A stretch of 64,000 bases of DNA. Source: Escherichia phage RB43. The stretch lies in the sequence record NC_007023.1; one strand, written 5' to 3'. The notes below the pieces were generated by a model. The model was not told the DNA's origin. It saw nothing but the letters and a program-made list of their open reading frames with translations, and ran no database searches. Below are positions 1-64,000 of the stretch, one piece after another (positions within the stretch are counted from its first letter, which is position 1; each line of letters begins with the position of its first letter). A program made the translations under genes and the position numbers.

Positions 1-495
1 AAAGTCGCTATCTGCTGATACAATCAGGACTCGCTTACCTTGCGCTACTGCGTTTTTTGTAACGACACCTATAATATCATCGGCTTCTGCGAAGTCAACC
101 CTCAAGCCTTTGTACGGAAGATTTTCGCGGATCTCGTCGTAAGTCGGGTGAAGGAAACCGTTCAAAAAATCCCAGTCCCATTCAGATTCCGCGTGTTCCA
201 TTTGTCGTTTCTTTTTGTAGTACCAGGCTTTACTTCTTCGCCAATACTTGTTATCATCAAAGGCTAAGACAATTTCTGGATACTCACCTTTGAATTTAAC
301 CACGTTGTACCGGATTGTGTCAAGAACAATGTGACGAATAATTTGTTGATTGATGTCTTTCTGGTCTTTCGGCTTGAAGTTGTTCATCAACGTCGCTACC
401 GAAAGGTTCGATATATCTACACACATCACATCAACAGGATCGTCGTCATTACTCATAAGACTGTTCAGATTGAACATGCTTGCAAATGAAGACAT
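1..495 (-). CDS. rnh: RNase H / 5'-3' exonuclease (FEN family), N-terminal 165 aa; gene continues beyond window start
   Basis: Minus-strand frame open from position 1 to ATG(rc) at 493-495; translation MSSFASMFNLNSL...WYYKKKR...RVLIVSADSDF resembles T4 RNase H N-terminal region. Confidence 0.7.
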   Translation of the reverse strand, partial: MSSFASMFNLNSLMSNDDDPVDVMCVDISNLSVATLMNNFKPKDQKDINQQIIRHIVLDTIRYNVVKFKGEYPEIVLAFDDNKYWRRSKAWYYKKKRQMEHAESEWDWDFLNGFLHPTYDEIRENLPYKGLRVDFAEADDIIGVVTKNAVAQGKRVLIVSADSDF

Positions 496-572
496 ATCAA
501 TACCTCTTGTTGTTGAATGGTGATGATTATAGTGATCACTTTTTCAAAGTCAATAGATCACTTCAAGATTCT

Positions 573-711
573 GAGCGAAGCGAAGGACACGAACGTAGTG
601 AGTGTCTAACTACAGAACTACACTTTTAAATTTTTATATTTTATATATAGAGAAAAATGTAGTTTTTGGTATGTTTTTTAACCAATATTACCTATCCGTT
701 TCGCTTCGCTC
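573..711. promoter_or_regulatory. Palindromic element in rnh/gp55 divergent intergenic region
   Basis: 12-bp perfect inverted repeat GAGCGAAGCGAA (573-584) / TTCGCTTCGCTC (700-711) flanking AT-rich core with nested imperfect repeat AACTACACTTTT (616-627) / AAAAATGTAGTT (653-664); third CGCTTCGCG copy at 719-727. Confidence 0.5.
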
Positions 712-816
712 ACGGAAACGCTTCGCGTTGTTTTTATTAAATAATATAGATTGGAAGTAGGTTTGAAACCCGTAATTCCATCAGCTATAATGAATGTATT
801 CAATTTGGAGAATATA

Positions 817-1332
817 ATGACTACTAAGATTTATGCAGATAATGATAAGCTGTATCCGGTAATGTGTAAGTGGAAACAGCAGATCCGTGAAACTGGTGAT
901 CGCAAAATGCCTGATGAACTGGGTATTGCAATCATGAACATCGCTCATGGTTTAGCCCGTCGATACAACTTCAACCGTTATTCCGAAGATTGGAAAATGG
1001 ATATGATCGATGATGGTATTTCCGCTACGATTTCCGGTTTACATAATTTTGATGAAACCAAATATACAAACGTTTATGGGTATATCAACAAGGCTTGCTG
1101 GCAAGCGTTTGTAACCCGCATTCTTTACGAGAAGAAAGAGAACGCGAAAAAATACAAATACTTCCTGGAACACGTTTACGATAGTGACGATACTGATATG
1201 ACCGCGATAGCTGATGAAACTTTCATTCAGGATATCCATGATAAACTTAATCAGTACGAAGAGTCTGCGAAAAAACCTAAAGATAAAATCGAGGTTGTGG
1301 ACGAATCGCCAACTTTGGAAATGTTTCTATGA
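817..1332 (+). CDS. 55: Late-transcription sigma factor gp55
   Basis: Translation from ATG 817 (GGAG 8 nt upstream) aligns with remembered T4 gp55 (GLAIMNIAHGLARRYNFN, GLHNFDETKY, ETFIQDI motifs). Confidence 0.9.
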   Translation: MTTKIYADNDKLYPVMCKWKQQIRETGDRKMPDELGIAIMNIAHGLARRYNFNRYSEDWKMDMIDDGISATISGLHNFDETKYTNVYGYINKACWQAFVTRILYEKKENAKKYKYFLEHVYDSDDTDMTAIADETFIQDIHDKLNQYEESAKKPKDKIEVVDESPTLEMFL

Positions 1333-1556
1333 AAATTAAAATTGACCTGAACAAAATTTTAGCAGATGCTGACAACGAAATTGATCTGCTTCCTTACCTT
1401 GTGAAATTAGAGTTGCAGAACGTAGGTGTTCCCGTTATCATCGACCCTACTGATGTACGAGATCCAGACTTCGCTATAGAAAGTGGACGTTTGGACTATG
1501 TAATAAATGCCGATACAATGATCATGGAGATCACTTACTATGAACAAGCAGCATGA
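1329..1556 (+). CDS. hypothetical protein (75 aa)
   Basis: ORF overlapping gp55 stop (ATGA), compact early-gene spacing. Confidence 0.45.
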   Translation: MKIKIDLNKILADADNEIDLLPYLVKLELQNVGVPVIIDPTDVRDPDFAIESGRLDYVINADTMIMEITYYEQAA

Positions 1557-1887
1557 AGTATTAGACGAAGTGGCGCACGAGAAAACAGCAACAGAACTTC
1601 GTGAAGAAGAACTGGAATCCCTGAAAGGTACGCGTGTTGAACAGGAAGCGCTACGCAAAGCACAGAAGTATATGCGTAAGAACCGCGCTGAATGGAAACG
1701 ACTTCACAACCACGCTGAAAATGCCCTGTTTGATGGTAACAAAGCACAGTATGTGTACGCTATCAAAAAGATGCGTGATATGCTCAAACAACCATACAAC
1801 GATGAACTGATTGAAACGATGTGGATCACTTCAAATCAACAGCTTAAAGATCTGTTCGTCATGGCTTCTGAAAAATACGGTAAATAA
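1540..1887 (+). CDS. hypothetical protein (115 aa)
   Basis: ORF followed by hairpin terminator at 1887-1905. Confidence 0.5.
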   Translation: MNKQHEVLDEVAHEKTATELREEELESLKGTRVEQEALRKAQKYMRKNRAEWKRLHNHAENALFDGNKAQYVYAIKKMRDMLKQPYNDELIETMWITSNQQLKDLFVMASEKYGK

Positions 1888-1905
1888 ACCCCTTCGGGGG
1901 TTTTT
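1887..1905 (+). terminator. Rho-independent terminator
   Basis: AAACCCCTTCGGGGGTTTTT hairpin plus T-run. Confidence 0.7.
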
Positions 1906-1914
1906 GAGGTTCTT

Positions 1915-2934
1915 ATGAATTATGTTTTAATTGGTGATACACATGCAGGACTTCGCCAGGATAACCCCTGGAACGAAGAAAACCTGTATGCGGTATTCAA
2001 ACAGATTGTAGAATATTGCAAAGAAAACGGGATCACTCGCGGTTTCCATGCTGGCGATTTCTTTGATGTTCGAAAAGCAACCACACAGACAACGATGAAC
2101 TTCGTTCGTGAAAAGCTGGTTCCTCTTCTGATTGAGGCGGGGATCACGCTGGATGTTCTGGTCGGCAACCACGATTGCCAGTTTAAAGACCGTATACGCC
2201 CCAACGCGCCACGCGAGATATTAAGTCAATACGAATGTTTCAATGTCATTGATGAACCGACTACGGTTGATTTAGGCAACGGGAATTCGATCGACCTGAT
2301 ACCGTGGATCTGTCAGGAAAACAGTCACAGGATTTTCGAGTTTATCAAACAGTCAAAATCGAATTACTGCCTGGGACACTTCGAACTGTCTGGTTATTAT
2401 TTCTACAAGAACAGCAAAGCCGATCATGGGCTAGAACCTGATTTCTTGAAGAAGTACGAGCGCGTTTATTCTGGACACTATCACCACGCTAACGAGGGTG
2501 ATAACGTGTTTTACATTGGTACGCCTCTGACTATGAGCGCGAACGATGAAGACGAAACACGGGGTTTCTATGAATTTACTGGTTCCCCTGAACTAACGTT
2601 CATTGCAAATCCAGTTTGCCACCATCGCCGGATCATGTATCCTTCACAAAAGGATGTCGATTTAGAACAGTTCCGTAATTGTTCTGTACGTCTGATTGTC
2701 AGTGAAGTTGACAGCGGTCTTGCCAAGTTCCAAACCAAGATCGAAGAAATTGCACATGAAATCAGCATCATCGACAAAATCCAGACTGATTCGAACGTCG
2801 ATACAGATTTTGAGATCAAGACCGTTCGTGGCCTGATCGGGGAATACATCGCTAACATGCAAATAAGCGACGACGAAAAAGAAGACGTTAACAAGCTGAT
2901 AAGTGAACTTTACGCGGAGGTGTCAAGTGCATGA
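1915..2934 (+). CDS. 47: Recombination nuclease subunit gp47 (Mre11/SbcD-like phosphoesterase)
   Basis: 339 aa; calcineurin-like motifs DTHAG, GDFFD, GNHD; length matches T4 gp47. Confidence 0.9.
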   Translation: MNYVLIGDTHAGLRQDNPWNEENLYAVFKQIVEYCKENGITRGFHAGDFFDVRKATTQTTMNFVREKLVPLLIEAGITLDVLVGNHDCQFKDRIRPNAPREILSQYECFNVIDEPTTVDLGNGNSIDLIPWICQENSHRIFEFIKQSKSNYCLGHFELSGYYFYKNSKADHGLEPDFLKKYERVYSGHYHHANEGDNVFYIGTPLTMSANDEDETRGFYEFTGSPELTFIANPVCHHRRIMYPSQKDVDLEQFRNCSVRLIVSEVDSGLAKFQTKIEEIAHEISIIDKIQTDSNVDTDFEIKTVRGLIGEYIANMQISDDEKEDVNKLISELYAEVSSA

Positions 2935-3202
2935 ACGATATGAAAAATATTTTGGGGAAACCCCATTATATTTGCCACTGCTTACAACGTTCGGTATTGA
3001 CCATATTGTAAGCAAAAGCGATGATAGTGTATGCTTGACGTTCGTTAAAGATAACTGGCATTCTTCAAGAACGTTTTCTATCCTGATGCTTGATGCGTTA
3101 GACGATGATACATTGTCATACGCTCTTGAGGTCGAACTCGTTAATATGGTTGCAGAACTTAGTGAAGGTATTTTAAGTGAAACTAAACTTCAAAAAAATT
3201 AA
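2926..3202 (+). CDS. hypothetical small protein between genes 47 and 46
   Basis: ORF with GGAGG before GTG 2926; overlaps 47 end and 46 start. Confidence 0.35.
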
Positions 3203-4880
3203 GTATCAGAATATTCTGTCGGTCGGGAATACCCCGATCGAACTCGAATTCGATACTGCAAAGAAAACCCTGATTACGGGTAAAAATGGTGGTGGTAAAT
3301 CCACACTGATCGAAGCGTTGACGTATGCTCTTTTTGGTAAGTCATTTCGTGATCTAAAAGTCGGGCAACTGGTAAACAGTGTCAACAAAAAGAAATGCCT
3401 TGTTGAACTCGAAATTGAATATGGCAAAGACTCGTACAAAATTGTACGTGGACAGAAGCCGAAGGTATTCGAGATCTGGAAAAACGGCGATAAGTTAGCA
3501 GAAGATTCGGCATCGGGTGATTATCAATCTCAGCTTGAATCCATGCTCAATATTAACCTGGTTGGATTCAAACAGGTAATCGTGTTGGGTACTGCTGGTT
3601 ATACTCCATTCATGGAACTGAGAACACCGGATCGCCGTAAACTGGTTGAAGACCTGTTGTCGCTATCGGTTATCAGTGAAATGGATAAGCTGAACAAATC
3701 ATATGTTCGTGGTGTTAATCAGCAGTTGGATACCCTGTCTATGCAGGTGAACCACATCCAGCAGCAGATCGCTACACACCAGCGCTTCATTGATGAACAG
3801 CGAGCTAAAGCGAACCAGAACAACGCACGATACAAAGAGATCTACGATAGTCACGTTGAAACCGCGAAGAACATCAAAGCACAGCTTATGCAGTTGCAAG
3901 CGGAGATCGCAGAAACGGTGATCACTGGTGCAGACCGAACGGAAGATATAAACAAACTCCGTGATGGTTATACGCGCCTCTCTATGACTGTAGAACAGTT
4001 TAAAAAGCTGGAAGTGATGTATCAGAAAGGTGGTGAGTGTCCGGCCTGTAAACAGGCGATTAAGCCCACTCCTGAACGCATGGAAGAGATCGCCAACAAT
4101 ATCAAAGCTGGTACACAACGATTAACGCTGATCAAAACCAAACAGGACGAGTTGCAAGGCATTATGAACGAGTTGCTTCAACAGCAACGCGCACTGAATG
4201 CTATGAAAACGAAATACGAAGCCCTGAAAGGTACTTTACAAAACGAAGTCGCCAACGCTAAACGCGCACAAGCTATTATGGAACAGGCAAGCGCGGAAGT
4301 CGTTATTGACGAAGAACCCGTTAAGCAGTTGCAGCAACAAGAAACAGAACTGAATGATAAACGTCAAGGATACGTGAAAGAAAAATATATCCGTGGTATC
4401 GTTACGGATATGTTAAAAGATTCAGGTGTGAAAGCCAGTATCGTAAAACGATATATTCCGTACTTCAATAAACAGATTGCGTATTATCTGAATCTGTTGG
4501 GTGCTGATTATCAATTTACACTGGATGATGAATTCAACGAATCGATCAAATCTCTGGGACGCGATGATTTTAGTTACGCATCATTCAGCCAGGGTGAACG
4601 CGCACGAATCAACCTATCAATTCTGTTTACATGGCGCGATGTAACAAGTAAAGTCTCCGGCGTGGATCTGTCTCTGCTGGTACTTGATGAAGTGTTTGAT
4701 GGGCCACTTGATAAAGAGGGTTCATTTGCGATTAAATCACTTCTGGATTCTGTCGATGGTAACGTTATTGTCATCAGTCATCAGGATCTTGATCCGCAAG
4801 ATTTCGATCGACACATCATCATGTCTAAGGTTGGACGGTTCACAAAACCATCAATCAAAGATATGGCGGTATCATGTTAG
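3177..4880 (+). CDS. 46: Recombination nuclease subunit gp46 (Rad50/SbcC-like ATPase)
   Basis: 567 aa; Walker A GKNGGGKST, long coiled coil, CPxC zinc hook, signature SFSQGERARINLS, D-loop LVLDEVFDG; start MKLNFKKIKYQNILSVG matches T4 gp46. Confidence 0.92.
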   Translation: MKLNFKKIKYQNILSVGNTPIELEFDTAKKTLITGKNGGGKSTLIEALTYALFGKSFRDLKVGQLVNSVNKKKCLVELEIEYGKDSYKIVRGQKPKVFEIWKNGDKLAEDSASGDYQSQLESMLNINLVGFKQVIVLGTAGYTPFMELRTPDRRKLVEDLLSLSVISEMDKLNKSYVRGVNQQLDTLSMQVNHIQQQIATHQRFIDEQRAKANQNNARYKEIYDSHVETAKNIKAQLMQLQAEIAETVITGADRTEDINKLRDGYTRLSMTVEQFKKLEVMYQKGGECPACKQAIKPTPERMEEIANNIKAGTQRLTLIKTKQDELQGIMNELLQQQRALNAMKTKYEALKGTLQNEVANAKRAQAIMEQASAEVVIDEEPVKQLQQQETELNDKRQGYVKEKYIRGIVTDMLKDSGVKASIVKRYIPYFNKQIAYYLNLLGADYQFTLDDEFNESIKSLGRDDFSYASFSQGERARINLSILFTWRDVTSKVSGVDLSLLVLDEVFDGPLDKEGSFAIKSLLDSVDGNVIVISHQDLDPQDFDRHIIMSKVGRFTKPSIKDMAVSC

Positions 4881-5065
4881 AACGTGAGTTCGATTTAAAG
4901 ACCTCTCCCGAAGTGGATAGGTATTATCTACACAACGAACTGTTGGAAGAAAAACACGTTGTTACTATGGAAGATGTCAAAGAAGCCTTTAAAGACAATC
5001 AGTTAGAGCTAACGCGAATACTGAATAACAAATCGTCTGTATGGTTTCTTGAAAAAATCTATTGA
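4874..5065 (+). CDS. hypothetical protein (63 aa)
   Basis: ORF overlapping gp46 stop; followed by terminator. Confidence 0.4.
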   Translation: MLEREFDLKTSPEVDRYYLHNELLEEKHVVTMEDVKEAFKDNQLELTRILNNKSSVWFLEKIY

Positions 5066-5091
5066 CACCTGAACATAAATACCTTAAAGTT

Positions 5092-5124
5092 GCCCGTGTA
5101 CTGAGTTGCACGGGCTTTTATTTT
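5092..5124 (+). terminator. Rho-independent terminator
   Basis: GCCCGTG...CACGGGC hairpin followed by TTTTATTTT. Confidence 0.65.
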
Positions 5125-5136
5125 GAGGAACGGAAA

Positions 5137-5850
5137 ATGATTAACGAAAAAATGACACATCGCGAAGCGTTGGAAATCTTAGGGGCTACTGGTACTGAAT
5201 CCAAAGCCGAAATGTCCAAACTCTTCAAACGTGCTTCTCTGCGTAATCACCCCGATCGTGGTGGTAGCACAGAACTCATGCAAAAAATTAACCAGGCATA
5301 TGACGTAGTAACGAGAACAAACAGTTCTGGCGAAACTATGATGGATATGCGAGCGCGTCACGCAGCGAATAAAAAAGCGTGGGAAGAAAAACTGGATGCG
5401 TATTTTGTTGTTGCTAAGAACTATTTCAGCACGAAATTTAACGCACAGGAATTCGCTGAATACTTCACCAAATACACCGGACAACCGACGACCTTCACAC
5501 AGGAAGTCAAGAAAGATACAATTTCCGTATCTGCTGTGTTCCGTTTCACTTCTGGTGATGCTCACTTTGATTTCGCTTTCTACTGCAAGCCGGAAGAAGG
5601 TAAAGGTTTGATGTCTCCTGATGCAAGCGCATTGGGTAGTGTTTCTGTCAATACTCTGGTATTGGTTGGAACCAAAAAACATAAAATGGCAAGCCGTGAA
5701 TATCAATGGGGCAAAAACCCAGATAAGATCACACCAGAAAGCCTGTTCCCGTCCAAGAAACTTGCATCAATTTTCAGCCCGACACAAAAGAACCTCAAGT
5801 TCAAACGTGCTGACTATATGACTTCTTTCCGCAAGCACTTAGACGCATAA
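5137..5850 (+). CDS. J-domain (DnaJ-like) protein
   Basis: N-terminal J domain with HPD motif (RNHPDRGGSTELMQKINQAYDVV); start ATG 5137 after terminator and GAGGAA RBS. Confidence 0.7.
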   Translation: MINEKMTHREALEILGATGTESKAEMSKLFKRASLRNHPDRGGSTELMQKINQAYDVVTRTNSSGETMMDMRARHAANKKAWEEKLDAYFVVAKNYFSTKFNAQEFAEYFTKYTGQPTTFTQEVKKDTISVSAVFRFTSGDAHFDFAFYCKPEEGKGLMSPDASALGSVSVNTLVLVGTKKHKMASREYQWGKNPDKITPESLFPSKKLASIFSPTQKNLKFKRADYMTSFRKHLDA

Positions 5851-5913
5851 ATTAGCGGTAATGATATCTATGTTCCTGTAGGCGACCTGAAAGTTCGTTT
5901 CTATCGTCATGTA

Positions 5914-6834
5914 ATGATGCGTAAAGGTGCGTATGTGTTTAGTGCGGTATACGACCCAGCGGTAAGTAAATTCCGTTCTGCTGCAAACCTTCGCGGTACT
6001 ATGTTTGAAGACGAAGACGGCGCATGTTTGGATATGATTATCGACACTTTCAAAGAAATGCAGAAAGCAAAACCGAACGTTAACGGTATTGTCGGTATCA
6101 TTGACAAGATGAACGCAGAATTCGCAGCGGGACACCGTTCAGCATCTTTCGTCAAACGTATGGCACAGCAAGCAGCAGCACCGAAGCCGGAAGAAAAGCC
6201 GAAACGCACTGTTAACCGTATCAGCAAAGATGATTATTTCAACGCATTGAAACAAGCGGGTGCAACATTCCGTAGCAACTACGGTGAGTTTGATAACGGC
6301 GCTGGATTGACTTTCCACTTCAAACGCGAGATCAGCAACCGTAAAGGCTTCTGGAGTTTCAGCAGTTTTAATTTCATGCACTCTGGTCAACGTCATGTTG
6401 AATGGTTGAAAGATATCGACATTGACGAAGACAGCAAAGGTGCAAGTATCGGTCTGATGGTTGATACTCTGAAACAGTTGCGTGGTGTTGCTGATTGGTA
6501 TACTGCAAGAAAGATCCTGGAAGCGATGCGCGACAACTTCAAAGCTGGTAAGTTCTCCGCACCACACGTTAAGAAAGAAGCCGAACAGAAACGCACTGAG
6601 GCGCAAGCTAAGGACGAGTTAGGCGCACAGCCTACCAAACCCCAGGAAGCAAAGAAAGAAGCCCCAGCAGTTGATAAGGCTCATGAGGCGCAAATGGCTA
6701 AAGAGAAAGCACAGATGAATGCAACCATTCGTTCTATGCTCTCCGCTCTGGTTAAAGCTGGACGCAAAGACACGCCGGAAGAAATTAAAAAAGCAGTTGA
6801 TGAAGCAATCGCTCTCTGGCGCTTGAAACACTAA
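5914..6834 (+). CDS. hypothetical protein (306 aa), charged Lys/Ala/Glu-rich C-terminus
   Basis: Long ORF in same frame as the J-domain gene, separated only by one TAA stop. Confidence 0.55.
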   Translation: MMRKGAYVFSAVYDPAVSKFRSAANLRGTMFEDEDGACLDMIIDTFKEMQKAKPNVNGIVGIIDKMNAEFAAGHRSASFVKRMAQQAAAPKPEEKPKRTVNRISKDDYFNALKQAGATFRSNYGEFDNGAGLTFHFKREISNRKGFWSFSSFNFMHSGQRHVEWLKDIDIDEDSKGASIGLMVDTLKQLRGVADWYTARKILEAMRDNFKAGKFSAPHVKKEAEQKRTEAQAKDELGAQPTKPQEAKKEAPAVDKAHEAQMAKEKAQMNATIRSMLSALVKAGRKDTPEEIKKAVDEAIALWRLKH

Positions 6835-6850
6835 CTGATTGTGTTATACT

Positions 6851-6880
6851 GGGAACTGTTGAAAAGCAGTTCCCTTTTTT
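6851..6880 (+). terminator. Rho-independent terminator
   Basis: GGGAACTG...CAGTTCCC hairpin followed by TTTTTT. Confidence 0.65.
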
Positions 6881-6894
6881 ATGAGGAAAATACT

Positions 6895-7221
6895 ATGAGT
6901 TGTCCAACATGGGCGCATTTTGAAAATTTGAAAGAAGGTACGCAGAAACGCGTGTATATCAATCTGGGTTGGATTCCTCCAAGTGATTTTGAATTATCCG
7001 TAATTCTGGTCAATGCCAGCAAAGAGATCAACGAAACTTTCGAATGGGAAAGACTTACTTTGCCTGTTCATCCAGGGTTCTTTATGTCCCGTGAAAAGTT
7101 CGAAGAAATGAAACGAGCGGTAGAATGTATCAATGGGTTTACTACGCCATCTCTACGTATGCACTACCGGAACCTATTCACCCTGAAAAAAGCATGGGAA
7201 ATCGCGGAGGTTGAATTATGA
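6895..7221 (+). CDS. hypothetical protein (108 aa)
   Basis: ATG 6895 with AGGAAAA RBS. Confidence 0.5.
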   Translation: MSCPTWAHFENLKEGTQKRVYINLGWIPPSDFELSVILVNASKEINETFEWERLTLPVHPGFFMSREKFEEMKRAVECINGFTTPSLRMHYRNLFTLKKAWEIAEVEL

Positions 7222-7499
7222 TTATTCAGGTATCCGTACAGGGTAACACTCTGACAGTAACCAATTCCATTATGACCGCTATGGCTGCATGTCGTGATCA
7301 TGTATTGACAACGCCGCCTGTGACTGAAATTTTGGAAATTGATATATGGCACGGTGGTGTAATTTCTGGATCTTATGGATTCACACCACTGGAAGAAAAT
7401 TTAAACACAATGGAAGAATGGTTATATGGGAAATTGTACACCAATGAAACTACCAAAGCATACGACGCTGTTAACTCGCGAAAAACTACATTCTGTTGA
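7218..7499 (+). CDS. hypothetical protein (93 aa)
   Basis: ORF with ATGA overlap to upstream gene. Confidence 0.45.
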   Translation: MIIQVSVQGNTLTVTNSIMTAMAACRDHVLTTPPVTEILEIDIWHGGVISGSYGFTPLEENLNTMEEWLYGKLYTNETTKAYDAVNSRKTTFC

Positions 7500-7701
7500 A
7501 TGGAGTCCCTTAGACGTGATGATCTTTGATATCGAATCACGGATCATCAATGCTCGTATGAACGGATTAGGAATCTTTTCTGTTGAATTCGAAAAGATTC
7601 GCGGTTATAATGCTGAATGTAAAAACAAGTTACGCGTCATGGTGGAAGCAATGGGCTACATCGTGGATATTGAAGACAATAAAATGTGGATCGGATTATG
7701 A
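7426..7701 (+). CDS. hypothetical protein (about 85-91 aa)
   Basis: ORF overlapping neighbours; start uncertain (7426 or 7444). Confidence 0.35.
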   Translation: MGNCTPMKLPKHTTLLTREKLHSVEWSPLDVMIFDIESRIINARMNGLGIFSVEFEKIRGYNAECKNKLRVMVEAMGYIVDIEDNKMWIGL

Positions 7702-8279
7702 GCAAAGTAAAAGCAGTTTTCGCAGTCGGTAATGACGCATATGACGAAGATTTTGCGTTTGGCTACCAGCAGGGTTTACCGTGGGGACACTGCAAAGAGG
7801 ATTTGCAGAACTTCAAAGCAGAAACCGCAAATAGTGTCCTGATCATGGGTGCAAACACTTTTACTTCTCTGCCTGGTAAATTGCCAGGGAGAGTTCATTG
7901 CGTTCTGTCTGCATCCGGTCAACGTTTGGTAACGAAGAACGGGAATACCGCTGATTACATTATTCACTGTGGCGGGTTGTCTGCTGCAATCGACGTGATG
8001 AAAGCAACGCATCCAGATAGTGATGTGTGTATCATTGGTGGTAAGGGGTTGCTTCTGGAAGCAATCAATAATACACTGGTTGATGAATTAGTCATAACTC
8101 ACGTTTATGGACATCGTGTGTATAATGCACCAGCGTTTAAACGTGATGTTTCGTTTAGCGTCAAAGAATTCTATGATGCAGTCTTGAAGTACGGATATTG
8201 TGATTTTGAAACTATCCATATTCACGACAACGAACGCGTTGCAAAACTCGTAATTGATCGATATACGAAAAAGGCATGA
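7698..8279 (+). CDS. frd: Dihydrofolate reductase
   Basis: MSKVKAVFAVGND...GLPWG...LIMGANTF aligns with T4 Frd/DHFR motifs. Confidence 0.85.
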   Translation: MSKVKAVFAVGNDAYDEDFAFGYQQGLPWGHCKEDLQNFKAETANSVLIMGANTFTSLPGKLPGRVHCVLSASGQRLVTKNGNTADYIIHCGGLSAAIDVMKATHPDSDVCIIGGKGLLLEAINNTLVDELVITHVYGHRVYNAPAFKRDVSFSVKEFYDAVLKYGYCDFETIHIHDNERVAKLVIDRYTKKA

Positions 8280-8280
8280 A

Positions 8281-9138
8281 ATGAAACAGTATCTTGATAT
8301 TATCAGGTTGGTTCTGGCAAATGGTGTTGAATCAACCGACCGCACTGGTGTAGGTACTATCCGTATCTTTGGTGCGCAAACCCGCTGGAACCTCGCAGAA
8401 GGTTTCCCAGCAACGACCAGCAAACAGCTATTCTTCAAACCGTGTAAGCATGAATTGCAATGGTTCCTGTCCGGTTCTACTAACGTTGATGAACTACGTG
8501 AAATGACCTGGGGAATAGGAAGCGATAAACGCACTATTTGGGACGATAACTACGAAAATCAGGCTAAATCGCTGGGATACTCTCATGGTTATCTGGGGCC
8601 AATCTACGGTCATCAATGGCGTTCGTTCGGTGGTGATTTGTATGGAAATCACAGCGTTGACCAGATTGCTCGGATCGTCAACGAACTGAAAACCACACCA
8701 GACGATCGCGGGATCATCGTTTCCGCATGGAACCCTGTTGATCTGGATAAAATGGCATTGCGTCCGTGTCACTGTTTCTTCCAGTTCGTCGTAATCAACG
8801 GTAAACTGTCTCTACAGTGGTATCAGCGTTCGGTTGATGTCTTCTTAGGGTTGCCGTTCAATATCGCCTCCTACGCTCTCCTGACGCATATTATCGCTGA
8901 TATTTGCGGGTACGAAGTAGGTGATCTGGTTTGGACAGGTGGTGATGTCCATATCTACAAAAACGCAATCGAGCAAGCGAAAGAACTATTGAAGCCGGAA
9001 CGTGAACCGTTACCGCTTCCGACCCTCTACATGCCGAAGGTAAATAGCTTACTTGATTTGGATCAAGAATTCTTTGACTCCATCCATTTGAAAGATTATA
9101 ATCATCACGGCTCGCTAAAAGCAGCTATGGCAGTATAA
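8281..9138 (+). CDS. td: Thymidylate synthase (intronless)
   Basis: MKQYLDII...DRTGVGT...LRPCHCFFQFVV...QRSVDVFLGLPFNIASYALL nearly collinear with T4 Td; single uninterrupted ORF. Confidence 0.95.
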   Translation: MKQYLDIIRLVLANGVESTDRTGVGTIRIFGAQTRWNLAEGFPATTSKQLFFKPCKHELQWFLSGSTNVDELREMTWGIGSDKRTIWDDNYENQAKSLGYSHGYLGPIYGHQWRSFGGDLYGNHSVDQIARIVNELKTTPDDRGIIVSAWNPVDLDKMALRPCHCFFQFVVINGKLSLQWYQRSVDVFLGLPFNIASYALLTHIIADICGYEVGDLVWTGGDVHIYKNAIEQAKELLKPEREPLPLPTLYMPKVNSLLDLDQEFFDSIHLKDYNHHGSLKAAMAV

Positions 9139-9144
9139 ACAAAA

Positions 9145-9164
9145 GGGGCGAAAGCCCCTTTCTT
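9145..9164 (+). terminator. Rho-independent terminator
   Basis: GGGGCGAAAGCCCC hairpin plus T-rich tract. Confidence 0.6.
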
Positions 9165-9178
9165 AACAAGGTAAGATA

Positions 9179-11434
9179 ATGAGTGAAATTAAGACAGTAA
9201 TTAAATCTTCTGGTGTAAGTCAGCCGTTCGAAAAAGAAAAACTGTTTAAAGTCCTGAATTGGGCCAGTGTTGGAAAGAATATTGATGTTAACGCATTCCT
9301 TGAAAGTGTCGTTGACCTGCTTCGTGATGGTATGACTACCAAACAGATCCAGGGCGTAGCTATCAAATATGCAGCGGATCGTATTTCCGTAAAAGAACCA
9401 GATTGGCAGTATGTAGCGGCGAACCTCGAAATGTTCGCACTTCGTAAAACCGTTTACGGGCAATTCGACCCGATTCCATTTTACGAACACATCACTAAAC
9501 TGGTTGATGCTGGGAAGTACGACAAAGAAATCTTAACCAAATGGACTAAAGCGGATATCGAATATTTCGAAGAGAATATTAAGCACGATAAAGATTTTGA
9601 ATTCTCTTACGCTGGCGTACAGCAGTTGATCGGGAAATATCTGTTGCAGGATCGCACCAACGGTGACATCTACGAAACACCGCAATATGCGTTTATGCTG
9701 ATTGCTATGTGTCTGCATCAGGACGAACCGCGAACCCTGAGCGCATTTAATCATGTTGTCGATTTCTACAACGCAATTTCGGATCGTAAGCTGTCGTTAC
9801 CTACGCCTATTATGGCTGGTGTGCGTACTCCTACGCGTCAGTTTTCCAGTTGCGTAGTGATTGAATCAGGTGATTCACTGGGTTCTCTGAATGCTGTAAC
9901 CTCTGCGATCGTGAAGTATATTTCACAACGCGCGGGTATCGGTGTTAATGCTGGACACATTCGCGCAATGGGTTCTAAAATCCGTGGTGGTGAAGCAGTA
10001 CATACAGGCGTGATCCCGTTCTGGAAACATATTCAGACAGCGGTTAAATCCTGTTCACAAGGTGGCGTTCGTGGTGGTGCTGCAACGTTGTATTATCCGA
10101 TCTGGCATTTGGAAGTTGAAAACCTGCTGGTTCTGAAAAACAACAAAGGTGTTGAGAATAACCGTATTCGTCACCTGGATTATGGCGTTCAGCTTAACGA
10201 TTTGATGTATAAGCGTTTAATCAATAACGATTACATCACACTGTTCAGCCCTGACGTTGCAAATGATCGCCTGTATGATGCTTTCTATCAAGCTGATCAG
10301 ACTGAGTTCGAAGAACTCTATACCAGTTTGGAAAAAGACCCAACGGTACGCAAGAAACGCATTAAAGCAGCAGACTTATTCCAGTTGCTTGTTCAGGAAC
10401 GCGCACAGACCGGACGCAAATATATTTTCAACAGTCATCACGTCAACCAGCAGGGCAGTTTCTCCGTTCCTGTTCGTATGTCGAACCTTTGCTGTGAAAT
10501 TGCGATCCCAACGTCACCTCTGGATGATGACGACAAGTTAGCAGGTGAAATCGGACTGTGTACGCTTATGGCTATCGTTCTCGATAACGCTGATGTAAGC
10601 GAATTCCCAGCCCTTACACGTATTGCAGTACGCGCACTGGATAACCTGTTGGATTACCAGAACTACCCTGTTGCGGCGGCTCTGAAAGCTAAACAGCGTC
10701 GTTCTCTGGGCGTTGGTATCACCAACTATGCTTCGTGGTTGGCAAGTAACTATTGCGACTACTCAGAAGCATACGCCGGAAACGTTCATGAACTGATGGA
10801 AGCGTTTCAATATAACCTGTTGGTTGCCTCTATGGAACTGGCGAAAGAACGCGGTGCATGTGGACTGTTCCATGAAACAAAATATGCACAAGGGCTGTTA
10901 CCGATCGATTGGTACTGCAAAACCGTGGATGAACTCGCGTTACCTGTGTATAATTGCGATTGGGAATGGTTGCGCGGCGAAATCAAAAAATATGGCTTGC
11001 GTAACTCAACTCTTTCCGCTTTAATGCCATGTGAGAGTAGTTCTCAAGTAAGCAACTCAACAAACGGGATTGAACCGCCTCGCGGTCCTGTGAGTGTGAA
11101 ATCTTCGAAAGAAGGTTCATTCAACCAGGTAGTACCGAACCAGAACGATCAGATTGATTTCTATGATTATCTCTGGACAATGGCAAAACGCGGTAATAAA
11201 GGTTATCTGTCTCATGTTGCTGTTATGCAGAAGTTTGTTGATCAAGCGATCTCTGCAAACACCAACTATGATCCGGCTAACTTCCCAGATGGTAAAGTGA
11301 AATCTGAAACCATCATTGATGACCTGCTTTATGCGAACTACTACGGCGTGAAAACTCTGTATTATCACAACACCCGCGACGGTGCAGGTGAAGACGAAGC
11401 AGAAGCCGATGATTGCGTAGGCTGTAAGATTTGA
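9179..11434 (+). CDS. nrdA: Ribonucleotide reductase large subunit (class Ia)
   Basis: 751 aa; ATP-cone N-terminus, active-site NLCCEI, C-terminal CxxC tail; length near T4 NrdA. Confidence 0.95.
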   Translation: MSEIKTVIKSSGVSQPFEKEKLFKVLNWASVGKNIDVNAFLESVVDLLRDGMTTKQIQGVAIKYAADRISVKEPDWQYVAANLEMFALRKTVYGQFDPIPFYEHITKLVDAGKYDKEILTKWTKADIEYFEENIKHDKDFEFSYAGVQQLIGKYLLQDRTNGDIYETPQYAFMLIAMCLHQDEPRTLSAFNHVVDFYNAISDRKLSLPTPIMAGVRTPTRQFSSCVVIESGDSLGSLNAVTSAIVKYISQRAGIGVNAGHIRAMGSKIRGGEAVHTGVIPFWKHIQTAVKSCSQGGVRGGAATLYYPIWHLEVENLLVLKNNKGVENNRIRHLDYGVQLNDLMYKRLINNDYITLFSPDVANDRLYDAFYQADQTEFEELYTSLEKDPTVRKKRIKAADLFQLLVQERAQTGRKYIFNSHHVNQQGSFSVPVRMSNLCCEIAIPTSPLDDDDKLAGEIGLCTLMAIVLDNADVSEFPALTRIAVRALDNLLDYQNYPVAAALKAKQRRSLGVGITNYASWLASNYCDYSEAYAGNVHELMEAFQYNLLVASMELAKERGACGLFHETKYAQGLLPIDWYCKTVDELALPVYNCDWEWLRGEIKKYGLRNSTLSALMPCESSSQVSNSTNGIEPPRGPVSVKSSKEGSFNQVVPNQNDQIDFYDYLWTMAKRGNKGYLSHVAVMQKFVDQAISANTNYDPANFPDGKVKSETIIDDLLYANYYGVKTLYYHNTRDGAGEDEAEADDCVGCKI

Positions 11435-11438
11435 TAAT

Positions 11439-11457
11439 GCCCCTTCGGGGGCTTTTT
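11439..11457 (+). terminator. Rho-independent terminator
   Basis: GCCCCTTCGGGGGC hairpin followed by TTTTT. Confidence 0.65.
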
Positions 11458-11470
11458 ATAAGGTAAACTC

Positions 11471-12646
11471 ATGTTAACAGTAATGAACACAAACCCCGAT
11501 CACAAACACTTAGAACAGCCAATGTTCTTCGGTGAAGATACTGGGGTTGCCCGATATGAAGAACAAAAACATCGCGTATTCGAAACTTTGACTGAAAAAC
11601 AACTGTCATTCTTCTGGCGACCGGAAGAAGTGGATCTGTCGATCGACCGTATGCAGTATGCAAAAATGCCGGAACACGAGAAAATCATTTTTGATTCTAA
11701 CCTGCAATATCAAACCCTGTTAGATACCATTCAGGGACGTGGCCCTAACCTGGCGTTTCTCCCGATTGCCTCTGATGTTTCAATGGAAACGTGGATCGAA
11801 ACATGGGCTTTCAGTGAAACAATTCATAGCCGCAGTTATACACACATTCAGCGTAACTTGCATATCGACCCGGCTAAAGAGTTCGACAAAATCCTTCGTA
11901 ACGAAGCGATTATGAAACGTTCGGCTTCAATGACAAAATATTACGATGACCTGATCGCAGAATGTCATGAACTGAAAAACATCGTTCTCAAGATCGAAAT
12001 GATGACATCCCACGGATACCCAGACGAATCGATCGCTGAATACGAACAGAAACGCAAAGAGCAAATGCGCAAATGTAAGGTTGCTCTTTATCTGTGTATG
12101 CACGCTGTCAACGCTCTGGAAGCGATTCGTTTCTATGTCTCGTTTACCTTTACGTTCAACTTTGCCGAACAGGGCAAGATGGAAGGTAACGCAAAGATCA
12201 TGCGTCTGATTGCCCGTGATGAAGCACTTCATCAGAAAGGTACTCAAAGCAAGATCCGACTCTGGCAGATGGGTAAAGATGACCCAGAAATGGCAGAAAT
12301 CGCGTATCAGTACGAAGAAGAAGCAACACAGATTTTCCTCGAAGTTTACGAGCAGGAAAAAGAATGGGCTGAACACTTATTCAGTATTGGTGATGTTGAC
12401 GGCGTGACACTGAAAAGTACAATCGCCTATATCGAACACTTAACCGACCAACGTATGCGAGCGGTTGGGTTACAGTCTCCGTTTAAACCGAGTCCTAACC
12501 CGTATCCGTGGATGAACAAATGGTTGAAGTCTGACAACGTTCAGGTAGCCCCGCAAGAGGTTGAAGTAAGTTCTTACCTGGTTGGCAACCTCAACACCGA
12601 GATCAGCGACGAAGCCTATGCAAAATGGCGACAAAAATACGCGTAA
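11471..12646 (+). CDS. nrdB: Ribonucleotide reductase small subunit (intronless)
   Basis: 391 aa; diiron/tyrosyl radical R2 fold features; uninterrupted ORF. Confidence 0.9.
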   Translation: MLTVMNTNPDHKHLEQPMFFGEDTGVARYEEQKHRVFETLTEKQLSFFWRPEEVDLSIDRMQYAKMPEHEKIIFDSNLQYQTLLDTIQGRGPNLAFLPIASDVSMETWIETWAFSETIHSRSYTHIQRNLHIDPAKEFDKILRNEAIMKRSASMTKYYDDLIAECHELKNIVLKIEMMTSHGYPDESIAEYEQKRKEQMRKCKVALYLCMHAVNALEAIRFYVSFTFTFNFAEQGKMEGNAKIMRLIARDEALHQKGTQSKIRLWQMGKDDPEMAEIAYQYEEEATQIFLEVYEQEKEWAEHLFSIGDVDGVTLKSTIAYIEHLTDQRMRAVGLQSPFKPSPNPYPWMNKWLKSDNVQVAPQEVEVSSYLVGNLNTEISDEAYAKWRQKYA

Positions 12647-12655
12647 GGACATAAC

Positions 12656-13213
12656 ATGATTGATGCGATTCCCGTTTATACGGGAGTCCATCACAATCTA
12701 TACGCATACCTGGCGGGTTGTGTTGATTGTGATGGATGGATTAGTGAAAAAGGAAAGAATGGTTATCTGGTTGGGCTTACACAGCATATTCAACTATGGG
12801 ATGATATGGTTAGCATTCAATCTGATTTGATTAACGATGGTGTTGATGCAAAATTATATGAAAGAACCAGTAGAACAGGATTAGGTAATACGTTGATGTG
12901 CAACCTAATTATTCAAAAATCATCGGATCTCTTGATTCTGTTACCGAGAATCATTCCATACCTTCGATTTAAAAAGCAAAAAGCAGTTGACGCATATTTT
13001 AATTTGTGTAAACATTCAGATCTTAATGCAAGTTCATCCGATAATGATATGAAAGGAAGTAAACGAAAGTATTGGAAGCCGGAAGAAATATCCGAACTAA
13101 TTCGTTTACATTCGGAGGGTTACAACAACCCAGCGATAGGGATTAAAATGAATCGTTCTACCGATTCAATAAGTCATAAGTTGCATCGGTTGGGTATCAT
13201 GAGAAACGAATGA
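12656..13213 (+). CDS. Free-standing LAGLIDADG-type homing endonuclease with C-terminal HTH-like region
   Basis: Single LAGLIDADG motif YAYLAGCVDCDGWI near N-terminus; I-CreI-like size. Confidence 0.65.
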   Translation: MIDAIPVYTGVHHNLYAYLAGCVDCDGWISEKGKNGYLVGLTQHIQLWDDMVSIQSDLINDGVDAKLYERTSRTGLGNTLMCNLIIQKSSDLLILLPRIIPYLRFKKQKAVDAYFNLCKHSDLNASSSDNDMKGSKRKYWKPEEISELIRLHSEGYNNPAIGIKMNRSTDSISHKLHRLGIMRNE

Positions 13214-13620
13214 TGGAATCGAAAGTTTATAGAATGTCTCTTGACAAATGCGGTCGAATAGACCGCAGTTTTATCAAGTGTGGTGAGTTAAGAAATTGCG
13301 TTTACTGTATTGAAATCGACGGCGTGATCGTGTATGTTGGTAAAGCAAAAGACATGTGGAAGCGATTAGATACGTACAGGAATTCAAAATACTGGAGGGA
13401 AGCAAACCCCAGCAACATTTTGAAAACCGCACGTCTGGAAATGGCAATCAAAAAACGTAAGCGTGTGAATCTCATTGTGACAACACACGATGAAGAGACA
13501 TATCATGATTATGAAATCAACATGATCCGAAAAATCAATCCTGAATGGAACAAACAGCATTATGACAAAGCTAACAAAAAACCAGAAAACACTCTTCAAC
13601 CAATTGATGAAGCTGTGTAA
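13210..13620 (+). CDS. denA: Endonuclease II (GIY-YIG family)
   Basis: 136 aa, same length as T4 DenA; GIY-YIG-like VYCIEIDGVIVYVGKAKDMWKRLDTYRNS. Confidence 0.8.
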   Translation: MMESKVYRMSLDKCGRIDRSFIKCGELRNCVYCIEIDGVIVYVGKAKDMWKRLDTYRNSKYWREANPSNILKTARLEMAIKKRKRVNLIVTTHDEETYHDYEINMIRKINPEWNKQHYDKANKKPENTLQPIDEAV

Positions 13621-14719
13621 CGAAACCGAATGCTTTTACTTTATTGATCAAAAAACCGTAATGCAGACCCACGTTCGCATTTTCAACTATCGTATGGCGA
13701 GTTATTCCGATTGGTTGAAACCTGGTGCGCTGGAATGTCGCGGCATTATGTTTGCAATGGATGGGGATACCCCCGTAAAACTCGTCAGCCGTCCTATGGA
13801 GAAGTTTTTCAACTACGCCGAGGTAAAGGCATGGGAAGCACTTAAAGAGGCTCCTGTGACGATTGGCGACACCGTAGTTGATGTGATGATTAAGGAAGAT
13901 GGTTCCCTGATCTCTACATTCTGTGATTCCGGCTATCTGGGCGTTAAGTCAAAAGCGTCTGTACAGTCTGAACAGGCTATGGACGCAATGAGCGTGATCC
14001 AAACTAACCGCGCATTGTTCGAACGCCTTACAGAACTGGTTCGCGATGGATTCACCGTCAACATGGAATACGTCGCACCAACTAACCGTATTGTAATTGG
14101 TTATCAAGACCCTGCTGTTGTGATTCTGAACATTCGCAACAACGATACAGGTGAATACGTACCGTATCAGGATATTTTTGCTGATGCTGTGTTGCGTCCT
14201 TACCTGGTTGAACGTGAGAAAATCGAAATCACCGATCTGGATGCGTTTATTGCAGATGCGTACACGAAAGAAGGTTTCGAGGGATACGTAATCAAGACGA
14301 ACAAAGGTTTTGTGAAAGCAAAAACAAACTGGTACGTGAATCTTCACCGCACGAAGGATAGCATCACCAATAACAAAGATTTGTTCTTAAATATTGTTGA
14401 TAACACAGTTGATGACCTGAAACAATTATTCCTGGATGATACATATTCACTCAAGAAAATTGATGCGTTTGAAACTATGTTCCTCGATAGTCTGAATCGC
14501 CTGTCTGCAAAAGCATTCAAGGCGATTGAAGATACTAAAGGATTGTCCCGTAAGGATTACGCAATCAAACTGAGTTCGGATTTAACCCCAGATGGGCGCA
14601 TTATCTTTGGCCCGATGATGCGATATTTCGATGATACCGATAAACAAAAATTGGTTGATAACATCGTTTCTCTGATGGTTAAAAATTACGAACAGTTCAT
14701 ACCGGAAGAGTATAAATGA
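13562..14719 (+). CDS. rnlA: RNA ligase 1 / tail fibre attachment protein gp63
   Basis: KEDGSL adenylation motif; N-terminus LFNQLMKLC...YSDWLKPGALECRGIMF aligns with T4 RnlA; start ambiguous (13562 or 13607). Confidence 0.85.
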   Translation: MTKLTKNQKTLFNQLMKLCNETECFYFIDQKTVMQTHVRIFNYRMASYSDWLKPGALECRGIMFAMDGDTPVKLVSRPMEKFFNYAEVKAWEALKEAPVTIGDTVVDVMIKEDGSLISTFCDSGYLGVKSKASVQSEQAMDAMSVIQTNRALFERLTELVRDGFTVNMEYVAPTNRIVIGYQDPAVVILNIRNNDTGEYVPYQDIFADAVLRPYLVEREKIEITDLDAFIADAYTKEGFEGYVIKTNKGFVKAKTNWYVNLHRTKDSITNNKDLFLNIVDNTVDDLKQLFLDDTYSLKKIDAFETMFLDSLNRLSAKAFKAIEDTKGLSRKDYAIKLSSDLTPDGRIIFGPMMRYFDDTDKQKLVDNIVSLMVKNYEQFIPEEYK

Positions 14720-15042
14720 ACATACCAGCTTTACCAAAGTTAAGTTCTTTGGTATGGCCTGTGATTGTGGGGCTATCTTTGATAGCCCTTTTTTATATTG
14801 CAGTCGATACCAAAATAGAAAACAGACAATTGTCTAATGATATCAAAGCATTACAAGCTGATATCAAGAAAGTCAAAGAGACAAACAACACCAACACAGT
14901 GATATACGTAGAGCAAAAGGCGAAGGATCAGCAACTGGTGAAAGATGCGGGACGTAAAGATCTGTTATTCAAAAAGCCAGGACTGATTGAAATCAAGATC
15001 AACAAATCATTCGAAGAGTATATGGAGGAATTCGATAAATGA
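14716..15042 (+). CDS. i-spanin (Rz-like; T4 PseT.3 equivalent)
   Basis: N-terminal TM helix then coiled-coil periplasmic domain; position upstream of o-spanin and pseT as in T4. Confidence 0.65.
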   Translation: MNIPALPKLSSLVWPVIVGLSLIALFYIAVDTKIENRQLSNDIKALQADIKKVKETNNTNTVIYVEQKAKDQQLVKDAGRKDLLFKKPGLIEIKINKSFEEYMEEFDK

Positions 15043-15365
15043 AAATCTCCGTGTTAGTCCTTATCATCGGCGCTCTGTTGGTTGGGTGTGCTGAAAAGCC
15101 CCCAGAAAAGGTTTTACCGACCTTACCTGCTAAAGTGAATCCGGTTGATGTTAAATGGAAAGTGATCGCAGAAGTACGGGAAATCGACGGGAAGAAATAT
15201 CTCGTTATGCCGTTTGACGGAAACCCATATGTTGCGCTATCATATCCAGACTCATTGGTTTTTCGTAGCTGGATGAATGATGTCAAGCGACAGAAAGATC
15301 AAACCGATAATATCCTATGTACAGTGGGATACCCAGAAAAATGTAAGTTGAGAAATTTAAAATGA
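15039..15365 (+). CDS. o-spanin lipoprotein (Rz1-like; T4 PseT.2 equivalent)
   Basis: Signal peptide with lipobox LLVGC. Confidence 0.65.
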   Translation: MKISVLVLIIGALLVGCAEKPPEKVLPTLPAKVNPVDVKWKVIAEVREIDGKKYLVMPFDGNPYVALSYPDSLVFRSWMNDVKRQKDQTDNILCTVGYPEKCKLRNLK

Positions 15366-16249
15366 ATCTGATTATTACTGTAGGCGTACCAGGTAGCGGT
15401 AAAACTACTTGGGCGAAAGAGAAAGCGCGTGAAATGGGGAACACGTTGACTGTTTCCCGTGATGACATCCGTCGAACCCTTTACTGTGCTGGCGGCGATC
15501 TCACAGGATACCGCTTCACCGAAGAGAAAGAAAACCTGGTCACTAAGTTACAGGCAGACATCGTGTTAAACGCTCTTGCTTCTGGTAAGAATGTGATTGT
15601 GCATAACACGCACCTGAAAAAAGGCGACCATGTTTACTGGAAAGAAATCGCGAAGTATACGAAAGTAGATTTTCACATCGAATGGATGGATGCTGATATC
15701 GTTGAACTTCTGAAACGCAACCATAAACGCGGTGTAAATGCTTTACCTGTTTCCCGCTTATGGGAAATGTTCGAACAGTACCGTAAATTACGCGGTTGGG
15801 TTCCGGCTATGCAGTTTGCAGATCCGAGCAAACCGAAATGCGTTATCTTTGATGTTGACGGTACTCTGACCAAAGTCGGACAGCGTAGCCCGTATGACTT
15901 CACGAAGGTAATCGACGATCCTGCTAACCCTCCGGTTCAGGAACTGTTCAGGATGTATAAAGCCGCTGGTTATGCCTGTGTTGTTGTATCGGGGCGTGAA
16001 GGTACGGAACAATGCGCACATGATACCAAAGCAAGCCTTACTGCGTATGATGTTGACCTGAGTGATGGTATTTTCATGCGTGAAGAAGGTGATCATCGTC
16101 ACGATTTTTACGTAAAAGAGCAAATACTTGTTGAAAAGATTCTCGATAAGTATTATCCTGTTCTTGCAGTGGACGACCGAGACACCCCAGTAGGGATGTG
16201 GAGAATGAACGGAATTCCGTGCTTCCAGGTTGATTACGGCGACTTTTAA
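15362..16249 (+). CDS. pseT: Polynucleotide 5'-kinase / 3'-phosphatase
   Basis: P-loop GVPGSGKTT kinase domain plus HAD phosphatase DVDGT; collinear with T4 Pnk. Confidence 0.9.
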   Translation: MNLIITVGVPGSGKTTWAKEKAREMGNTLTVSRDDIRRTLYCAGGDLTGYRFTEEKENLVTKLQADIVLNALASGKNVIVHNTHLKKGDHVYWKEIAKYTKVDFHIEWMDADIVELLKRNHKRGVNALPVSRLWEMFEQYRKLRGWVPAMQFADPSKPKCVIFDVDGTLTKVGQRSPYDFTKVIDDPANPPVQELFRMYKAAGYACVVVSGREGTEQCAHDTKASLTAYDVDLSDGIFMREEGDHRHDFYVKEQILVEKILDKYYPVLAVDDRDTPVGMWRMNGIPCFQVDYGDF

Positions 16250-16256
16250 AAAACAG

Positions 16257-16290
16257 TTGACAGTGAGTGCGGGTATGATAAGATACTCGC
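16257..16290 (+). promoter_or_regulatory. Sigma70-type promoter with overlapping inverted repeat
   Basis: TTGACA then about 16-17 nt then TAAGAT-like -10; GTGCGGGTA / TACTCGCAC imperfect inverted repeat. Confidence 0.45.
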
Positions 16291-16309
16291 ACACAAAAGG
16301 AGATATATT

Positions 16310-16574
16310 ATGATCGAACGTGAAAATGTAAATGTTATGGTTGAACTGGGTGATCGTGTTAAAGTTGACAATCCTGTAGATTTGCAACTAAATTAACCAG
16401 TTAGGCCAACGTCTTGTTGATCGGCTTCCTGCTGGTTATAATGTGAAACTTGTCCGTGACGGTCAGTTCTCCTTCCTGTTGGGGATCATTAGTCAACGTG
16501 GTATCGTTGAACAACAGTTCGGAATCCAATGGAATCCGGTATCTAAATTTGTTACTTGGGCTGGTGTCCTATGA
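16310..16574 (+). CDS. hypothetical protein, apparently split by a 1-nt indel at an AAA run (about 87 aa if fused)
   Basis: Strong RBS AAAGGAG before ATG 16310; 28-codon ORF then protein-like reading continues in +1 frame to TGA 16572-16574. Confidence 0.4.
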
Positions 16575-16840
16575 ATGAAACAAAAAATCCGAGTGATATA
16601 GTTGAGGTTCATGAAGCATGGATTCTCACTGATAAAGATAAGGTTCGGTATGGCTGTCTGTTCGGTTTAGTGTGTTTAGACCCAGAAGTAGACATAATGA
16701 CTAGCCCGATTGTATCTTATAGTCATCCAGCGAACACGGAATTTGTTGAAGTGATTACGCGATCTGGTAGCACGTATCGCGTAGTAAATCCAGATTCTGA
16801 TTTCATGAAGCAGTTATTAACCGTGATGGATGACAAATGA
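16571..16840 (+). CDS. hypothetical protein (89 aa)
   Basis: ATG 16571 overlapping upstream stop (ATGA). Confidence 0.5.
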   Translation: MNETKNPSDIVEVHEAWILTDKDKVRYGCLFGLVCLDPEVDIMTSPIVSYSHPANTEFVEVITRSGSTYRVVNPDSDFMKQLLTVMDDK

Positions 16841-17037
16841 AAAATGTTATCGTAGCGGCAGTGATAATGTGCATCATATCCATTATACTTGTTATAATGA
16901 GCACACCAAACAAACCGACTTCTAAGATAACACCATATCAGTCGAGCAAGACAGAAGAAAGCTCTTGCTCGATGCCAATGTGTGAATCGTTGGGTGGTCA
17001 TGATGCAATTGCTTTACAAGTTATGTTTGGAGATTAA
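16837..17037 (+). CDS. small membrane protein (66 aa)
   Basis: Hydrophobic N-terminal helix VIVAAVIMCIISIILVIM. Confidence 0.5.
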   Translation: MKNVIVAAVIMCIISIILVIMSTPNKPTSKITPYQSSKTEESSCSMPMCESLGGHDAIALQVMFGD

Positions 17038-17562
17038 ATGAAATTACTTCATATGATCCGCGCCATAAAGCAAAGTCAGGGTTCTCGATGTATATCGAAC
17101 CGTGTAGGCGCTGTTATTGTAATGAATGGGCGTGTGGTTTCACAGGGTACGAATAATACGGTTGATTCTGATTGTCGATGCGCCGATCATAACAATCATA
17201 TGCTGAATGATGAAGGTAAGTTGAAAGCAATTCATCGACCAGAACATTCAGCATGGTCGAACGATAACGAAATTCACGCTGAAATGAAAGCGTTGCTAAG
17301 TGCTCATACTAATGGTATCATGCTTAATAACGCAGAGTTATACACAACCGCTTCACCGTGTCCGAACTGTGCAAAACACATCGAATGGTATGTTGCGATT
17401 GGTGCAATAACTTCTGTATATTTCCTCGATAAATACGATCGTGGTAATGATGAATGGATTTCGCGTTTGCAAAAATATGGTTGCAAAGTGGAACAAATTA
17501 AACGGGAAAAGTTGGAACCTCATATCAACTTTTCTAATGTAGTGTTTAACAACAATGAGTAA
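17038..17562 (+). CDS. cd: dCMP deaminase
   Basis: Cytidine/deoxycytidylate deaminase zinc motifs HAEMKAL and PCPNCAKHI. Confidence 0.9.
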   Translation: MKLLHMIRAIKQSQGSRCISNRVGAVIVMNGRVVSQGTNNTVDSDCRCADHNNHMLNDEGKLKAIHRPEHSAWSNDNEIHAEMKALLSAHTNGIMLNNAELYTTASPCPNCAKHIEWYVAIGAITSVYFLDKYDRGNDEWISRLQKYGCKVEQIKREKLEPHINFSNVVFNNNE

Positions 17563-17566
17563 CAAA

Positions 17567-17911
17567 ATGTCTGAACTGAAAGTAAAAGCATCTTTTGAAT
17601 ATGTGATTATCGAAACTGTCGCGCGTCCTGCTGGTTCCGAAATCGTTTCAGAATCTGGATTCCTTATTGGAATTCGTCAGCAAGGCGAAGAACCGATTTC
17701 TGGTAAAATCGTTTCTGTAGGGCCGGATGTACCGGAAGAAAAAGCAAAAGAACTGTTGGGTAAAATGGTTCCTCTTCCGAAAGGTCATATGGCAAATGTT
17801 CCTGATCCAGATTTGGTGAAGGGTGTTATTAGCGCGGAAGATGCACGTACCAAAGAAGTAAAATACGTTTCCGCACATTATAAAGCTGTTCAAGCAATTT
17901 ACGAGATCTAA
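17567..17911 (+). CDS. 31: Co-chaperonin gp31 (GroES-like)
   Basis: MSELKVKASFEYVII...VSVGPDVPEE...YVSAHYKAVQAIYEI aligns with T4 gp31. Confidence 0.85.
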   Translation: MSELKVKASFEYVIIETVARPAGSEIVSESGFLIGIRQQGEEPISGKIVSVGPDVPEEKAKELLGKMVPLPKGHMANVPDPDLVKGVISAEDARTKEVKYVSAHYKAVQAIYEI

Positions 17912-17913
17912 TC

Positions 17914-18165
17914 ATGGCTAAATCTATTCAAGCAATTATCGCTGATACTGTCAGCAAGTCTAAAAAACTGTTTGACAAAGGCGATATCCTGGAAGCCCCC
18001 GCGCGTATTGACGTGATGACAGCAATGATCATCGATGCGCATCAGGGTAAACTTAAATCCCGTGCCGATGAAGTCATGGCATACATCGTCCAGTTCGAAG
18101 ACGTATGTAAGTATGCGAAAGGTGTAGATCCGCTGGTACAAGAAATTTACCGTAAGCAGTTCTAA
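17914..18165 (+). CDS. rIII: putative rIII lysis-inhibition accessory protein
   Basis: 83-aa ORF immediately after gene 31 as in T4 (rIII 82 aa); called from size and synteny. Confidence 0.5.
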   Translation: MAKSIQAIIADTVSKSKKLFDKGDILEAPARIDVMTAMIIDAHQGKLKSRADEVMAYIVQFEDVCKYAKGVDPLVQEIYRKQF

Positions 18166-18171
18166 AAATTT

Positions 18172-18248
18172 GGCCCTTTAGCTCAATTGGTAGAGCGAAC
18201 CCCTCATAAGGGTGTGGTTTCCGGTTCGAGTCACGGAAGGGGCCACCA
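18172..18248 (+). tRNA. tRNA with anticodon CAU (Met or Ile2), atypical T-arm
   Basis: 7-bp acceptor stem GGCCCTT/AAGGGCC, D-arm GCTC-AATTGGTA-GAGC, anticodon loop CTCATAA, T-loop TTCGAGT, 3' CCA; T-stem needs removal of A18233 to be canonical. Confidence 0.65.
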
Positions 18249-18407
18249 AATTAGGGTGCTGGCGCAATGCCGTTAAATGGTTCCGAATATGCAACCGTAT
18301 CTTATGGGATCGGCTCTGTTGGTATCGGGTAATAGGTTCCCTGGAATGCAGGGTGAAGTAAAGAAACTCCCAGCCCACAAATTAAATTAAACTTAAAGAG
18401 AAATGAA

Positions 18408-18836
18408 ATGAATACATCTGGTCTGATTACCCTGTTTAAACTGGCTCCGAAAATGCGTGATATTCTTGTGCATCCTCATGGACACTATAACGAAGAACTC
18501 ATGCGACTATTTCAAGAAGAAATTCCTGATTTTGAACGCGTGTTTGGTGATGCGCTTACCGCATATTCTACACAGGGTTATCTTGCAGCACCGTTAGTAA
18601 ACAACCCCGAAGAATATCGACGGACTTATTTCAACTGGCAGATTATTACACTGATTAAGCGTAGCGGCATTACCCCGACAAACTACAAGCTTTTAACAGT
18701 TGACGCGTCGAAATTTTTGATCCAATATATGATCACGGGTGGATTCAAAAACGAACTCGTACCAGTTGATAATGATGCGTTGCTGGAAGAATTCGACGAC
18801 GCAAAACATTTAATCGATGCAATGAAATCTATGTGA
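18408..18836 (+). CDS. hypothetical protein (142 aa)
   Basis: ORF with AGAGAAATGAAATG start context. Confidence 0.55.
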   Translation: MNTSGLITLFKLAPKMRDILVHPHGHYNEELMRLFQEEIPDFERVFGDALTAYSTQGYLAAPLVNNPEEYRRTYFNWQIITLIKRSGITPTNYKLLTVDASKFLIQYMITGGFKNELVPVDNDALLEEFDDAKHLIDAMKSM

Positions 18837-18843
18837 GGTTTAT

Positions 18844-19125
18844 ATGCAGTTTCGTGAAAAGATGCTATATCATCCAGACGGACATTTTGAGCAAGTATTT
18901 GTTCCGATGTCTCCGGTTAAATTCAAAGAACCCTACGGCGTTACTTTTAAAGAGTGGAAATCAAACCTCCATAAAGACGACTACCGGAAGAAATTCAAAT
19001 TTAATGAATGCTACGTTGAAGATGATCCCTATGATCAGGACGTGTGCGGGGAAACAAACCCAATCATTGAACGAACACCGGAAGAACTTTACGAATCTGT
19101 AATAACCGCAGCATACGAAATTTAA
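18844..19125 (+). CDS. hypothetical protein (93 aa)
   Basis: ORF with GAGG RBS. Confidence 0.55.
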   Translation: MQFREKMLYHPDGHFEQVFVPMSPVKFKEPYGVTFKEWKSNLHKDDYRKKFKFNECYVEDDPYDQDVCGETNPIIERTPEELYESVITAAYEI

Positions 19126-19166
19126 TCAACAGGCTATCTTCGGATAGCCTTTTTTCTGGAGAAACT

Positions 19167-19733
19167 ATGCGCTATTTAAAATACGCAAGCTGGATCTTAC
19201 TGGTTCCGGTAGACATTATCACAGGTGTTCTTGCTATCCTGTTAGCCCCCTTTGTGGTTCCGTTCTATGATGAAAAAGTAGGACATCTGCCTAAAGGGTT
19301 CCGATGGATGGAAACCTATGATAACCCGATTGATGGTGACGGTGGACACATCGAACGCTGGAAAGATATTCGCAAATGGGGCGCTGTCGGTGTCTATGCT
19401 CAACGTGTGGCGTGGCTATGGCGTAACAAGGCGTATAACTTCGCGTATCATGTGTTGGGGCGTGAGTCTATATCACACACCTACTGGAAAGGAAACAAAC
19501 TGGTAGACAGCAGTTCAAGCGATCCTAAACATCATGGCTTCCTGGTGATGTGGAACGAATCTGCGTGGGGTGTATTCGGTTTCGTGCCGTGGCTACGTAT
19601 CCATAACATTCAATTCTGTCTGCGTGTCTATTGCGGGTGGAAACTGAAATCGGAAGTAAACAACCCAGACAACAAAGACCGTGTGATGCTGGCATTCCAC
19701 ATCAACCCGTTCCGGTTCTATAAAATCAAGTAA
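19167..19733 (+). CDS. membrane-anchored hypothetical protein (188 aa)
   Basis: N-terminal TM segment WILLVPVDIITGVLAILLAPFVV then Trp-rich soluble domain. Confidence 0.55.
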   Translation: MRYLKYASWILLVPVDIITGVLAILLAPFVVPFYDEKVGHLPKGFRWMETYDNPIDGDGGHIERWKDIRKWGAVGVYAQRVAWLWRNKAYNFAYHVLGRESISHTYWKGNKLVDSSSSDPKHHGFLVMWNESAWGVFGFVPWLRIHNIQFCLRVYCGWKLKSEVNNPDNKDRVMLAFHINPFRFYKIK

Positions 19734-19742
19734 AGGTAATAT

Positions 19743-20105
19743 ATGAAAGCGTATCAAATTTTAGAAGGTTTACATACTGGTACTATCTATCTGGAAGAAG
19801 GAAACGATGTTCGGATCGTAGTATCAAAAACTCTCGAAGTGGATTCAGTGATCGGAAAATCTCGCGTTGTACCATTCGCAAAACGTGAAGTTGATATTGA
19901 GTTTCAACCGACTGTTAAAGTTGAAGGTGGACAGCACCTAAACGTGAATGTGCTACGTCGCGAAACCCTGGAAGATGCTGTGAAACATCCTGAGAAGTAC
20001 CCACAGTTAACGATCCGCGTTTCAGGTTATGCAGTTCGCTTTAATGCACTGACTCCAGAACAACAGCGCGACGTTATCGCCAGAACCTTTACGGAAAGCA
20101 TGTAA
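19743..20105 (+). CDS. Autonomous glycyl-radical cofactor (GrcA/YfiD-like)
   Basis: C-terminal [58 protein letters not shown] with RVSGY glycyl-radical motif; closely resembles enterobacterial GrcA from memory. Confidence 0.8.
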
Positions 20106-20329
20106 TGTCTATTGAAGATATCAAGGGGTATAAACCCCATACTGATGAAAAAATTACGATCGTGAATCGTATCAAAGCAGCAGAAAATGAACTGGGTGCT
20201 ATCCTGGATGATCTTGATAAACGATATTCAGGTGATTACGCCTGTTCAGATCTGGAATCACACACAGAAAAAGAACTTGATGAAATGCTCGAACGTACAC
20301 ATCAAATTCAATGGCAAAAGACCGACTGA
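20105..20329 (+). CDS. hypothetical acidic protein (74 aa)
   Basis: ORF overlapping GrcA-like stop (ATGTAATG context). Confidence 0.5.
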   Translation: MSIEDIKGYKPHTDEKITIVNRIKAAENELGAILDDLDKRYSGDYACSDLESHTEKELDEMLERTHQIQWQKTD

Positions 20330-20391
20330 AAGAAGCCTCTATGTGGGCGTGTCGTGCGGTGTTCCAGCCAGAAGAAAACTATTAAAATCAA

Positions 20392-20419
20392 GCCGTTGCC
20401 GAAAGGTGACGGCTTTTTT
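20392..20419 (+). terminator. Rho-independent terminator
   Basis: GCCGT...ACGGC hairpin followed by TTTTTT. Confidence 0.6.
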
Positions 20420-20440
20420 CGTTTATATCGAAAATAATGC

Positions 20441-20469
20441 TTGCGTTGAATCCGGCTTTCTTGTATCTT
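20441..20469 (+). promoter_or_regulatory. Conserved promoter cassette (TTGCGT-N17-TATCTT)
   Basis: Same -35/17-nt/-10 architecture as six other copies; spacer contains CCGGCTTT. Confidence 0.5.
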
Positions 20470-20487
20470 TAACCACGTAGGCAAGAC

Positions 20488-20545
20488 AACTTAACTTTGA
20501 GGATGACATTATGAACAACTTAACTTTGAGGATGACATTATGAAA
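20488..20545 (+). repeat. 29-bp tandem duplication spanning RBS and start codon
   Basis: AACTTAACTTTGAGGATGACATTATGAAC (20488-20516) repeated at 20517-20545 with one mismatch; first copy creates a 10-codon mini-ORF whose TGA overlaps the second ATG. Confidence 0.85.
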
Positions 20546-20829
20546 ACTTACAACATGAAAGACCTGGTTGCTTCAAAACTCGTCGTGAAGCCCGTGCGTA
20601 TGTTCTGGCGGCTGGTAAAAATACCTCTGCTGTAATCGACCTGGGTACTGATAAAGAGGTTGGTGCTCGTTGGGCCGCTGTTGTGGTTATCGCTGTCCCT
20701 GTTACCCCTGCTAAAACTCTGGTTCTGGGTGCTCGCAATAGCGAAACTTTGAACACCAGCACTTGCAATAACAGAGGAGTTCATAGTGTCAAAGTGTTCA
20801 AACGTCGCAGCATTGGTGCGAGGGCTTAA
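20540..20829 (+). CDS. hypothetical protein, apparently frameshifted (about 96 aa if one A is added to the AAAA run near 20575)
   Basis: ATG 20540 gives 31 codons; protein-like reading continues in the -1 frame to TAA 20827-20829 with no in-frame start of its own. Confidence 0.4.
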
Positions 20830-21038
20830 TGATGGTAAATTTCAAAGCAGGTGATCTTATTTCACCAAAGAACCGAGAATGCATTAAAGAGTTCCCATAT
20901 TGGGAAAATCTGGAGATTGTATCTTTCTGCTCTGATTTGTGTGAAGCGGTAGTACGTCAAAAGGATGGTTGGATGTGTAATCATTTTAACCTCGACCCAG
21001 AATTTGGTGAAGAGTTCGAAGTTGTTGGGAGTGTATGA
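20829..21038 (+). CDS. hypothetical Cys-containing protein (69 aa)
   Basis: ATG overlapping upstream stop (TAATGATG). Confidence 0.5.
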   Translation: MMVNFKAGDLISPKNRECIKEFPYWENLEIVSFCSDLCEAVVRQKDGWMCNHFNLDPEFGEEFEVVGSV

Positions 21039-21039
21039 A

Positions 21040-21244
21040 ATGAGCAAAACCAAAGAATTAGAACAGAAAGTATTGGGGTTCATGAGTAACAGCGAAGATC
21101 GCTATGCGAAACACCTCATTGTTGAACTGATCACCGAGTACGCCGCCGTGACAAAGAGATAAAGATCTGAAAGATGAAAAGCGTGTGGTTCGCGAGGTTG
21201 TTGTAGAACCAGTTGAATACAACTTTGGCCCTGGTGGTGCATGA
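21040..21244 (+). CDS. hypothetical protein, apparently split at an AAA run near 21155 (about 67 aa if fused)
   Basis: ATG 21040; stop at 21160-21162 but protein-like reading continues in +1 frame to TGA 21242-21244. Confidence 0.4.
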
Positions 21245-21471
21245 TGCGATATGGTAAAAAAGACTATGTTCTTATAGTCGGTCAGCAATACGTAAAGCGT
21301 GATTTCTTCGGCGAACTGTTCCTTTCGAACAATCCTGAATTGATGTACTCATTCGAAACGGAAGAAGACGCGTATATTGCTAAGAACAACAGCAGAAATG
21401 CAGATATTCGTAACTTTGCTCGCGTATACGAGCGCAACACTTTAATAACTTACGAGGCATGTGATCAATGA
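21241..21471 (+). CDS. hypothetical protein (76 aa)
   Basis: ORF with ATGA overlaps on both sides. Confidence 0.5.
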   Translation: MMRYGKKDYVLIVGQQYVKRDFFGELFLSNNPELMYSFETEEDAYIAKNNSRNADIRNFARVYERNTLITYEACDQ

Positions 21472-21698
21472 AATACGTTTTAGAATATTGCGAACATGAG
21501 TTCACCGAAGACATGATGAACAAAATGCGGGTGTATAACCAAAATATTACCAGCATCACCCCTGTTACAGCTTGTCGTGAATTCGTGGGTTATTCGTTTA
21601 CGATTTACACAAATTCAGAAGATGACGCAACCGCATATCTGAAAAGCATTAATGCAATCTTCGACAAATTCGAAAAAGTATGGAAGGTAGGTTACTAA
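21468..21698 (+). CDS. hypothetical protein (76 aa)
   Basis: ORF MKYVLEYCEHEF... Confidence 0.5.
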   Translation: MKYVLEYCEHEFTEDMMNKMRVYNQNITSITPVTACREFVGYSFTIYTNSEDDATAYLKSINAIFDKFEKVWKVGY

Positions 21699-21861
21699 TG
21701 AATTTTATCAACGCAGCATACAAGAAATTTTCGACGCGCTGGAAGCCTGGAAGACACGCACAGACGTTTCTATCACTTCGGCATCCAACGGTACTACATA
21801 CGACCGTTACGACCCTTCTCGTGGCTTACACAAGCCGTATGAGACTAAGGAATCAAAATGA
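21698..21861 (+). CDS. hypothetical protein, apparently frameshifted near AAATTTT at about 21690-21710 (about 54 aa if fused)
   Basis: ATG 21698 (MNFINAAYKK) then protein-like -1 frame EIFDALEAWKTRTDVSITSASNGTTYDRYDPSRGLHKPYETKESK ending TGA 21859-21861. Confidence 0.35.
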
Positions 21862-22010
21862 AGTATTACGGGTTTAAAACGAGTCATTACGGTAAAGCGT
21901 ACCGAACTGATAACATCGATCGCAAACGTCCGTATTATGATTCTCTGGTACGTGCAGGTCGTAAACGTGCTCGCCAGGAAGGGAAGAAGGAAGGAGAAGA
22001 CCGTGGTTGA
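21858..22010 (+). CDS. small basic protein (50 aa)
   Basis: AAGGAA RBS before ATG 21858. Confidence 0.5.
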   Translation: MKYYGFKTSHYGKAYRTDNIDRKRPYYDSLVRAGRKRARQEGKKEGEDRG

Positions 22011-22155
22011 TAATTCAGATCTGAATGAAGCACTTCGTTCTATTACTGCGAATACTAAACCGAAAAAGAGAACAGGAGAAATCATCTTTTTATGTGTATG
22101 GTATTTTGTGTTTAGCTTTGTTGTTGGCGCTGCATTTGCGAAATGGTTCTTATAA
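22003..22155 (+). CDS. small membrane protein (about 50 aa, GTG start)
   Basis: AGGAGA RBS before GTG 22003; hydrophobic C-terminal helix IIFLCVWYFVFSFVVGAAFA. Confidence 0.4.
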   Translation: MVDNSDLNEALRSITANTKPKKRTGEIIFLCVWYFVFSFVVGAAFAKWFL

Positions 22156-22595
22156 TGGATATCGGATCAGGTAGTCAATACCCATCATGCGCATTGAGCA
22201 ACTTTGCACCGCATCCGTTTACATTCGACGGGGTAGAATGTGCATCAATGGAGGGCTTTTTACAAAGTCTGAAATTTAGCAATCCAGATATGCAAGCGCA
22301 TGTGTGTACTCTGGTCGGTAAAGCCGCGAAGTTCAAAGGCAAAAAGAAAAAATGGTGGACAACTCAAACCCTGTATTGGAAGGGTATTCCGATACATCGT
22401 GAATCCGAAGCCTATCAGATCCTTATCGAAAACGCGTACAATGCGTTGTTCCTGAATGAAGGGTTTCGCCGTGCGCTGAAAGCAACCGGAAAAAGTACCT
22501 TGACTCATTCAATGGGAAAGAATAAGATGAATGAAACGGTGCTCACTGAACGTGAGTTTGTGCGAAATTTAACCCGACTAAGGGATCTGTTATGA
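22143..22595 (+). CDS. NADAR-domain (YbiA-like) protein
   Basis: N-terminal NADAR signature LSNFAPHPFTFDGVECASMEGFLQSLKF; about 150 aa typical of the family. Confidence 0.7.
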   Translation: MVLIMDIGSGSQYPSCALSNFAPHPFTFDGVECASMEGFLQSLKFSNPDMQAHVCTLVGKAAKFKGKKKKWWTTQTLYWKGIPIHRESEAYQILIENAYNALFLNEGFRRALKATGKSTLTHSMGKNKMNETVLTEREFVRNLTRLRDLL

Positions 22596-22856
22596 GTGAA
22601 AAAGAAAGAGTAGAATGCGTGTTCCTGTTCAAAGGCGCGATTAATCCATTAGCGTTACTGTATGCACAACATGCATTACGTTCAACGTTGATTCAGAGTG
22701 TTATCTATAAAGGCAGGTGTGTATTATGTTACCATCGGCGCAAATAACATGGTTGTTATTGAATCCTATGTTAAGGAATGCGCATCAAACGGCGTTGTCT
22801 TTGATAAAGTCGATTTTGATGCTGGGGTAGATGCTGTTTATATGTATAAGGGTTGA
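22592..22856 (+). CDS. hypothetical protein, apparently split at an AAA run near 22709 (about 88 aa if fused)
   Basis: ATG 22592 overlapping NADAR stop; reading continues in +1 frame to TGA 22854-22856. Confidence 0.4.
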
Positions 22857-22857
22857 T

Positions 22858-23055
22858 ATGAGTTACGTAGTTTATTTTGATTGTTCGGATCTCGATCCGT
22901 TCGTTCTTCAACAGGCAAAGAAATATCATCAAGATGTCGTTGGCATTGGTGTAACAAATGATGATATGTTGTGCATCGAATTTGAATATTATCGGACATT
23001 TGAGCGTGAACAATTCCTGGGTGAATTGAATGCATTCAAAAGTACCCTTTCTTGA
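22858..23055 (+). CDS. hypothetical protein (65 aa)
   Basis: ATG 22858 (MSYVVYFDCSDLDPF...). Confidence 0.5.
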   Translation: MSYVVYFDCSDLDPFVLQQAKKYHQDVVGIGVTNDDMLCIEFEYYRTFEREQFLGELNAFKSTLS

Positions 23056-23073
23056 TCGTTATGAGGTTATATC

Positions 23074-23586
23074 TTGACAGAACTTGATGAACTCATTGAC
23101 AGTTTACGAATAGATTTCGAAGCTGGTAAGTGTTTCTGGGCTAAGAAGATAACCAAAAAGACTGTTGTTGGAGAAGAAGCGGGTTCCGTCCGTCCCGATG
23201 GTTATTGTAGAATCCGGTTCAAAGGAAAATATTACTACCGTCATCGAGTCATCTTTTATGCACGGAATAGGTTTCTTCCTGACGTTGTTGACCACATAAA
23301 AGAGGTTGACAATGGCGACGGTGTAGGTAATATTCAGGCAGCAACTCATCAACAGAATATGATGAAACAAAATATCAATTCGTTGAATAAATCTGGTTGC
23401 CCTGGTGTATCATGGGATACACAAAGAAACAAATGGCTTTCCACTATTAAAAAGGATGGAAAGAATATCTATATAGGTCGGTTTGCGTCTTATGATGACG
23501 CGGTTACTGCCCGAATTAACAAAGAAAAAGAACTATTTGGAAACTTTTATAATGAGCACAAACGCAAAGCCTGTAATTCTGACTGA
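23074..23586 (+). CDS. HNH homing endonuclease with C-terminal AP2 DNA-binding domain
   Basis: HNH motif region GYCRIRFKGKYYYRHRVIFYA...DHI...N...THQQN; AP2 domain GVSWDTQRNKWLSTIKKDGKNIYIGRFASYDDAVTARINKEKELFG; TTG start. Confidence 0.8.
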   Translation: MTELDELIDSLRIDFEAGKCFWAKKITKKTVVGEEAGSVRPDGYCRIRFKGKYYYRHRVIFYARNRFLPDVVDHIKEVDNGDGVGNIQAATHQQNMMKQNINSLNKSGCPGVSWDTQRNKWLSTIKKDGKNIYIGRFASYDDAVTARINKEKELFGNFYNEHKRKACNSD

Positions 23587-24181
23587 TATTGACGGGATCG
23601 CCGTAAAATGGCAGTCGGGGTTGCCGTTCTTTTTGTCTAAACACAATATGCCTACTGATATTGCTCTGGACATGGTCACCGATGAAAGATTTCGTGATAT
23701 GACCGAAATATTCGGGTGTGATCACCAACTGGCTAAAATCCTGATGGAAGAATATAACAACAGTTCGTTTATTCGCTATCTAAGCGCGTATGACGATGCG
23801 TTAGTTGTGATCAACCGTCTGAAAGCCAAATATGATTTCGTCGCTGTCACGGCGCTGGGAACCACTCCTACGGCAAGTCTGAACCGTATTGCAAACCTGA
23901 ACACATTGTTCCCGTCTGCATTTCGTGAAGTGATGGTCGTCGGGCATGGTGAAACAAAAACACATCGTTACCTGGAAGCGAAAGCCAAATACGGATCGCG
24001 GTTGGTTTGCTTTGTTGATGACCTTGCGGTAAACTTAAACGAGTGTCATAACGTTATCAGTCAGTTGCCGTTATTTCACATGTTGCGTGGTGAACGTGAA
24101 CAACCAAATGTTCCGCACAGTATCGTAAAATCATGGTTTGAAATTGAAGAGAAATTAGATGATCTTATCAATATTGAATGA
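23552..24181 (+). CDS. HAD-superfamily hydrolase (putative 5'-nucleotidase/phosphatase)
   Basis: N-terminal DxDG motif ILTDIDGIA; about 210 aa. Confidence 0.5.
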   Translation: MSTNAKPVILTDIDGIAVKWQSGLPFFLSKHNMPTDIALDMVTDERFRDMTEIFGCDHQLAKILMEEYNNSSFIRYLSAYDDALVVINRLKAKYDFVAVTALGTTPTASLNRIANLNTLFPSAFREVMVVGHGETKTHRYLEAKAKYGSRLVCFVDDLAVNLNECHNVISQLPLFHMLRGEREQPNVPHSIVKSWFEIEEKLDDLINIE

Positions 24182-25682
24182 ACTTGCATCGACTCTGAAA
24201 ACCTCAGAGAAGGAAGCAATTTTAAAACGTAATGCAAACAACCTATTGTTGAAAGAGATTTTCCGAATTACGTACACAAAACAGATTATGTTCTATGTGC
24301 GTAAGTTTCCCCAGGTGGACGGCAAACCAGGAACAACCCCGCTATCAAATGCAATCGCGGACCTGATGTCCGATTTAGCATCGCGGAAGTATACAGGTAA
24401 TGCAGCCCGCGATCGCCTGATGGATATTGTGTCATCAGTAAACGAGAACGATCGCGAAGTGTTGCGCCGTATCATTAACCGCGATCTTGAATGTGGTGCG
24501 GGTACAACTCTGCCAAACCGCGTATGGAAGAAACTTATTCCAGAACAGCCTCAATGCCTCGCTACGCCGTTTAGTGAAAAAGCCTTAAAACGTATTCGCT
24601 TCCCTGCTTACTCTCAGCTTAAAGCCGATGGTGCGCGTTGTATGTCGGATCTGTTAGAAGACCAGATTCGCAAAGCAACCCGCGCTGGAAATGAGTATAC
24701 AGGTTTGGTTGATCTGGATAAGGATTTGAAAAAGATCCGCGAATATCTGGGTTATGATGTTGTGCTGGATGGAGAATTGATTTATGTCCCTACTGAAAAA
24801 GCTGTTATCGAACCTGCAAGCGGGATTCCTTTTAGTCTTGCTGGGTTTATGGATGATGACGACGATGATATTTCTGGTCTTGTGGCAGATGTTCGACGGG
24901 AAACTACCGAGAACGAAACACTGGAAGAAGCGAAACGCGAAGAGGGCAACGGGATTGTAAACAAATCCCTGAAAGGCACTATTAGCGACGAAGAACAGCG
25001 CAACATTGTATATGTTGTCTGGGACATCATACCGTATGAAGTTTATTATGGCGATGCTCCGAGTGTTCAACCGTATTGCGATCGTTTGTCTATCCTGGAT
25101 GGTGCTCTGGCTGGTTCTGGGGTATCGTGTGTTAAGTTAATCCCTTCTCGCGTTGTGTATAACATTGCAGAAGCAAAACTGGATTACAACAACTATCGAA
25201 ATGACGGTAAAGAGGGTTCTATCCTGAAAAATACCGATTTCGTCTGGAAGGATTCACGCGTTGCGGACCAGGTTAAGTTGAAGAACAAAACCCCGATTGA
25301 ACTACGGATCATCGACGTATACGCGCATACCAAAGAACCCCATAAAGTAGGTGGTTTTGTGGTTGAAGACTTATCAGGCGAAGCCAGGACAAACACAGGT
25401 TCCGGTCTGACTGATACAGACTACCGCTATGATGAAGATGGTATTACGCGTGTGTATATCCCGTTAGAAGAACGCGGAGAACTGGATCGCGAATACATCA
25501 TGGCGAACAAAGATGACTATATCGGCGCTATCGTCGAAATGGAAGTTGACGGACTCCAGAAGTCTAAGACGCGTAAGAAGGGCGAACCTGAATACAGTTT
25601 CTTCTTACCAATCATCAAGAAGATTCGACGCGACAAGACCGAACCGGATGACATTCACGTTATCTTTGCAGATTTGTTTTAA
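24159..25682 (+). CDS. 30: ATP-dependent DNA ligase gp30
   Basis: MILSILNELAS...KADGARC (adenylation KxDG)...collinear with T4 DNA ligase; 507 aa. Confidence 0.92.
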   Translation: MILSILNELASTLKTSEKEAILKRNANNLLLKEIFRITYTKQIMFYVRKFPQVDGKPGTTPLSNAIADLMSDLASRKYTGNAARDRLMDIVSSVNENDREVLRRIINRDLECGAGTTLPNRVWKKLIPEQPQCLATPFSEKALKRIRFPAYSQLKADGARCMSDLLEDQIRKATRAGNEYTGLVDLDKDLKKIREYLGYDVVLDGELIYVPTEKAVIEPASGIPFSLAGFMDDDDDDISGLVADVRRETTENETLEEAKREEGNGIVNKSLKGTISDEEQRNIVYVVWDIIPYEVYYGDAPSVQPYCDRLSILDGALAGSGVSCVKLIPSRVVYNIAEAKLDYNNYRNDGKEGSILKNTDFVWKDSRVADQVKLKNKTPIELRIIDVYAHTKEPHKVGGFVVEDLSGEARTNTGSGLTDTDYRYDEDGITRVYIPLEERGELDREYIMANKDDYIGAIVEMEVDGLQKSKTRKKGEPEYSFFLPIIKKIRRDKTEPDDIHVIFADLF

Positions 25683-25708
25683 ATAGCACTTTTTGTTAAA
25701 GAAGCCCC

Positions 25709-25737
25709 TTGCGTAAGTGAGGGGCTTTTGTTATTGT
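25709..25737 (+). promoter_or_regulatory. Conserved promoter cassette (TTGCGT-N17-TATTGT) embedded in terminator hairpin
   Basis: CCCCTTGCGTAAGTGAGGGGCTTTTGTTATTGT followed by leader CATCGAAACGAAACAGACAAAAGGAAC. Confidence 0.55.
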
Positions 25738-25774
25738 ACACACATCGAAACGAAACAGACAAAAGGAACATCCC

Positions 25775-26044
25775 ATGAACATCAATAAAGAACTCGAAGG
25801 CAAAGTAATCAACCTGGCAGACCGTGCGCGGTTTGAAAAGCTGGCTAATGGTGGTGAATCTCTGGGTGATGCAGTAGCATTATTCGAAAGACTTCGTGTT
25901 AAACGTGTTGTAGATGGCTGGGTTATCGCTCTCCCTGTTGCAGACGAAGACAAAGCGGTTTACGATCCTGTTGCCGATTCATGGGATATTGAAATCTGTC
26001 TGGTTAATATTGAAGTAGAACTTTGCTTCGAGGAAGAAAAATAA
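25775..26044 (+). CDS. hypothetical acidic protein (89 aa)
   Basis: ORF downstream of conserved promoter/leader. Confidence 0.55.
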   Translation: MNINKELEGKVINLADRARFEKLANGGESLGDAVALFERLRVKRVVDGWVIALPVADEDKAVYDPVADSWDIEICLVNIEVELCFEEEK

Positions 26045-26057
26045 TTAATTAAACCAC

Positions 26058-26086
26058 TTGCACATCGCGAGGGGTTTTGATACATT
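26058..26086 (+). promoter_or_regulatory. Conserved promoter cassette (TTGCAC-N17-TACATT)
   Basis: TTGCACATCGCGAGGGGTTTTGATACATT followed by leader ATATCGAAACGAAAGGAG. Confidence 0.55.
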
Positions 26087-26115
26087 ACCCATATCGAAAC
26101 GAAAGGAGAAACATC

Positions 26116-26295
26116 ATGAAAGTTATGCACACTGCGAACCAACTTCAAAACGGCAACTACGCGATCCACGATGCTATCGGTGCGCTGGTTGGGGTTTATC
26201 TTCCTGGTAGCAAATACCTTGAAGTTAGTGGGAATACCTTTACTGATGTTGAAAACATCGAAGCAGCAATGGAAATCATTGGTGAACTGAAATGA
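26116..26295 (+). CDS. hypothetical protein (59 aa)
   Basis: ATG 26116 with AAAGGAG RBS. Confidence 0.55.
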   Translation: MKVMHTANQLQNGNYAIHDAIGALVGVYLPGSKYLEVSGNTFTDVENIEAAMEIIGELK

Positions 26296-26483
26296 GCAAG
26301 AAACTCGAAACATGGGAAACCATCAGCGAAGATCCGAATCTTCGTTGGTGTTGTGCGAAAACTGGTTTTGATGCTGCATGGGGTGCTACTCCAGAACAGG
26401 CGCGAGAAAACTGGGAACATCAGCAAATGTTCTTTGCGCATAAAACCCCATTCAATTATGACGGGAGTCACATAGCAGCATGA
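26292..26483 (+). CDS. hypothetical protein (63 aa)
   Basis: ORF with ATGA overlap. Confidence 0.45.
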   Translation: MSKKLETWETISEDPNLRWCCAKTGFDAAWGATPEQARENWEHQQMFFAHKTPFNYDGSHIAA

Positions 26484-26788
26484 AAGAGCTAAATCTATCA
26501 AAAGAAGAAGTTGAAAAGCGGATTGCCGAAGGACTTGAAGTGATCAAGTCTATCGACTGGGGAAAAGTGATTGATTCAATGCCTGATATCCCTGATACGA
26601 TTTGCCTTAATTGTGGGCGATCCGTAATGGTTGGAAAGTGCTGTGATAATCAGAATATCGTTATCATGGAAAGGAAAGAAGTTTCACCGGAAGTGTGGGA
26701 TCAGATTCAAGAAATCATCAAAAACCCACCAAAACCGACGAAACGTTTACGCGAACTTATGAGCAGGACACCACGTTATGAAAAATGA
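26480..26788 (+). CDS. hypothetical protein with CxxC...CC cysteine cluster (102 aa)
   Basis: ORF; ICLNCGRSVMVGKCCDN. Confidence 0.45.
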   Translation: MKELNLSKEEVEKRIAEGLEVIKSIDWGKVIDSMPDIPDTICLNCGRSVMVGKCCDNQNIVIMERKEVSPEVWDQIQEIIKNPPKPTKRLRELMSRTPRYEK

Positions 26789-27155
26789 ACCAAGCAAAAC
26801 TGTGCGCCTTATCCGTTGGGAAGGTAACGAACTCCGTTATGAAGACGGCGATCGTGAATTCGTTCATGAAATGCTGGCGCACAATCTGGGATTGAAAAAC
26901 GCTAACCTGGTGCAGATGCAGCAGACAGCAGATCCCGACACATGGCAATGTGTTATTGTCGAACTGAACCCTAACAAGGAATACACAGAAGATGAACTCT
27001 TTGTGCTTGTTCAGGACGTTCCAGCGCGTCAGAAATGCTTTATGATCGACATGCCACGGGAAAACTATGAGAACATCAAGAAAGCCCGTCAGAAGCCCAT
27101 ACACAACGTATTTGATTTGTTTATGGGCTATCATGAGGAACCGGAAACGGCCTAA
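26778..27155 (+). CDS. hypothetical protein (125 aa)
   Basis: ORF converging on gp27. Confidence 0.45.
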   Translation: MKNEPSKTVRLIRWEGNELRYEDGDREFVHEMLAHNLGLKNANLVQMQQTADPDTWQCVIVELNPNKEYTEDELFVLVQDVPARQKCFMIDMPRENYENIKKARQKPIHNVFDLFMGYHEEPETA

Positions 27156-28255
27156 GCCTCGCTTGTTTTGCTGTCGTCGTTAGTCGATGCCGCCACCTGT
27201 ACACATTCTAATGTTTGCAGGTGGAAATCTTTTGATACGTCACGAATACATTCAACAATCAAATATTTTCCCGCGTATTCGTCGCCTAATACTTCAATTA
27301 ATGCCCCCACTTTTACATCCATTCGACCTTGATTAATATCAAACTTAATCCGTTTTTCATAGCTGGACAGCAACTGACATTTAACCGCCTGGAATGGCTG
27401 GCCTTGTTTGTCTGGGTTCTGAAAGTTGGTATCATATACCGCGTTTCGGTTCATGGTGATCCACGCGTTCTCTATGTCTGTACTTGCGAGGATATCGCTA
27501 TACAGCTTTTTATCTGTCATTGAGAAGCTAAAGAAACTTGCATCACCTAATAATGTGGTGTTATCCTTATACGTAATGTATTCGCCTTTGGTAAACACCA
27601 GCGAATCACCTAAAAACGGGTTGCTCACGTTATACTTGTAAGCCTTGATCGGGGTTTGTGCAAGGATCTCCGTATTACTTTTCATAAAGATACCGGAACC
27701 ATCTTCCCACAAATAACAGAAGTCGGACGAATCAACGCTCTGACCATTATCCCTGATGTAATCAAACACGGTTTCATATGTCCCGCTTAAACATGCCGGA
27801 GGTATACGCACGTTTGATGCGTCAATCGTTGGGGTGATCAGTTTCTTATCGTTGTATAGTGCCGTCATGCACTCTGTAATCGTCTGTACGGCGTTATTAC
27901 TGAATGAACGGGAAAACTTACGACGAAACACCGTATGCACCGGAGAAAGGTTTAGGCGCAATATAGAGCGGTTCATATCATCCGTTTCTACGTTCGAATA
28001 CAGAACACCATAGTAATGCTGTTCCAACGTCTGATTATACTGGAAGGATACCTGTATGATCGGTTTCTCTGTCAACTGATAGATTAACTGGTTATCATAT
28101 ATCTGCATCAATGTTTCAGAAGTCCCGTTGATTATGGTCTTCTCACTCATTGAGACAAGGGCAGGTAGCAATTCAAGATAGACGTTATCAGCAAACTTTT
28201 CATATGTTGGATATAATTTAACCGATACGACACGGTTTATAACTTTATTGGACAT
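27152..28255 (-). CDS. 27: Baseplate hub subunit gp27
   Basis: 367 aa; pattern resembles T4 gp27; divergent from gp28 across TAAATA-containing late-promoter region. Confidence 0.65.
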   Translation of the reverse strand: MSNKVINRVVSVKLYPTYEKFADNVYLELLPALVSMSEKTIINGTSETLMQIYDNQLIYQLTEKPIIQVSFQYNQTLEQHYYGVLYSNVETDDMNRSILRLNLSPVHTVFRRKFSRSFSNNAVQTITECMTALYNDKKLITPTIDASNVRIPPACLSGTYETVFDYIRDNGQSVDSSDFCYLWEDGSGIFMKSNTEILAQTPIKAYKYNVSNPFLGDSLVFTKGEYITYKDNTTLLGDASFFSFSMTDKKLYSDILASTDIENAWITMNRNAVYDTNFQNPDKQGQPFQAVKCQLLSSYEKRIKFDINQGRMDVKVGALIEVLGDEYAGKYLIVECIRDVSKDFHLQTLECVQVAASTNDDSKTSEA

Positions 28256-28315
28256 TAGACATCCTCCCTTTATTCTATTTACTAAATAGTAAATATCGGG
28301 ATACTTGAGGCGATT

Positions 28316-28891
28316 ATGAAAAGAAAGAACACACTTGATAAATTTATGGTTACTCGTTTAAACATCAAGAACAGCAAGAACAAAACTGTTACCTTGCCTA
28401 CTGGTGAAGAAGTCACGATCCCGCGTCTGGGTTATCGTCATTTCACCCAGATTAAAGCAATGAAAGACCCTATGCAGTTACTTGATTATATCATCAACGA
28501 GATTAAACCACGCGATCTAACAGCAGCAGAAACCGAATTCCTTTTGATTCATTTGCACTATCATAACGATGATAAAGCAATGGAAGCATTGAAAGAGATC
28601 GGCATTAATCTTGATGATATGAAAATCAGTGAGGCTAAGTATGAATACACTTTCGATAACATCAAATTGGTATTCAATAAACCGACCCTGATGCTGGATG
28701 AACTTTCATTACTAATTAAAGAAGCATACGACAACGGGCAACCGATCGAGCTTACGGACGAAAACCGGATTCAATTAATTAACAGCCTGTATCGTTATGA
28801 ATATGACGAGGTAAAACGTGGCGTACTCCAGGAAGTATATATTGTGCATGAGGGGAAAACCATCAAAGGGCTTAACATCATCGGTGAATGA
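28316..28891 (+). CDS. 28: Baseplate hub distal subunit gp28 (putative)
   Basis: 191 aa ORF heading hub operon; called from size and synteny. Confidence 0.5.
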   Translation: MKRKNTLDKFMVTRLNIKNSKNKTVTLPTGEEVTIPRLGYRHFTQIKAMKDPMQLLDYIINEIKPRDLTAAETEFLLIHLHYHNDDKAMEALKEIGINLDDMKISEAKYEYTFDNIKLVFNKPTLMLDELSLLIKEAYDNGQPIELTDENRIQLINSLYRYEYDEVKRGVLQEVYIVHEGKTIKGLNIIGE

Positions 28892-30625
28892 TAATGGCTA
28901 AAAACCCATATTACAGCGACGAACAACGTCGCAGGATGCAAAATCCACAACAGCCACAACCCACCGTTCGTAAGATTAACGCAACGTTGGATAAGGCTTC
29001 AATGAACGAATTGAAGGACATCAACAATAACACTCTTGAAACCGCGCTGAATACGCTGGATATCAAAGAGGGTATGAAGTCCTTTGAAGATAGATTTAAA
29101 GACAAATTTGCAGGGTTTAAAGAGCAATTCGAACAGGATCAGGAACCTCTTGCAGAACAGTTACCTGATTTTGTCGGCCCCGCACGACCTGCATCACTGA
29201 CAGACAACAGCACAACCACTGTTGACAATTCCGTTAGTGTAAGAAACCATCCGTTTAGCAAGCTGGAAGAACATACAGGCACTATTGCAGAAGCGATAAC
29301 ATCGTTTATCGCTCTTGCAAGCAAGAAGCCGGAACCAGCACCTGAACCGGAACCCGTGCCGGAAGAAGAACCAGAAGTTGATAAGACGAAGAAGAAAATT
29401 CGTGATAAAGACAAAGACGAGAAGAAATTCAGTAAACGTGTATTAGCATTGCTTGATTCAATCAAAAACAATACATCAGGGATACTGTCTCGCTTTATTG
29501 GTTATTCACTCGAAGCACTGGCTAAATTCGCTAAGTGGACATTGATTATTGGTAGCATTGTATTCGCGATCGACGTTCTGGCTAAGGTTGTTCAGAAGTG
29601 GTTCCAGGATATTCTAAGCGAGGGTGAAGCCTCGAAAGAATTGTTCGGATCATATTTCAAGAACATCAAAACACTTGCTGAAAAAATCAATGATGGTCTG
29701 GAAAACTTCGATATGAGCAATCTGGGCGACTCACTGAAAAATCTCTTTTTGGAACCGTTCAAAGTTCTGGGTGATACGATTAAAACCGCTATCACTGAGG
29801 GTATCGGTAATCTGATTTACGCACTGGGTGAATATACCGGATCGGAAACCATTACTGATGCAGGGCGCGGAATGAAAGTATCTGCGTTGCGTGATAAACA
29901 GAAATATGGTTTAGAGATTGATCAGGATGACCTGATTATGCTCAAAGAGCAAGAAATTCAGGATCAGAAAGATAAGATTGTTGAAGCCCGTTCTCAACTT
30001 ACGGATCAGGTTAAAGCGACACAGGGCGCGTTCTCCTATAGTTTCGGGAAGCAGACAGACGCACAGAAAGCATTGTCTAAGCAACTCGAAGAAATGCGCG
30101 ATCGTGTTTCTCTGGAAGAACAGATCACGAAGGAGAAAGAAAAGGAACTCCAGATGCTGAAAGACAACCCTACTCTGTTAAAAGAGCAGGTGCAGAAGGA
30201 GAACACCGAGAACCGGAAACGTGTTGATGATTCTAAGCAGATCGAAGCAGCACAGCAGACAAGCTAAACCAAAAGCCGAAAGCGAGTTTGATCGAGGTGA
30301 AGAAATTTTGGGTAAAGACGATATCACCGCGAAAGATAAAGAGTTGATGGATAAGATCATGGAATCTCTTGAAGAGAAAAATGCTACCCAAAAACTCGAC
30401 GAAGACGATCGCGAAAAATATCGTGCGATGCTGGAACAATGGCAGAACAAGATTGCAGTAGTACCGGAAAGCAGCGCACCAATTGACAAGCAACCGGAAC
30501 CTGTGAGAGCACCAGTTGATGCAGTTGCTTCTAACAACGTCCAGGTAAACCAAAAAACAGTTAATAACATGGTACAACATTCAGTACAACGCACTGAACG
30601 TAAGCCATTGATTGCATTAGCATAA
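28888..30625 (+). CDS. 29: Baseplate hub / tail-length determinator gp29, apparently split into two overlapping frames
   Basis: 459-aa ORF (28888-30267) plus 134-aa continuation in +1 frame (30221-30625); sum about 590 aa equals T4 gp29; removing one A near 30258 fuses frames. Confidence 0.6.
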
Positions 30626-30636
30626 GGGAAATTTAC

Positions 30637-31722
30637 ATGAAAATCAAAGTATTACAAGACACTGTGCAATCATTTGCTGAAATAAAAAATGCTGGCATCC
30701 CCTCTGGGGGTGCTACAACCACGAAAAACGCATTGAGTCAACCTATTGTAACAGCGGAATTTCCTTCCCAACGTGCAGCAGGTATTGATAACGCGTACAA
30801 CGCATCAAGCCTGTATAATAACGGCTTGCTGTTTACTGCATATGATTTCACTGGTGGTCTTGCACCAGGTAGCAAAGATAACTATCGTTCATTACGTCAA
30901 GCAGCACAGAACGCAAAACAGATATTAAGCGCTAACACAGGTAATGTTCGATATAAACAGGTTTTGAATACCCGTACTATGGGTACATTGAACCCGATTT
31001 GTCAAATACTTTTACCTCGAAGCCTTAACGACAACGAAGTAAACAGCCACCGTTACCAGGATGCAACCGATAGTATCGTTGCTAAAGGTTTGTCCCGTGC
31101 GGTGTCTAACGTTATCTGGGGTGCTGTAGAATCGGTTTCTGGTGGTATTCTGGCAGACCGTAGGGAAGCGATCGATATTGGTACGAAAGCAGCGTTTCAA
31201 GGCTCCGATAAACGTACAAAGATGTATTACAATACATTCGTAATCGAAAGCCGTTATGATCTGCTTGAACTGATTAAAATCTATTACCTGTTTACTGTTC
31301 TGGGTTATGGTACTACGTCAGGTGGTACACCTGCTGAACTGGCTGGCCTTGTTAAAACGGCGTATAACAATACAGCGTCTAAAGTGGCTAACGTGTTTGC
31401 ACCATCCAGCAACCAGACAACAGCAAGCGATTTCAATGACAGTATCGGTGATCAGATTGTTGACTTCGTATCGAACGTTGAGGTTATTAAATCGCCTCCA
31501 GTATGGTTTATTCGTGATTTCCAGACAGGTGACAGTCTACGCTTCCCGCATTCTACATTCGGGCCAGCAGGTATTACCAGCGTTCGTTTCGGGCGTACTA
31601 TGGATAATATCGTAAATACATTAAGAGAGTCACCCAATACACCGATATCCGTTGAAATCGAAATTCAGTTTATGGAATTGATCGACATGCGTCAAGATTC
31701 TATTTTCGATGTTCAATACTAG
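30637..31722 (+). CDS. 48: Baseplate tail-tube junction protein gp48
   Basis: 361 aa (T4 gp48 364 aa); position between 29 and 54. Confidence 0.7.
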   Translation: MKIKVLQDTVQSFAEIKNAGIPSGGATTTKNALSQPIVTAEFPSQRAAGIDNAYNASSLYNNGLLFTAYDFTGGLAPGSKDNYRSLRQAAQNAKQILSANTGNVRYKQVLNTRTMGTLNPICQILLPRSLNDNEVNSHRYQDATDSIVAKGLSRAVSNVIWGAVESVSGGILADRREAIDIGTKAAFQGSDKRTKMYYNTFVIESRYDLLELIKIYYLFTVLGYGTTSGGTPAELAGLVKTAYNNTASKVANVFAPSSNQTTASDFNDSIGDQIVDFVSNVEVIKSPPVWFIRDFQTGDSLRFPHSTFGPAGITSVRFGRTMDNIVNTLRESPNTPISVEIEIQFMELIDMRQDSIFDVQY

Positions 31723-31730
31723 GGGGAATA

Positions 31731-32594
31731 ATGTTTTATAGCGTAGATGAATTCTTATCTGGAATGGCAAACAAAGATTTTCAACGCAGCAACTTGTTTA
31801 GCGTTGTGTTCGCCACGAGTCCAGCATCACGCATTCTTGATAGCACGATCGGAAGTATTCGAGATACGTTGATTGACGGCACAATGAGTTCAATCAACGC
31901 GAACAACCCGAACGAGTTCATGAACGCTATCACAGGGGGTGTAAGCAAATTATTCAGCTATACAGTTGATAAAGCGATTATGTCCCTCAACAAAACAGGA
32001 TTCAGTAAAATTATGGGGGCGTTAAGCCCTCGCCTTGTTACTTCCCTGTTTGGTGATAGCGTTTACGGACAACTGTTGACAGAATTCCGTGATAAAATGA
32101 TGTACAATATGGGGTTGAGTATCGTCGGTGTTCAGTTGCCCGGTAAAACACTGGGATATGAATATGTTTATAACGGCGGTGTACCCCAGATCCGATTTAC
32201 CCGACCGGAGAATGGAGAGCTATCTCTTACATTCCGTGTTGATTCAGAAGCACGTAACCTGAAAGTGTTTAACGAATGGATATCCGCTATTCGTGATGAC
32301 ATTACAGGGCAGTTTGCTTTCATTGATGAAGTATCCAGCGCGATCCAGGTTAACTTACATAACCGTGATGGTGTTCCGCATAGCACATACATATTCCAGA
32401 AGTGTTTACCTGTTAAGGTCAGCAGCCCTGAATTAAGCTATGAAACAAACAACGAAATCTGGACATTTACGGTTGACTTCGCATATAAAACTGCGTGGAT
32501 CGTAGAAGCAGACAAAGAAGGTTGGGACGGATTCAAACAATCAATGATTGAAGGTGCAGCGGTTGCCCTTCGTGGTGTGGTATCAGGACAATAA
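31731..32594 (+). CDS. 54: Baseplate tail-tube initiator gp54
   Basis: FQRSNLFSVVFATSP..., LSLTFRVDSEARN, VNLHNRDGVPHS, SSPELSYE align with T4 gp54. Confidence 0.85.
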   Translation: MFYSVDEFLSGMANKDFQRSNLFSVVFATSPASRILDSTIGSIRDTLIDGTMSSINANNPNEFMNAITGGVSKLFSYTVDKAIMSLNKTGFSKIMGALSPRLVTSLFGDSVYGQLLTEFRDKMMYNMGLSIVGVQLPGKTLGYEYVYNGGVPQIRFTRPENGELSLTFRVDSEARNLKVFNEWISAIRDDITGQFAFIDEVSSAIQVNLHNRDGVPHSTYIFQKCLPVKVSSPELSYETNNEIWTFTVDFAYKTAWIVEADKEGWDGFKQSMIEGAAVALRGVVSGQ

Positions 32595-32612
32595 GGGGCG
32601 TAAGCCCCTTTT
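32595..32612 (+). terminator. Rho-independent terminator
   Basis: GGGGCGTAAGCCCC hairpin followed by TTTT. Confidence 0.6.
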
Positions 32613-32621
32613 GAGGTTAAT

Positions 32622-33365
32622 ATGATTGATGTAATTCGCGTCAAACTCCCTTGTGGGGTAAAACGTTTTCCGATGTTCACTGTACGCGATCAGTTGAGTT
32701 TCTTGCTCACCAGCGCGGATATGGAAGGGAAAACATTAACAGAACAGCAGCAGATCCTTGATGAAATTTTAGATATTCTTTATCCGGGTTATTCAAAAAC
32801 CGAACAGGAAAATATATTCACTAAGGTTTATTGTGTATCGTTTGGTAAGAACGTCATTAAGATCCGAATCAAAAACAAAGACAGTTACGCAGAAACATTC
32901 ATGCAGGTCAAAGACTATGAATTGCAGAATGAATATGCTCTTGATGATTCTCTGACCCTGGGGTTCCGGTTCCCAAAACACAGAAAGAGCAGTGAAGAAT
33001 TGTTCCTTGAATGTATCCAGTATGTCAAGCAAAATGATACCCGTTATGAATGGGAATCACTCGACGAAGACACGAAGAATGCTATACTTGATTTGGTATC
33101 TATCACCGATATGGAAAACATTGTGAAGATGTTACGTAAATCCTGTCATGTTGTCGTTCGCGACCTTGAATTCAGTGATTTGCTTACCCTTTACAAGATC
33201 CTGTTTAACAAATCAGAATTGAATGAGTTCTTCAAGACAAACTATTTGTTAAATAAGAATGAAGTACATATTGAACCTATCATGAATGCAAGCCCGATGG
33301 AACGGTCAATTTACGTTGCAATACTGGCAGAAGATTTAAAACAGAGACAAAATACAAATGCGTAA
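32622..33365 (+). CDS. 51: Baseplate hub assembly protein gp51 (putative)
   Basis: 247 aa (T4 gp51 249 aa); called from size and neighbourhood. Confidence 0.45.
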   Translation: MIDVIRVKLPCGVKRFPMFTVRDQLSFLLTSADMEGKTLTEQQQILDEILDILYPGYSKTEQENIFTKVYCVSFGKNVIKIRIKNKDSYAETFMQVKDYELQNEYALDDSLTLGFRFPKHRKSSEELFLECIQYVKQNDTRYEWESLDEDTKNAILDLVSITDMENIVKMLRKSCHVVVRDLEFSDLLTLYKILFNKSELNEFFKTNYLLNKNEVHIEPIMNASPMERSIYVAILAEDLKQRQNTNA

Positions 33366-33915
33366 ACATACTCCAAAGCATATCCAAAAATATAATGTGA
33401 CTTATCGCCCGTTGACTATTGGTGATGTGAATGACACGGATAACTTCATTTTAGAAGGGAAGGTGTTTAAGCATCAACGCGATTATGTGTATCTTATGGC
33501 CTTGTTTGATTCAATCAATAAAGATACTGTCGACCTACAAATCAAGTGTCCTGATTGCGGTGAACTGATTAAGTTCACGTTAAACCGTCATCATATCATG
33601 ATTGACGAGTTCGAAGAAAAACTCTTCGGTAATGAAATTAAAATTGCGGTCAGCCCGTATGTTACCGGAAAAGAAGAATTACCGGATCTGATTAAGTTTG
33701 TTGTCATCGACGGCGAACAAATCTTATGGGAAGACTGCAAAGAGTCAGAAAAGGAAGCGGTGTTAGATAGCATCGACTATCCGGTCTTTAAATCGATAAA
33801 TACCGCGCTGGAATCCCCAGCAATGGTCGCAAACATTCCGGTCGGGTGTTCGTGTGGCTATAAACACATAGTCTCTCTGCGTGGCTTAGAGGCGTTTTTA
33901 AAGGTGGTTGGATAA
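33358..33915 (+). CDS. 26: Baseplate hub subunit gp26 (putative), zinc-ribbon containing
   Basis: 185 aa with CPDCG...CSCGYKH cysteine pairs; adjacent to gp25. Confidence 0.45.
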   Translation: MRKHTPKHIQKYNVTYRPLTIGDVNDTDNFILEGKVFKHQRDYVYLMALFDSINKDTVDLQIKCPDCGELIKFTLNRHHIMIDEFEEKLFGNEIKIAVSPYVTGKEELPDLIKFVVIDGEQILWEDCKESEKEAVLDSIDYPVFKSINTALESPAMVANIPVGCSCGYKHIVSLRGLEAFLKVVG

Positions 33916-34308
33916 ATGGCTGTTAACCTTCGCTTACTATACAGCGATATCGATCCGAACCTTACGAAAGATTGGAATAAAGATGTTGCCGCCTCGAAAG
34001 GGGCGGCAGCAGTAAAGAACAGTCTGATCGGTATCGTTACTACCCAGAAAGGCACACGTCCTTTCGATAGCAATTTTGGATGTGAGATCGGGGAACAGAT
34101 ATTCGAAAACATGAACCCGCTAACAGCGGAATCAGTACGAACTTCGATTACCTCCGCAATACGAACCTACGAACCCCGCGTTTATAACCTTAATGTTGAA
34201 GTGATCCCGCAGTATGACGAAAACGCGATTACTGTTACGATTTACTACAGCATCATTGATGAACCGGAAGAAGTAGAAAAAATCAAACTCCAGCTTTCAT
34301 CCTCATAA
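33916..34308 (+). CDS. 25: Baseplate wedge subunit gp25
   Basis: LYSDIDPNLTKDWNKDV...GTRPFDSNFGCEIGEQIFENMNPLTAESV...YEPRV...IKLQLSSS near-collinear with T4 gp25. Confidence 0.9.
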   Translation: MAVNLRLLYSDIDPNLTKDWNKDVAASKGAAAVKNSLIGIVTTQKGTRPFDSNFGCEIGEQIFENMNPLTAESVRTSITSAIRTYEPRVYNLNVEVIPQYDENAITVTIYYSIIDEPEEVEKIKLQLSSS

Positions 34309-34310
34309 CA

Positions 34311-34333
34311 AAAAGCCCCTTTCGGGGCTTTTC
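34311..34333. terminator. Bidirectional terminator at strand switch
   Basis: AAAAAGCCCCTTTCGGGGCTTTT flanked by A-run and T-run between convergent genes. Confidence 0.7.
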
Positions 34334-34831
34334 TTATTCCATCACGATCCAGCCCATTAGCTGTTGATATCGCAATTCGAACGGGGTGATGAAAGAGCGG
34401 TTATTGATAACCTTCGTCCCGTTGTAGGACTTAATCACTTCCTCACCACGAAGCACATATTCGTATACTTCGTCCATAGTGTCGTAACGCACTTCTTCGA
34501 CTTCGAAGCAGAAGTTGGAATACTCAATCATCCCAATCTTGTTCGCGTAACGGCGTTCGATACAACCCTGTTTTTCAACCAGAGTGATCGCAGTATCAAT
34601 GAACTGCGCAAGTGCTTGCATGAAATTACCACATTCGACTTCACGCCCCCCGCTTGAGATAGCCAGATAAACGCGGCTCAATCCATCATTGCCGATGTAA
34701 CCGATGCAATCACCACCAATGTTAACAGACCACACTTTGCCAATCGGCCCCATACCCATTCTGTTTTCACTGCGAGAAACACCTTTCAGTAACAGTGCCA
34801 TGATGCCGCCGCGAACGTAATTCATTTTCAT
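34334..34831 (-). CDS. hypothetical protein (165 aa)
   Basis: First ORF of the minus-strand block. Confidence 0.55.
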   Translation of the reverse strand: MKMNYVRGGIMALLLKGVSRSENRMGMGPIGKVWSVNIGGDCIGYIGNDGLSRVYLAISSGGREVECGNFMQALAQFIDTAITLVEKQGCIERRYANKIGMIEYSNFCFEVEEVRYDTMDEVYEYVLRGEEVIKSYNGTKVINNRSFITPFELRYQQLMGWIVME

Positions 34832-34841
34832 GATAAGCCCC

Positions 34842-35072
34842 TTATTTTTTCAGGTTGATTAACCAAGACGGTTGGGTTTCTAAACTAACCTCTTTCCAAG
34901 CATATGCAACACTATAACCGGAATACGTCTGACATACAACAGCATTTTCATTTAAATATTTCACTTTGTGATCTGCCTCTTGTTCATTCAGGGCAGCACA
35001 TACGATATTCTTTTCATACACTCCGCCGTTTGGCTGGATAATTGTTTCTTCAATCAGATAAACGCTGTTCAT
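34842..35072 (-). CDS. hypothetical protein (76 aa)
   Basis: ORF. Confidence 0.5.
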   Translation of the reverse strand: MNSVYLIEETIIQPNGGVYEKNIVCAALNEQEADHKVKYLNENAVVCQTYSGYSVAYAWKEVSLETQPSWLINLKK

Positions 35073-35281
35073 GCTAATTCCTTCTCGATTGCTTCGATGA
35101 TGTGGAGAACATAACCATTCAATCTTTCGGCTTGTTCAGCGGCTTCGATCATACCGTAACGAGGAACTTCTAAAACGTCGAAACCTTCGATCGGGTTGCT
35201 TTCGATATCAACGATGATATAGCTTTCACCGATCACAGCACCTTTTCTCCAGTCTTTTACGAATTTCATTTTAGCGTTCAT
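35069..35281 (-). CDS. hypothetical acidic protein (70 aa)
   Basis: ORF downstream of conserved promoter cassette. Confidence 0.5.
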   Translation of the reverse strand: MNAKMKFVKDWRKGAVIGESYIIVDIESNPIEGFDVLEVPRYGMIEAAEQAERLNGYVLHIIEAIEKELA

Positions 35282-35319
35282 TTTCTCGTTCCTTTTGTCT
35301 GTTCCGTTTCAACACCCCT

Positions 35320-35348
35320 AATATACAAAAACCCCTCGCGATATGCAA
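35320..35348 (-). promoter_or_regulatory. Conserved promoter cassette (TTGCAT-N17-TATATT)
   Basis: Minus-strand CCCCCTTGCATATCGCGAGGGGTTTTTGTATATT then leader GTTGAAACGGAACAGACAAAAGGAAC. Confidence 0.55.
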
Positions 35349-35360
35349 GGGGGTTTTCGA

Positions 35361-35753
35361 TTAATTAAACTTATTGTACAGCATGAAGTTTACACCGATT
35401 GAACTTAGGGAGGTACAAGCTCGTTCCAGGTCGTCCGCTTCAATTTCGATAACGAATTTCGTTCGTATTAAAGCTGGCGCGACTTCTTCGACAGAAGGTG
35501 TAGTGACTTCTACGACAGGTTTATATACGTTCTTATCATGATCAGGAACATCATCGAGATACTTCAACATTTGATTGATGTATCGTTTATCTGAGTATAC
35601 AAACCGCTTCGCATTCGTCAGAAGAGAACGCATTTTAGAGCGGGTTGTAACTTTTGTACTTTCTTTGTATCCGCTACTTTCGGTGTTAAGAAAGTTTGGA
35701 TTGCTATCCAGCATAATGATAGACGCTAGATTGTTTTTGTGGAAGTATCCCAC
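35361..35753 (-). CDS. hypothetical protein (130 aa)
   Basis: ORF. Confidence 0.5.
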   Translation of the reverse strand: MGYFHKNNLASIIMLDSNPNFLNTESSGYKESTKVTTRSKMRSLLTNAKRFVYSDKRYINQMLKYLDDVPDHDKNVYKPVVEVTTPSVEEVAPALIRTKFVIEIEADDLERACTSLSSIGVNFMLYNKFN

Positions 35754-36004
35754 GAGTTCATTACGAGACTGAGAGAAACAAGCACATAAGCCTCTTCACC
35801 TACCAGATACATTTGTATATGTACTGGCGCTGTAAACATTTTGTTTATGATTTTATGGAATCGAGTGTTTTCCGATAAACTGCGTTGTCTTGTATAACTT
35901 TTGAAAATGTTATCTTTGACAATGGTCGCCATCGTTTCGATGTGGTTTAGCGATTTCCCAAGTAACGGGTTCAGAAAAACTTCTTTTTTCGGTACATAAG
36001 CCAT
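35726..36004 (-). CDS. hypothetical protein (92 aa)
   Basis: ORF. Confidence 0.45.
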   Translation of the reverse strand: MAYVPKKEVFLNPLLGKSLNHIETMATIVKDNIFKSYTRQRSLSENTRFHKIINKMFTAPVHIQMYLVGEEAYVLVSLSLVMNSWDTSTKTI

Positions 36005-36020
36005 ATTTCAAATTCTCTTT

Positions 36021-36311
36021 TTAGTGCATGAAAGATTTAACGTACTTCAATATTTCTTCACGACATGTGTCAACGCTTGTGTTTTCGGCAATCATAGCAT
36101 GACAAAGTATCTCACCGTCAAGCCAAAACGTCAGCATGTATTGAATATCACGACCTTCTGTTGCTTCCTGATGATACTTGATTTTCGCGAAAGCAGTTTC
36201 GATACTTTCGGTTACTGTCAACATTTCGGAATCACCATCTACAGCAGCCATTTCCCCAGCTTCTTCGCTGAATTCGCTTTCCAGTTCTTCCCAGTATACT
36301 ATCGTTATCAT
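36021..36311 (-). CDS. hypothetical acidic protein (96 aa)
   Basis: ORF. Confidence 0.5.
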   Translation of the reverse strand: MITIVYWEELESEFSEEAGEMAAVDGDSEMLTVTESIETAFAKIKYHQEATEGRDIQYMLTFWLDGEILCHAMIAENTSVDTCREEILKYVKSFMH

Positions 36312-36444
36312 TGATTACCCCAAACATACTTTACATTTGCATAAAGGGCATTCAGCCTCTTTGATGCGTAGACGTTTCGTTGTTGTCTTCTTCTCCGTAT
36401 TGTGATCATATACATGAAGACAACGGAAGCAGATCACCCAACGT

Positions 36445-36912
36445 TTATCCGTCATAACCGCCACCGCACTTAACCTCACCTTCAATGAACAGTTCGCGGT
36501 TGTCTCTCAAAAGATTGTATTTCTTTTCGAGTTCCGGCCCGAATGCGTCAGCGTCTTCATAATAGCTATAATTATAACAACCGCATTCATCATCCCATTC
36601 AGGTTCATCACCGCGTTCGTTGAAGTGTACGACTTTGAGATCGTCAACTCCAGACTCTTTCATTTTATCCCAGATATACCGGATGTCAACGCTATGGTAA
36701 CTGAATGCTTCAAGGGTGATGTTATCACCATCGATTTGAGGGATACCCCATTTAGGACGTTGGTCATCGGTGATGATATCAAGCAAAGATTCTACGTTTT
36801 CGTGTCCGTAAATCTTCGCGACCTCTTCCTCTTTACCAGGACGAACAAGCCCGATCCCGATAATAAAGCTACTGCTTGAACTGTTACTTACAAAACCAGA
36901 ACGGATCTTCAT
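36445..36912 (-). CDS. Acidic protein, paralog A of MKIRSGFVSNSSSSSF family (155 aa)
   Basis: First 16 residues identical to ORF 40362-40844; Glu/Asp/Tyr/Cys-rich remainder. Confidence 0.6.
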   Translation of the reverse strand: MKIRSGFVSNSSSSSFIIGIGLVRPGKEEEVAKIYGHENVESLLDIITDDQRPKWGIPQIDGDNITLEAFSYHSVDIRYIWDKMKESGVDDLKVVHFNERGDEPEWDDECGCYNYSYYEDADAFGPELEKKYNLLRDNRELFIEGEVKCGGGYDG

Positions 36913-37100
36913 CGTCTTGCCTCATATTTCGCGTTCTCCGCGATTTTTTCTTGATAGATGTTATATGACATTACCAGAGGCGCAATCGCCACGATAAGCC
37001 CTATAAAGCACACAGAGAACTCACGTTTATTGAAAGCCAGGAACGCAATTGCGCTCCCGACTACAAACACACCTAATGCCAGTAAGAAGAATAGCGTCAT
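36909..37100 (-). CDS. small membrane protein (63 aa)
   Basis: Two hydrophobic helices. Confidence 0.45.
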   Translation of the reverse strand: MTLFFLLALGVFVVGSAIAFLAFNKREFSVCFIGLIVAIAPLVMSYNIYQEKIAENAKYEARR

Positions 37101-37714
37101 TTCGGCAACGTGTCCATTTTGCGTGATTTTTCCAACAGGGTGTTGATTACCGTATCCATCGCCTGTTCTGTATCACCATCATGATAGATGATCGCGGTTT
37201 GATGCAAACCTTTCACCAGACGATTAATAATGTACGCCATTTCGGTCGGTAACAGTTTACCCGTTTCGTTGAATTTTTCAAACAGTTTGAACAGTTCTTC
37301 ATTATTCCCTTTCTTACTGAAATTGAAATCGTGCATACCAGACAGAAGACCATCCAGATACAGAACTGTTTTGTTATCAGAGCGGAGGTGTCCACCGATT
37401 TTGTAGTAGTTGCTGAAAACGTATGGCGCTTCACGAACATCATTGATTTCGAAACCAGCATCATCGATATTGCCTACGTGGGAGAAGAAATCCGCATCGT
37501 TATCGAACAGGTTGATCGCGCCTTTCTTGTACGGGAAGCCAGCCAGGTTAATGACTCCCTTTTCATACGCATCATCGTTATCAACGACAACGTATTCAGG
37601 AAGCATAGGGGCATACGGTTTGTTTTTGTCGTGGTTTTCGCGATACGCTAAAGGTTCAGCCAGATAGAGGATATCGCCTTGTTTGACTTCATCCCAAAAG
37701 ATATTACGTGACAT
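37097..37714 (-). CDS. hypothetical protein (about 205 aa)
   Basis: ATG(rc) 37714 with GAGGAA RBS just after hairpin following vWA gene. Confidence 0.5.
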   Translation of the reverse strand: MSRNIFWDEVKQGDILYLAEPLAYRENHDKNKPYAPMLPEYVVVDNDDAYEKGVINLAGFPYKKGAINLFDNDADFFSHVGNIDDAGFEINDVREAPYVFSNYYKIGGHLRSDNKTVLYLDGLLSGMHDFNFSKKGNNEELFKLFEKFNETGKLLPTEMAYIINRLVKGLHQTAIIYHDGDTEQAMDTVINTLLEKSRKMDTLPK

Positions 37715-37754
37715 ATTAAATTCCTCAATATGCCCCCTTTCGGGGGCTATTTCA

Positions 37755-39974
37755 TTACAGTTTAACTTCTTTTTCTTCCAGAACGATTTCGCAATCGAAT
37801 GTTGCACCTTCCCAGAATTTATGCGGGATAATGTCAGTCGCTTTAACCGATACTTTGGTTTCTTCAAAATCCAGATCCGCAAACCAGGCGTGGCCTACAA
37901 CGATACCATACATTACACGGCTCAGGCGCTTGTTCAGTGCGCGTACTTCGTTGATGGTTGCCTTTGTTTCTTTATCAAGGTACTCGATTACCTTATCCTT
38001 GTCAAGCGCTGCGAGTTCAGCTTTAACAGAATCGTAAGCCCACAGGATGATCAGGTCGCCGTTGTTCAGTTTCTTCTTACCTTCGGCACGTTTCGCAACG
38101 GTTGCCGCTACAGCAGGAAGGGAGGAAACACCCTTGATTTTCAGATTCAGTTCTTTCGACATATAAACATCAGTCGAATCGGTACTGGTTACTTTCGGGG
38201 AGAATCCATAATCACGAATACCCTGTTCAGATAACCATTCACCAGCGGCTTCACCGTATTTCTGTTTCAGACCTTCGGCATTACGTAAACCGATCGCGTC
38301 GTCACGGAAGAACTTCATCACCTTCTGGCGACCTTTCAGGATTTCCAGACGGATAGAGTCGTTTACATACTCTTTACCGGAGATCCCGCGAGTCATCGCA
38401 CGGTTAACCAGGGGCAGACTGGTAAAGTCAACCAGTACCGACATGCGGTCTTCACCGATTTTTGCCAGCGGCTTGATAGTCAAACCAGAAGCGCGAAGGT
38501 TTTTCAGTGTCGGAATATCAGTTTCCAGCGGCAGAACCTTAACGTTTACGATACCGTCTTTAACGATGGTAAAGTTACGTACCTGCTTAGTTTCGATCTG
38601 TTCAGGCAGTTTCAGTTCTTTCTGTTTGCTTTCTGGGATAGTTACGTAACCCATCAGATCCGTGTTAATGGAAATGTTAGGACGTGAACTGTTACCGACC
38701 AGGTGCTTAACCGATACTTTGGTTGTAGTCTGGGTAAATTTCGGTGTCCAGATTTCATGCGTTACCATTTGCGCCGCAAGTGCTTTGCGTTCTTCCGGTG
38801 TTTTCGCGTTTGCAATCTGTTCAGACAGTTGATCCAGAGTATCATCTTCTTTCTGTACCGTCTGACGGCCTGTGCGGTTGTACGCCCAGTGTTCAGAGGA
38901 CAGGTCGATCACAGTGTCGGTTTCTGCCAGCAGTTCGAGAGCGTCAACCAGAGTGAACGCGTTTTCGTCTGGAACCATGTTGTAATCAACACCATCGAGC
39001 AGACGTTTAGCCGGATCAACTACCGCTTCCGCGATCAGGTCTTTCGCGTTGGAATAGTCCTGTTTGGTAAAGCAGTTATCATACGCCTTAATCAGACGAA
39101 CATCACCCAGCTTTTTCAGCACTTTCCATGCAAGGTCAGGGTTCATTGTGTGTAGCGCATGATACAGCACGACATACAGAACCTGTTCACCTTCCAGAGT
39201 AGCCGGATCGAAACCGTCGATGTCGTTGATTGCGTTATCACCCAGCGCCCAGATGTTTTTGATGTGCTCAGGAACCAGAACAACACCGTTTGCAGCGTTC
39301 AGGACATACACACGCCCTTCGTCCAGGTAGATAGCATGGGTTGCGTCAGCAACTTTAACTTCGACGCGAGCGGAGGTTTGCGCGGTGATGATTTCAGCAA
39401 ATGCTGGCTCGTATGCGTCGAAACCTTCAACGAATTTATGCAATGCGTTGGTTGCTTCTGCCATTTTTTCCAGCAGAGGACGGTTAACATAATAGCCGTA
39501 TTCCAGGAATGCAATGCTGTTAAACGTCAGCGGGAGAACCGCACACGCTTTCAGGATGTCATCGGTACGCCAGCAGTTATCATAACCATCAGTCAGGAAG
39601 ATCAGGCTGTTCAGGTTGCCGTTTTCGGATTGCAGGTCGGTTGCGATTTCAGCAGCCAGATTCAGTGGTTCAACAAAACCAGTACAACCAGTAGGTTTCA
39701 GATAACGGTCGATCGCGGTACAGATATTGGTCAGATCCGATACGTTGCTAACCTTCTCACCACGGAACACAGTACCGTAATCGCCTTTGCTGGAGAAGTA
39801 CAGGATCGAAACGGTGTCATCCTGTTTAACCAGACTCGCCAGGTTTGCTTTCAGGTGCTTACGGATCTTCGGCAGTTCGTTATACATTGAACCGGAAACG
39901 TCGCAAACGAAAACGTGGTTGGTCGGAGTCGGCTTAGATACTGCGTTTTTGAATTCGATATTTGTAATTGACAT
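37755..39974 (-). CDS. Large vWA (MIDAS-containing) domain protein, 739 aa
   Basis: N-terminal vWA with DxSxS MIDAS motif (HVFVCDVSGSMYNELPKIRKHL...ILYFSS...FLTDGYDN); about 530-aa C-terminal region unrecognised. Confidence 0.7.
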   Translation of the reverse strand: MSITNIEFKNAVSKPTPTNHVFVCDVSGSMYNELPKIRKHLKANLASLVKQDDTVSILYFSSKGDYGTVFRGEKVSNVSDLTNICTAIDRYLKPTGCTGFVEPLNLAAEIATDLQSENGNLNSLIFLTDGYDNCWRTDDILKACAVLPLTFNSIAFLEYGYYVNRPLLEKMAEATNALHKFVEGFDAYEPAFAEIITAQTSARVEVKVADATHAIYLDEGRVYVLNAANGVVLVPEHIKNIWALGDNAINDIDGFDPATLEGEQVLYVVLYHALHTMNPDLAWKVLKKLGDVRLIKAYDNCFTKQDYSNAKDLIAEAVVDPAKRLLDGVDYNMVPDENAFTLVDALELLAETDTVIDLSSEHWAYNRTGRQTVQKEDDTLDQLSEQIANAKTPEERKALAAQMVTHEIWTPKFTQTTTKVSVKHLVGNSSRPNISINTDLMGYVTIPESKQKELKLPEQIETKQVRNFTIVKDGIVNVKVLPLETDIPTLKNLRASGLTIKPLAKIGEDRMSVLVDFTSLPLVNRAMTRGISGKEYVNDSIRLEILKGRQKVMKFFRDDAIGLRNAEGLKQKYGEAAGEWLSEQGIRDYGFSPKVTSTDSTDVYMSKELNLKIKGVSSLPAVAATVAKRAEGKKKLNNGDLIILWAYDSVKAELAALDKDKVIEYLDKETKATINEVRALNKRLSRVMYGIVVGHAWFADLDFEETKVSVKATDIIPHKFWEGATFDCEIVLEEKEVKL

Positions 39975-39984
39975 TTAGTTTTTC

Positions 39985-40221
39985 TCAGTATTTGGATTTG
40001 GTTGTTTTGTGTACATTTAAAATGCTTTGGATTTTTTCGGAAATCGTTTGCTGGTCTGGTTCACATCCCAACTTACCGCCAATCGCCTTGTAAAAATCTT
40101 CAACAGAGCTTACGTTGAAATCCGGCATATGGAAACCTAACGAGTACATATGCGGATTGTGGAATTCGTAAACATCCACATTGTATTCGTTAAGATCGAA
40201 ACGTTCAAGATATTTCTTCAA
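39985..40221 (-). CDS. hypothetical protein (78 aa)
   Basis: ORF immediately upstream of vWA gene. Confidence 0.5.
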   Translation of the reverse strand: MKKYLERFDLNEYNVDVYEFHNPHMYSLGFHMPDFNVSSVEDFYKAIGGKLGCEPDQQTISEKIQSILNVHKTTKSKY

Positions 40222-40361
40222 AGAAAATAAATCGAACGGTAATGGGAGGTGCTGTTCAATCGTTACAGGTTCCCCCAGCTTGTGCGCTTTCAGGGGTTGC
40301 CCCTTTCGCGTATGTCAGTTCTGTTTTCATCAGTGGTGACTCTTTTGATGTATATTCAAGG

Positions 40362-40844
40362 TTACGGAAAGATGTTTCCATGTTCCAGTTGGGTTCCAAT
40401 CGGGCCGCACTCGTCAGAGTACGTAAACTCGTAGATAAACACGCCGTTTTGATTCCCGTACTTCGTGTTGTATTCTTCATACAGCCACATCTTGATCAGA
40501 GCGTCTTTCTCTTCGGTTTCTAAATCGTACCAATCCCGACCATCATATGCAAGCGCAATTTGCGGATTTGAACGATAACGGGTTTCGGCGCTGTCTTCGG
40601 TTTCCCAATCATAACGCTTATCATCATAATACGATTCAAAGCTATTACCCATGTGACCGCCTAAGTCACGGTGAACGTGTTGAACAACTTCTTCGGATGT
40701 CAGCGGAGGATTATAATAACCGCAATTGGGAGAACAATCACCCATCATTTCGCGAAGGTTGTCGATATCAATCGGATCTTTCGGGAACCGGACGATAAAA
40801 CTACTTGATGAACTATTGCTCACAAAACCAGAACGAATTTTCAT
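40362..40844 (-). CDS. Acidic protein, paralog B of MKIRSGFVSNSSSSSF family (160 aa)
   Basis: Identical 16-aa N-terminus to ORF 36445-36912; acidic, Tyr/Cys-rich. Confidence 0.6.
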   Translation of the reverse strand: MKIRSGFVSNSSSSSFIVRFPKDPIDIDNLREMMGDCSPNCGYYNPPLTSEEVVQHVHRDLGGHMGNSFESYYDDKRYDWETEDSAETRYRSNPQIALAYDGRDWYDLETEEKDALIKMWLYEEYNTKYGNQNGVFIYEFTYSDECGPIGTQLEHGNIFP

Positions 40845-41086
40845 TTTAACGCCTCGAATTTGATTTCTTTCAGTGATTGTGTGTGATTATAACAAACCAC
40901 TCCGCGATGTGTTTTCTTTCCGGTAAATCCGTCGAATATGGTGACATAATAATGATAGCAACAATCATCAAGAGGATTGTTTCTGATATAGTCTAACACA
41001 ACGTCCAACGATACGGTAGAGCATACGCAATCAGATTCATTGTCACGACCATCATAGAAATCTTTTTCAATACTATAAATTTTCAC
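40841..41086 (-). CDS. hypothetical Cys-rich protein (81 aa)
   Basis: ORF. Confidence 0.45.
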   Translation of the reverse strand: MKIYSIEKDFYDGRDNESDCVCSTVSLDVVLDYIRNNPLDDCCYHYYVTIFDGFTGKKTHRGVVCYNHTQSLKEIKFEALK

Positions 41087-41356
41087 GATACTTGCCTCAT
41101 GTTAGACATAATTTCTTCAAAAGTCACGGGGAATTCTTTGGGTTCGCAATCGTCATCCCATTCTTCTCGATATCCGTTAATTTTGCTAACCGCGATCATC
41201 TTATCGTTTTTCCCATACAGTCACTTCAATACGATCACCAAGATAGGGAAAGCTGGGGTGCTTGTTGATTACATCAACACACGTTTGAAGAGATTCAGAT
41301 ACTTGAATTACTTCACCAAAATCATAATCGCCGTGACGCGACAGAACATAAATCAT
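41083..41356 (-). CDS. hypothetical protein, apparently split at an A5 run (sense) near 41215 (about 89 aa if fused)
   Basis: ATG(rc) 41356; two consecutive protein-like frames joined by removing one A from GAAAAACG. Confidence 0.35.
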
Positions 41357-41544
41357 AAAACCCTCGCCCACCAAATAATGTCAGTAATTACGTCATAGAT
41401 CATGAGAGGGAACACTGTAAGAGCAATACACAAAATAAACACAGTTGCCCACAACCCCAAAACTTTACGACCCGATAAAACACATCCAATAACAGCAATC
41501 ATTCCTACTACTGCAATGATCAACATAATGATAGATGCAACCAT
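41353..41544 (-). CDS. small membrane protein (63 aa)
   Basis: Two TM helices. Confidence 0.5.
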   Translation of the reverse strand: MVASIIMLIIAVVGMIAVIGCVLSGRKVLGLWATVFILCIALTVFPLMIYDVITDIIWWARVL

Positions 41545-41585
41545 AATAAAACCCTCACGAAAAGCCCCTTTCGGGGCTTGATTAA

Positions 41586-41873
41586 TCAGTGTCCGAAGAT
41601 GTGTTTAACAGACTCAGCGAAAGCGTAAAACACCGGATTGTTTTCTTTTAGCATCGCTTCTGATTTCAGAAGATACTCGCTTTTGAACTTAGCACCGAAC
41701 AGGCAGTAAGAAAACGATTTGTCCCAGTAAAAGCAGTTGTAACCACCATCAACAAATCTCACTTCAACCAACAGATAACCCACATCTTCCGGTTTGGTAT
41801 TCGAATAATCTTTCAGAAGATTCGCGCTTACTACTTCGTATGCTTTGCCAGCAACCAAATCGTTATAAGTCAT
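41586..41873 (-). CDS. hypothetical protein (95 aa)
   Basis: ORF following hairpin 41558-41577. Confidence 0.5.
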   Translation of the reverse strand: MTYNDLVAGKAYEVVSANLLKDYSNTKPEDVGYLLVEVRFVDGGYNCFYWDKSFSYCLFGAKFKSEYLLKSEAMLKENNPVFYAFAESVKHIFGH

Positions 41874-41887
41874 GATGTGGTTCCTTT

Positions 41888-42358
41888 TCAGTTTCGTTTC
41901 GATAAAGTTAAGGTATCACTGTTCTTACGAAGATGCAAACACTTTTTTGAAGAATTTGTTTCCGGTCTTTCTTTGTATGGGCGCATGGTCAACCGCTTAC
42001 CGTCCAATACTGTTGGTTTTCCATCCAGTTCAATCAGGATAAAGTTGCCTTTGCGATACTTCAACACGCCCTGGCTTGCCGACCATTCATCGTTATCCCA
42101 GTGGTTGTAATGCCATTCAACAACGGTATCGATTGGTATTTCTGGTTGATTTCTCATATTTGCTTTCCTTCGTTCTGATGCTTCTTTCAATTGTCGTATT
42201 TGTGGTATCAACTGTTGTGGTGGAACAGTATCTTCCCGTTTCAATGCCTTTCGAACTTGATCAACAAACCATTCGTATTTCGGACGGCGGTTAAGTTCTT
42301 CCCTTAGTCGGGCATTCTCTTGTTCGGCAATGCTTGCGCGTTTTCTGTAATCGGTCAT
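41888..42358 (-). CDS. hypothetical protein with N-terminal coiled coil (156 aa)
   Basis: ORF overlapping methyltransferase stop by 4 nt (likely co-translated). Confidence 0.5.
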   Translation of the reverse strand: MTDYRKRASIAEQENARLREELNRRPKYEWFVDQVRKALKREDTVPPQQLIPQIRQLKEASERRKANMRNQPEIPIDTVVEWHYNHWDNDEWSASQGVLKYRKGNFILIELDGKPTVLDGKRLTMRPYKERPETNSSKKCLHLRKNSDTLTLSKRN

Positions 42359-43263
42359 AGAACTTTCCTTATCTGTTTGGCTATTGCCTCGATAACTGGC
42401 ACGGAAACGGAGTTACCCGCTTGCTTGTATGCTTGTTTTTTACTCGATGGAATAATAAACGAATCTGGGAAGCCCTGCAAGCGAAAACATTCACGCGGGG
42501 TTAATCGTCGTGGGTTCTTCCCATCCTGTAACACCAGACACTGAACGCCGTCCTTGTAGTATTGCGCTGTGATGGTTCCTGTGTGCGTAGAATCGGCTGT
42601 GACGGCCTGATAACCAAACCCCTTACCGTTTGCCTTATTTCGTTCCTTACGCTCTCTAAAGCCTTTCCACGCGTTATCTGATAGGGTGTACGAATCATCA
42701 ACATCTTCGAGGATATCACCTACGCGCGTAGGGGTGCGCGGGGGAACCGGAAACGAAAAGAATACATCATCCAGGAAGCAGACAATAAACACACGTTCAC
42801 GTCGCTGGGGTAATCCGAAATCTTTCGTATTCAGTCGTTGATAGAATACGTTGTATCCTTCGGCCTCCAGAAGCCCGTAAATCGTTTTAAACGTCTTTCC
42901 CTTGTCATGGGTTAGCAATTCAGGCACATTCTCAAAGAACAGCACACGGGGCTTTTTAGCGCGTATAATGCGGAGGATTTCAAAGAACACCGTACCGCGA
43001 ACATCATCGAAGCCCAGTTTTAATCCGGCTTTACTGAATGCCTGACACGGGAACCCAGCCAACAGGATATCGTGATCAGGTACTTTGTTTTCATCAATGG
43101 CGAACAAGTCACCTTCGAGATTATCACCGCCCCAGTTAGCGGCGTATGTTTGCTGTGCGAATTTGTCGATCTCAGCAGTAAGCACACATTCAACACCGTC
43201 AAATGCGCGATCAAAGCCCATACGAACGCCACCAACGCCAGCGCATAAATCAATCAGTTTCAT
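42355..43263 (-). CDS. DNA (cytosine-5)-methyltransferase (Dcm-like)
   Basis: Canonical m5C MTase motifs: I DLCAGVGG, IV GFPCQAFS, VI ENV, VIII QRRERVF, X GNSVSVPV. Confidence 0.9.
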   Translation of the reverse strand: MKLIDLCAGVGGVRMGFDRAFDGVECVLTAEIDKFAQQTYAANWGGDNLEGDLFAIDENKVPDHDILLAGFPCQAFSKAGLKLGFDDVRGTVFFEILRIIRAKKPRVLFFENVPELLTHDKGKTFKTIYGLLEAEGYNVFYQRLNTKDFGLPQRRERVFIVCFLDDVFFSFPVPPRTPTRVGDILEDVDDSYTLSDNAWKGFRERKERNKANGKGFGYQAVTADSTHTGTITAQYYKDGVQCLVLQDGKNPRRLTPRECFRLQGFPDSFIIPSSKKQAYKQAGNSVSVPVIEAIAKQIRKVL

Positions 43264-43290
43264 AAATATACCTAAAAAGAGGGTAATAAC

Positions 43291-43992
43291 ATGCTAATAT
43301 CAGCAAGCAGTGTAGACGAATTGAACAGCAAGGTCAACGAAATGCTGTCACAAGGGATGTACTTATGGGGAAGCCCGTTCGTTGTCCCATCCGATTATCT
43401 GAACCAAACACGATTCTTTCAACAGGTTTCAAACGTAAATCCTTCGAGCGGCGGAACCGATGGAAAGAGTGCGTATCAACTATGGGTTGAACAACCAGGC
43501 AATGAAGGGAAAACACTAGATGATTTCTTTGATTCCATTGCAGGGGTTCGCAAAAAATCAGAGGTGTTCTGGACGGGGCTTAGTCTGGTGATCCCAGAGG
43601 ATACGCCGACCAACTTCATCAACCTGATTAAAGGGACCATTCCGACTACCGGAACATTAGAACCGTTCTTCAAAATTACAGACAATAAGTTACACCCGTT
43701 TAACGAAAACTCAACATTAACGTTTAAGCTGAACCTGAAAGGTACTTTCACAGGGGCAACAACCGCACAGCGTAGCGTTACACTTGATTTTGTCGGTACA
43801 CAGGGCAACACCCTCACTCTGAACCGCAGCCAATCGGTAACTACTAGCACCCTTTCTTTCGTCACGTTCTTTAGTGTCGATAAAAACGGAAATATGGTTA
43901 CTAATGGTACTGCATTCAACATTTTCGCAAACGGTAGCCCGTTTACTGTATCCGAAGTTCTTTTAGTCGCCGAACAGCGTACTACTCAATAA
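43291..43992 (+). CDS. Lone plus-strand gene: beta-rich Thr/Asn/Gly-rich protein with tail-fibre-like motif (233 aa)
   Basis: AGAGGG RBS; motif GKSAYQLWVEQPGNEGKTLDDFFDSIAG resembles conserved tail-fibre segments; bounded by bidirectional terminator. Confidence 0.6.
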   Translation: MLISASSVDELNSKVNEMLSQGMYLWGSPFVVPSDYLNQTRFFQQVSNVNPSSGGTDGKSAYQLWVEQPGNEGKTLDDFFDSIAGVRKKSEVFWTGLSLVIPEDTPTNFINLIKGTIPTTGTLEPFFKITDNKLHPFNENSTLTFKLNLKGTFTGATTAQRSVTLDFVGTQGNTLTLNRSQSVTTSTLSFVTFFSVDKNGNMVTNGTAFNIFANGSPFTVSEVLLVAEQRTTQ

Positions 43993-44012
43993 CAAAAAAG
44001 CCCCGAAAGGGG
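43985..44012. terminator. Bidirectional terminator
   Basis: AAAAAAGCCCCGAAAGGGGCTTTTC. Confidence 0.7.
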
Positions 44013-44019
44013 CTTTTCT

Positions 44020-44283
44020 TTATGCTTCAAAATCAATTTCGTCGATCTTGTAAGACTCTTCATCGATATCAGCCCACAGAGTGACTTTAACCGTTTTACG
44101 GTCTTCGTACATGTCACGACCATCATAGCCGCCCGTGTACTCGCTGTGCGTCTGTTCATCCACTTCTAAACGCAGACTATCGCGCATGATTGGACAACAG
44201 CCTGTCCAGCGTAACAGAATCTGGGTGCTGTTCTGTGCCACCAACTCGAACATCTTTCAGGTGTAAAATAATATCGCTCATTA
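44020..44283 (-). CDS. one or two small hypothetical proteins (34 aa + 57 aa, or a fused form)
   Basis: Two overlapping protein-like frames (MSDIILHLKDVRVGG... and ...MRDSLRLEVDEQTHSEYTGGYDGRD...). Confidence 0.35.
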
Positions 44284-44559
44284 GTAGAACTTTCCATATG
44301 TGTTGAAATTGATACTTTCGTGGTTACGTTCATTGATCGTGATTTCATAATCGTAATCTTCATTAGTAACCGCGCGGTCGTGTTTGATAACGTTCACGTC
44401 ATAAACGCGGGATAACGCATGATACAAAGAATCACGGATCTTTTCAGCAATCTTCGCGGGTTCGCTATACATATTGAGCATATCAGCAACAATACCTTCT
44501 ACTCGCTGAATATCTCGCTGTTCGATGTATCCTACGTACAGGCTTACGTCTTTAATCAT
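44281..44559 (-). CDS. hypothetical protein (92 aa)
   Basis: ORF overlapping nucleotidyltransferase gene stop. Confidence 0.5.
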   Translation of the reverse strand: MIKDVSLYVGYIEQRDIQRVEGIVADMLNMYSEPAKIAEKIRDSLYHALSRVYDVNVIKHDRAVTNEDYDYEITINERNHESINFNTYGKFY

Positions 44560-45554
44560 TTGTAATACCCCAGAACATGATCTTTGTATACCTGTTCGAT
44601 AAAGTCATTCCAGAATTCCCGATCGACTTCTTTCGGATAGGTAGAGATTGCAGCAAGGCGTTCAACTTCGCCCATCACTTCCTCCAGTTTTTCCTGTACT
44701 TCGGCAAACGGGACATTACCAGCTTTAACCGATTTCAACAGGTCACTCTCAGGAAGAGGGTACACGATATCGCCGTGTTTGTAAATCTGTACTAACTGCA
44801 TACCACCGCGCAATGCGTGACTTAATGCTTTCCAATCGATCCCGTTGTTGGCTTCTGCTTGTCGTGCGCGTTCGCCATATTCATCCCAGAGCTTGTACAC
44901 GGATTTCTTCATTTCCGCTACGGTGATCGTGAACTGGAATTTACGACCCAATACTTCATAGAAATTCTGCATACCGCCTTTTTCGCTATAATGCAAAATA
45001 GAACGACAGAATTCATTGGTCGGTAGTTGGTCTTTGATGTCGCCAACTTTGATGTTTTCTATTGCATCACCCAGATTGGAAGGCATACGCACAACGCGAG
45101 TATTTGGGGTGTCTTGTAACACGTCATACACTTCACGCAGTGCAGCCAGGCGAGAACCTTTCACACCATATTTCGCGGCTTGCTTACGGACATAACCGAA
45201 CAGGCCAGTTAACTCCGTAGTGTAGAAACGCCAACGGTTAGCGCGGATATACTGCCAGATTTCAGAGTTAGCGATCAGCTTGCTATCATCAGCATGAAGC
45301 ATATCGAGCGCTACGGTATCACCATCACACGCAAGGCTGATGAACTTAGGCAGACTATACAACTGACGGTCTACGTCATCAACGGTGTTTTTAGAGTTCT
45401 TATCGCCCGTGCTCGTGTCGATAGTCTTCGGGGCTTTACCTAGCAAGATATCGCGTGGATGCGGGAGGAAGATCCCTTTATAATCTTTGTCGCTTGTCGG
45501 GGTGTTCAGCCCGTACAGGTGAGAACCGAACACAGTTTCCATTACAATTTTCAC
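44556..45554 (-). CDS. Pol-beta superfamily nucleotidyltransferase-like protein (332 aa)
   Basis: N-terminal minimal NTase motif VFGSHLYGLNTPTSDKDYKGIF (GS...hDhD) with later acidic residues; helical C-terminal domain. Confidence 0.55.
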   Translation of the reverse strand: MKIVMETVFGSHLYGLNTPTSDKDYKGIFLPHPRDILLGKAPKTIDTSTGDKNSKNTVDDVDRQLYSLPKFISLACDGDTVALDMLHADDSKLIANSEIWQYIRANRWRFYTTELTGLFGYVRKQAAKYGVKGSRLAALREVYDVLQDTPNTRVVRMPSNLGDAIENIKVGDIKDQLPTNEFCRSILHYSEKGGMQNFYEVLGRKFQFTITVAEMKKSVYKLWDEYGERARQAEANNGIDWKALSHALRGGMQLVQIYKHGDIVYPLPESDLLKSVKAGNVPFAEVQEKLEEVMGEVERLAAISTYPKEVDREFWNDFIEQVYKDHVLGYYK

Positions 45555-45943
45555 AATTCAACTCCCAGAGTTTTTGCAATTTCTTTCAATTGGTCAGTTG
45601 TGATATCAGGAACAGTCACACCGTAACTATGTCCAAACACGTATTTGATCTTAGCGGATAATTCCTCGCGATACAACTTTTCTTTGTACGCCTCTTCGCT
45701 GCGATAAACCTTAATACCGTTCCAATCGTTAGAACTTCCGGTTTTGCGGTCCAGCTTTTCGACGCAATATGATTTAAGATCTGTTTCTGTAGGGTTAGGC
45801 GATGCGTACAGATACTGACGCGCAACCTTATGAACATACAGAATACGCGGTTTTACACGGCAACGGTTATCATATCCACGTTCACCAGGATCATATAAGG
45901 TATCGCCTACTTTAACATCTGTTAAACTCATTTCATTTTCCAA
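45551..45943 (-). CDS. hypothetical protein (130 aa)
   Basis: ORF overlapping NTase start by 4 nt. Confidence 0.5.
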   Translation of the reverse strand: MENEMSLTDVKVGDTLYDPGERGYDNRCRVKPRILYVHKVARQYLYASPNPTETDLKSYCVEKLDRKTGSSNDWNGIKVYRSEEAYKEKLYREELSAKIKYVFGHSYGVTVPDITTDQLKEIAKTLGVEL

Positions 45944-46179
45944 CGTTTTGTTTTATCACAATAGAATACTGGCAATTTGGACAGGACAGGAGTCACCACA
46001 TCTTCACCAGTTTTCGTGTTATGCGTCATTTCGATTGTCAGCGAACGACCAGGCACGGGTTTCACAATATCCAGTTCCATGATCTCCCGATTACCTTTTG
46101 TGTTGATTTCTGCAACATAGTAATCGTTCCCGTTGATGTTAACAACATCACCCATAATTACGCTTCTGCTGTGTTTCAT
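45928..46179 (-). CDS. hypothetical protein (83 aa)
   Basis: ORF. Confidence 0.45.
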   Translation of the reverse strand: MKHSRSVIMGDVVNINGNDYYVAEINTKGNREIMELDIVKPVPGRSLTIEMTHNTKTGEDVVTPVLSKLPVFYCDKTKRWKMK

Positions 46180-46565
46180 TTGTTAATAAACCTTAACGTA
46201 ACGTGCAGGGATTCTAACACTCGTGCGTCAGTACCGTCAATAATCATCATTCCGATAAATTCTTTAGAGCTAACGGAATACATGCGACATAACAGGGAAC
46301 CATCTTTCGCGATATATTCAACGATATACTCACGGCGTGATGATTTGAACGAATCACCGACCATGACCGGACGTTCGACATTCTGGCGTTTTTTGGCTGT
46401 ATAACACAACTCGTTTTCGCCGTTTGGTGCGCAATCTTTACTTCCGATCGACATATCCGTTACAGTAACAGAATTCACAGAACCGCCGATCAGTAAGCTG
46501 GGTTCGCCAGCACCTACTTTCATGATTAGTGTCGAACGGTTTGCAACGGTTTCAGTCACAAACAC
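46176..46565 (-). CDS. hypothetical protein (129 aa)
   Basis: ORF; start uncertain. Confidence 0.45.
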   Translation of the reverse strand: MFVTETVANRSTLIMKVGAGEPSLLIGGSVNSVTVTDMSIGSKDCAPNGENELCYTAKKRQNVERPVMVGDSFKSSRREYIVEYIAKDGSLLCRMYSVSSKEFIGMMIIDGTDARVLESLHVTLRFINK

Positions 46566-46716
46566 GTAGCACTGTGGATTCGTTTTCTTTGGCGATTGAC
46601 TGCAAAATGAATTTGGTCTTCTCAGGCGTTCTCGAATGTCCGATTTAAAACACGATCACCGATCGTCAATGTTGTGGTTGAATCGACATCTTCGGTAGTA
46701 CGAATAATTGCTGTTT

Positions 46717-46986
46717 TCATGATAATTTCCTCTCAAATTCTTCATCAGATTTCCAGTACACGTTAAAGTTACGGCAATCGTGATCAGAAGTCAACGTATA
46801 TTTTTCATTTGTTTTTTCATCGGTGATAACCATCGTTTCATTCTCGATCGAGTCAACACCGTACACAAACACTTTGTCACCGCGTTTATTCAGGAACGCA
46901 TCACCTGTTTCAATCAACTGCCAGCAACTAACTGGCAACCCGCCCGAACAGATCGGACGGTTTACTAAACAGTAAGGATGTTTCAT
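46717..46986 (-). CDS. hypothetical Cys-containing protein (89 aa)
   Basis: ORF. Confidence 0.45.
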   Translation of the reverse strand: MKHPYCLVNRPICSGGLPVSCWQLIETGDAFLNKRGDKVFVYGVDSIENETMVITDEKTNEKYTLTSDHDCRNFNVYWKSDEEFERKLS

Positions 46987-47171
46987 TAATCAGCAAGCCT
47001 TATATTGTTCGGATCGGGAACGAAAGTATCCTTTTGAGTAACCATAAACACCAGGAAAGTAGCGATTTCAGGATCATCAATCACGTTGAATTTACGCTTA
47101 CCTTTCCAACGCACAGCGAGTTTGCCATTGTCCAGTTTCTTGATTGCTGCGACTTCTGATTTCGTAGTCAT
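46986..47171 (-). CDS. hypothetical protein (61 aa)
   Basis: ATG(rc) 47171 with AAAGGAG RBS downstream of conserved promoter. Confidence 0.5.
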   Translation of the reverse strand: MTTKSEVAAIKKLDNGKLAVRWKGKRKFNVIDDPEIATFLVFMVTQKDTFVPDPNNIRLAD

Positions 47172-47199
47172 GATTATCTCCTTTCGTTTCAGTACCCCT

Positions 47200-47228
47200 A
47201 ATATAACAAAAGCCCTACACGAATGCAA
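47200..47228 (-). promoter_or_regulatory. Conserved promoter cassette (TTGCAT-N17-TATATT)
   Basis: Minus-strand GCCCTTGCATTCGTGTAGGGCTTTTGTTATATT then leader ACTGAAACGAAAGGAG. Confidence 0.55.
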
Positions 47229-47333
47229 GGGCTTTTTCAACTTATCGACAGAAAGGACAACTAAAAGAGTCGCCGCTTCCACCATGTTTACGACACGCCG
47301 ATTTCTCGATCGGTGTCATTGTTAAAATTTTCA

Positions 47334-48392
47334 TTAGATACCTGTAAATGCTACGACAATCTGATAGTGGTCATCGAAGAATTCCCCTTGTCGTTGTACG
47401 ACCTCATGTAAGGGCATCCAGAACGCGTCTAACGCATCGTCAGAACCGCCCATAATACGTGGTAAACTTCCATCATTGTTAGGTTCTAACTTGATGTATT
47501 GCGCCACAGTCGGTTTTGAGAAGTGTACAGAACGCTTCGGATGATCGAACAGCATCGAATTGCGGATTGAACCACGAATAACCTTTTCAGGAACCTTGAT
47601 CCGAACCTCTTCGAGCAGTTCGCGGATCGCACAATCCAGGAACGTTTCATTTGCGTTTTTGTGTCCACCTGGCAGGGCTAGTGCGCCTTTTCCTGGTGCA
47701 AACTTACGACGAATTACCAGCAGGTGATTGTTGCACACAACCACGTTATCACCCGTGCAGCAGTTTAGCGCTTCTGGGTATGGGTAATTTTTGAATTTCT
47801 CCAATTCACTTTCCCATTTTTCGAATTCGTAGTACAGTCGCCAAAATGTATCCGTCATCATCCATGAATTGATATAACTCACAGTAGACGGAGGAACATA
47901 ACGAGATAGTTTCTTGTCCCATCCATTCTTATGCAAAAAGGATGGTTGGTCGTAAATCGGTCGCAGATAAATCTTCCCATCAACCTTAACCGGATCTACC
48001 GGAACATGAGTCCATCCAAACGCTTTCAGCCAGTATGAATCAGCATCTTTTTCGTAACCATAGATCGCGATGTTATCGCCTTTGGTTTCGTTGATTGCTG
48101 TACGAACAGAAGTTTTCCATTTTTCTTCGTTGTAAAGATAATCAGGAATATGAGCAAACTTAACACGACAAACATCTTCGTATTTGTATTCAGTCATCAG
48201 CCACGAAAAGATCATTCTTTCGCGTTCGTTCGCGGTCAGAGGATTTAAAACGTTGGGGTATGCGTAGGCAGAACCCAGGAGGATGTAAACGGTCTCCGAC
48301 TCTTCCAGTGCTTTACGCACCATCGCCGCATGACCATTATGGAAAGGTTGGAATCTGCCAATCACGACAGCTTTATCAAATTTGTGTTTCAT
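47334..48392 (-). CDS. Bifunctional NMN adenylyltransferase / Nudix hydrolase (NadM-Nudix type)
   Basis: N-terminal HxGH motif GRFQPFHNGH; C-terminal Nudix box GGHKNANETFLDCAIRELLEEV; GGAG RBS before ATG(rc) 48392. Confidence 0.85.
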   Translation of the reverse strand: MKHKFDKAVVIGRFQPFHNGHAAMVRKALEESETVYILLGSAYAYPNVLNPLTANERERMIFSWLMTEYKYEDVCRVKFAHIPDYLYNEEKWKTSVRTAINETKGDNIAIYGYEKDADSYWLKAFGWTHVPVDPVKVDGKIYLRPIYDQPSFLHKNGWDKKLSRYVPPSTVSYINSWMMTDTFWRLYYEFEKWESELEKFKNYPYPEALNCCTGDNVVVCNNHLLVIRRKFAPGKGALALPGGHKNANETFLDCAIRELLEEVRIKVPEKVIRGSIRNSMLFDHPKRSVHFSKPTVAQYIKLEPNNDGSLPRIMGGSDDALDAFWMPLHEVVQRQGEFFDDHYQIVVAFTGI

Positions 48393-48588
48393 AACGTGCT
48401 CCACGTTTAAAGGGTAATCATAAAACAGACGCAATAATCAATACACCAAGCAAACCGCCAATAAAGCCGAAGAATGACGAAATGAAGATAGACAATATAA
48501 TCTGTTTTATGTTCATTGTAGTATTCTCGTTTTAAGAGTCAAGCCCCCAGAACGGGGGCTTTAAAATCTTATTTACGAGAATCGAAAA

Positions 48589-49494
48589 TCACTTTGCCAG
48601 CGTAATCAGAACCCATGACAGTTTGAGGTACACCACCTTGTAGCGGGTAGAGTAGTTCATCTGTACATCCAGTTCTTTCCAGCGGATCATTTCTGGTGTA
48701 ATGGTGCGCTGCAACACGGCGTTCGCTTCTGCTTCTTTACGGGCCGCATACAGTTTAGCATCAGCATCACGTTCGTTTGCGAGTGCTTCATTTTCACGCG
48801 CCTGACGATTTGCTTCTGCCTGTTTTACCTGTTGTTGAGAAGTTTGCTCAACCTTCGCCAGTTCAGCACGAGCGGCGTTAACCTGTTCTTCACGGATCTT
48901 CGTGTTAGTTACCTGTTCCATGATAACATCTGGCAGGGTAATATCCTGCAAGAATACCTGTTTCACGGTGTAACCATACGGTCGCGCATACTCTTCAACT
49001 TCCTGCTGAATCGCAGTTTGCAACTGGTTCTGGATCTTTGCGTCGAACAGATCCTGTGCTTTCGGAACTGATTTACCGAATTCGCGAACAGTGGACAGCA
49101 ATTTTTCGGTTACGTATTTATCCAGAGCTTGTTCCTGGTCGCCAGCGTTGATACGGTTAATCGGTGCTTTGTTACCGTCGAATTGCAACATCACGGTCAT
49201 GTCAACAGTCGATTTAAATTTATCCTGGGACGGAACCTGCAACTTGTCGAATTTCTTCGCGATATCTTTCGTACTGAAAGTATCGAAGTCAGCCAGTGGG
49301 TTTACGATATGGAAACCAGGCATGACAGGTTTCGGAGAAACTTTACCCATAAAGGTCTGGGTTTTGACCGTACCGTCCTGTACGATGGTAAAGGAGTTCG
49401 GAACCAGCCACAGTGCAGCAACTACGCCCAGAGCGATCAGAGTGGTTTTCTTCGGGTTGTCACGGATAGTATTAATATTCATAGTATGTCTCAT
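48589..49494 (-). CDS. SPFH/band-7 (prohibitin-like) membrane protein
   Basis: N-terminal TM helix then SPFH-like core and long Ala/Glu/Gln-rich coiled coil. Confidence 0.6.
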   Translation of the reverse strand: MRHTMNINTIRDNPKKTTLIALGVVAALWLVPNSFTIVQDGTVKTQTFMGKVSPKPVMPGFHIVNPLADFDTFSTKDIAKKFDKLQVPSQDKFKSTVDMTVMLQFDGNKAPINRINAGDQEQALDKYVTEKLLSTVREFGKSVPKAQDLFDAKIQNQLQTAIQQEVEEYARPYGYTVKQVFLQDITLPDVIMEQVTNTKIREEQVNAARAELAKVEQTSQQQVKQAEANRQARENEALANERDADAKLYAARKEAEANAVLQRTITPEMIRWKELDVQMNYSTRYKVVYLKLSWVLITLAK

Positions 49495-49713
49495 TTGATT
49501 AAAGTTTATGTTTCAATTCGATAGTTATTCTATCATCACCATTTCGCTTGTCAAATACTTTTTTAAGAAAGTTTTGTCAGCTTGTAAATCGTTTGATAGC
49601 ACAAGCCTTTGATCTCGTCCAGTATGTTCTTCAATGAACTGTCTACTGATTCGTAGATATCGTTGGCTTCGGTGGCTATTTTACGGAGATACGCTACCGT
49701 GTCAAGCACATTT

Positions 49714-49947
49714 TCAACTTTTAATACGGGGTTTATAACGTCCTGTAATGCCTATATGGATTTCGGTGAATTTGTCTACCAAATCCTGCATATCTTCGTA
49801 AAAACCCTCGTATGCCTTATGTTGCGAATATGACCCCGTCATAAAATGTGCGCTGTGCATATACGTAACAGACATCAGGCATGTGCCAATAAAGGCATCT
49901 ATTTTACTTGTATTATCGCGCTCGACGATTTCGTTAAACGTTTGCAT
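49714..49947 (-). CDS. hypothetical protein (77 aa)
   Basis: ORF. Confidence 0.45.
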   Translation of the reverse strand: MQTFNEIVERDNTSKIDAFIGTCLMSVTYMHSAHFMTGSYSQHKAYEGFYEDMQDLVDKFTEIHIGITGRYKPRIKS

Positions 49948-49957
49948 CTTTCATCCC

Positions 49958-50242
49958 TTATGAACGGTGAATAGAAGCAAATTCAGTTGCTACCCTAAGC
50001 CCTAAGCGTTTGCATTCAGGTTCAGATTTACACTGCTTCTGCTGCCATTTTCGTTCCATGTAATTATAGAATAGTTCACTGGTATTTACGCTGGGAGGGA
50101 TGGTGTCTAGATACACCTGTAGCGCTGCATTGATGTAATAGTCGAACTCTTTTGCGACCACAGAACGGTCGTCTGCTTGCGATGCTGGAGACAAAATTAA
50201 CAAACCAAACATCAGCGCTTTTGATATGCGTTTAATGTTCAT
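49958..50242 (-). CDS. secreted small protein with signal peptide (94 aa)
   Basis: Signal peptide MNIKRISKALMFGLLILSPASQA; Cys pairs. Confidence 0.55.
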   Translation of the reverse strand: MNIKRISKALMFGLLILSPASQADDRSVVAKEFDYYINAALQVYLDTIPPSVNTSELFYNYMERKWQQKQCKSEPECKRLGLRVATEFASIHRS

Positions 50243-50347
50243 AGCAATTCTCTAAGTGCTTACGGATCAACAATAGACCCGTTCCTGTATATATTTATAG
50301 CAAAAAAGGGGCTAAAAGCCCCTTATGTTAAATTAATCTAAAAATAC

Positions 50348-50741
50348 TTATGTTATATCGTACCAGCATAAACCACGTTCATAAGCACGGATCTTATTGG
50401 CATTGTGAATGTTTTCATCCCATCCAATCACACCCGCTTTCATGCGTTTCAGTTCCTGGCGCATTTTAACGCGTACTTTTGAATCAATCTTTTTCTTTGC
50501 GATCGAAAGCATCGCGGGAGATATCACCATGCGCCTTGTTGCCGTCACGATTCAAATTGTTATCGAACCGGATATATGCGCAACCTGATTTATGTTTCCA
50601 GTTGGTTGTGTACCAACGAAGACCATCAGGATCGCGCCCGTGTTGTGCATAATACTCAGAATATGCCTTTGTCTCTTCGATCTGTTCCAGAGAAGAAAGG
50701 TCACGGATAGGAACATATTTGTTACGGTAAGTACGGCTCAT
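50348..50741 (-). CDS. hypothetical protein, apparently split at an A5 run (sense) near 50500 (about 129 aa if fused)
   Basis: Two overlapping protein-like frames joined by removing one A from GAAAAAG. Confidence 0.35.
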
Positions 50742-50771
50742 AGATATCTCCTTTTGTTTTCTAATTGCAGA

Positions 50772-51353
50772 TTAGCAATCTACGCCAACTTTATCAAGCA
50801 CTTTTTCATGATAATGTTTCCGGCATAACGAAACATATTTGTCTTCGGCTCCGATTTCGACTTGCTCCCCTTCGGTTACGAAGTTGCCTTGTGCGTCGAT
50901 ACGCGCGACCGTGGTTGCTTTGCGCCCACAGTGACACATTCCCCGTAGTTCTCGGATCTCGTCAGCCCATGCGAGCAACCAGTAAGAACCCTCGAACAGA
51001 TTCAACTGAAAGTCGGTACGCAGCCCGTAACACATTACAGGAATTTCGAGTTCATCAACAACGCGACACAGATCGAAAACGTTTTTCTTCGAAAGGAACT
51101 GTGCTTCGTCAACAAAAATACAGGAAATATTATTCCGGCGTTGAATGTCCCAGAACAGATCCATGCTGGGTGAAATCAGTTCACATGATGCGCTTAACCC
51201 TACGCGAGAAGACACCGTATGTGAACGAGTATCAAGCATAGGCTTGTAAATCACTACGTTCATACCACGTTCTTTGTAGTTGTATGCGTCGGTCAGCAGT
51301 CGTGCGCTTTTACCAGCATTCATTGATGCGTAATGATAATACAGTTTAGCCAT
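50772..51353 (-). CDS. tk: Thymidine kinase
   Basis: 193 aa; P-loop SMNAGKSARLL, VDEAQFL, zinc ribbon CHCGRKA...SLCRKH; collinear with T4 Tk. Confidence 0.92.
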   Translation of the reverse strand: MAKLYYHYASMNAGKSARLLTDAYNYKERGMNVVIYKPMLDTRSHTVSSRVGLSASCELISPSMDLFWDIQRRNNISCIFVDEAQFLSKKNVFDLCRVVDELEIPVMCYGLRTDFQLNLFEGSYWLLAWADEIRELRGMCHCGRKATTVARIDAQGNFVTEGEQVEIGAEDKYVSLCRKHYHEKVLDKVGVDC

Positions 51354-51529
51354 TTGCAGCGTCCTTGATCTCTTTCTTCACGAACAGAATGATATCTTCG
51401 ATTTTGTTTTCGATGTAGCACATGTTTGACATTACGCGCTTCTGTATCATCATCGGTCGCGTAGTCCATGTATAATTCACCCAGTTCTTTCAGTTTGTGC
51501 GTCAACAGCTTTTCTTCTTGCGGTCTCAT
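51320..51529 (-). CDS. hypothetical protein (69 aa)
   Basis: ORF. Confidence 0.4.
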   Translation of the reverse strand: MRPQEEKLLTHKLKELGELYMDYATDDDTEARNVKHVLHRKQNRRYHSVREERDQGRCKWLNCIIITHQ

Positions 51530-51711
51530 TCGCGAGATTCCCTTCTTTCATCGTCGATTAGCTGGTCGATGAAATCAACGATGTCATCAAACCAATCTAC
51601 GGCTTCTTGAGCAGAAACCGAACCTTTCCCACTACCACTCATAAAGCGTTCGCGAGCGTCAGCAAACTTTTCGAGTTTTGAATACAGCTTTTCTTTATGT
51701 TCCTGGATCAT
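51526..51711 (-). CDS. hypothetical acidic protein (61 aa)
   Basis: ORF. Confidence 0.45.
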   Translation of the reverse strand: MIQEHKEKLYSKLEKFADARERFMSGSGKGSVSAQEAVDWFDDIVDFIDQLIDDERRESRE

Positions 51712-52200
51712 GATAAATCTACCGTTTTCATGTTAACGTAGGGATCGAAATGTACCACGATGATTGGATAGTCGCCAGTGGCCTTATCAATGATGTCATA
51801 GATGCGCATCCAATCGCCCCCAGCAAGCCCCGCACCAATAAGAGGGGTAACGATAGGCAATTGAACAGGACACGCCTTAGCGCGTTCTACAGCAGATTTG
51901 AAGCATGATTCAATCGCATCATAATCGACTTGTGGGCCTTCACCCCAAAATTTGTATTGGGTGTACGCGTTAAACAGAAGTTTGTTTCCGTCCTGATAAA
52001 CGGAGTTACGCCCCAACTTAGATTGATTGCCCTTCATCGTCATTGCGTCTTCTTTAAACGCACCAGGGATCTTTTTCTTCACTTCTTTGGCGATACCCGC
52101 GCCCATGTTACCAGAAACCAGTTACCACCCCATGAATTAGGTGTACATCGCGATTAAGGAACAGTTCAACCGCGTTACCTTTGATTTCTTTAATGATCAT
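51708..52200 (-). CDS. TARG1/OARD1-like macrodomain protein, interrupted by a frameshift
   Basis: N-terminal 30-codon ORF (MIIKEIKGNAVELFLNRDVHLIHGVV...) then +1 frame MGAGIAKEVKKKIPGAF... resembling the TARG1 CRMGAGIAVLFKKKFG core; frames join if one T is removed from sense GGTTTC or a 7-nt unit from GTTACCA-GAAACCA-GTTACCA. Confidence 0.6.
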
Positions 52201-52434
52201 TGTTTATTACCCATTCGATAGCCGATCCCAATAACCAGCCCCATTATAATCACAACAGTGATCAGTATTGCAAATTGCATACCTATGCTCATTTGAATTG
52301 ATCATCCCATATTTGCCACGCTTCCAGTTCATCATTGTATTCAGGTAATGAACGTTCGCCAGGCTTCATTAAACAGTACCATATGATAATTGCAACAGCA
52401 ATAACCATTCCATAGAAAATAATTAGTCCTATCA

Positions 52435-52758
52435 TCAATATAATCCTATTCCGGCGTTGTACTCGTCAACCAAGTAGGTACGCAACTTTTCACAACGTTC
52501 CTTATTTGGTGCGCTAGTACATAGTTTCATCATCGGTTCAGACTGCAAAAACTCACGCTGTTTAGCCAGCTTTTGACGCTTAACCAGGTGCGCGTTTTCT
52601 TCGCCCCACACATAAGCAGCGTCCAGTTGTTCCGCGATCACCTGATAACATACAGCAGTATCTTTAATGTCGCGATGGTCGCAGAGTTCAGAAAGACGGT
52701 TGTCGTCTGCATACGCGAAACCAGAAACCAGAGTCAATAAAAGCGCAAGTTTTTTCAT
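52435..52758 (-). CDS. secreted small protein with signal peptide (107 aa)
   Basis: Signal peptide MKKLALLLTLVSGFAYA; four Cys. Confidence 0.55.
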   Translation of the reverse strand: MKKLALLLTLVSGFAYADDNRLSELCDHRDIKDTAVCYQVIAEQLDAAYVWGEENAHLVKRQKLAKQREFLQSEPMMKLCTSAPNKERCEKLRTYLVDEYNAGIGLY

Positions 52759-52759
52759 G

Positions 52760-53425
52760 TTAACCTCGATATGTCACGTCTTCGATAGGGTTATAGTAAT
52801 GATTCTTGCAAATATACGCAAGTGTTTTTCGTAGGCTTGCGCTGGCAAACAGAGGATCGCGGTTGTACGTCATAGAACGATAGGTGTGTACTTCCCAGAC
52901 TTCCCGATCAGTATCATACACGAAGCAATAGCTTTCATATTCAGACAGCATATGATCCATGATGTCGAAATACAGTTGTTTGTTTTCGTTCATCTTAACA
53001 AACGGCTTGATCAACTTGATTGCTTCATAAACCTGGTCAAGATTGCTATGGTCTTCATTCATCGCAACACGAATAACTGATTGATTCGTGTCTGGATTAT
53101 ATGTGTTGGTTGCAACACCAAGTTCATAAAAGAAGTTAGCAGCATCGCGATATGTTTCACCACCAGTGCGGGGAGAATTCAGGTAATACTCAATACGTTT
53201 TTCTACAGAGGAACTCCGCATAATGACGGCCTTTATGTCATCAATTCGTTCCTGCAAGTCAATACGCTTTTTGTTTAGTTCCGTAGCACGTTTTTGGAGT
53301 GGTTCAAGCTGGGTTCTTACTTCGTCAAACTCACTTGTAATGGCTGTCAACTGCTTTTCTAAGGTTTGGCTCAACATAGAAGTTGCGTTTTCGTTTACCT
53401 TATTCATAGCTTCTGCGTATGTCAT
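52760..53425 (-). CDS. hypothetical protein with N-terminal coiled coil (221 aa)
   Basis: ORF. Confidence 0.5.
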   Translation of the reverse strand: MTYAEAMNKVNENATSMLSQTLEKQLTAITSEFDEVRTQLEPLQKRATELNKKRIDLQERIDDIKAVIMRSSSVEKRIEYYLNSPRTGGETYRDAANFFYELGVATNTYNPDTNQSVIRVAMNEDHSNLDQVYEAIKLIKPFVKMNENKQLYFDIMDHMLSEYESYCFVYDTDREVWEVHTYRSMTYNRDPLFASASLRKTLAYICKNHYYNPIEDVTYRG

Positions 53426-53427
53426 GA

Positions 53428-53829
53428 TTATTCCCCTAATACATATTCAAAACGATGTTCCAGCGCATCATTAACGCTTTCGTAAACTCCCCCAATACGT
53501 GTAGCCTTACGAATGCCGGACTTGACAATATTCATGATCTCGACGTTACTACCCCAAACATTCAGGTTGAAATACAATTCGCAATCGATCGGATGGTCGT
53601 TTGTGTCGTAATACATGTCACAACCTTCGCAAACAAACAGTGTACGCTTTTCGTCGCCATACTGGAAGTGAATGTTAAACGCAGACATACTATCTTTATC
53701 AACAGTAATGTCAATGATGCGAACCTTTGGGTTGCTTTTCAGTTCGGTAAGAACACTTTGGATAACATGCAGAGTGTTCAGCTTGACAATCCCTACTCTG
53801 CCTACAATGACTCGATGTGATGTACTCAT
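53428..53829 (-). CDS. hypothetical protein (133 aa)
   Basis: ORF downstream of conserved promoter. Confidence 0.5.
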   Translation of the reverse strand: MSTSHRVIVGRVGIVKLNTLHVIQSVLTELKSNPKVRIIDITVDKDSMSAFNIHFQYGDEKRTLFVCEGCDMYYDTNDHPIDCELYFNLNVWGSNVEIMNIVKSGIRKATRIGGVYESVNDALEHRFEYVLGE

Positions 53830-53857
53830 AATTTAATCCTCAATGGTTGATGCACAC

Positions 53858-53886
53858 ATAATAAAAAAGCCCCTGCAAAAATGCAA
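53858..53886 (-). promoter_or_regulatory. Conserved promoter cassette (TTGCAT-N17-TATTAT)
   Basis: Minus-strand GCCCTTGCATTTTTGCAGGGGCTTTTTTATTAT. Confidence 0.55.
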
Positions 53887-53896
53887 GGGCTTTTGA

Positions 53897-54532
53897 TCAA
53901 ATAATTTGCTTTTCTTCTAACAGTTTCGCGGTATGGTTAACCATGCGAGCATATTCACGGGCTTCTTTCTTTCCATACTTAAAGCCAGCGTTATAACTCG
54001 CGAGCGCCTTTTTCAAGTCGCCTTTGTGGTAATCAAGCCAGTATTCCAGTTCATGAATAGCGTACTTAGAACCGCCCCGAAGGGTTTCAAGCGTTTTGAT
54101 TACTACGCGTTTGGAATATGATTTATCCATCCGTGCTAAAGCACTATTTGCGGTTACTTGCCAGCACCCGTAAGCGTGATGACCTTTCTTACCCTTTCCG
54201 GTGTTCTCACATGCGCGAGACTCGATCCAGGCAATAGCCGCTAAATGATATCCCAAACGTTTCGATTGTTCCGTTTCAACAGGTTTTGCAGTTTTGAGAT
54301 CATACTCGTTTCCGATCCTGAAAGCATACTCCAAAACCTTTTTCTGCTTTGGTGTAATTTCGTCCAGTTCCTTCACATATGATGGTGCTTTCTTGATCAC
54401 TGTTGCTTGTTGAAGCGGTAATGTTGACTGATAAGCCGGAAGTTTTTCGATGAATTCCCCAAGCGGATCTGTCTTTGCGTGACCAGAAAAAGAGCATAAG
54501 AAAATGCTGGTCGCTAAAATAATTTTCTTCAT
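53897..54532 (-). CDS. Secreted lytic transglycosylase (SLT domain; T4 Vs.1-like)
   Basis: Signal peptide MKKIILATSIFLCSFSGHA; SLT motifs AIAWIESRA and YGCWQVT. Confidence 0.65.
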   Translation of the reverse strand: MKKIILATSIFLCSFSGHAKTDPLGEFIEKLPAYQSTLPLQQATVIKKAPSYVKELDEITPKQKKVLEYAFRIGNEYDLKTAKPVETEQSKRLGYHLAAIAWIESRACENTGKGKKGHHAYGCWQVTANSALARMDKSYSKRVVIKTLETLRGGSKYAIHELEYWLDYHKGDLKKALASYNAGFKYGKKEAREYARMVNHTAKLLEEKQII

Positions 54533-54584
54533 TGATTAATACCTTTTGTAACAAGAGAGGGCAATGATACCCTCGCCTTATTAT

Positions 54585-55145
54585 TTATGCAAGTACAATC
54601 TTGCATTCCACCAGTTGATTTTGAATGAATTCAGCAACGTTATAGTTCATAATAGAACGGTTTGCATCATACAAAGCAACCAGGTCTTCAAAAGAAACCT
54701 GAACCACTTTTTCGAAGTGTGTACCCCAGTTAGTAGCAAGGATCTCTTTGTTGTCAAATCCACAGTCAGGACTGAATATGGCACGATATTTGTAACCAGA
54801 ATAATCCCGAAGACGGTTAACATTATGCGCGTTGCTGGTAATCAAAAACTGACCATGTTTAGTTTGAACAACGAAGAAATAACCAAAGAGTTCCTCACTA
54901 CCAAACATATTTTCGAACTTATTGATTTTGTCTTCTTTATCAACACGGGTTTCGATCATCTTCCAGACCTGTTCATATTCAGGCCAATCGTGTTCAACAA
55001 CAACCGCTTTCAGTGGTTCCTTTCCGCGTTTAACGCGAGATTTTTCTAATTTGCGCAACAGCGCACGAAGTTTCAGTTGATCATCATAATCCATATGATC
55101 CGTATCTGAAAGTTTGATTACAGCATAACGATTTTCACGATTCAT
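54585..55145 (-). CDS. hypothetical protein (186 aa)
   Basis: ORF. Confidence 0.5.
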   Translation of the reverse strand: MNRENRYAVIKLSDTDHMDYDDQLKLRALLRKLEKSRVKRGKEPLKAVVVEHDWPEYEQVWKMIETRVDKEDKINKFENMFGSEELFGYFFVVQTKHGQFLITSNAHNVNRLRDYSGYKYRAIFSPDCGFDNKEILATNWGTHFEKVVQVSFEDLVALYDANRSIMNYNVAEFIQNQLVECKIVLA

Positions 55146-55152
55146 TTCACAA

Positions 55153-55320
55153 TCACCTTATTAGAACAAACCGGACAAGTGATCACGCGGTAGGTGTCTC
55201 GACCACCAGTGTAATCGGTATGAACTTCTTCACGCACATCAGATGCGACGTAAGACAAACGAGATTCACATTTGCGGCAAGTAACCTCTTTTGGCTTCAT
55301 TTCAATGACTTGTACCATAA
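55153..55320 (-). CDS. small zinc-ribbon protein (about 55 aa)
   Basis: CxxC...CxxC (TCRKCES...ITCPVCS). Confidence 0.4.
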
Positions 55321-55325
55321 TAACC

Positions 55326-55523
55326 TCAGTTCAATTTTAATTTAACTTCACTACCGCATTTCGGGCAGGTAATGAACTTTATCACTTTGTAGTCAGCAGC
55401 ACGATAGAAACCATTGTAGATAGGTTTCGTCCTGCCTTGAATGTCTTCAAGTTCGTATTCTAACCCACTTTTGCAGGATTCGCAAACAGTAATTAGCTTT
55501 GGTGATACAATAACGTTAATCAT
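55326..55523 (-). CDS. small zinc-ribbon protein (about 65 aa)
   Basis: CxxC...CxxC (VCESCKS...ITCPKCGS); paralogous pattern to neighbour. Confidence 0.4.
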   Translation of the reverse strand: MINVIVSPKLITVCESCKSGLEYELEDIQGRTKPIYNGFYRAADYKVIKFITCPKCGSEVKLKLN

Positions 55524-55560
55524 ATATTCCTCACGAAAAAAGGGGCCGAAGCCCCCTTTG

Positions 55561-56910
55561 TTAAAAGTTATCTTCGACGAATGCAGCGAGTCGCCCACGA
55601 TATACGGTATCCAGGATCACATGACTTGAATGACCGTACTCTTTAAGTTTTTCAACCGCATACACAAAACCGTTGTTTACGGCAGTGTTGCGCGGGTTGT
55701 CAATCTGTTTAATGTTCCCGCATAGTATCAGAAGTGTGTTCTCACCGCAACGGGAAATGATGGATTTAATTTCGTGATTGCTCAAGTTTTGACATTCATC
55801 AACAATCAGAACGGAACCTTTACCCGGATCAGGATGCCCGATTGAGCGCCCACGGAAGTAATACAGGCTGGGGAACTGTACAACGCCTTTCTCTAACAGC
55901 CCTTCGACGTACTTATCAACTTCCGGTTGATCTTTAAACAGAATGTTCAGGCTTGTAATACATGGTTCAATAGACGGTCGTAATTTTTCTCCCAGTGTAC
56001 CAGGTAAGAACCCGATTTCGCCCGACAGTGGGCTATCCGATTTTACATACATCACATTAGCAAAATGACCAGCATTTACCAGGTGCATAGCACCAGCAAC
56101 CGCCAGCATTGTTTTACCGGAACCAGCCGCGCCCATAATGGTCACTGCATCAATGTTTTTATCCAGAATGGAATCAACGAAAGACGCTTGCAACGCATCG
56201 CGAGGTTGAATTGTTTTCATCAGCTTGCGTTTCATCAGGTGTTCGTGTTTCAACGGCAACACTTCAAGCTGAAACTCTCCAGCATCCACCACACGCCCGA
56301 CAACCTCACCATAGGACAGGATGTATTGGTTAGGGTAGAAATCTACCTTGTAGTCGGCAAACGACGCATAGCTAATCAACGCAATATCGCCATTGTACCC
56401 AACAACATCAACGATGTTCCAGAAGTCGGTCAGTTCAATATAACCGGAATACAGAACATCACTATCTTTCAGTGTGTCATCGCCCGTGTACTGTTCAACA
56501 GGACAACCCTTAGACATTGCGATCAACAACATATTGATATCGCGGGTTACTAAGGTCGCTTTCTCCTGCAAACAGGTAGCGATAATGCGAGCATCTTGCT
56601 TATCAAGCGGGAACTCTTCACCACCGACATAATCGACGATACGCAGAGTAACGCTATCGGGTAAAGCTGGGTTTGTTTGGCCCAACGAAACCCCAGTTTG
56701 GGTAATTGCTTCATACTTCTGTCCCAGGACAATTTTAGACAGAAGTCGGATCACTAAACGTGCTTCGCGGGAAGTGTGTTCCTTTGATTTCAGGTGATCC
56801 AGTTCTTCCATTGTTGCAGCGGTAATGATGATCTCAGTACCAGGGGCAACATAAGAATAGATTGAATATGGGTTCGAGATTAAAACGTTGGTATCTAGAA
56901 CATATTTCAT
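55561..56910 (-). CDS. PIN-PhoH fusion ATPase (PhoH2/YlaK-like)
   Basis: N-terminal PIN domain (MKYVLDTNVLISNP...) and C-terminal PhoH P-loop GAAGSGKT with DE box LIVDECQN; AGGAAAA RBS. Confidence 0.85.
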   Translation of the reverse strand: MKYVLDTNVLISNPYSIYSYVAPGTEIIITAATMEELDHLKSKEHTSREARLVIRLLSKIVLGQKYEAITQTGVSLGQTNPALPDSVTLRIVDYVGGEEFPLDKQDARIIATCLQEKATLVTRDINMLLIAMSKGCPVEQYTGDDTLKDSDVLYSGYIELTDFWNIVDVVGYNGDIALISYASFADYKVDFYPNQYILSYGEVVGRVVDAGEFQLEVLPLKHEHLMKRKLMKTIQPRDALQASFVDSILDKNIDAVTIMGAAGSGKTMLAVAGAMHLVNAGHFANVMYVKSDSPLSGEIGFLPGTLGEKLRPSIEPCITSLNILFKDQPEVDKYVEGLLEKGVVQFPSLYYFRGRSIGHPDPGKGSVLIVDECQNLSNHEIKSIISRCGENTLLILCGNIKQIDNPRNTAVNNGFVYAVEKLKEYGHSSHVILDTVYRGRLAAFVEDNF

Positions 56911-57029
56911 AGAAGTTTTCCTGTTAATTGCGAGGTACGCGGATTCGCACCCCGCGTACTGCAATTACATACCCAAACGGATAATGTGAATGTATGGGAA
57001 AGGATGCAGGTTACTATTTCTCATGCAGA

Positions 57030-57422
57030 TCATGAGTGTTTGAACCAGTTCCCAACGGTCATCAAATTTTGTATTACATTCATCAAAATCAGATTGATCG
57101 CCTGATGCTTGATACTTCTACCACGAAAGATTGTGGTTAAATCCTGTCTAGCAGACAGCAGCATCAGATTTTCACAGTCGGCTTCATATCGTTGGGCTTC
57201 ACCTACTGCAAGTTGCTTTGTCGGGGCAACATAGATGTTCAGTGTACCTTTCGACTGTCTGATAATTTCAAACGCCGCTTTCGTTTTACCAGATCGACGG
57301 CCCATATCAAGCGCCGTTTCAAACGCCGCAACGCCCGTTGTATCTGCTTGTCCTTCCATTACGCGCATCAGGTGCATATTGCGCGATTGCTTAACAGCAT
57401 CAACGTAAAATTTTGAAAACAT
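57030..57422 (-). CDS. small P-loop-containing protein (130 aa)
   Basis: Walker A-like GRRSGKT. Confidence 0.4.
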   Translation of the reverse strand: MFSKFYVDAVKQSRNMHLMRVMEGQADTTGVAAFETALDMGRRSGKTKAAFEIIRQSKGTLNIYVAPTKQLAVGEAQRYEADCENLMLLSARQDLTTIFRGRSIKHQAINLILMNVIQNLMTVGNWFKHS

Positions 57423-57431
57423 GGTGAGTCC

Positions 57432-57827
57432 TTATGCAAGTTCAATATGCGGTGCGTCGATGAATTTTGTTTCGATCGGAAGATTAGGATCATTCTTCCA
57501 GTTGATACCGAAACGCAGTTTCACACCGAGTTCATCACCAGCTTTTTTCATTGCATTCAGAACAGGCAACCACACTTTCGGGTTTTTCTGCCAACCTTCC
57601 GGCAGTTTGCTAGGATACAGATCCACAGCATCGCCTGTAATGTGTTTTGAATTCATGGTTTGTGACGCGCCAGTGCGAACGTATTCGCGTTGCTGTTCGA
57701 CGGTACGCAATCCTTCACGTACACCGAAATCTTCTGGGGATAGCTCCAGAGCGCGTTGTACAACCTTAACCAGTTCAGGTTTAACACCTTTCAGGTTATT
57801 GATACTTTTTTTGGCTAATTTAAACAT
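57432..57827 (-). CDS. Endolysin, peptidase M15 family (L-alanyl-D-glutamate peptidase-like)
   Basis: 131 aa; zinc-binding pattern SKHITGDAVDL ... DAPHIE typical of M15/VanY-like phage endolysins. Confidence 0.6.
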   Translation of the reverse strand: MFKLAKKSINNLKGVKPELVKVVQRALELSPEDFGVREGLRTVEQQREYVRTGASQTMNSKHITGDAVDLYPSKLPEGWQKNPKVWLPVLNAMKKAGDELGVKLRFGINWKNDPNLPIETKFIDAPHIELA

Positions 57828-57893
57828 ACATACCTCTTTATGAAAATACCCTATGGGTTACACAGGGTATTTACGGTTTAAGAGGCGCAACGA

Positions 57894-58316
57894 TTACATG
57901 TCGTACAGAGCATCTTCCGCACGACGAACGATCCATTCACGGTGCATTTTACGGCTAGTCTCTCTCAGTTCGGGAGGGAGTTGGTCGTTGTTGATTTGGT
58001 CAACATATTCCTGTGCATCTTTTTTACTCAGGAAAAGTGCGTGGAAGTTATAATTATTGCGCCCTATTACATTGTGGTCCATTAAAGACATATGTTGACG
58101 ACCTTCCCAATCATCATAAACGGTGATCGCGTCAACGAACAACCCTATACTCAAGTGCTGGAAAGGTAATCCAGTGATAATTTTTTTGGGACCCATTTCA
58201 GCTTTAACACCATTGATGCTAAAAACTTCATACAGGATAGCGCCAGGTTTGATGTCTTTAAGTTGAGCACGTTTTTCAAAAGCATTCATAATATATTCCT
58301 CACAATTAGTTTTCAT
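57894..58316 (-). CDS. hypothetical protein (about 130-140 aa)
   Basis: ORF. Confidence 0.45.
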   Translation of the reverse strand: MKTNCEEYIMNAFEKRAQLKDIKPGAILYEVFSINGVKAEMGPKKIITGLPFQHLSIGLFVDAITVYDDWEGRQHMSLMDHNVIGRNNYNFHALFLSKKDAQEYVDQINNDQLPPELRETSRKMHREWIVRRAEDALYDM

Positions 58317-58344
58317 ATACAGATTATCATAATCTGTTTTGGTG

Positions 58345-58665
58345 TCAACAAGGTTTATCGTTTTTTGATGGAAAAGTTAACTGGAACAGGCGATCATGTA
58401 GTGCGTCGATGCGTTCACATGCCTGTTTCAGTATGACTTTATCACCCGCGCTTGTTGTCTCAATGCAGCCTAATTCGTCTGCGTCGATCGCTATAACGTC
58501 ATCCATCAGGGAAGCAAAAACGTTAGCGTCAGGGTGTGTCAGTTCCTGTATCTCCGCTTGCATCCCGTCATGTTGGGATAACAGTTCAATGATATCTCTT
58601 TGCAGATCTCCCTGGTACGGGAAGCCTGTTTGAAGATGGTTAATGATTCTCTCTGCTTTGGTCAT
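58345..58665 (-). CDS. hypothetical acidic protein (106 aa)
   Basis: ORF. Confidence 0.45.
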   Translation of the reverse strand: MTKAERIINHLQTGFPYQGDLQRDIIELLSQHDGMQAEIQELTHPDANVFASLMDDVIAIDADELGCIETTSAGDKVILKQACERIDALHDRLFQLTFPSKNDKPC

Positions 58666-58702
58666 ATTTCACCTACAAAAAAGCCCCTTTCGGGGCTGGG
58701 AA

Positions 58703-58966
58703 TTAAAGGTCTTTACACTGACAAACACCGTATTTGCTGAAAGGCTTTTCACCGCTCAGGTAAGACCAGAAGTCGCAAGCCTGTTCAGCGGTTTCGAAGA
58801 TTGCAGCATCATAGAAGCCGTGTTCTTCGTTACCTTGTTCATTGAGGAACACAGGAAGCCAGCTTTGAGGTTTGTAGCAGTCAGTAACAACTACCCAACC
58901 TTCTTTCGCTTTCATCGCTTCTTTGTTCGCTTCAACCATTTCCAGCATTTCGTTCAGTAAGTTCAT
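58703..58966 (-). CDS. hypothetical protein (87 aa)
   Basis: ORF. Confidence 0.45.
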   Translation of the reverse strand: MNLLNEMLEMVEANKEAMKAKEGWVVVTDCYKPQSWLPVFLNEQGNEEHGFYDAAIFETAEQACDFWSYLSGEKPFSKYGVCQCKDL

Positions 58967-59040
58967 TTTTAATCCCCTTTGTTAATCCGTTTCGTTGTCT
59001 ACGAGAGAGATATTATCACAACGGGGATCTATGTCAACAC

Positions 59041-59310
59041 CTATTCGAAACGAATCGTGCTATTTTTGAAAAATAATCCAGAGCATACCGCACCAGCGAT
59101 CGGCTTACCGTTTACACCTGTTGCGGTGAATCCGGTTGCGTATGTATCCTTTTCAGAACAGGAAAACCAGCTATATCCTGTGAACTGAATATTCGAATAC
59201 CCTTGCGCTTCCAGGATACGTTGTGCTTCTCGTTCATCGGTACAGCCTGATTGCAATAAAACGAGAACCACAACCAGTAATACACATCCAATAACTTTAA
59301 ACATAATCAC
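59041..59310 (-). CDS. lipoprotein-like secreted protein (89 aa)
   Basis: Signal peptide with lipobox LLQSGC. Confidence 0.5.
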   Translation of the reverse strand: MIMFKVIGCVLLVVVLVLLQSGCTDEREAQRILEAQGYSNIQFTGYSWFSCSEKDTYATGFTATGVNGKPIAGAVCSGLFFKNSTIRFE

Positions 59311-59783
59311 ACTCTTTTTAAGTTGGTTTTACTTGCTTGAACCCAGCTAACACCTAACGGACCACCACGGAAACCGCTGATAGCACCGAGACATACAGTT
59401 GTATGGCTAAACGTGTTAGGTAAATCGACCTGGTTATCGGGAGAGATACCCAAATCGTGTACGCTTACATCAGTTGCATACAGATAACCACCAGACACAT
59501 ACAGGGAATTGATTGAACCGTAAGCATCGTTAGGCCATTTAAAACGGTATTTGTCGCCCCATAGTTCAACTTCATACACCTGATATTCATCGAACAGAGG
59601 ATCATTACCCTTTGTTGCTGTATAAAGAGCACTACGCCATTCATACAACTTTGCTTCAATGTCACTGACATTGATTTCTTTGCCAGCGCTTAAATCATCA
59701 AGCACCTGTTCAAGTTTGCGGATTGCCCCGCTTAATTCATGAGAAAGATTCATACAATACCCTCTTCTTCTAGCACTTCCCAA
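59307..59783 (-). CDS. hypothetical protein (about 150 aa)
   Basis: ORF. Confidence 0.45.
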   Translation of the reverse strand: MGSARRRGYCMNLSHELSGAIRKLEQVLDDLSAGKEINVSDIEAKLYEWRSALYTATKGNDPLFDEYQVYEVELWGDKYRFKWPNDAYGSINSLYVSGGYLYATDVSVHDLGISPDNQVDLPNTFSHTTVCLGAISGFRGGPLGVSWVQASKTNLKRV

Positions 59784-60109
59784 ATAAGTTTATCCATGTG
59801 CATTAGGTTCCACATAACAGAGTCATACGAACCCAGTGAGCGGGAGTAAATTACACCCCAGGAACGATACGCTTTTTGAAACTCTTCCGCGCTGTTTGTA
59901 TCGCACGGCATATCATCACCAGAAGCGATCAGAAGTTTCAGAACCATCAGACTATTGAGCAGTTTTGAACTTGCGTCCTGTTCTCTCAGTTTAGACCAAT
60001 ATCTTTCGATAATCGCTTTTGCTTTCGGTTCAGTAATACGTCCGTTGTTACAACGTTCACGATACGCATACATCAGTTCATCGAGTATTTCGGTCATAAC
60101 ACACCCCAT
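59750..60109 (-). CDS. hypothetical protein (119 aa)
   Basis: ORF. Confidence 0.45.
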   Translation of the reverse strand: MGCVMTEILDELMYAYRERCNNGRITEPKAKAIIERYWSKLREQDASSKLLNSLMVLKLLIASGDDMPCDTNSAEEFQKAYRSWGVIYSRSLGSYDSVMWNLMHMDKLIWEVLEEEGIV

Positions 60110-60432
60110 TTACTTTTGATTCTGCTGCATTCTTCCTCACACTCTTTTTCCGCAAGGATTTTGCGAACAACAGTATTTCTGATTTTCCAGAGATAATCAA
60201 TCATCTGCATATCTTCGGGAGTGTGATAACCTTTCATATCACATTCAAATACGATAGCATCGCGTTCTGACATTGCCATTATCGCGGTAGCAGAACAAAT
60301 GGTCATCCCACTATATTTTTCAATCAACGATTCCAGTGTACGCTTTTCTGCCGGAAGGTCAATAGTTATCGGAACAGGACGGATTCTTGTAGTTGAATCG
60401 TCAAAGGATTGATAAATCATATCATCCACCAT
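60094..60432 (-). CDS. hypothetical protein (112 aa)
   Basis: ORF. Confidence 0.45.
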   Translation of the reverse strand: MVDDMIYQSFDDSTTRIRPVPITIDLPAEKRTLESLIEKYSGMTICSATAIMAMSERDAIVFECDMKGYHTPEDMQMIDYLWKIRNTVVRKILAEKECEEECSRIKSKWGVL

Positions 60433-60715
60433 ATTTGAGAGTATTCATATAACCGATGATGTATTCAACAACAGCATCGCGTTCTTCTTCACATTCATAT
60501 CCACCCCACGTTACCGACTGATTATGTGCTAAATGAAACGTAATCGCAGGTTTCCATGTTTTGTTAATACAAGGAATTTTAGCGTCGGTCTGAATCCATA
60601 AAACGTGCTCTACGTTAACAGGATAGTTAACACATTCCACCTCTGCGTTACTATTGTATACAAAATGGTCTGCGTATAAACGTTTATACGATTTAATTTC
60701 TGACACAATAATCAT
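60422..60715 (-). CDS. hypothetical protein (97 aa)
   Basis: ORF. Confidence 0.45.
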   Translation of the reverse strand: MIIVSEIKSYKRLYADHFVYNSNAEVECVNYPVNVEHVLWIQTDAKIPCINKTWKPAITFHLAHNQSVTWGGYECEEERDAVVEYIIGYMNTLKYGG

Positions 60716-60835
60716 TTTAACTCCACTGCATAAACATCGGTTTCAGGGGCTTTGTGTACGCGCATATCTTTACCACATACCGCATAAGCCGGACAGTTGC
60801 GACAACCGTTATGATCCGTGTTGCCTGTCAGTTCT

Positions 60836-61870
60836 TTACGGAACTGTTTTGTTCGCGGGTGTTCCCAGATATCTTTGATAAAAATCATCTGCTTCCAGAA
60901 CGTTCAAACCTTCGCCCCAGCCACCTTCAACCCAACGTTCGGTAAACGAGCAAGGGAAGAATTCGCCTTTTTCGTTGATGTAAGAGCTAAACATCGTCGC
61001 TTCGCAATCTTCCGCATACTGCTTGTATTGTTCGAAGTTCGGGTGTCCCTCCATCGCTTCAACGAAAGCGGGTGCTGAACAACTATCGAATCCAAATCCT
61101 ACACCAGAATCGAGGCAATATTCAACAAGTTTTTTGTATTGTTCGCGGGTGACGGTATCCCAGTTCTTACCGCGTCCCTTTTGTTTCAGACCCAGGAACA
61201 CGATCGCATTGACTTGTTTCAGGCGTGGATCGTTACGCACGGCATCAACAACGGTAAACGCATCATCATAGGTCTTTGAGCTAACCATGAAATGTAGGTT
61301 GATTTGCTGTTGTCCTGCTTCTGCCAGGTTCGCTACGGAATCGAAAGCAACATCGAAGCCAGCATGTTTATACACCGATACCGCAACAGCCCCAGCAACC
61401 GCCGCTAAACGCGCTGCAACGTCTTTTGATACATCAGCAATGGTAAGGTTCGGCACAATGCCTTTAGAACGCGCATAGGCCATCATATCAAACATATCAG
61501 GGTTTGTTTGTCCCTGTGCATCAGCACCGAGTGCGCATTGGGTTAACCAGGGCATTTTATCAATGATGGATTTGAAAGAAGCGAGATCCATATTGTAGCC
61601 GTTCGGGTTATTGGACTTGTAACAGAACCCACACAGCTTACCAGCAGGACCGTTGCATTTGGTAGTGACCTCAATATCGAGAATCTCAGGGAATGGGGCA
61701 TAAGTCGGATCGTTGTCAAAGGTTGTACCCCAACGAGCAAACTGACCAGTTTTAACGTTGAAATCGTAATTGTACCATTTGGATCTAGCGTGGCGCATAT
61801 CTCCAGCCTGGTAGATAAACAACGTAGGCGCTTTCATAACAGTATGTGCATTATTCATAATATTTCTCAA
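60836..61870 (-). CDS. Cys-rich candidate Fe-S / radical-SAM-like enzyme (344 aa)
   Basis: Cx8CxxC cluster in IEVTTKCNGPAGKLCGFCY plus C-terminal Cys cluster (GFDSCSAP...DCEATMF...FFPCSF); assignment tentative. Confidence 0.4.
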   Translation of the reverse strand: MRNIMNNAHTVMKAPTLFIYQAGDMRHARSKWYNYDFNVKTGQFARWGTTFDNDPTYAPFPEILDIEVTTKCNGPAGKLCGFCYKSNNPNGYNMDLASFKSIIDKMPWLTQCALGADAQGQTNPDMFDMMAYARSKGIVPNLTIADVSKDVAARLAAVAGAVAVSVYKHAGFDVAFDSVANLAEAGQQQINLHFMVSSKTYDDAFTVVDAVRNDPRLKQVNAIVFLGLKQKGRGKNWDTVTREQYKKLVEYCLDSGVGFGFDSCSAPAFVEAMEGHPNFEQYKQYAEDCEATMFSSYINEKGEFFPCSFTERWVEGGWGEGLNVLEADDFYQRYLGTPANKTVP

Positions 61871-62314
61871 AATTGAATGTGTGAACGGAATACAGCACGA
61901 GCGGTTACTTCATTATCAAACGGCATTGAAGTACCGGATTTTTCGTTTTCCACGTTAACGCGCCAGAAAGAAGAAATGTCGTTACCTTCAACATACTGAA
62001 ACAGCGTTACAGTTTTGTTTGGTAATTCGCGTTTGTCGATTTCATACTTTTTCATTTTTGCCACCAAAGCGGGATTGACGTTCTGCCATGAGTTCACGGC
62101 GATAATGTTTAACGTAAACCCCGTTGAGTTTACGCAGTTGTCCGAATACTTTGTTAAACAGGGCTTTCTTCGCCTTGTATTCGTCGGTCATGCGGATAGA
62201 CTCGATGGTCATCCCCATTTCATTTTTCGGATATGCTCTAAGTTCACTTCCTATATCAGAGCACCAGGATTCAAGATAGTCACGCTGGGTTTTGTATTGT
62301 TCAAACGTTAACAT
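61867..62314 (-). CDS. hypothetical protein, apparently split at an A5 run (sense) near 62060 (about 145 aa if fused)
   Basis: Two overlapping protein-like frames joined by removing one A from GAAAAAG. Confidence 0.35.
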
Positions 62315-62545
62315 AGTTCACCTCTCCGTTTCTGTATGGGTGTAAGATAACATCATCAAACACCCAGCGCAAGCATTATTTGTTGTATTCAAGGAAGAAT
62401 TTAATTGCTTCTTCCGGTGTCATATCATCGGAGAACAAACCAAAGAAAGTACGATGATGATCATTATAGGAAATGTTCAGAGGTTGCAATAAATCCCGAA
62501 CCTGTTCAGCCCATTGGCGATATTTTTTACTAAATGGTTGATTTC

Positions 62546-62746
62546 TCATTCTTCCTCTCCTTCCTGTGCGAAGTATTCACACACCGCATCTTCGGGGGTA
62601 CAACCATCAGAGTAAAGGGCATACATGAAATCTTCATCATATGCAGAACTACCCAGCATGTTTTCAACAGAGCGTTTCCATTTGTTGTAATTCTTTTCGC
62701 CCTGGGTTACTTCGTTTTCTGCTTTACACATTTCATACATGTTCAT
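62546..62746 (-). CDS. hypothetical acidic protein (66 aa)
   Basis: ORF. Confidence 0.4.
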   Translation of the reverse strand: MNMYEMCKAENEVTQGEKNYNKWKRSVENMLGSSAYDEDFMYALYSDGCTPEDAVCEYFAQEGEEE

Positions 62747-63060
62747 AAAAATCTCCCAAAATCTTTTGCTACATCTTTCGGATCGGCTTCCAGTTCGTAC
62801 AGTTCACGGGCTAAGGAACTGGGTTTTATATCACGCCCTAAATGGGTGCTAACGTTACGTAACCACTGAATATAGGGATCGAACTTGCTCATAACACCAC
62901 CGCATTACCAGACTTTATTGAACGCTCCAGGGATTCAGCAGTGACAGTAAATTCAGGGAACCACACACCGAGATTACTTGACCACCACCAGACATTACCA
63001 CCATCAGTTTTAAATTCAAGATTCAGGTAGTTACTGAAAATGCGTTTCATATTATTCCCC

Positions 63061-63339
63061 TTATGCCATTTTCTTAGCGAGTTTCCAGGCGGCTTTGAAC
63101 GCCGGAACATCGTCAATTTCAATCCAGAAACCAGAACCGAAACCATCATTGTAGCAAGGGCAACCGTCGCAGTAGTTTTCCCAGGTCATCACTTCGCCAC
63201 CAACAGAAGCACCAGTTTCCATCGCACGTAACGCATCTTCAACTTTTTCCAGTTTTTCCGCGTTGTCGTCATAAATGATGAAGTACCATTTGCCGTTGTA
63301 TTCGTTACCCAGTTTGATTGCTTCGCGAACAAGTTTCAT
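63061..63339 (-). CDS. hypothetical Cys-containing protein (about 92 aa)
   Basis: ATG(rc) 63339 with AAAGGAA RBS downstream of conserved promoter. Confidence 0.5.
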   Translation of the reverse strand: MKLVREAIKLGNEYNGKWYFIIYDDNAEKLEKVEDALRAMETGASVGGEVMTWENYCDGCPCYNDGFGSGFWIEIDDVPAFKAAWKLAKKMA

Positions 63340-63376
63340 GATGATTTCCTTTTGTCTGTTTCGTTTCGATGTGTGT

Positions 63377-63405
63377 AATATAACAAAACCCCTCACCATA
63401 GGCAA
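63377..63405 (-). promoter_or_regulatory. Conserved promoter cassette (TTGCCT-N17-TATATT)
   Basis: Minus-strand CCCCTTGCCTATGGTGAGGGGTTTTGTTATATT then leader CACACATCGAAACGAAACAGACAAAAGGAA. Confidence 0.55.
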
Positions 63406-63430
63406 GGGGTTTCTTTAACAAAAAGTGCTA

Positions 63431-63961
63431 TTACCATCCGTTAGGGTTGCGGAAATGTGTCTGCCAGTAACGCAGTTGTTCGCGGCTCATTTGCTGGGTG
63501 TCAATTACCATGCTATGAATCATTTCTAACATAACACGGGTTTGTGCGACATCCTCCAGGCTCGCTATACGCTGTTTTAAGGCTTCGTTCTCTTTCTCCA
63601 ACTCAACCATACGGTCGTATGCTTTGATGCGCTCCAGTGGCATATCAGGGCGCTCTTTGAGGACACGGGCGCGGGACACTTCACATTCATGATTCGCTTT
63701 CCAGTGTTCAGCCTCTTTGACGGCTTTTTGTTCGTTATGACGTGACATAGAAAGGTCACTAACCAGATCCATAACAGTTTGCGGATCTACGGTTTCAAGG
63801 TAATTCCCCAGATCCGTTTCCCATCCTTTAACCTGTGTCGGACTATCACCATAAGGAACTACATACTGAAATACACGTTTATATTCTTTCCCACTGAATC
63901 CGTAATCTTGATTACCGCGAATAGAACCATTATCAGCAGCAGTCCATTTAGAACCCATCAT
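63431..63961 (-). CDS. hypothetical protein with C-terminal coiled coil (176 aa)
   Basis: ORF. Confidence 0.5.
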   Translation of the reverse strand: MMGSKWTAADNGSIRGNQDYGFSGKEYKRVFQYVVPYGDSPTQVKGWETDLGNYLETVDPQTVMDLVSDLSMSRHNEQKAVKEAEHWKANHECEVSRARVLKERPDMPLERIKAYDRMVELEKENEALKQRIASLEDVAQTRVMLEMIHSMVIDTQQMSREQLRYWQTHFRNPNGW

Positions 63962-64000
63962 GTAAGAGACTTTACGCGCCGCCTCAGCAATAGCGCCAAT

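Follow-up and report, generated by a model that had tools for sequence, protein, structure and literature searches.

A vs.6/Y06I-type glycyl-radical cofactor gene in Escherichia phage RB43: a probable ortholog of T4 vs.6 with an apparently old, conserved radical domain

The DNA analysed here, referred to as the window, is a stretch of 64,000 nucleotides from Escherichia phage RB43 (NC_007023.1), in which an open reading frame on the + strand at 19743–20105 encodes a protein of 120 amino acids. The frame runs from an ATG to its own TAA, is bounded on its 5' side by the stop codon of the upstream gene, and is preceded by a Shine-Dalgarno-like AAGG (19733–19736, + strand) located 6 nt before the ATG, at the same place where a ribosome-binding site is annotated in phage Miller. 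Its DNA is a 100% match to positions 51345–51707 of the Pseudotevenvirus RB43 record HE981739.1, and is found also in HE858210.2. The two RB43-GVA records both label the gene as a "protein of unknown function", while records of related phages label its homologs "pyruvate formate-lyase" and many others "autonomous glycyl radical cofactor".

The gene lies second in an apparent three-gene unit on the + strand. The first gene of the unit (19167–19733) encodes a DUF7338 protein of 188 amino acids with an N-terminal hydrophobic segment (Pfam, 4.9e-65; phrog_2143), and a DUF7338 gene is also found upstream of the vs.6-like gene in phages Miller, leN and Miro. The third gene (20105–20329), the start of which overlaps the stop of the vs.6-like gene (TAATG), is a homolog of T4 vs.4/Acb2 (Pfam Acb2_Tad1_hairpin, 6e-8), with 58% identity to T4 vs.4 over 50 amino acids (BLASTP, 9e-14); Acb2, which is Vs.4, is an anti-CBASS cyclic-nucleotide sponge (PMC10419184). 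The unit is flanked by two terminator-like hairpins followed by T-runs on the + strand, one upstream (19131–19150), where a terminator is annotated in Miller and Miro, and one downstream with an 11 bp stem (20390–20415), where a terminator is annotated in Miro. The order of the vs.6-like gene followed by acb2/vs.4 was the same in Miller, leN, Miro and KpV477. In RB43 the unit has the cd/gp31/pseT cluster on one side and the gp30 ligase gene on the other, with the regB/vs/tk cluster some 33 kb away on the opposite strand, and this location, which differs from that in T4, agrees with the published rearrangement of RB43 (PMC1524935).

Several further features were observed around the unit. The acb2 homolog is cut to 74 amino acids by a 1-nt deletion at about position 20312, where RB43 reads ATTCAATGGC and Miller ATTCAATTGGC, and its conserved C-terminal module, KDRLKEASMWACRAVFQPEENY, is readable in another frame as far as a TAA at 20383–20385 (region 20105–20385, + strand). 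The short CDS of 225 nt is annotated in both RB43-GVA records, and behind the truncation could lie decay to a pseudogene, an error in sequencing, or a loss of the anti-CBASS function particular to this strain. Further downstream, positions 20486–20550 hold a tandem duplication of ACAACTTAACTTTGAGGATGACATTATGA (period 29, 2.3 copies, 97% match), of which Miller has one copy, and the next small open reading frame has its ribosome-binding site and ATG inside the duplicated stretch. At 18172–18248 ARAGORN placed a tRNA-Met (CAT) on the + strand, where the Miller annotation has it on the - strand; RB43 is reported to have one tRNA (PMC1524935), to which this gene corresponds.

The protein encoded at 19743–20105 carries a Pfam Gly_radical domain at residues 60–101 (E = 2.8e-18; 66.8 bits against a cutoff of 22.2), and within it the motif RVSGYAV at residues 92–98, which was invariant across an alignment of 57 sequences. 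The predicted radical glycine in this motif, Gly95, is encoded at 20025–20027 (+ strand) and aligns with G102 of GrcA and G734 of pyruvate formate-lyase (PFL). Against E. coli GrcA the protein gave 65% identity over 112 amino acids (BLASTP, E = 3e-51), and PDB entry 6owr (YfiD) matched it at 1.2e-41. The C-terminal glycyl-radical domain (codons 59–120; 19917–20102, + strand) mimics residues ~690–759 of PflB in alignments and in Foldseek comparison. Its 62 amino acids are identical to those of E. coli GrcA at 59 positions (95%), and between residues 61 and 120 only A102 in place of S and M120 in place of L depart from it, leaving 58 of 60 identical. The same half is 70% identical to PflB 690–760 over 71 amino acids, and 43 residues of the RB43 protein superposed on PFL (2pfl) at 0.8 Å rmsd. 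Thus, the open reading frame is a real gene of GrcA type carried by the phage, as the initial annotation had proposed from the sequence; the BLASTP comparison with host GrcA that it suggested gave a similarity far above chance, with the motif in place.

In contrast to the radical domain, the N-terminal half (codons 1–58; 19743–19916, + strand) is of a phage type, strongly diverged from the corresponding region of GrcA. When the N-terminal halves were compared on their own, BLASTP found 31% identity over 42 amino acids (E = 1.7e-5), and profile-profile comparison with hhalign gave a probability of 91% (E = 1e-6). Across the phage and bacterial members of the 57-sequence alignment R24 was invariant and Q5, I6, K29, D34, R48, E49 and P56 were nearly so. 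Judged from these alignments, the N-terminal half is a true but distant homolog of the GrcA N-terminal region. This region matters for the bacterial protein, in that measurable binding of YfiD to cleaved PFL, as well as efficient installation of the radical, depends on its N-terminal half (PMC8683613). AlphaFold2 (AF2) predicted five beta strands for the RB43 N-terminal half with a pLDDT of ~90 over residues 1–50 and a weak likeness to SH3/KOW folds (19743–19900), and the E. coli GrcA control gave the same result. A folded N-domain specific to the phage was accordingly rejected, the AF2 prediction for E. coli GrcA being identical. The confident prediction contrasts with NMR of YfiD, in which residues 1–60 were disordered in solution (PMC8683613), and the N-domain may fold upon binding to PFL.

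The protein has a stand-alone glycyl-radical architecture devoid of the barrel of glycyl-radical enzymes, and its size and Gly loop are those of GrcA/YfiD (TIGR04365, IPR011140). TIGR04365 was also its best-scoring family, with the match beginning at residue 18. The score of 153.4 bits nevertheless stays below the NCBIfam equivalog cutoff of 170 bits, as does that of T4 Vs.6 (151.1), while E. coli GrcA scores 233.9, and the shortfall is due to the diverged N-terminal half. The RB43 protein is best called a phage-type GrcA homolog rather than an equivalog of the bacterial protein. Like enterobacterial GrcA/YfiD (E. coli P68066; PDB 6OWR), it is a stand-alone radical domain of ~14 kDa with a homologous N-terminal half, and the predicted folds are alike, with a five-strand N-domain joined to the radical domain; unlike GrcA, it is 7 residues shorter, only ~30% identical in the N-terminal half, and encoded by a lytic phage outside the host's own regulation. 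The Gly loop is likewise identical to that in the C-terminal domain of PflB (~690–759; PDB 2PFL), but the RB43 protein has neither the 10-stranded barrel nor the catalytic Cys418/Cys419, and cannot work as an enzyme by itself. A pyruvate formate-lyase identity (TIGR01255) was rejected, since the protein reached 91 bits against a cutoff of 994 and matched only profile positions 674–744, and the "pyruvate formate-lyase" annotations in related phages therefore overstate it.

The closest comparison is with the phage proteins. T4 Vs.6 (NP_049730) is of equal length and 75% identical over 120 of 120 amino acids, and the 121-position profile of phrog_1209 matched RB43 residues 1–120 at 2.1e-59, placing the protein in the phage Vs.6/Y06I family. 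A tblastn search found homologs in 1,586 phage records, the carriers including T4-like phages of Escherichia, Klebsiella, Citrobacter, Cronobacter, Proteus and Aeromonas, T5-like phages and a jumbo Yersinia phage. A vs.6 gene with a Gly_radical match was reported earlier in all six T4-like genomes examined, RB43 included (Nolan et al. 2006, PMC1524935). T4 Vs.6 (Y06I) shares with the RB43 protein the phage-type N-terminus MKAYQILEG, the RVSGYAV loop, the PHROG family and an acb2/vs.4 homolog after it; it differs in being encoded in the denV, vs.8, vs.7, vs.6, vs.5, vs.4, regB region, where vs.5 is inserted between vs.6 and vs.4, and in that the 3' 185 nt of its gene are 97% identical to E. coli grcA, against 83% for the RB43 tract. 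The T5-like homologs (T5.056, 122 amino acids) have the same architecture, the MKAYQ start, and the A and M at both positions where RB43 departs from GrcA, but T5.056 is only 55% identical to the RB43 protein, with 12 differences in the 62 C-terminal residues, and its gene is located among tRNA genes. The fitting label for the RB43 gene is thus a vs.6/Y06I-type autonomous glycyl-radical cofactor, a known gene, which the initial annotation had overlooked. We consider it probable, at about 0.8, that it is a vertically inherited ortholog of T4 vs.6 (Y06I), encoding a phage autonomous glycyl-radical cofactor that acts on host PFL. The gene family, its occurrence in RB43 and the activity of the T4 ortholog have all been published already.

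The near-identity to GrcA had been taken by the initial annotation as a sign of recent capture from an Enterobacteriaceae host, of the whole gene or at least of its C-terminal half, a history that the 58 identities in the last 60 residues would seem to favour and that has a counterpart in the T4-type coliphages, where the 97% identity of the 3' 185 nt to E. coli grcA indicates that such events occur in the family. The DNA of RB43 told otherwise. In each of the 5,426 complete E. coli genomes grcA aligned only to nucleotides 178–363 of the gene, with 83% identity (155/186), and in nucleotide searches of host genomes the 5' half matched neither host grcA nor any other host gene. When grcA was taken from 80 bacterial species (Enterobacterales plus Pasteurellaceae), the closest over the 62 C-terminal codons was that of E. 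coli, and none exceeded 81.7%. Nei-Gojobori analysis of these codons between RB43 and E. coli gave a pS of 0.62, a dS of ~1.3 and a dN of 0.04 (dN/dS ~0.03); this dS matches or exceeds the values for E. coli vs Salmonella (0.94) and E. coli vs Yersinia (1.32). Synonymous sites are therefore saturated while the protein of the C-terminal half is nearly unchanged.

The C-terminal half was also compared between RB43 and the related phages leN and Miro. Its pS was 0.62 between RB43 and leN and 0.70 between RB43 and Miro, and that of the flanking DUF7338 gene was 0.65 and 0.70, respectively. The equal divergence of the two implies that the C-terminal half travelled with the phage backbone, by vertical inheritance. 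Base composition did not discriminate, the C-half GC3 of 0.435 being set against a mean of 0.441 for the ORFs of the window and again 0.435 for E. coli grcA, so that this half is not anomalous in composition, and codon preference likewise failed to tell phage sequences from those of the host, E. coli grcA scoring higher on the phage's own codon table. Given the 83% DNA identity, the pS of 0.62, the ceiling of 81.7% among 80 species, the flank-equal divergence and the wide spread among phages, recent capture is very unlikely for RB43. The near-identity to GrcA reflects strong purifying selection instead, and the simplest history would be that a phage lineage acquired a complete grcA long ago, after which the N-terminal half diverged strongly and the C-terminal half stayed under extreme purifying selection.

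Other members of the family suggest a different course for the radical domain. In T4 vs.6 the last 185 nt are identical to E. coli grcA at 180 positions, in a tract that extends from the VEGGQ codons to the stop codon, while the 5' half of the same gene was devoid of DNA similarity to E. coli grcA. The same pattern was seen on a larger scale, in that 510 phage records matched E. coli grcA at 95–99% identity in the 3' half, with 0/510 covering the 5' half. The idea of recent capture thus fails for RB43 and holds for the 3' half in T4-type coliphages. The ETLLDAVEHPE variant, known from GrcA of Klebsiella, Raoultella and Salmonella, is present in Miro and KpV477, two Klebsiella phages of different genera, and in E. 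coli, Citrobacter and Cronobacter phages the segment is of the E. coli GrcA type, so that the radical domain in phages seems to follow the GrcA variant of the host. Together these patterns suggest that in some lineages host grcA has repeatedly converted the radical domain, recently so in the T4-type coliphages; in RB43 no sign of grcA gene conversion was seen. A more tentative extension of this, for which our literature search found no description, is that vs.6 genes are mosaics, with a phage N-terminal docking domain that persists and a radical domain that host grcA overwrites time and again, RB43 holding an un-refreshed, ameliorated copy, with formate for NrdD as the benefit to the phage; we regard this as possible but rather doubtful.

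The C-half DNA of KpV477 is 87% identical to a metagenome-assembled Enterobacterales genome. One grcA of enterobacterial type lies on a 276-kb Klebsiella sp. WOUb02 record labelled as a plasmid, and a second on a contig assigned to Vagococcus sp. WN89Y, from a Gram-positive genus, the latter probably by contamination or mislabelling.

As to function, E. coli YfiD and T4 Y06I were both activated by the PFL activase (PFL-AE) and restored O2-cleaved PFL (Wagner et al. 2001, from the summary in PMC8683613; also listed in PMC13450708). By analogy, the most likely function of the RB43 protein is that of a PflA-activated Gly95 protein which repairs host PFL, and the rescue of oxygen-damaged PFL put forward in the initial annotation agrees with this biochemistry of the T4 ortholog, as far as PMC8683613 relates it. 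In such a mechanism the small DUF7338/vs.6-like/acb2-like unit between the two terminator-like hairpins would yield the protein, and host PflA would recognise RVSGYAV and abstract the hydrogen from Gly95, the phage apparently having no PFL activase of its own. The C-terminal 60 residues would then serve as a copy of the part of PflB that is lost upon oxygen cleavage at Gly734, and by inserting into the damaged PFL the protein would restore the conversion of pyruvate to acetyl-CoA and formate, with the diverged N-terminal half probably docking to cleaved PFL. This docking could differ in RB43, the N-terminal half being only ~30% identical to that of the host. Activation by PFL-AE and rescue of cleaved PFL are literature findings on the T4 ortholog, and would extend to RB43 by orthology; what is observed directly here is the identity of the protein, its orthology and motifs, the lack of a phage PflA, and the phage NrdD and NrdG.

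The absence of a phage activase is borne out by searches at two levels. Within the window no PFL activase was found, E. coli PflA giving nothing below E = 2.7 in tblastn, and across all phage records PflA detected proteins of NrdG type and, beyond these, just three records at ≥99% identity, of which the one listed, 33.7 kb long, is taken to be host DNA. An open reading frame at 60836–61870 (- strand) was considered as an activase and rejected, with no Pfam match and a CX7CX2C motif that is not PflA- or NrdG-like. It encodes 344 amino acids and is a homolog of the 384-amino acid "radical SAM protein" of Miller, aligning to positions 2–341 of the 384 in phrog_7293, with a weak NCBIfam match to a tungsten-cofactor maturase (E = 0.0021). 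Its cysteine motif, CNGPAGKLCGFC (CX7CX2C), is unusual, and the protein appears C-terminally shortened in RB43.

A link between PFL repair and nucleotide metabolism of the phage is plausible. RB43 encodes NrdD (Pfam NRDD, 2.4e-178) and NrdG, both outside the window, and the T4-like and T5-like GrcA carriers also hold NrdD. The E. coli class III ribonucleotide reductase (RNR) takes its hydrogen from formate (Mulliez 1995, as listed in PMC13450708), and repair of PFL could keep formate available for RB43's own NrdD/NrdG. NrdD was found in 2,917 phage records and the GrcA-like gene in 1,586; NrdD being far more widespread, the formate link is a loose co-occurrence.

A more direct connection, in which the protein would be a spare glycyl-radical part for phage NrdD, activated by NrdG, rather than one for host PFL, has in our judgement the slimmest of chances. 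Oxygen cleaves NrdD, too, at the glycyl radical, RB43 has genes for both NrdD and NrdG, and in the jumbo Yersinia phage fHe-Yen9-04 the GrcA-like g132 lies between nrdD (g130) and nrdG (g135). A role in nucleotide metabolism has also been suggested for the gene (Nolan et al. 2006, PMC1524935). The protein itself, however, resembles PFL and GrcA, at 70% and 95% identity in the C-terminal half, and showed no detectable similarity to RB43 NrdD (BLASTP, E = 8.5), the Gly loop of which is RRTCGYLG in place of RVSGYAV; the radical domain of class III RNR NrdD (RxCGYxG) was rejected as an identity on the same two grounds. The specificity of activases follows this loop, PFL-AE accepting an RVSGYAV peptide and not the RNR loop RVCGYLG (PMC13450708).

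It could also be envisaged that the protein is a modulator or decoy, which titrates host PflA or occupies PFL/TdcE and so redirects or shuts down fermentation, or that it acts in counter-defence together with acb2. The phage-specific, fast-evolving N-terminal half (pN ~0.3 between T4 and RB43) and the score under the GrcA equivalog cutoff are compatible with this, as is the adjacency to acb2/vs.4, which is shared by Pseudotevenvirus, Slopekvirus and Jiaodavirus and, but for one inserted gene, by T4. Adjacency in the dense early regions of T4-type phages is nevertheless weak evidence of shared function, and a mere binder would have no need of the radical glycine and the whole PFL-fitting surface, both of which are under strong purifying selection. 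The T4 ortholog, moreover, makes cleaved PFL active again in vitro (Wagner et al. 2001, from the summary in PMC8683613), and we consider the decoy or counter-defence role unlikely. Repair of host PFL by a vs.6/Y06I-type cofactor thus remains the preferred reading.

For RB43, PFL repair would offer a means of replacing a host function during infection. The infected host is probably unable to induce its own grcA, and the phage copy would take its place, sustaining fermentative ATP and acetyl-CoA in microaerobic, oxygen-fluctuating habitats. For the family, the RB43 gene carries a caution: a phage protein near-identical to that of its host need not mean recent transfer, since in RB43 the synonymous sites are saturated. 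If the mosaic reading holds for its relatives, homologous recombination would keep the radical domain of these phages matched to the PFL and PflA of their hosts.

Follow-up and report, generated by a model that had tools for sequence, protein, structure and literature searches.

The locus considered here lies in a + strand cluster of small genes of Escherichia phage RB43, and we have analysed it within a 64,000-nucleotide stretch of DNA (record NC_007023.1), called the window, whose numbering is used throughout. At its heart is the gene for a 96-aa protein of the early region, which in this record is broken by one missing base and is preceded by an exact tandem duplication of its own start region. 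The features on which the argument turns are these:

20390..20421, + strand: terminator-like hairpin and T tract, with an 11-pair stem (6 G-C pairs) and the tail TTTTTCGTTT
20441..20469, + strand: candidate sigma-70/T4-early-type promoter (TTGCGT, 17 nt, TATCTT), preceded by the A-rich AAAATAAT
20486..20514, + strand: copy 1 of the duplication, the extra copy relative to all relatives, with SD1 (GAGGA, 20499-20503) and ATG1 (20511)
20515..20543, + strand: copy 2 of the duplication, with SD2 (GAGGA, 20528-20532) and ATG2 (20540), the start codon annotated in relatives
20511..20543, + strand: mini-ORF of 10 codons, translating to MNNLTLRMTL, whose TGA (20541-20543) overlaps ATG2 as ATGA
20540..20829, + strand: gene for the 96-aa early-region protein (phrog_7596), recognised from its homologues and broken here by one missing base
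20566..20571, + strand: frame-break site, GGTTGC here and GGTTTGC elsewhere, the T run at 20568-20569 being one base short

A megablast search with positions 20300-21100 returned 173 phage records, all T4-like, of Pseudotevenvirus type and with enterobacterial hosts. The top matches were two further RB43 records, HE858210.2 and HE981739.1 (99.9% identity; RB43-GVA below), followed by the Citrobacter phages Miller, CfP1 and Xman, so that the window holds a version of RB43 that differs from the RB43-GVA records. In RB43-GVA and in Miller the annotated coding sequence of the 96-aa protein starts at the base corresponding to ATG2, and at its other end its stop codon shares the sequence TAATG (20827-20831) with the start of the next gene at 20829.

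Two genes upstream of the repeat deserve mention for their own sake. The gene at 19743-20105 resembles that for the glycyl-radical cofactor GrcA (TIGR04365, E = 3.4e-45, a score below the curated cut-off), and is named vs.6 in RB16 and ‘glycyl radical cofactor’ in Miller. Next to it, and immediately upstream of our region, the gene at 20105-20329 encodes a homologue of T4 Vs.4, the anti-CBASS nucleotide sponge Acb2, and matches PF24729; its counterpart in Miller, of 93 aa, matches PDB entry 7UQ2 (‘Vs.4’) with E = 3.5e-22 and covers positions 1-58 of the 58 in the Pfam model. The terminator-like hairpin, which in relatives falls just 3' of the vs.4/acb2 stop codon, is kept in the intergenic alignment.

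Between the hairpin and the repeat, 8 phages share the blocks GCTTGC and CTTTCTTGTATCTTTAACCACGTAGGCAAG without any change, whereas the spacer that separates them varies. Indeed, CTTTCTTGTATCTTTAACCACGTAGGCAAG and the upstream AAAATAATGCTTGC (together within 20430-20485) stay the same in those 8 phages despite varying flanking genes, and the conservation of this stretch suggests a promoter or a 5'-UTR element. Part of it, 20441-20469, may be read as a weak sigma-70 or T4-early-type promoter; by our reading it matches 7 of 12 consensus positions, which is why a consensus scan, which reported no + strand sigma-70 promoter, left this candidate out. When the promoter and terminator tables in the supplement of Nolan et al. 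2006 (PMC1524935) were searched for nearby coordinates, the entries found were for other phages only, the published numbering being taken as close to that of RB43-GVA. We also considered whether AATGCTTGC might be a MotA box, and rejected this since its spacing to TATCTT is 19 nt and not about 12. The idea of a repeated terminator-plus-promoter cassette, of the PeSL-like kind, was likewise set aside, since both the intergenic region and the gene occur only once in the window.

The 96-aa protein matches PHROG 7596, which is annotated as of unknown function, from end to end, and weak matches to phrog_8127 and phrog_6265 extend over its N-terminal 40 residues only. Searches of Pfam, NCBIfam and PADLOC gave no match, and the best match in a profile search of the PDB had E = 0.32. 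A HMMER profile search of 1.84 billion cluster representatives found only 11 matches, of which the small ones (85-134 aa, phage-like) share the pattern F-x-T-R-x-x-A-R-x-[FY]-A...N-T-x-A-V-x-D-x-G-T-D-K-x-V-G-x-R-W; the large ones, which are propeller or repeat proteins, we judged to be spurious on their appearance. An AlphaFold2 model built from 18 sequences reached a mean pLDDT of 45. Judged by its sequence relationships, then, the protein is a member of a small, phage-only family. That its gene is real and constrained on the + strand is indicated by the variable alignment columns, which in the + frame fall on codon positions 1, 2 and 3 in the numbers 8, 10 and 23. A long antisense ORF (120 aa in RB43-GVA) was rejected as coding, since re-phasing by hand turns these numbers into 23, 10 and 8 and thus puts most of the variation on the first codon position.

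The 29-bp duplication

The 29-mer ACAACTTAACTTTGAGGATGACATTATGA is present exactly twice, head-to-tail, at 20486-20514 and 20515-20543. A pattern search allowing up to 3 mismatches finds these two copies, and 100 shuffled controls gave 0 matches, even at 3 mismatches; Tandem Repeats Finder reports the repeat with a period of 29, 2.3 copies and a score of 123. The preliminary description of this locus, which placed the unit from 20488, had recognised the same head-to-tail repeat in another phase, and in this it was exact.

The question of whether such a repeat is real can be answered from the other RB43 data. The wild type (HE858210) and an rki::gfp derivative (HE981739) have each been sequenced by Illumina (PMC3486835), and both of these records keep both copies; in a three-way alignment RB43-GVA has two copies and Miller one. 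With the duplication present in three data sets, namely the window and the two Illumina-sequenced stocks, an assembly artefact is very unlikely. Outside RB43 the picture is equally clear. When a 91-nt query across the repeat was used, its full 91 nt were matched by the two RB43-GVA records alone; 29 other records that fully cover the repeat span 62-63 nt of the query, meaning that they have one copy, and in the remaining 28 of the 57 other records the match is limited to the 34 nt that follow the repeat. None of the 57 thus shows the junction. An eight-sequence intergenic alignment has a single copy in Miller, Lw1, RB16, Fraggle, IME-CF2 and a Logan metagenome contig, included there with a protein 98% identical to ours. 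In viral and metagenome contig collections the junction 30-mer gave 0 matches, and the single-copy configuration was matched by 5 viral contigs. The duplication is therefore genuine, young and specific to the RB43 lineage. Its age can be bounded conditionally: the Geneva and Toulouse stocks of RB43 are described as having been kept apart for 20 years (PMC3157838), and if the window record came from a stock other than that of Geneva, the duplication would be older than the separation.

As a mutation, the duplication is ordinary, a new instance of a type that is already known. Spontaneous short tandem duplications and slipped-strand indels, that is, events of the Streisinger type, are familiar in T4-type phages, and the RB43 repeat resembles them in being an exact head-to-tail copy that is found in one lineage only, has been sequenced independently and is single in sister genomes. 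It differs from textbook slippage in its junction, which has only 1 nt of microhomology. The nearby AACTTA repeats lie 28 nt apart, not 29, and slippage between them was rejected as the origin because it would yield a 28-bp unit and cannot give the observed junction.

One further RB43-specific change lies close by. A single T is lost at 20312 (CAATTGG to CAATGG) in all three RB43 data sets, the window and both RB43-GVA records, which cuts the vs.4/acb2 ORF from 93 to 74 aa and leaves its most conserved C-terminal helix to a 24-codon ORF of its own (20311-20385), the ATG of which arose with the deletion. In all the other relatives that were checked the ORF is intact, at 92-93 aa. Since this deletion is common to the window and both re-sequenced records it is genuine, unlike the loss of T at 20568 that is discussed below. 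Across 21.4 kb that align at about 99% identity or better, RB43-GVA and Miller differ by 124 substitutions and only two indel events, and these two, separated by 181 bp, are the 29-bp duplication and the deletion at 20312. Two indels would fall so close together by chance in roughly 2% of cases, and their proximity may reflect one complex event, selection in laboratory passage or coincidence.

Possible translation from two identical start sites

What might the duplication do? The unit that was copied consists of the final 25 nt of the 5' leader, with its GAGGA Shine-Dalgarno sequence, plus the start ATGA, and in each copy 7 nt separate GAGGA from the ATG (8 nt if the GAGG core alone is counted). 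The claim that a mini-ORF encoding MNNLTLRMTL runs from the first ATG to a TGA overlapping the second is borne out by translation of 20511-20543. Its existence, though, follows from arithmetic: as the unit ends in ATGA, as 29 + 1 = 30 is a multiple of 3 and as there is no earlier stop in frame, a 10-codon ORF from the upstream ATG is inevitable. The overlap thus arises from the length of the duplication, and the coupling layout is a by-product and not a design.

Given this arrangement, we would expect ribosomes to load at either of two identical initiation sites, which, being 29 nt apart, are too close for joint occupancy and would compete for ribosomes. Those starting upstream would synthesise the decapeptide and stop on the real start codon, from which they might re-initiate, and in this way the 96-aa gene would still be expressed. 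The downstream start retains an identical, full Shine-Dalgarno sequence, so that coupling is not required, and this argues against any dependence on upstream translation. On balance, the duplication is probably near-neutral, with a small net effect on the gene.

An alternative is that selection has acted on the duplicated module as a regulatory device, with a leader peptide or upstream ORF that tunes or couples translation and was fixed because it changed expression. This is unlikely, although there is something to be said for it. The layout is that of a coupled pair, with the mini-ORF having its own Shine-Dalgarno sequence at 8-nt spacing, an AUG and an ATGA stop/start overlap; the duplication persists in stocks said to have been separated for those 20 years (PMC3157838); and in the 21.4 kb of RB43 and Miller DNA that are at least 99% identical the single other indel is 181 bp away from it. 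Against these points stand the absence of the duplication from all 57 other records with the locus and the lack of any divergence between the copies, which leaves no record of selection. Indeed, with the copies identical and the mini-ORF confined to RB43 and found in none of the relatives compared, there is no evolutionary signal of function, and the overlap, as we have seen, is an arithmetic consequence of the duplication length.

Nor is there RNA structure or a terminator for such a device to modulate. The predicted fold of 20470-20600 (-20.8 kcal/mol) has z = 0.07 against shuffles, and that of the 75-nt repeat region, 20486-20560, has z = -1.62, with 13 of 200 shuffles as good; neither in the duplicated nor in the single-copy leader did any fold beat its shuffles. 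No terminator lies between the mini-ORF and the gene, and the sole terminator-like hairpin (20390-20415) is upstream of the leader. The absence of the mini-ORF from relatives, a fold no better than shuffles and the arithmetic of the overlap together leave the leader-peptide, or regulatory, reading offered in the preliminary description unsupported.

Comparison with known systems leads the same way. Regulatory leader peptides and upstream ORF attenuators of the trpL and ermCL type are also short ORFs immediately 5' of a gene, and to that extent they resemble the RB43 arrangement; unlike them, the RB43 mini-ORF is unconserved, has no alternative hairpins or terminator before the gene and contains no regulatory codon run. 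In the decapeptide MNNLTLRMTL, moreover, we know of no arrest or regulatory motif. Coupled overlapping genes, joined by ATGA or TAATG and common in T4-like clusters, also offer a likeness: the mini-ORF has a Shine-Dalgarno sequence, an AUG and a stop overlapping the downstream AUG, and the 96-aa gene itself is joined to the next gene by an overlap of the TAATG kind. The difference is that the upstream ORF in RB43 is a 10-codon by-product of duplication and not a conserved gene.

A stronger version of the same thought is that the duplication is adaptive, a translated upstream ORF born de novo by copying of the initiation region, which would retune an early accessory gene and was possibly fixed together with the frameshift in vs.4/acb2. 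This we consider distinctly improbable, and we continue to prefer a near-neutral duplication.

The missing T and the accuracy of the record

Turning to the gene itself, the two open frames that had been reported are both there. The stretch 20540-20635 translates to 31 codons and a stop, and the -1 frame is open over 20536-20829, where it reads ...CFKTRREARAYVLAAGKNTS... and ends in GARA and a stop codon. What finds no confirmation is that the frame break is a property of the phage; the frame is broken by a single T that is missing relative to every other sequence of the locus. GGTTTGC is found in RB43-GVA (two records), Miller, Lw1, RB16, Fraggle, IME-CF2 and the Logan contig, and TT in the window only. 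Restoring the T gives a continuous ORF of 291 nt and 96 codons, and a continuous coding sequence is annotated in RB43-GVA (CCK73932.1/CCL97549.1), Miller (AIK68020.1), Lw1, Fraggle, leB, RB16 and IME-CF2. In a search of 5.8 billion proteins, all 29 homologous protein clusters were continuous, with lengths of 93-102 aa, and the residues that flank the break (L9, V10 and F12) were invariant across the protein clusters, the break itself falling between V10 and F12. The preliminary description was to be refuted if re-sequencing gave a single copy and a continuous ORF, and the outcome is split: RB43-GVA has the continuous 96-aa ORF, and it keeps the second copy.

To place this one base in context, the whole 64-kb window was aligned to RB43-GVA, which gave 42 differences between 16393 and 62998. 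Of these, 37 are single-base indels, mostly in short homopolymer runs, and 5 are substitutions. The indels are clustered, with seven in 20568-23052 and three in 75 nt near 40300; there are also four extra Cs within 17 nt (52112-52128) and a compensating +G/-T pair 34 nt apart (47940 and 47974). When gaps were counted against Miller as an outgroup, the window had the odd state at nearly every decidable site, 20568 included, and the RB43-GVA version needed fewer gaps, nine of the differences having no Miller match and a few aligning without a decisive gap difference. Many ORFs of the window are shortened or split by these indels. For example, the gp29-like baseplate hub/tail-length gene (28888-30267) has an extra C at 30260, so that its product is 459 aa as against 576 aa in RB43-GVA and matches positions 1-459 of the 579 in phrog_7361, compared with 1-579 of 579 for the RB43-GVA version. 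A phage is unlikely to tolerate a shortened version of a structural gene of this kind, and the truncation is thus a sign that the record is in error. Further apparent frameshift or split-gene sites lie near 16393, 21139/21160, 21719, 22712, 23051, 35776 and 40293-40368, and at 46569/46644, 49728, 50516, 52112-52128, 57085 and 60880.

As many as 37 frameshifts to 5 substitutions are implausible in a viable phage and are the signature of base-calling error. The pattern is that of the indel errors of first-generation phage records, with which it shares the 37:5 excess, the short homopolymers, the clustering, the broken conserved ORFs and the correction by Illumina sequencing. In keeping with this, re-sequenced RB43 differs from the published genome at no fewer than 107 nucleotides, i.e. 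at least 107, with 106 of the differences common to both stocks (PMC3486835). The missing T is most likely a base-calling or assembly error in the older RB43 record and not a piece of phage biology. Taking the two halves of the locus together, we put the probability at roughly 0.88 that a genuine, near-neutral 29-bp duplication stands beside an unrelated frameshift that is an error of the record.

Could the T instead have been lost in the RB43 stock that was sequenced, leaving the 96-aa gene as a recently inactivated pseudogene? The family is small and accessory, with no known function, and for a gene that looks non-essential a genuine pseudogene would be viable; moreover, the adjoining vs.4/acb2 carries a genuine 1-nt deletion in all RB43 records, so that real indels do occur here. 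Yet the T in question is 1 of 37 single-base indels specific to the window, set against 5 substitutions, and if all of these were real then the indel ratio and the truncated baseplate hub gene would be incompatible with a viable phage. The T run is also intact in two independently sequenced RB43 stocks. A true pseudogene is for these reasons a quite unlikely account of the break.

Programmed or tolerated -1 frameshifting is extremely improbable. Its appeal is that the -1 frame is open from 20536 and that, 5 nt past the deletion, there is an A AAA context at which a slip, for instance on TCA AAA C (20572-20578), would by our reading restore all but two residues and give MKTYNMKDLVASK-TRREARAY..., a near-normal protein. 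However, reading the 0 frame of 20540-20635 turned up no X XXY YYZ heptamer and only this one A AAA C context, the z of 0.07 over 20470-20600 indicates no stimulatory RNA structure, no homologue needs a shift and re-sequenced RB43 does without one. Programmed frameshifting is rejected in view of the continuous homologues and the lack of a slippery heptamer and of a stimulatory fold. The likeness to dnaX and to the G/GT tail chaperones of phages, in which two overlapping frames jointly encode one protein, is confined to the two frames, for the window locus lacks the slippery heptamer and stimulatory structure of those systems, and the shift is missing from its homologues and from re-sequenced RB43.

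Two lessons from one locus

Our preferred reading, a real duplication beside an error of the record, carries two different messages. The first concerns quality control. With about one single-base indel per 1.7 kb, many similar false frameshifts are to be expected in the window, and an apparently frameshifted gene in it should not be taken as a case of recoding or as a pseudogene. The second concerns the phage itself. The 29-bp duplication is a clean natural example of how a copied start region instantly yields an upstream ORF whose stop overlaps the start codon of the gene, an arrangement that looks like translational coupling and that in RB43 bears no sign of function.

Follow-up and report, generated by a model that had tools for sequence, protein, structure and literature searches.

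Does the short gene lying a few ORFs upstream of the DNA ligase gene of phage RB43 encode a NADAR enzyme, and would such an enzyme protect phage DNA against ADP-ribosylating toxins of the host? The question concerns a 150-aa ORF on the + strand (22143..22595) in the ORF listing of the window, i.e., the 64,000 nt stretch of DNA analysed here, which matches phage RB43 (Pseudotevenvirus, Straboviridae) at 99.9% identity by megablast. A first-pass annotation had recognised a NADAR/YbiA signature near the N-terminus (LSNFAPHPFTFDGVECASMEGFLQSLKF; residues 18–45 of the 150-aa ORF, nt 22194..22277) and proposed the product as a counter-measure to DNA-modifying defence toxins.

A conserved gene and its probable start codon

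The ORF is a real gene. Its product matches Pfam PF08010 (Phage_30_3) over profile positions 2–138 of 138 (E 2.7e-56; 189.6 bits against a cut-off of 36) as well as PHROG 652 (E 7e-53), and it has 4,794 relatives in a 90%-cluster protein database, with 1,167 clusters at 50% identity. Among phage records, 1,506 contain a homologue. RB43-GVA, a re-sequenced isolate, encodes exactly the same protein (100% identity), and no single-base indels separate the two sequences within 22155..22595. Compared with phage Miller, 12 codons of the gene differ and all 12 changes are synonymous, so that the gene is under purifying selection. Rfam and tRNA scans placed no feature overlapping it.

The start codon given by the ORF listing stood up less well. 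In the RB43-GVA and Miller records the gene is annotated from the second in-frame ATG, corresponding to position 22155 of the window. This ATG overlaps the stop codon of the preceding 50-aa CDS as TAATG (22153–22157), and the first Met of 'MDIGSGS' is invariant across the 41 aligned homologues of alignment A1. The tblastn matches in homologues begin at residues 3–5 of the 150-aa form. Given these annotations, the TAATG overlap and the invariant Met1, the CDS most likely runs from 22155 to 22595 (+ strand; 146 aa plus stop), and a start at 22143 was rejected on the strength of the RB43-GVA and Miller annotations and alignment A1. The upstream in-frame ATG and the three codons after it (MVLI; 22143..22154, + strand) are probably untranslated. 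Residue numbers below refer to the 146-aa form.

The sequence record itself requires some care. Between 18143 and 26592 the window differs from RB43-GVA (HE858210.2) by two substitutions and seven single-base indels, of which six are T deletions and one is a G insertion (20567, 21138, 21159, 21718, 22712, 23047 and 23051). For example, the CDS that follows the NADAR gene, which is 87 aa long and uninterrupted in RB43-GVA, appears here as two overlapping ORFs (22592..22747 and 22698..22856). Since these indels break or shift several small ORFs, small-ORF predictions in the window should be treated with caution.

Placement within the NADAR superfamily

Searches with the single RB43 sequence were largely negative. 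Pfam NADAR (PF08719) gave no match at E ≤ 1, and a search of PDB sequences with the RB43 protein alone returned no matches. TIGR02464 aligned with 38 residues (15–52) at E 0.0034, with a score of 17.6 bits that lies well under the cut-off of 73.7. As Pfam keeps the phage clade apart under PF08010, the failure of PF08719 bears on that particular model and not on the superfamily.

A profile built from 57 diverse family members, including T4 gp30.3 (alignment A2), gave a clearer result. When it was run against PDB sequences with hmmsearch, E. coli YbiA ranked top (E 0.008), and profile–profile comparison with YbiA by hhalign gave a probability of 95.4% (E 1.9e-8) over residues 1–117. Taken one by one, 10 of the 57 give sub-threshold matches to PF08719, and in each of two fusion proteins the same residues are covered by both PF08719 and PF08010. 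Fold comparison of the RB43 model also revealed the NADAR arrangement of a helical core with small beta-hairpins at its flanks. The failed single-sequence searches were considered as a refutation of NADAR identity, a reading that was rejected in view of the positive profile- and fold-level tests. The NADAR/YbiA identity proposed at first pass is thus borne out by profile–profile comparison, by fold comparison and by the retained catalytic residues described below. The plain profile search suggested with it failed when taken literally (no PF08719 hit, TIGR02464 sub-threshold) and succeeded at the level of profile and fold, where YbiA was recovered.

Orthology with T4 AdfN and catalytic residues

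NADARs reverse guanine ADP-ribosylation (Schuller et al. 2023, PMC11543638), and their third catalytic residue differs by group, being Glu in YbiA-type proteins, Asp in those associated with DarT1 and His in those of phages (PMC11543638). The phage members have been termed 'gp30.3 proteins' (PMC11125620), after a T4 gene that Johannesman et al. (2025) renamed adfN, for anti-DarT factor NADAR (PMC11825919). In vitro, T4 gp30.3 hydrolyses G-ADPr and leaves T-ADPr intact (PMC11125620), and the purified protein strips ADP-ribose from DarT1-modified DNA (PMC11825919). [quoted passage not shown] E36A, K43A and C-terminal truncation each impair T4 AdfN, and the inactive RB69 allele is truncated and has lost its C-terminal helix (PMC11825919). 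The substrates of phage and DarG1 NADARs include G-ADPr in both DNA and RNA, and exclude C-ADPr (PMC12945103).

By BLASTP, the RB43 protein aligns with T4 gp30.3 from the first to the last residue of both, with 42% identity (E 1e-35). The two proteins share PF08010, are of the same size and consist of the minimal core without an N-terminal extension; they differ at the other 58% of residues, and the RB43 copy falls outside the Tequatrovirus subclade. Pairwise alignment places Glu33 (codon GAG, 22251..22253, + strand) on catalytic Glu36 of T4 AdfN, Lys40 (AAA, 22272..22274, + strand) on catalytic Lys43, and His118 (CAT, 22506..22508, + strand) on T4 His123, so that the phage-type His occupies the position of the YbiA-family Glu. 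The three residues are invariant among the 41 homologues of A1, and in A2, with its 57 members, each is conserved to at least 90%. Loss of catalytic residues, which had been named as grounds for abandoning the NADAR assignment, was therefore not observed.

The same residues can be followed into YbiA. The N-terminal signature segment (LSNFAPHPF...FLQSLKF; 22194..22277, + strand) is aligned to FSNFAAWPIKVDGKTWPTSEHYFQAQKF of YbiA by both hmmsearch and hhalign, with Glu33 and Lys40 falling on its 'SEHYFQAQK' segment. His118 lands on Glu125 of YbiA by ungapped continuation past the hhalign alignment, which covers residues 1–117.

At the other end of the protein, DSSP assignment of the AF2 model gives an alpha-helix at residues 132–145 (22548..22589, + strand), predicted with a pLDDT of about 95 and aligned to the end of T4 gp30.3. 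The model thus presents an intact C-terminal helix, as in T4. The T4 gp30.2 and gp30 homologues lie directly downstream on the same strand, i.e., RB43 30.3 has the same place upstream of 30.2 and 30 as its T4 counterpart. Full-length alignment and this conserved synteny identify the RB43 gene as the orthologue of T4 30.3 (adfN).

Gene neighbourhood and transcription unit

The NADAR gene is part of a long rightward unit whose last genes are 30.2 and DNA ligase. The gp30.2 homologue (23567..24157, + strand) was located by tblastn with T4 gp30.2 (48% identity, 199 aa, E 3e-57), and its counterpart in Miller is described as having a HAD-like domain. The ATP-dependent DNA ligase gene (gp30; 24159..25682, + strand) was found with T4 gp30 (E 5e-99; match at 24159..25676) and is annotated as ligase in Miller and CfP1. 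Just past it is a terminator-like hairpin with a 13 bp stem (25700..25729, + strand), which marks the downstream end of the unit and has an equivalent in the terminator annotated directly after the ligase gene of Miller. The upstream end was placed at a second terminator-like hairpin (20390..20415, + strand) with an 11 bp stem that includes 6 GC pairs and is followed by a T-run. No terminator is annotated there in Miller, so this boundary comes solely from the consensus scan; the one Miller terminator upstream of the NADAR gene corresponds to a weaker hairpin at 19131..19150 of the window.

The first-pass annotation had placed the gene in an accessory island extending from rIII to gp30. The gp30 side of this description held, with gp30.2 and gp30 close by on the downstream side. 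For the rIII side, a tblastn search of the 64 kb window with the T4 protein gave no homologue. Similar searches with T4 AdfA (gp61.2), Alt, ModA and ModB also found no homologues in the window. Compared with T4, two small ORFs and an HNH/AP2-type homing endonuclease gene (23074..23586, + strand; AP2 domain, E 8.6e-4) are inserted between the 30.3 and 30.2 homologues of RB43. Domain scans of the neighbouring small ORFs detected the AP2-type homing endonuclease alone, and nothing related to ADP-ribose. The 3′ end of the endonuclease ORF extends into the start of the 30.2-like gene. The 'HNH homing endonuclease' annotated in Miller lies on the far side of the HAD-like (30.2-like) gene, ahead of the ligase gene, indicating that the insertion site differs between relatives.

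A scan for sigma-70 promoters yielded 11 sites against 16 expected, no better than for shuffled sequence. One candidate for a MotA-type middle promoter, the ATGCTT motif at 20437–20442, was rejected because its spacing is wrong for a clean match. Early expression of the unit is an assumption, since no promoter could be assigned. A short distance downstream of the terminator at 20390..20415 is a 29 bp tandem repeat (20486..20550; 2.3 copies, 97% identity, unit ACAACTTAACTTTGAGGATGACATTATGA) that duplicates the ribosome-binding site and ATG with which the unit's first gene opens, and shows no differences from RB43-GVA.

T4 also has an internal overlapping ORF, 30.3′, which has no counterpart in RB43. 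A 51-aa ORF (22300..22455, + strand) does occur inside the RB43 NADAR gene, in the same relative frame as T4 30.3′ and at a similar offset, and it shows no similarity to T4 gp30.3′ by tblastn (E ≤ 0.05). Judged from these sequences, 30.3′ does not appear to be a conserved overlapping gene.

Upstream of the NADAR unit are a dCMP deaminase gene (PF00383; 17038..17562, + strand) and a gene for a small glycyl-radical cofactor protein (PF01228, E 2.8e-18; 19743..20105, + strand), both of them ordinary T4-like nucleotide-metabolism genes. A Gly_radical domain has been reported for orthologues of T4 vs.6 (2006 five-genome paper). Between these two genes, ARAGORN and Rfam both call a tRNA-Met with a CAU anticodon (18172..18248, + strand), the Miller equivalent of which is on the opposite strand. 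Phage CAU tRNAs of this type have been suggested to be lysidine-modified tRNA-Ile (2006 five-genome paper).

Comparison with other NADAR proteins

The DarG1 NADARs of Geobacter/Trichlorobacter lovleyi (PDB 8bat) and E. coli C7 are the antitoxins of DarTG1 systems. They carry an N-terminal extension (an aligned chain of 219 residues, compared with the 146 aa of RB43), have Asp in place of His at the third catalytic position, and are encoded beside their toxin; RB43 30.3, by contrast, is an orphan. In structural alignment, the RB43 model and DarG1 share 16% identity. Of the traits that define DarG1 proteins (BC4488 family), Asp and the N-terminal extension are absent from the RB43 protein; as to the third, an adjacent darT1, no ADP-ribosyltransferase domain was detected by Pfam in the genes immediately flanking RB43 30.3.

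YbiA (PDB 2b3w; PF08719/TIGR02464 type) differs in having Glu125 where RB43 has His118. Beyond Glu125 its sequence goes on with ...DAYWGDGGHGKGKNRLG..., a stretch that has no equivalent in the phage clade. The RB43 protein therefore has neither the Glu125 nor the DxxWG...G.N.LG motif by which YbiA-type proteins are recognised. In E. coli, ybiA is a chromosomal gene adjoining dinG, rhlE and ybiB.

Two further phage proteins, AdfN-Bas32 and AdfN-Bas60 (T5-like phages and Vequintavirinae), have the same proposed role as that considered here, the neutralisation of DarT1 by guanine de-ADP-ribosylation. They belong to other NADAR clades, were independently acquired and are active in uninfected cells (PMC11825919), while the RB43 protein belongs to the T4/gp30.3 His-type clade.

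Proposed function and alternatives

The RB43 gene probably encodes a functional equivalent of its T4 orthologue AdfN, which would act as an orphan, antitoxin-like DNA ADP-ribosylglycohydrolase against DarT1-type toxins. Its product would be a single-domain NADAR of minimal size, belonging to the His-type clade found in phages. Upon ADP-ribosylation of guanine N2 in phage DNA by a DarT1-type toxin, this enzyme would bind the guanine-linked ADP-ribose and cleave the ribose–base N-glycosidic bond by means of Glu33, Lys40 and His118, thereby restoring guanine and allowing replication and transcription to go on. That it acts on G-ADPr in DNA rather than on T-ADPr, and that it serves against DarTG1, we infer by homology to T4 AdfN, for which guanine-ADP-ribosyl hydrolase chemistry and a counter-defence function have both been demonstrated experimentally (PMC11825919, PMC11125620). 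Both had been put forward in the first-pass annotation and are supported by this work; the hypothesis was correct, and had already been published and demonstrated for the T4 orthologue. The RB43 gene is an orthologue from a characterised family and is not new. It raises no new question, as the family has been described along with its chemistry and biological role.

Several observations count against an AdfN-like role: identity to T4 AdfN is just 42%, the protein by itself stays under the Pfam and NCBIfam NADAR thresholds, and according to the taxonomy lines of its records RB43 stands outside the subfamily Tevenvirinae. The T4 enzyme is also context-dependent, being poor outside T-even infection and giving no rescue from DarT1 toxicity in uninfected E. 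coli (PMC11825919, PMC11125620). This context dependence in vivo, along with the finding that NADARs of all families, including that of T4, also remove G-ADPr from RNA (PMC12945103), would suit a genuine phage NADAR whose main substrate in RB43 is something other than DarT1-modified DNA, such as G-ADPr in RNA or soluble, low-molecular-weight ADP-ribose derivatives arising from NAD-based immunity of the host. Such a preference is unlikely, given that the T4 and T2 genetics reveal a direct, necessary-and-sufficient anti-DarTG1 phenotype accompanied by de-ADP-ribosylation of DNA, that the catalytic residues of RB43 and T4 are identical, and that no neighbouring gene suggests NAD salvage or signalling. 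An N-glycosidase of the YbiA kind, destroying intermediates of the riboflavin pathway as metabolic housekeeping, is very improbable. His118 stands where the YbiA clade has its defining Glu, the YbiA motif beyond that position is missing, and the match to the YbiA-type model is far under threshold and confined to the common N-terminal motif. There are no riboflavin genes nearby, and the protein sits in the gp30.3 clade, in which the T4 enzyme has been shown to act on ADP-ribosylated DNA.

The proximity of 30.3 to alt in T4, where they are three genes apart, might suggest instead that the enzyme reverses or tempers ADP-ribosylation by the phage's own Alt/ModA/ModB-type ADP-ribosyltransferases. 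This is highly doubtful for RB43, where the absence of any Alt, ModA or ModB homologue from the 64 kb window means that the alt linkage is not conserved. Alt and Mod enzymes target protein arginines. The NADAR activities described in PMC11543638, PMC11125620 and PMC12945103 are on base-linked ADPr. As for a chance ORF or decayed pseudogene, this record does contain frame-breaking single-base indels, both in the small genes that neighbour the NADAR gene and in the macrodomain gene considered below, but there are none in 22155..22595. The encoded protein is that of RB43-GVA, it is full length relative to T4 with every catalytic residue in place, and the gene differs from that of Miller purely by synonymous changes; this reading is refuted.

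A putative second ADP-ribose enzyme: the Tk.4 macrodomain

A macrodomain gene elsewhere in the window had been combined with the NADAR gene in the proposal that RB43 carries two mechanistically distinct enzymes for removing ADP-ribose. This gene (51708..52200, − strand), a neighbour of tk, is the orthologue of T4 tk.4, and 2,678 phage records contain homologues. In the window it is split by a frameshift into two ORFs in different frames. The larger (51708..52106, − strand; 132 aa) matches PF01661 at 26.1 bits (cut-off 22) and is missing its N-terminus, the 30 residues of which (MIIKEIKGNAVELFLNRDVHLIHG...) are encoded in the other frame at 52108..52200. RB43-GVA and Buttiauxella phage GuL6 have one intact macrodomain CDS of 162 aa, reading 'HGCNCFCNMGAGIA'. 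Relative to these, the window carries an additional G at four places in a stretch of about 25 bases, every one of them converting TGT to TGGT, around the junction at approximately 52110..52145. The pattern points to a base-calling or sequencing artefact of the record as the likeliest cause of the frameshift, rather than biology. The presence of two ADP-ribose-removing enzymes therefore applies to the phage lineage, in which the gene is intact (RB43-GVA), and not to the window sequence as written.

The intact Tk.4 protein scores 34.3 bits against PF01661. Its best matches among PDB sequences are 5m31/5m3e (E 5.8e-5), 2afc, 2fg1 and 5e3b, with 5m3i matching more weakly; 5m31 and 5m3i are DarG macrodomains. 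In the literature searched, no characterisation of T4 Tk.4 function was found. [quoted passage not shown]

There is a small chance that RB43-type gp30.3 is functionally unlike the T4 enzyme and that, together with an intact, DarG-like Tk.4 macrodomain of the kind present in other RB43 isolates, it would provide the phage with mimics of both DarG1 and DarG2. The difference from T4 might lie in independence from the T-even 'potentiating factor', or in another preference for DNA context or substrate. If this were true, a single phage could resist guanine- and thymine-directed DarT toxins alike by means of orphan antitoxin mimics.

Distribution of gp30.3-type proteins

About 27% of myoviruses carry NADARs (PMC9503650). 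The subclade that contains the RB43 copy comprises proteins from T4-like phages of Klebsiella, Enterobacter, Citrobacter, Aeromonas and Vibrio, at 65–97% identity. The catalytic signature of AdfN thus reaches beyond the T-even phages, into Pseudotevenvirus and relatives on these hosts. The RB43 gene, deposited as a 'protein of unknown function', can be annotated with confidence as a putative AdfN-type anti-DarTG1 DNA ADP-ribosylglycohydrolase, which is of use for annotation generally and for predicting which therapeutic phages may evade DarTG1.

In metagenomic sequences, gp30.3-type domains are also found fused to LGT, BspA-type LRR, FtsW-like and D-Ala ligase-like domains. These partners are heterogeneous and have no ADP-ribose theme, and some of the fusions may be gene-calling artefacts. 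Other proteins, of 290–480 aa, carry gp30.3-type NADAR domains in tandem, with two to three matched stretches each (P0129, P0171, P0210, P0242 and others).

Follow-up and report, generated by a model that had tools for sequence, protein, structure and literature searches.

The closest described counterparts of the system treated here are the radical SAM/SPASM peptide maturases and their precursors, e.g., SuiB/StrA, SkfB/SkfA, PqqE/PqqA and MftC/MftA, including RiPP families in which one enzyme serves many precursors. As in those systems, an enzyme gene is found beside one or more genes whose products have a constant N-terminus, here called the tag, and a variable remainder, here called the body. 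A profile of the enzyme family matches SuiB, SkfB and PqqE, and its bacterial members contain Radical_SAM and SPASM domains. The partners, however, are not short peptides: they are acidic, mostly folded proteins of 80–280 aa. Further, no RRE, protease, leader-removal or transporter gene is conserved near the tagged genes in loci anchored on them, the invariant part is the extreme N-terminus, and the system is overwhelmingly phage-encoded. A second comparison is with anSME/AtsB, which acts on Ser/Cys of sulfatases. Here the likeness is to a SPASM-type enzyme acting on Ser in a conserved motif near a protein’s N-terminus. The sulfatase motif (C/S)xPxR is nevertheless absent from the tag, the bodies are not sulfatases, and anSME was not among the enzyme-profile matches in PDB at E ≤ 0.01.

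In Escherichia phage RB43, two tagged genes flank a gene for a 739-aa protein with a von Willebrand A (vWA) domain and a MIDAS, a kind of site that binds carboxylates. MIDAS-containing vWA domains are also found in the vWA-AAA+ pairs CobT/CobS, BchD/BchI, MoxR-vWA, RavA-ViaA and NorD/NorQ. The RB43 protein differs in that no AAA+ gene is present among its neighbours in the DNA analysed or among the conserved neighbours in 80 vWA loci, in agreement with an initial annotation of the region. Its vWA domain is N-terminal, whereas those of CobT, BchD and ViaA are C-terminal. The succession of vWA domain and β-sandwich is shared with Sulfolobus ArnB, the ITIH heavy chains and the Sec23-Sec24 trunk. 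In contrast to those proteins, the RB43 protein has some 490 further residues with no known relative and is phage-encoded and probably cytoplasmic, and no ArnA-like FHA/zinc-ribbon partner lies near its gene.

The RB43 region and its sequence

The window, i.e., the whole 64,000-nt stretch of NC_007023.1 that was analysed, was 99.9% identical to HE981739. Comparison with re-sequenced RB43-GVA placed single-base extras in the window at 40293, 40343 and 40368. The latter two make the gene for tagged protein B appear as a 160-aa ORF (40362–40844), and an extra A at 60880 breaks the enzyme gene into 60836–61870 and 60712–60888. The original RB43 sequence thus has frameshift errors in at least three genes. 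ORF calling confirmed the minus-strand ORFs initially annotated at 37755–39974 (739 aa), 36445–36912 (155 aa) and 40362–40844. A 78-aa ORF called next to B proved to be part of a 114-aa gene. The two small flanking proteins had been given lengths of about 155–160 aa, which holds for A but not for B, whose length is 170 aa in RB43-GVA and in all B homologues. The features, so corrected, are as follows.

36445–36912, minus: tagged protein A, 155 aa, pI 4.45, with tag MKIRSGFVSNSSSSSF and an A-type body ending ...CGGGYDG
36862–36912, minus: tag coding sequence of protein A, 17 residues
36909–37100, minus: 63-aa predicted membrane protein, phrog_7160
37097–37717, minus: 206-aa gene, phrog_7309, a clade-specific neighbour
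37755–39974, minus: 739-aa vWA/MIDAS protein, RB43ORF119c, phrog_2426
37755–39239, minus: last ~490 residues of the vWA protein, conserved and with a confidently predicted fold
39375–39974, minus: vWA domain, residues 1 to ~200, with complete MIDAS
39985–40330, minus: 114-aa gene, phrog_7677, which the surplus base at 40293 breaks in two in the window
40330–40844, minus: tagged protein B, 170 aa, CCL97586.1 in RB43-GVA, with a B-type body ending ...EHGNIFRNLEYTSKSHH
40794–40844, minus: tag coding sequence of protein B, 17 residues
60712–61858, minus: radical SAM/SPASM-type enzyme, 381 aa, intact in RB43-GVA as CCL97631.1

The vWA and tagged genes belong to an early-type, minus-strand region of RB43. 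A promoter/terminator scan performed no better than on shuffled sequences. Searches with the small neighbour genes gave no matches in Pfam, NCBIfam, PADLOC or PDB sequences, and in other lineages the vWA gene did not have the 206-aa gene as a conserved neighbour.

Tagged proteins A and B

Proteins A and B have 17 of their first 18 residues in common, so the shared N-terminus noted initially is real. Their acidic nature (pI 4.45 for A, 4.5–4.7 for B) and their richness in Tyr (9 in A, 13–14 in B) were likewise borne out; with three Cys apiece, neither is Cys-rich as had been stated. The term paralogous applies to the tag and not to the bodies, for which BLAST, hhalign and Foldseek found no similarity past about residue 18; when family A was compared with family B by hhalign, the tag region alone was aligned. 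An N-terminal profile used against the six-frame translation of the window scored only ORFs A and B (E ~1e-23, and 7e-24 for protein A), the next best hit being at 0.8, and the N-terminus was invariant in 38 homologues of A. Many synonymous sites differ between the tag DNAs of A and B, which indicates that the identity is selected at the protein level and is not due to recent gene conversion.

The AF2 model of protein B had a pLDDT of 87.8. Residues 1–10 had a pLDDT of 55 in this otherwise confident model, which suggests that they are accessible. Residues 13–20 formed a strand in a three-stranded sheet, and because this is a core β-strand in the model, folding may account for the conservation of part of the tag. 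The fold of B had no relative in PDB or BFVD except its own orthologue. Neither A nor B was matched in Pfam, NCBIfam, PADLOC or PDB sequence searches. Protein A did match PHROG 132 in part (residues 64–147 to profile positions 48–123, E 3.3e-10). The ‘head-tail adaptor’ label of phrog_132 has been spread by automated annotation; gene A sits among early-type genes, and the label seems unsupported here.

A large family of tagged proteins

The tag, with the pattern MK-x-R-x-GFVSNSS(S/T)(S/T)SF (also given as MKxRxGFVSNSSSSSF), was found at the head of at least 21,141 protein clusters at E ≤ 1e-3, and the match almost always began at residue 1. The clusters are nearly all viral and acidic, with mutually unrelated bodies and with genes in tandem arrays on one strand. 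The initial suggestion that divergent proteins share a conserved signal or an interaction motif is supported by these observations. When the tag was removed from 141 viral proteins, the bodies fell into 57 BLAST-distinct groups (median pI 4.8), and 120 of 143 tagged proteins were neither A-type nor B-type. Length deciles spanned 100–186 aa, and a few ORFs were shorter or longer. Among 255 unique N-termini, R4, F7, S11 and S12 were present in 100% and N10 in 254. RB43 has two tagged genes and other loci have as many as 13, and the family extended beyond T4-like phages to other phages and to Firmicutes chromosomes.

The tagged proteins matched no Pfam or NCBIfam model and nothing in PDB; in PHROG their matches were limited to phrog_7397, of unknown function, and the partial one to phrog_132. 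A literature search on the tag motif string and on phage SPASM enzymes returned nothing relevant. Lineage-specific variants of the tag were shared by all copies within a genome: G6T was present in 9 of 9 copies at one locus (L287), G6S together with S9A in 4 of 4 copies at another (L332), and 0 of 5000 shuffles matched this clustering. Such concerted variants could instead be the result of recent duplication or gene conversion.

The radical SAM/SPASM enzyme

By cluster motif and profile match, the product of 60712–61858 is a member of the radical SAM/SPASM family. An HMM of enzymes that neighbour tagged genes matched it with E=9.2e-114. Its cluster motif is C68-x7-C76-x2-C79, with C68, C76 and C79 invariant; the spacing is the canonical Cx3Cx2C in 28 members of the family and Cx5-16Cx2C in phage members (Cx7 in RB43). 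The C-terminal Cys residues are C260, C285 and C303 plus those of CRNCPAYAVC (Cx2Cx5C). Against PDB, the family profile matched SuiB (4.5e-8), SkfB (1.3e-7), BtrN (9e-6) and PqqE (6e-4), and bacterial members matched the Pfam models Radical_SAM (1e-12 to 1e-14) and SPASM (2e-6). Several related phages have the enzyme annotated as ‘radical SAM protein’. The N-terminal ORF of the RB43 enzyme, searched alone, stayed below thresholds in Pfam and NCBIfam, the C-terminal piece alone gave a weak SPASM match (3e-3), and no NCBIfam maturase model reached its cutoff on the enzyme family.

Linkage of the tagged genes to the enzyme gene

In loci anchored on tagged genes, the tagged family and the enzyme were the only two conserved families. 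Enzyme homologues occurred there at 4.85 and 8.06 per 100 kb; the density in vWA-anchored phage DNA (1.67 Mb) was 0.12 per 100 kb. Of 79 enzyme homologues in the tag-anchored loci, 77 were on the strand of the tagged genes and 62 were near enough for direct adjacency, upstream or downstream. The reciprocal survey, in which loci were gathered with an alignment of the closer phage enzyme members, found tagged genes in 60 of 72 enzyme-anchored phage loci by the strict pattern and in 68 of 72 by HMM. All 219 strict-pattern tagged genes, at most 13 per locus, were on the enzyme’s strand. The neighbourhood recurs across hundreds of phage genomes; Vibrio phage D479, for example, has the enzyme and five tagged genes, and a Veillonella chromosome has a tagged gene that overlaps the beginning of the enzyme gene. 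The distance between tagged genes and enzyme gene is ~20 kb in RB43 and its clade, both being within the window in RB43, so the local case is one of homology plus co-occurrence within one clade. Isolate records numbered 172 for the enzyme, 172 for protein A and 173 for protein B, all from one and the same clade.

Taken at the level of sequence, the tag and the neighbouring enzyme point to a so far undescribed protein-modification system. The tagged proteins were rejected as classical RiPP precursors, given their length deciles, the folded state of B and the conservation of the enzyme alone nearby. As far as gene linkage goes, either partner could act on the other, and the same linkage data would fit a scheme in which the tagged proteins are interchangeable accessory or specificity subunits, the tag docking on the enzyme while the variable body picks another target (host protein, nucleic acid or small molecule). 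That the bodies are folded domains and not peptides, and that no protease or leader-removal gene is conserved, would suit subunits as well. A set of up to 13 bodies per enzyme with no shared fold, however, suits substrates better, the absolute invariance of the Ser, Asn and Phe side chains suggests chemistry beyond docking alone, and fold searches showed nothing like a PqqD/RRE fold. We consider the subunit scheme rather unlikely, though it is the most serious competitor of enzymatic modification of the tag.

The vWA protein

Residues 21–176 of the 739-aa protein reached Pfam gathering scores (VWA_3, 28.0 against a cutoff of 27; VWA_2, 27.7 against 27; VWA, 25.8 against 23.8), the protein has the vWA α/β fold, and D25, S27, S29, T98 and D129 of the MIDAS were invariant in 91 homologues. 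The initial assignment of an N-terminal vWA domain with an intact MIDAS is therefore upheld. A small β-sandwich follows at residues ~203–245, and for the C-terminal ~490 residues no relative was detected in Pfam, NCBIfam, PADLOC or PDB. CobT and baseplate proteins had been named as identities that would change the picture; no such homology was found, only the vWA domain and β-sandwich having relatives, and there was no match to a CobT or chelatase family in Pfam or NCBIfam.

Phage records with the vWA family numbered 502, among them Ackermannviridae, Rhizobium phages and Bacillus phage AR9. No conserved neighbour of the vWA gene was found across lineages in 80 loci; a Nampt-like gene, an RlaP-like nucleotidyltransferase gene, an SPFH gene and DUF3268 were recurrent but not universal, and the enzyme was present in 2 of the 80. 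In RB43 the vWA gene follows the baseplate cluster, is encoded on the opposite strand and has early-type genes around it. A role as a virion structural protein is unlikely, and the ‘minor tail protein’ label of some automated annotations is unsupported: virion mass spectrometry of a Vi01-like phage gave a single peptide of the vWA homologue (PMC10892097). A literature search for virion proteomics of the RB43 clade returned nothing relevant.

The initial annotation treated the vWA protein and its two neighbours as one module, with the common N-terminus as a propeptide, a capsid-targeting sequence or, in a variant of this idea, a motif bound by the MIDAS. There is some reason to think so. The three genes are in the same order in ~170 RB43-clade genomes, the acidity of the tagged proteins would suit a MIDAS, which binds carboxylates, and a constant leader on variable bodies resembles the T4 internal proteins, which are also small, hypervariable and encoded by several genes per genome. 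The order does not extend beyond the clade, however: tagged genes were within 10 kb of the vWA gene in 8 of 80 loci, all of them RB43-clade, and in 0 of the 72 outside, including one (L011) with a 76% identical vWA protein. Ackermannviridae keep the vWA protein and have no enzyme homologue. The tag offers a MIDAS neither Asp nor Glu and, in contrast to T4 internal proteins, has no (L/I)xE prohead-protease site; LRE at residues 30–32 of protein B is not kept as LxE in B-type relatives. Further, the genetic partner of the tagged genes is the radical SAM/SPASM enzyme and not the head genes, the tag family reaches far past T4-like phages into other phages and Firmicutes chromosomes, and the vWA homologue is essentially absent from the Vi01-like virions. 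Neither the module nor the capsid-targeting analogy was supported by these comparisons, and we regard a single module as improbable. In RB43 specifically, the acidic tagged proteins may be in functional contact with the vWA protein.

Discussion

On present evidence the RB43 region probably holds two unrelated things side by side: tagged proteins linked to an enzyme, and an independent, non-virion vWA protein. The vWA protein would be a metal-dependent, cytoplasmic protein-binding adaptor, and its position between two tagged genes would be a clade-specific accident of gene order. The enzyme would recognize the tag by its exposed first half and modify it post-translationally, one maturase acting on many substrates as whole folded proteins; candidate reactions are Ser oxidation or a Phe-to-Ser/Asn cross-link. 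Alternatively, the enzyme may dock on the constant tag of many variable proteins. The tagged proteins could plausibly be early effectors or anti-defence proteins that diversify as a set.

A different role for the tag would be as a β1-loop active-site or ligand-binding element, comparable to a P-loop or HAD motif I, with the enzyme merely in the same pathway. The motif begins at residue 1 and runs into the first β-strand of the AF2 model, and in B-type members D144, E154 and H155 are conserved too, as is a C-terminal SHH. Most of the tagged proteins lack that B-type C-terminal motif, however, the bodies are mutually unrelated, and an invariant stretch of 16 residues far exceeds the length of a catalytic loop, so we give this role little credence. 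Conservation at the nucleic-acid level, as a recombination, homing or translational-control element at gene 5' ends, is scarcely credible, for in spite of a mild AGY bias among Ser codons (60% in the tag against 36% in the rest of the genes) it is contradicted by codon usage, both AGY and TCN being used at every Ser position and copies A and B differing at synonymous sites as described, and nothing but a generic ribosome-binding site is seen in the DNA upstream.

We tentatively extend enzymatic modification of the tag to a broader proposal, which we hold with less assurance than the account of the region given above. It is that a single enzyme covalently modifies a Ser/Asn/Phe tag on fast-diversifying small acidic proteins in a widespread, undescribed phage system; that a cellular counterpart lies beside Avs-like STAND defence genes in Firmicutes; and that with the two the arms race between phage and host has a new, post-translational layer. 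The Veillonella/Lachnospiraceae operon comprises an Avs2-like gene, a 136-aa gene, a tagged gene, the enzyme gene and a 302-aa gene. The location of the Firmicutes version hints at a role in defence or counter-defence. For large phages, the vWA gene stands as an independent and widely conserved gene, to which the ‘minor tail protein’ label gives no guide. If modification of the tag holds, a 16-residue tag would be read by a dedicated radical SAM enzyme, the substrates of SPASM-type maturases would include a wide range of viral proteins besides peptides and sulfatases, and tens of thousands of ‘hypothetical’ phage proteins would acquire a common handle by which they could be tested as a class.

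Proteins A and B share an N-terminal tag

The initial annotation placed ORFs for two small acidic proteins, A (36445-36912) and B (40362-40844), on either side of a 739-aa von Willebrand A (vWA) protein (37755-39974, minus strand), and all three ORFs are present. The window is phage RB43 (Pseudotevenvirus); its 36000-41200 segment is 99.9% identical to the re-sequenced RB43-GVA (HE981739), in which all genes across the matching region are labelled "protein of unknown function". Four single-base insertions, at 40293, 40343, 40368 and 60880, set the window apart from RB43-GVA; they are probably errors of the original RB43 sequencing, and three genes are hit. Protein B, truncated by the indels, has a true length of 170 aa (window 40330-40844), as in all homologues; the gene downstream of B, split by an indel, encodes 114 rather than 78 aa; and a radical SAM gene, in two pieces because of the extra base at 60880, is whole (381 aa) in RB43-GVA.

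The identical N-terminus reported for A and B was borne out, with 17 of the first 18 residues in common. Both proteins are acidic and Tyr-rich as described, but with three Cys each they are not Cys-rich. A profile of this N-terminus, hereafter the tag (MKxRxGFVSNSSSSSF), found only A and B in the whole window (E ~1e-23; next best 0.8). Many synonymous positions differ between the A and B DNA over the tag, and identity is therefore kept at the protein level.

The tag family

Among homologues of A and B, the N-terminus is constant down to ~30% identity while the remainder drifts. Against 1.84 billion representatives, a 40-residue N-terminal profile matched 21,141 clusters at E<=1e-3, nearly all of them starting at residue 1 and measuring 140-280 aa. 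IMG/VR was scanned with a degenerate nucleotide motif for the tag; the matches listed included >120 stretches, typically same-strand tandem arrays of 2-7 genes on large phage contigs. Across 100,044 species genomes the tag pattern occurred only 58 times, mostly on MAG contigs, with a few in Firmicutes isolates. With the first 20 residues removed, 141 unique tagged proteins (median pI 4.8) fell into 57 BLAST-distinct groups, 43 singletons; A-type and B-type bodies are a minority. Both classes of serine codon occur at each Ser position of the tag. Searches with 116 family members gave no Pfam match and phrog_7397 as the sole PHROG match, and a PDB sequence search with tagged proteins found no relatives.

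Five database proteins (P0176, P0177, P0179, P0182 and P0200) each contain two tag copies; these look like read-through fusions of array neighbours or assembly duplications. Tagged genes, often with the enzyme described below, were also seen on contigs binned to Asgard archaea, Nanoarchaeia, Pacearchaeota and CPR bacteria (L227, L240, L242, L249, L254, L262, L264, L236-L238, L256-L257). Either these are mis-binned phage contigs or viruses infecting very distant hosts carry the system too.

The automated label "head-tail adaptor" for A, made via phrog_132, was backed neither by gene context nor by the evidence gathered. The suggested analogy to capsid-targeting sequences also lacks support, given the lack of an LxE site and of head-gene linkage, and the occurrence of the family in non-T4 phages and bacteria.

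Linkage of the tag to a radical SAM/SPASM enzyme

Genetically, the tag family is tied to a single family of radical SAM/SPASM enzymes, represented in the window by:

60712-61858, minus strand: radical SAM/SPASM-type enzyme (9e-114 against the family HMM)

In Veillonella parvula SKV38, the start of the radical SAM/SPASM gene is overlapped by a tagged gene. Homologues of the Veillonella enzyme were found in 80 of the loci gathered by tag-anchored search, at densities of 4.85 (viral) and 8.06 (genome) per 100 kb; the density in vWA-anchored phage DNA (1.67 Mb) was 0.12 per 100 kb. The enzyme and its nearest tagged gene shared a strand in 77 of 79 cases, and were close enough for direct adjacency in 62 of 79. 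Only the tagged genes and the enzyme were conserved across these loci. Conversely, 72 enzyme-anchored IMG/VR loci, chosen outside the RB43 clade, had tagged genes in 60 cases by the strict pattern and 68 by HMM; all 219 strict-pattern genes were on the enzyme strand, and one locus could hold as many as 13 of them. In Vibrio phage D479, an independent isolate, five same-strand tagged genes precede the enzyme gene. Among isolate records, the same ~172 contain all three of the enzyme, A and B; the vWA protein is in 502.

The three cluster cysteines are kept throughout the enzyme family, although phage versions have extra residues separating the first from the second, and a Cys-rich C-terminal domain is also kept. 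The family profile matches SuiB, SkfB, BtrN and PqqE; none of the NCBIfam maturase models attained its cutoff. Among 255 unique enzyme-anchored tags, R4, F7, S11 and S12 were constant and N10 had one exception. Where a rare tag variant occurred, all copies within that genome had it, as expected if one enzyme reads them all; recent duplication is another possible cause of this sharing.

A cellular tag-enzyme pair was seen in a conserved operon on the V. parvula SKV38 chromosome (L261, 2984-9265) and at six similar Firmicutes loci. The gene order is Avs2-like protease-STAND NTPase (PADLOC 1e-17), 136-aa gene, tagged gene, radical SAM/SPASM gene, 302-aa gene. Beside the operon is a metallo-beta-lactamase-like gene matching LmuA and Avs1a models. 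A defence system may be encoded here.

The vWA protein

The vWA protein belongs to a known domain class, with a C-terminal tail of ~490 residues that matched nothing in Pfam, NCBIfam or PDB, and its family is independent of the tag family and the enzyme. The proposal that it forms one module with A and B was not upheld: none of 72 vWA loci outside the RB43 clade had tagged genes within 10 kb. The N-terminal vWA domain with intact MIDAS was confirmed, barely attaining Pfam gathering scores, and D25, S27, S29, T98 and D129 were invariant among 91 homologues; a vWA match for this protein (RB43ORF119c) was already listed in 2006 (PMC1524935). The full-length family, phrog_2426, accounts for 502 phage records, from the RB43/Slopekvirus clade, Ackermannviridae, T4-like phages of Rhizobium and Bacillus phage AR9, and also occurs on many contigs (300-500 kb) from jumbo phages. 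In a Vi01-like phage, virion mass spectrometry detected just one peptide from the homologue (PMC10892097), evidence against the protein being structural. The automated label "minor tail protein" had no backing from gene context or the evidence gathered.

As the initial annotation had noted, there is no AAA+ partner: neither this nor any other gene is conserved as a neighbour across lineages. Some neighbours recur without being universal: a Nampt-like gene, an RlaP-like nucleotidyltransferase, an SPFH gene and DUF3268.

Other genes in the window
42355-43263, minus strand: C-5 cytosine DNA methyltransferase (Pfam 6e-94; recorded in 2006 as RB43ORF127c)
44556-45554, minus strand: RlaP-like (RNA-repair-pathway) nucleotidyltransferase, which also adjoins the vWA gene in four jumbo-phage loci
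47334-48434, minus strand: cytidylyltransferase-like and NUDIX bifunctional protein (NMNAT/Nudix type)
48589-49494, minus strand: SPFH/Band 7 protein
55561-56964, minus strand: PhoH-like protein (PDB 3b85, 6e-20)

A Nampt-like NAPRTase lies directly upstream of the vWA gene in five Ackermannviridae and three jumbo-phage loci; together with the window's NMNAT/Nudix-type gene, this means that genes for NAD salvage turn up repeatedly around the vWA family. G+C over 38001-40000, in the vWA gene, is 0.479 vs ~0.41-0.43 in flanking windows, and GC skew is ~0 vs ~-0.1 in neighbours, compatible with horizontal acquisition. A perfect G+C-rich palindrome, GCCCCCTTTCGGGGGC (37732-37747), occupies the gap from the end of the vWA coding sequence to the 206-aa gene; in the record of phage Miller, a "terminator" annotation falls somewhere inside the region that matched.

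A candidate maturase-substrate system

We infer that the tagged proteins are substrates, which would be modified within, or recognised through, an exposed N-terminal tag. Models in which they are accessory subunits, or carry an autonomous active site in the tag, are possible and fit less well. Pfam, NCBIfam, PDB and the searched literature yielded no phage-encoded maturase that acts on many whole proteins via such a tag, and a single, unannotated PHROG family matches the system. As substrates, the tagged proteins and their enzyme would be of a known kind, the radical SAM/SPASM maturase-substrate pairs, but differ in being phage-encoded, with many whole proteins bearing an invariant N-terminal tag as the putative substrates.
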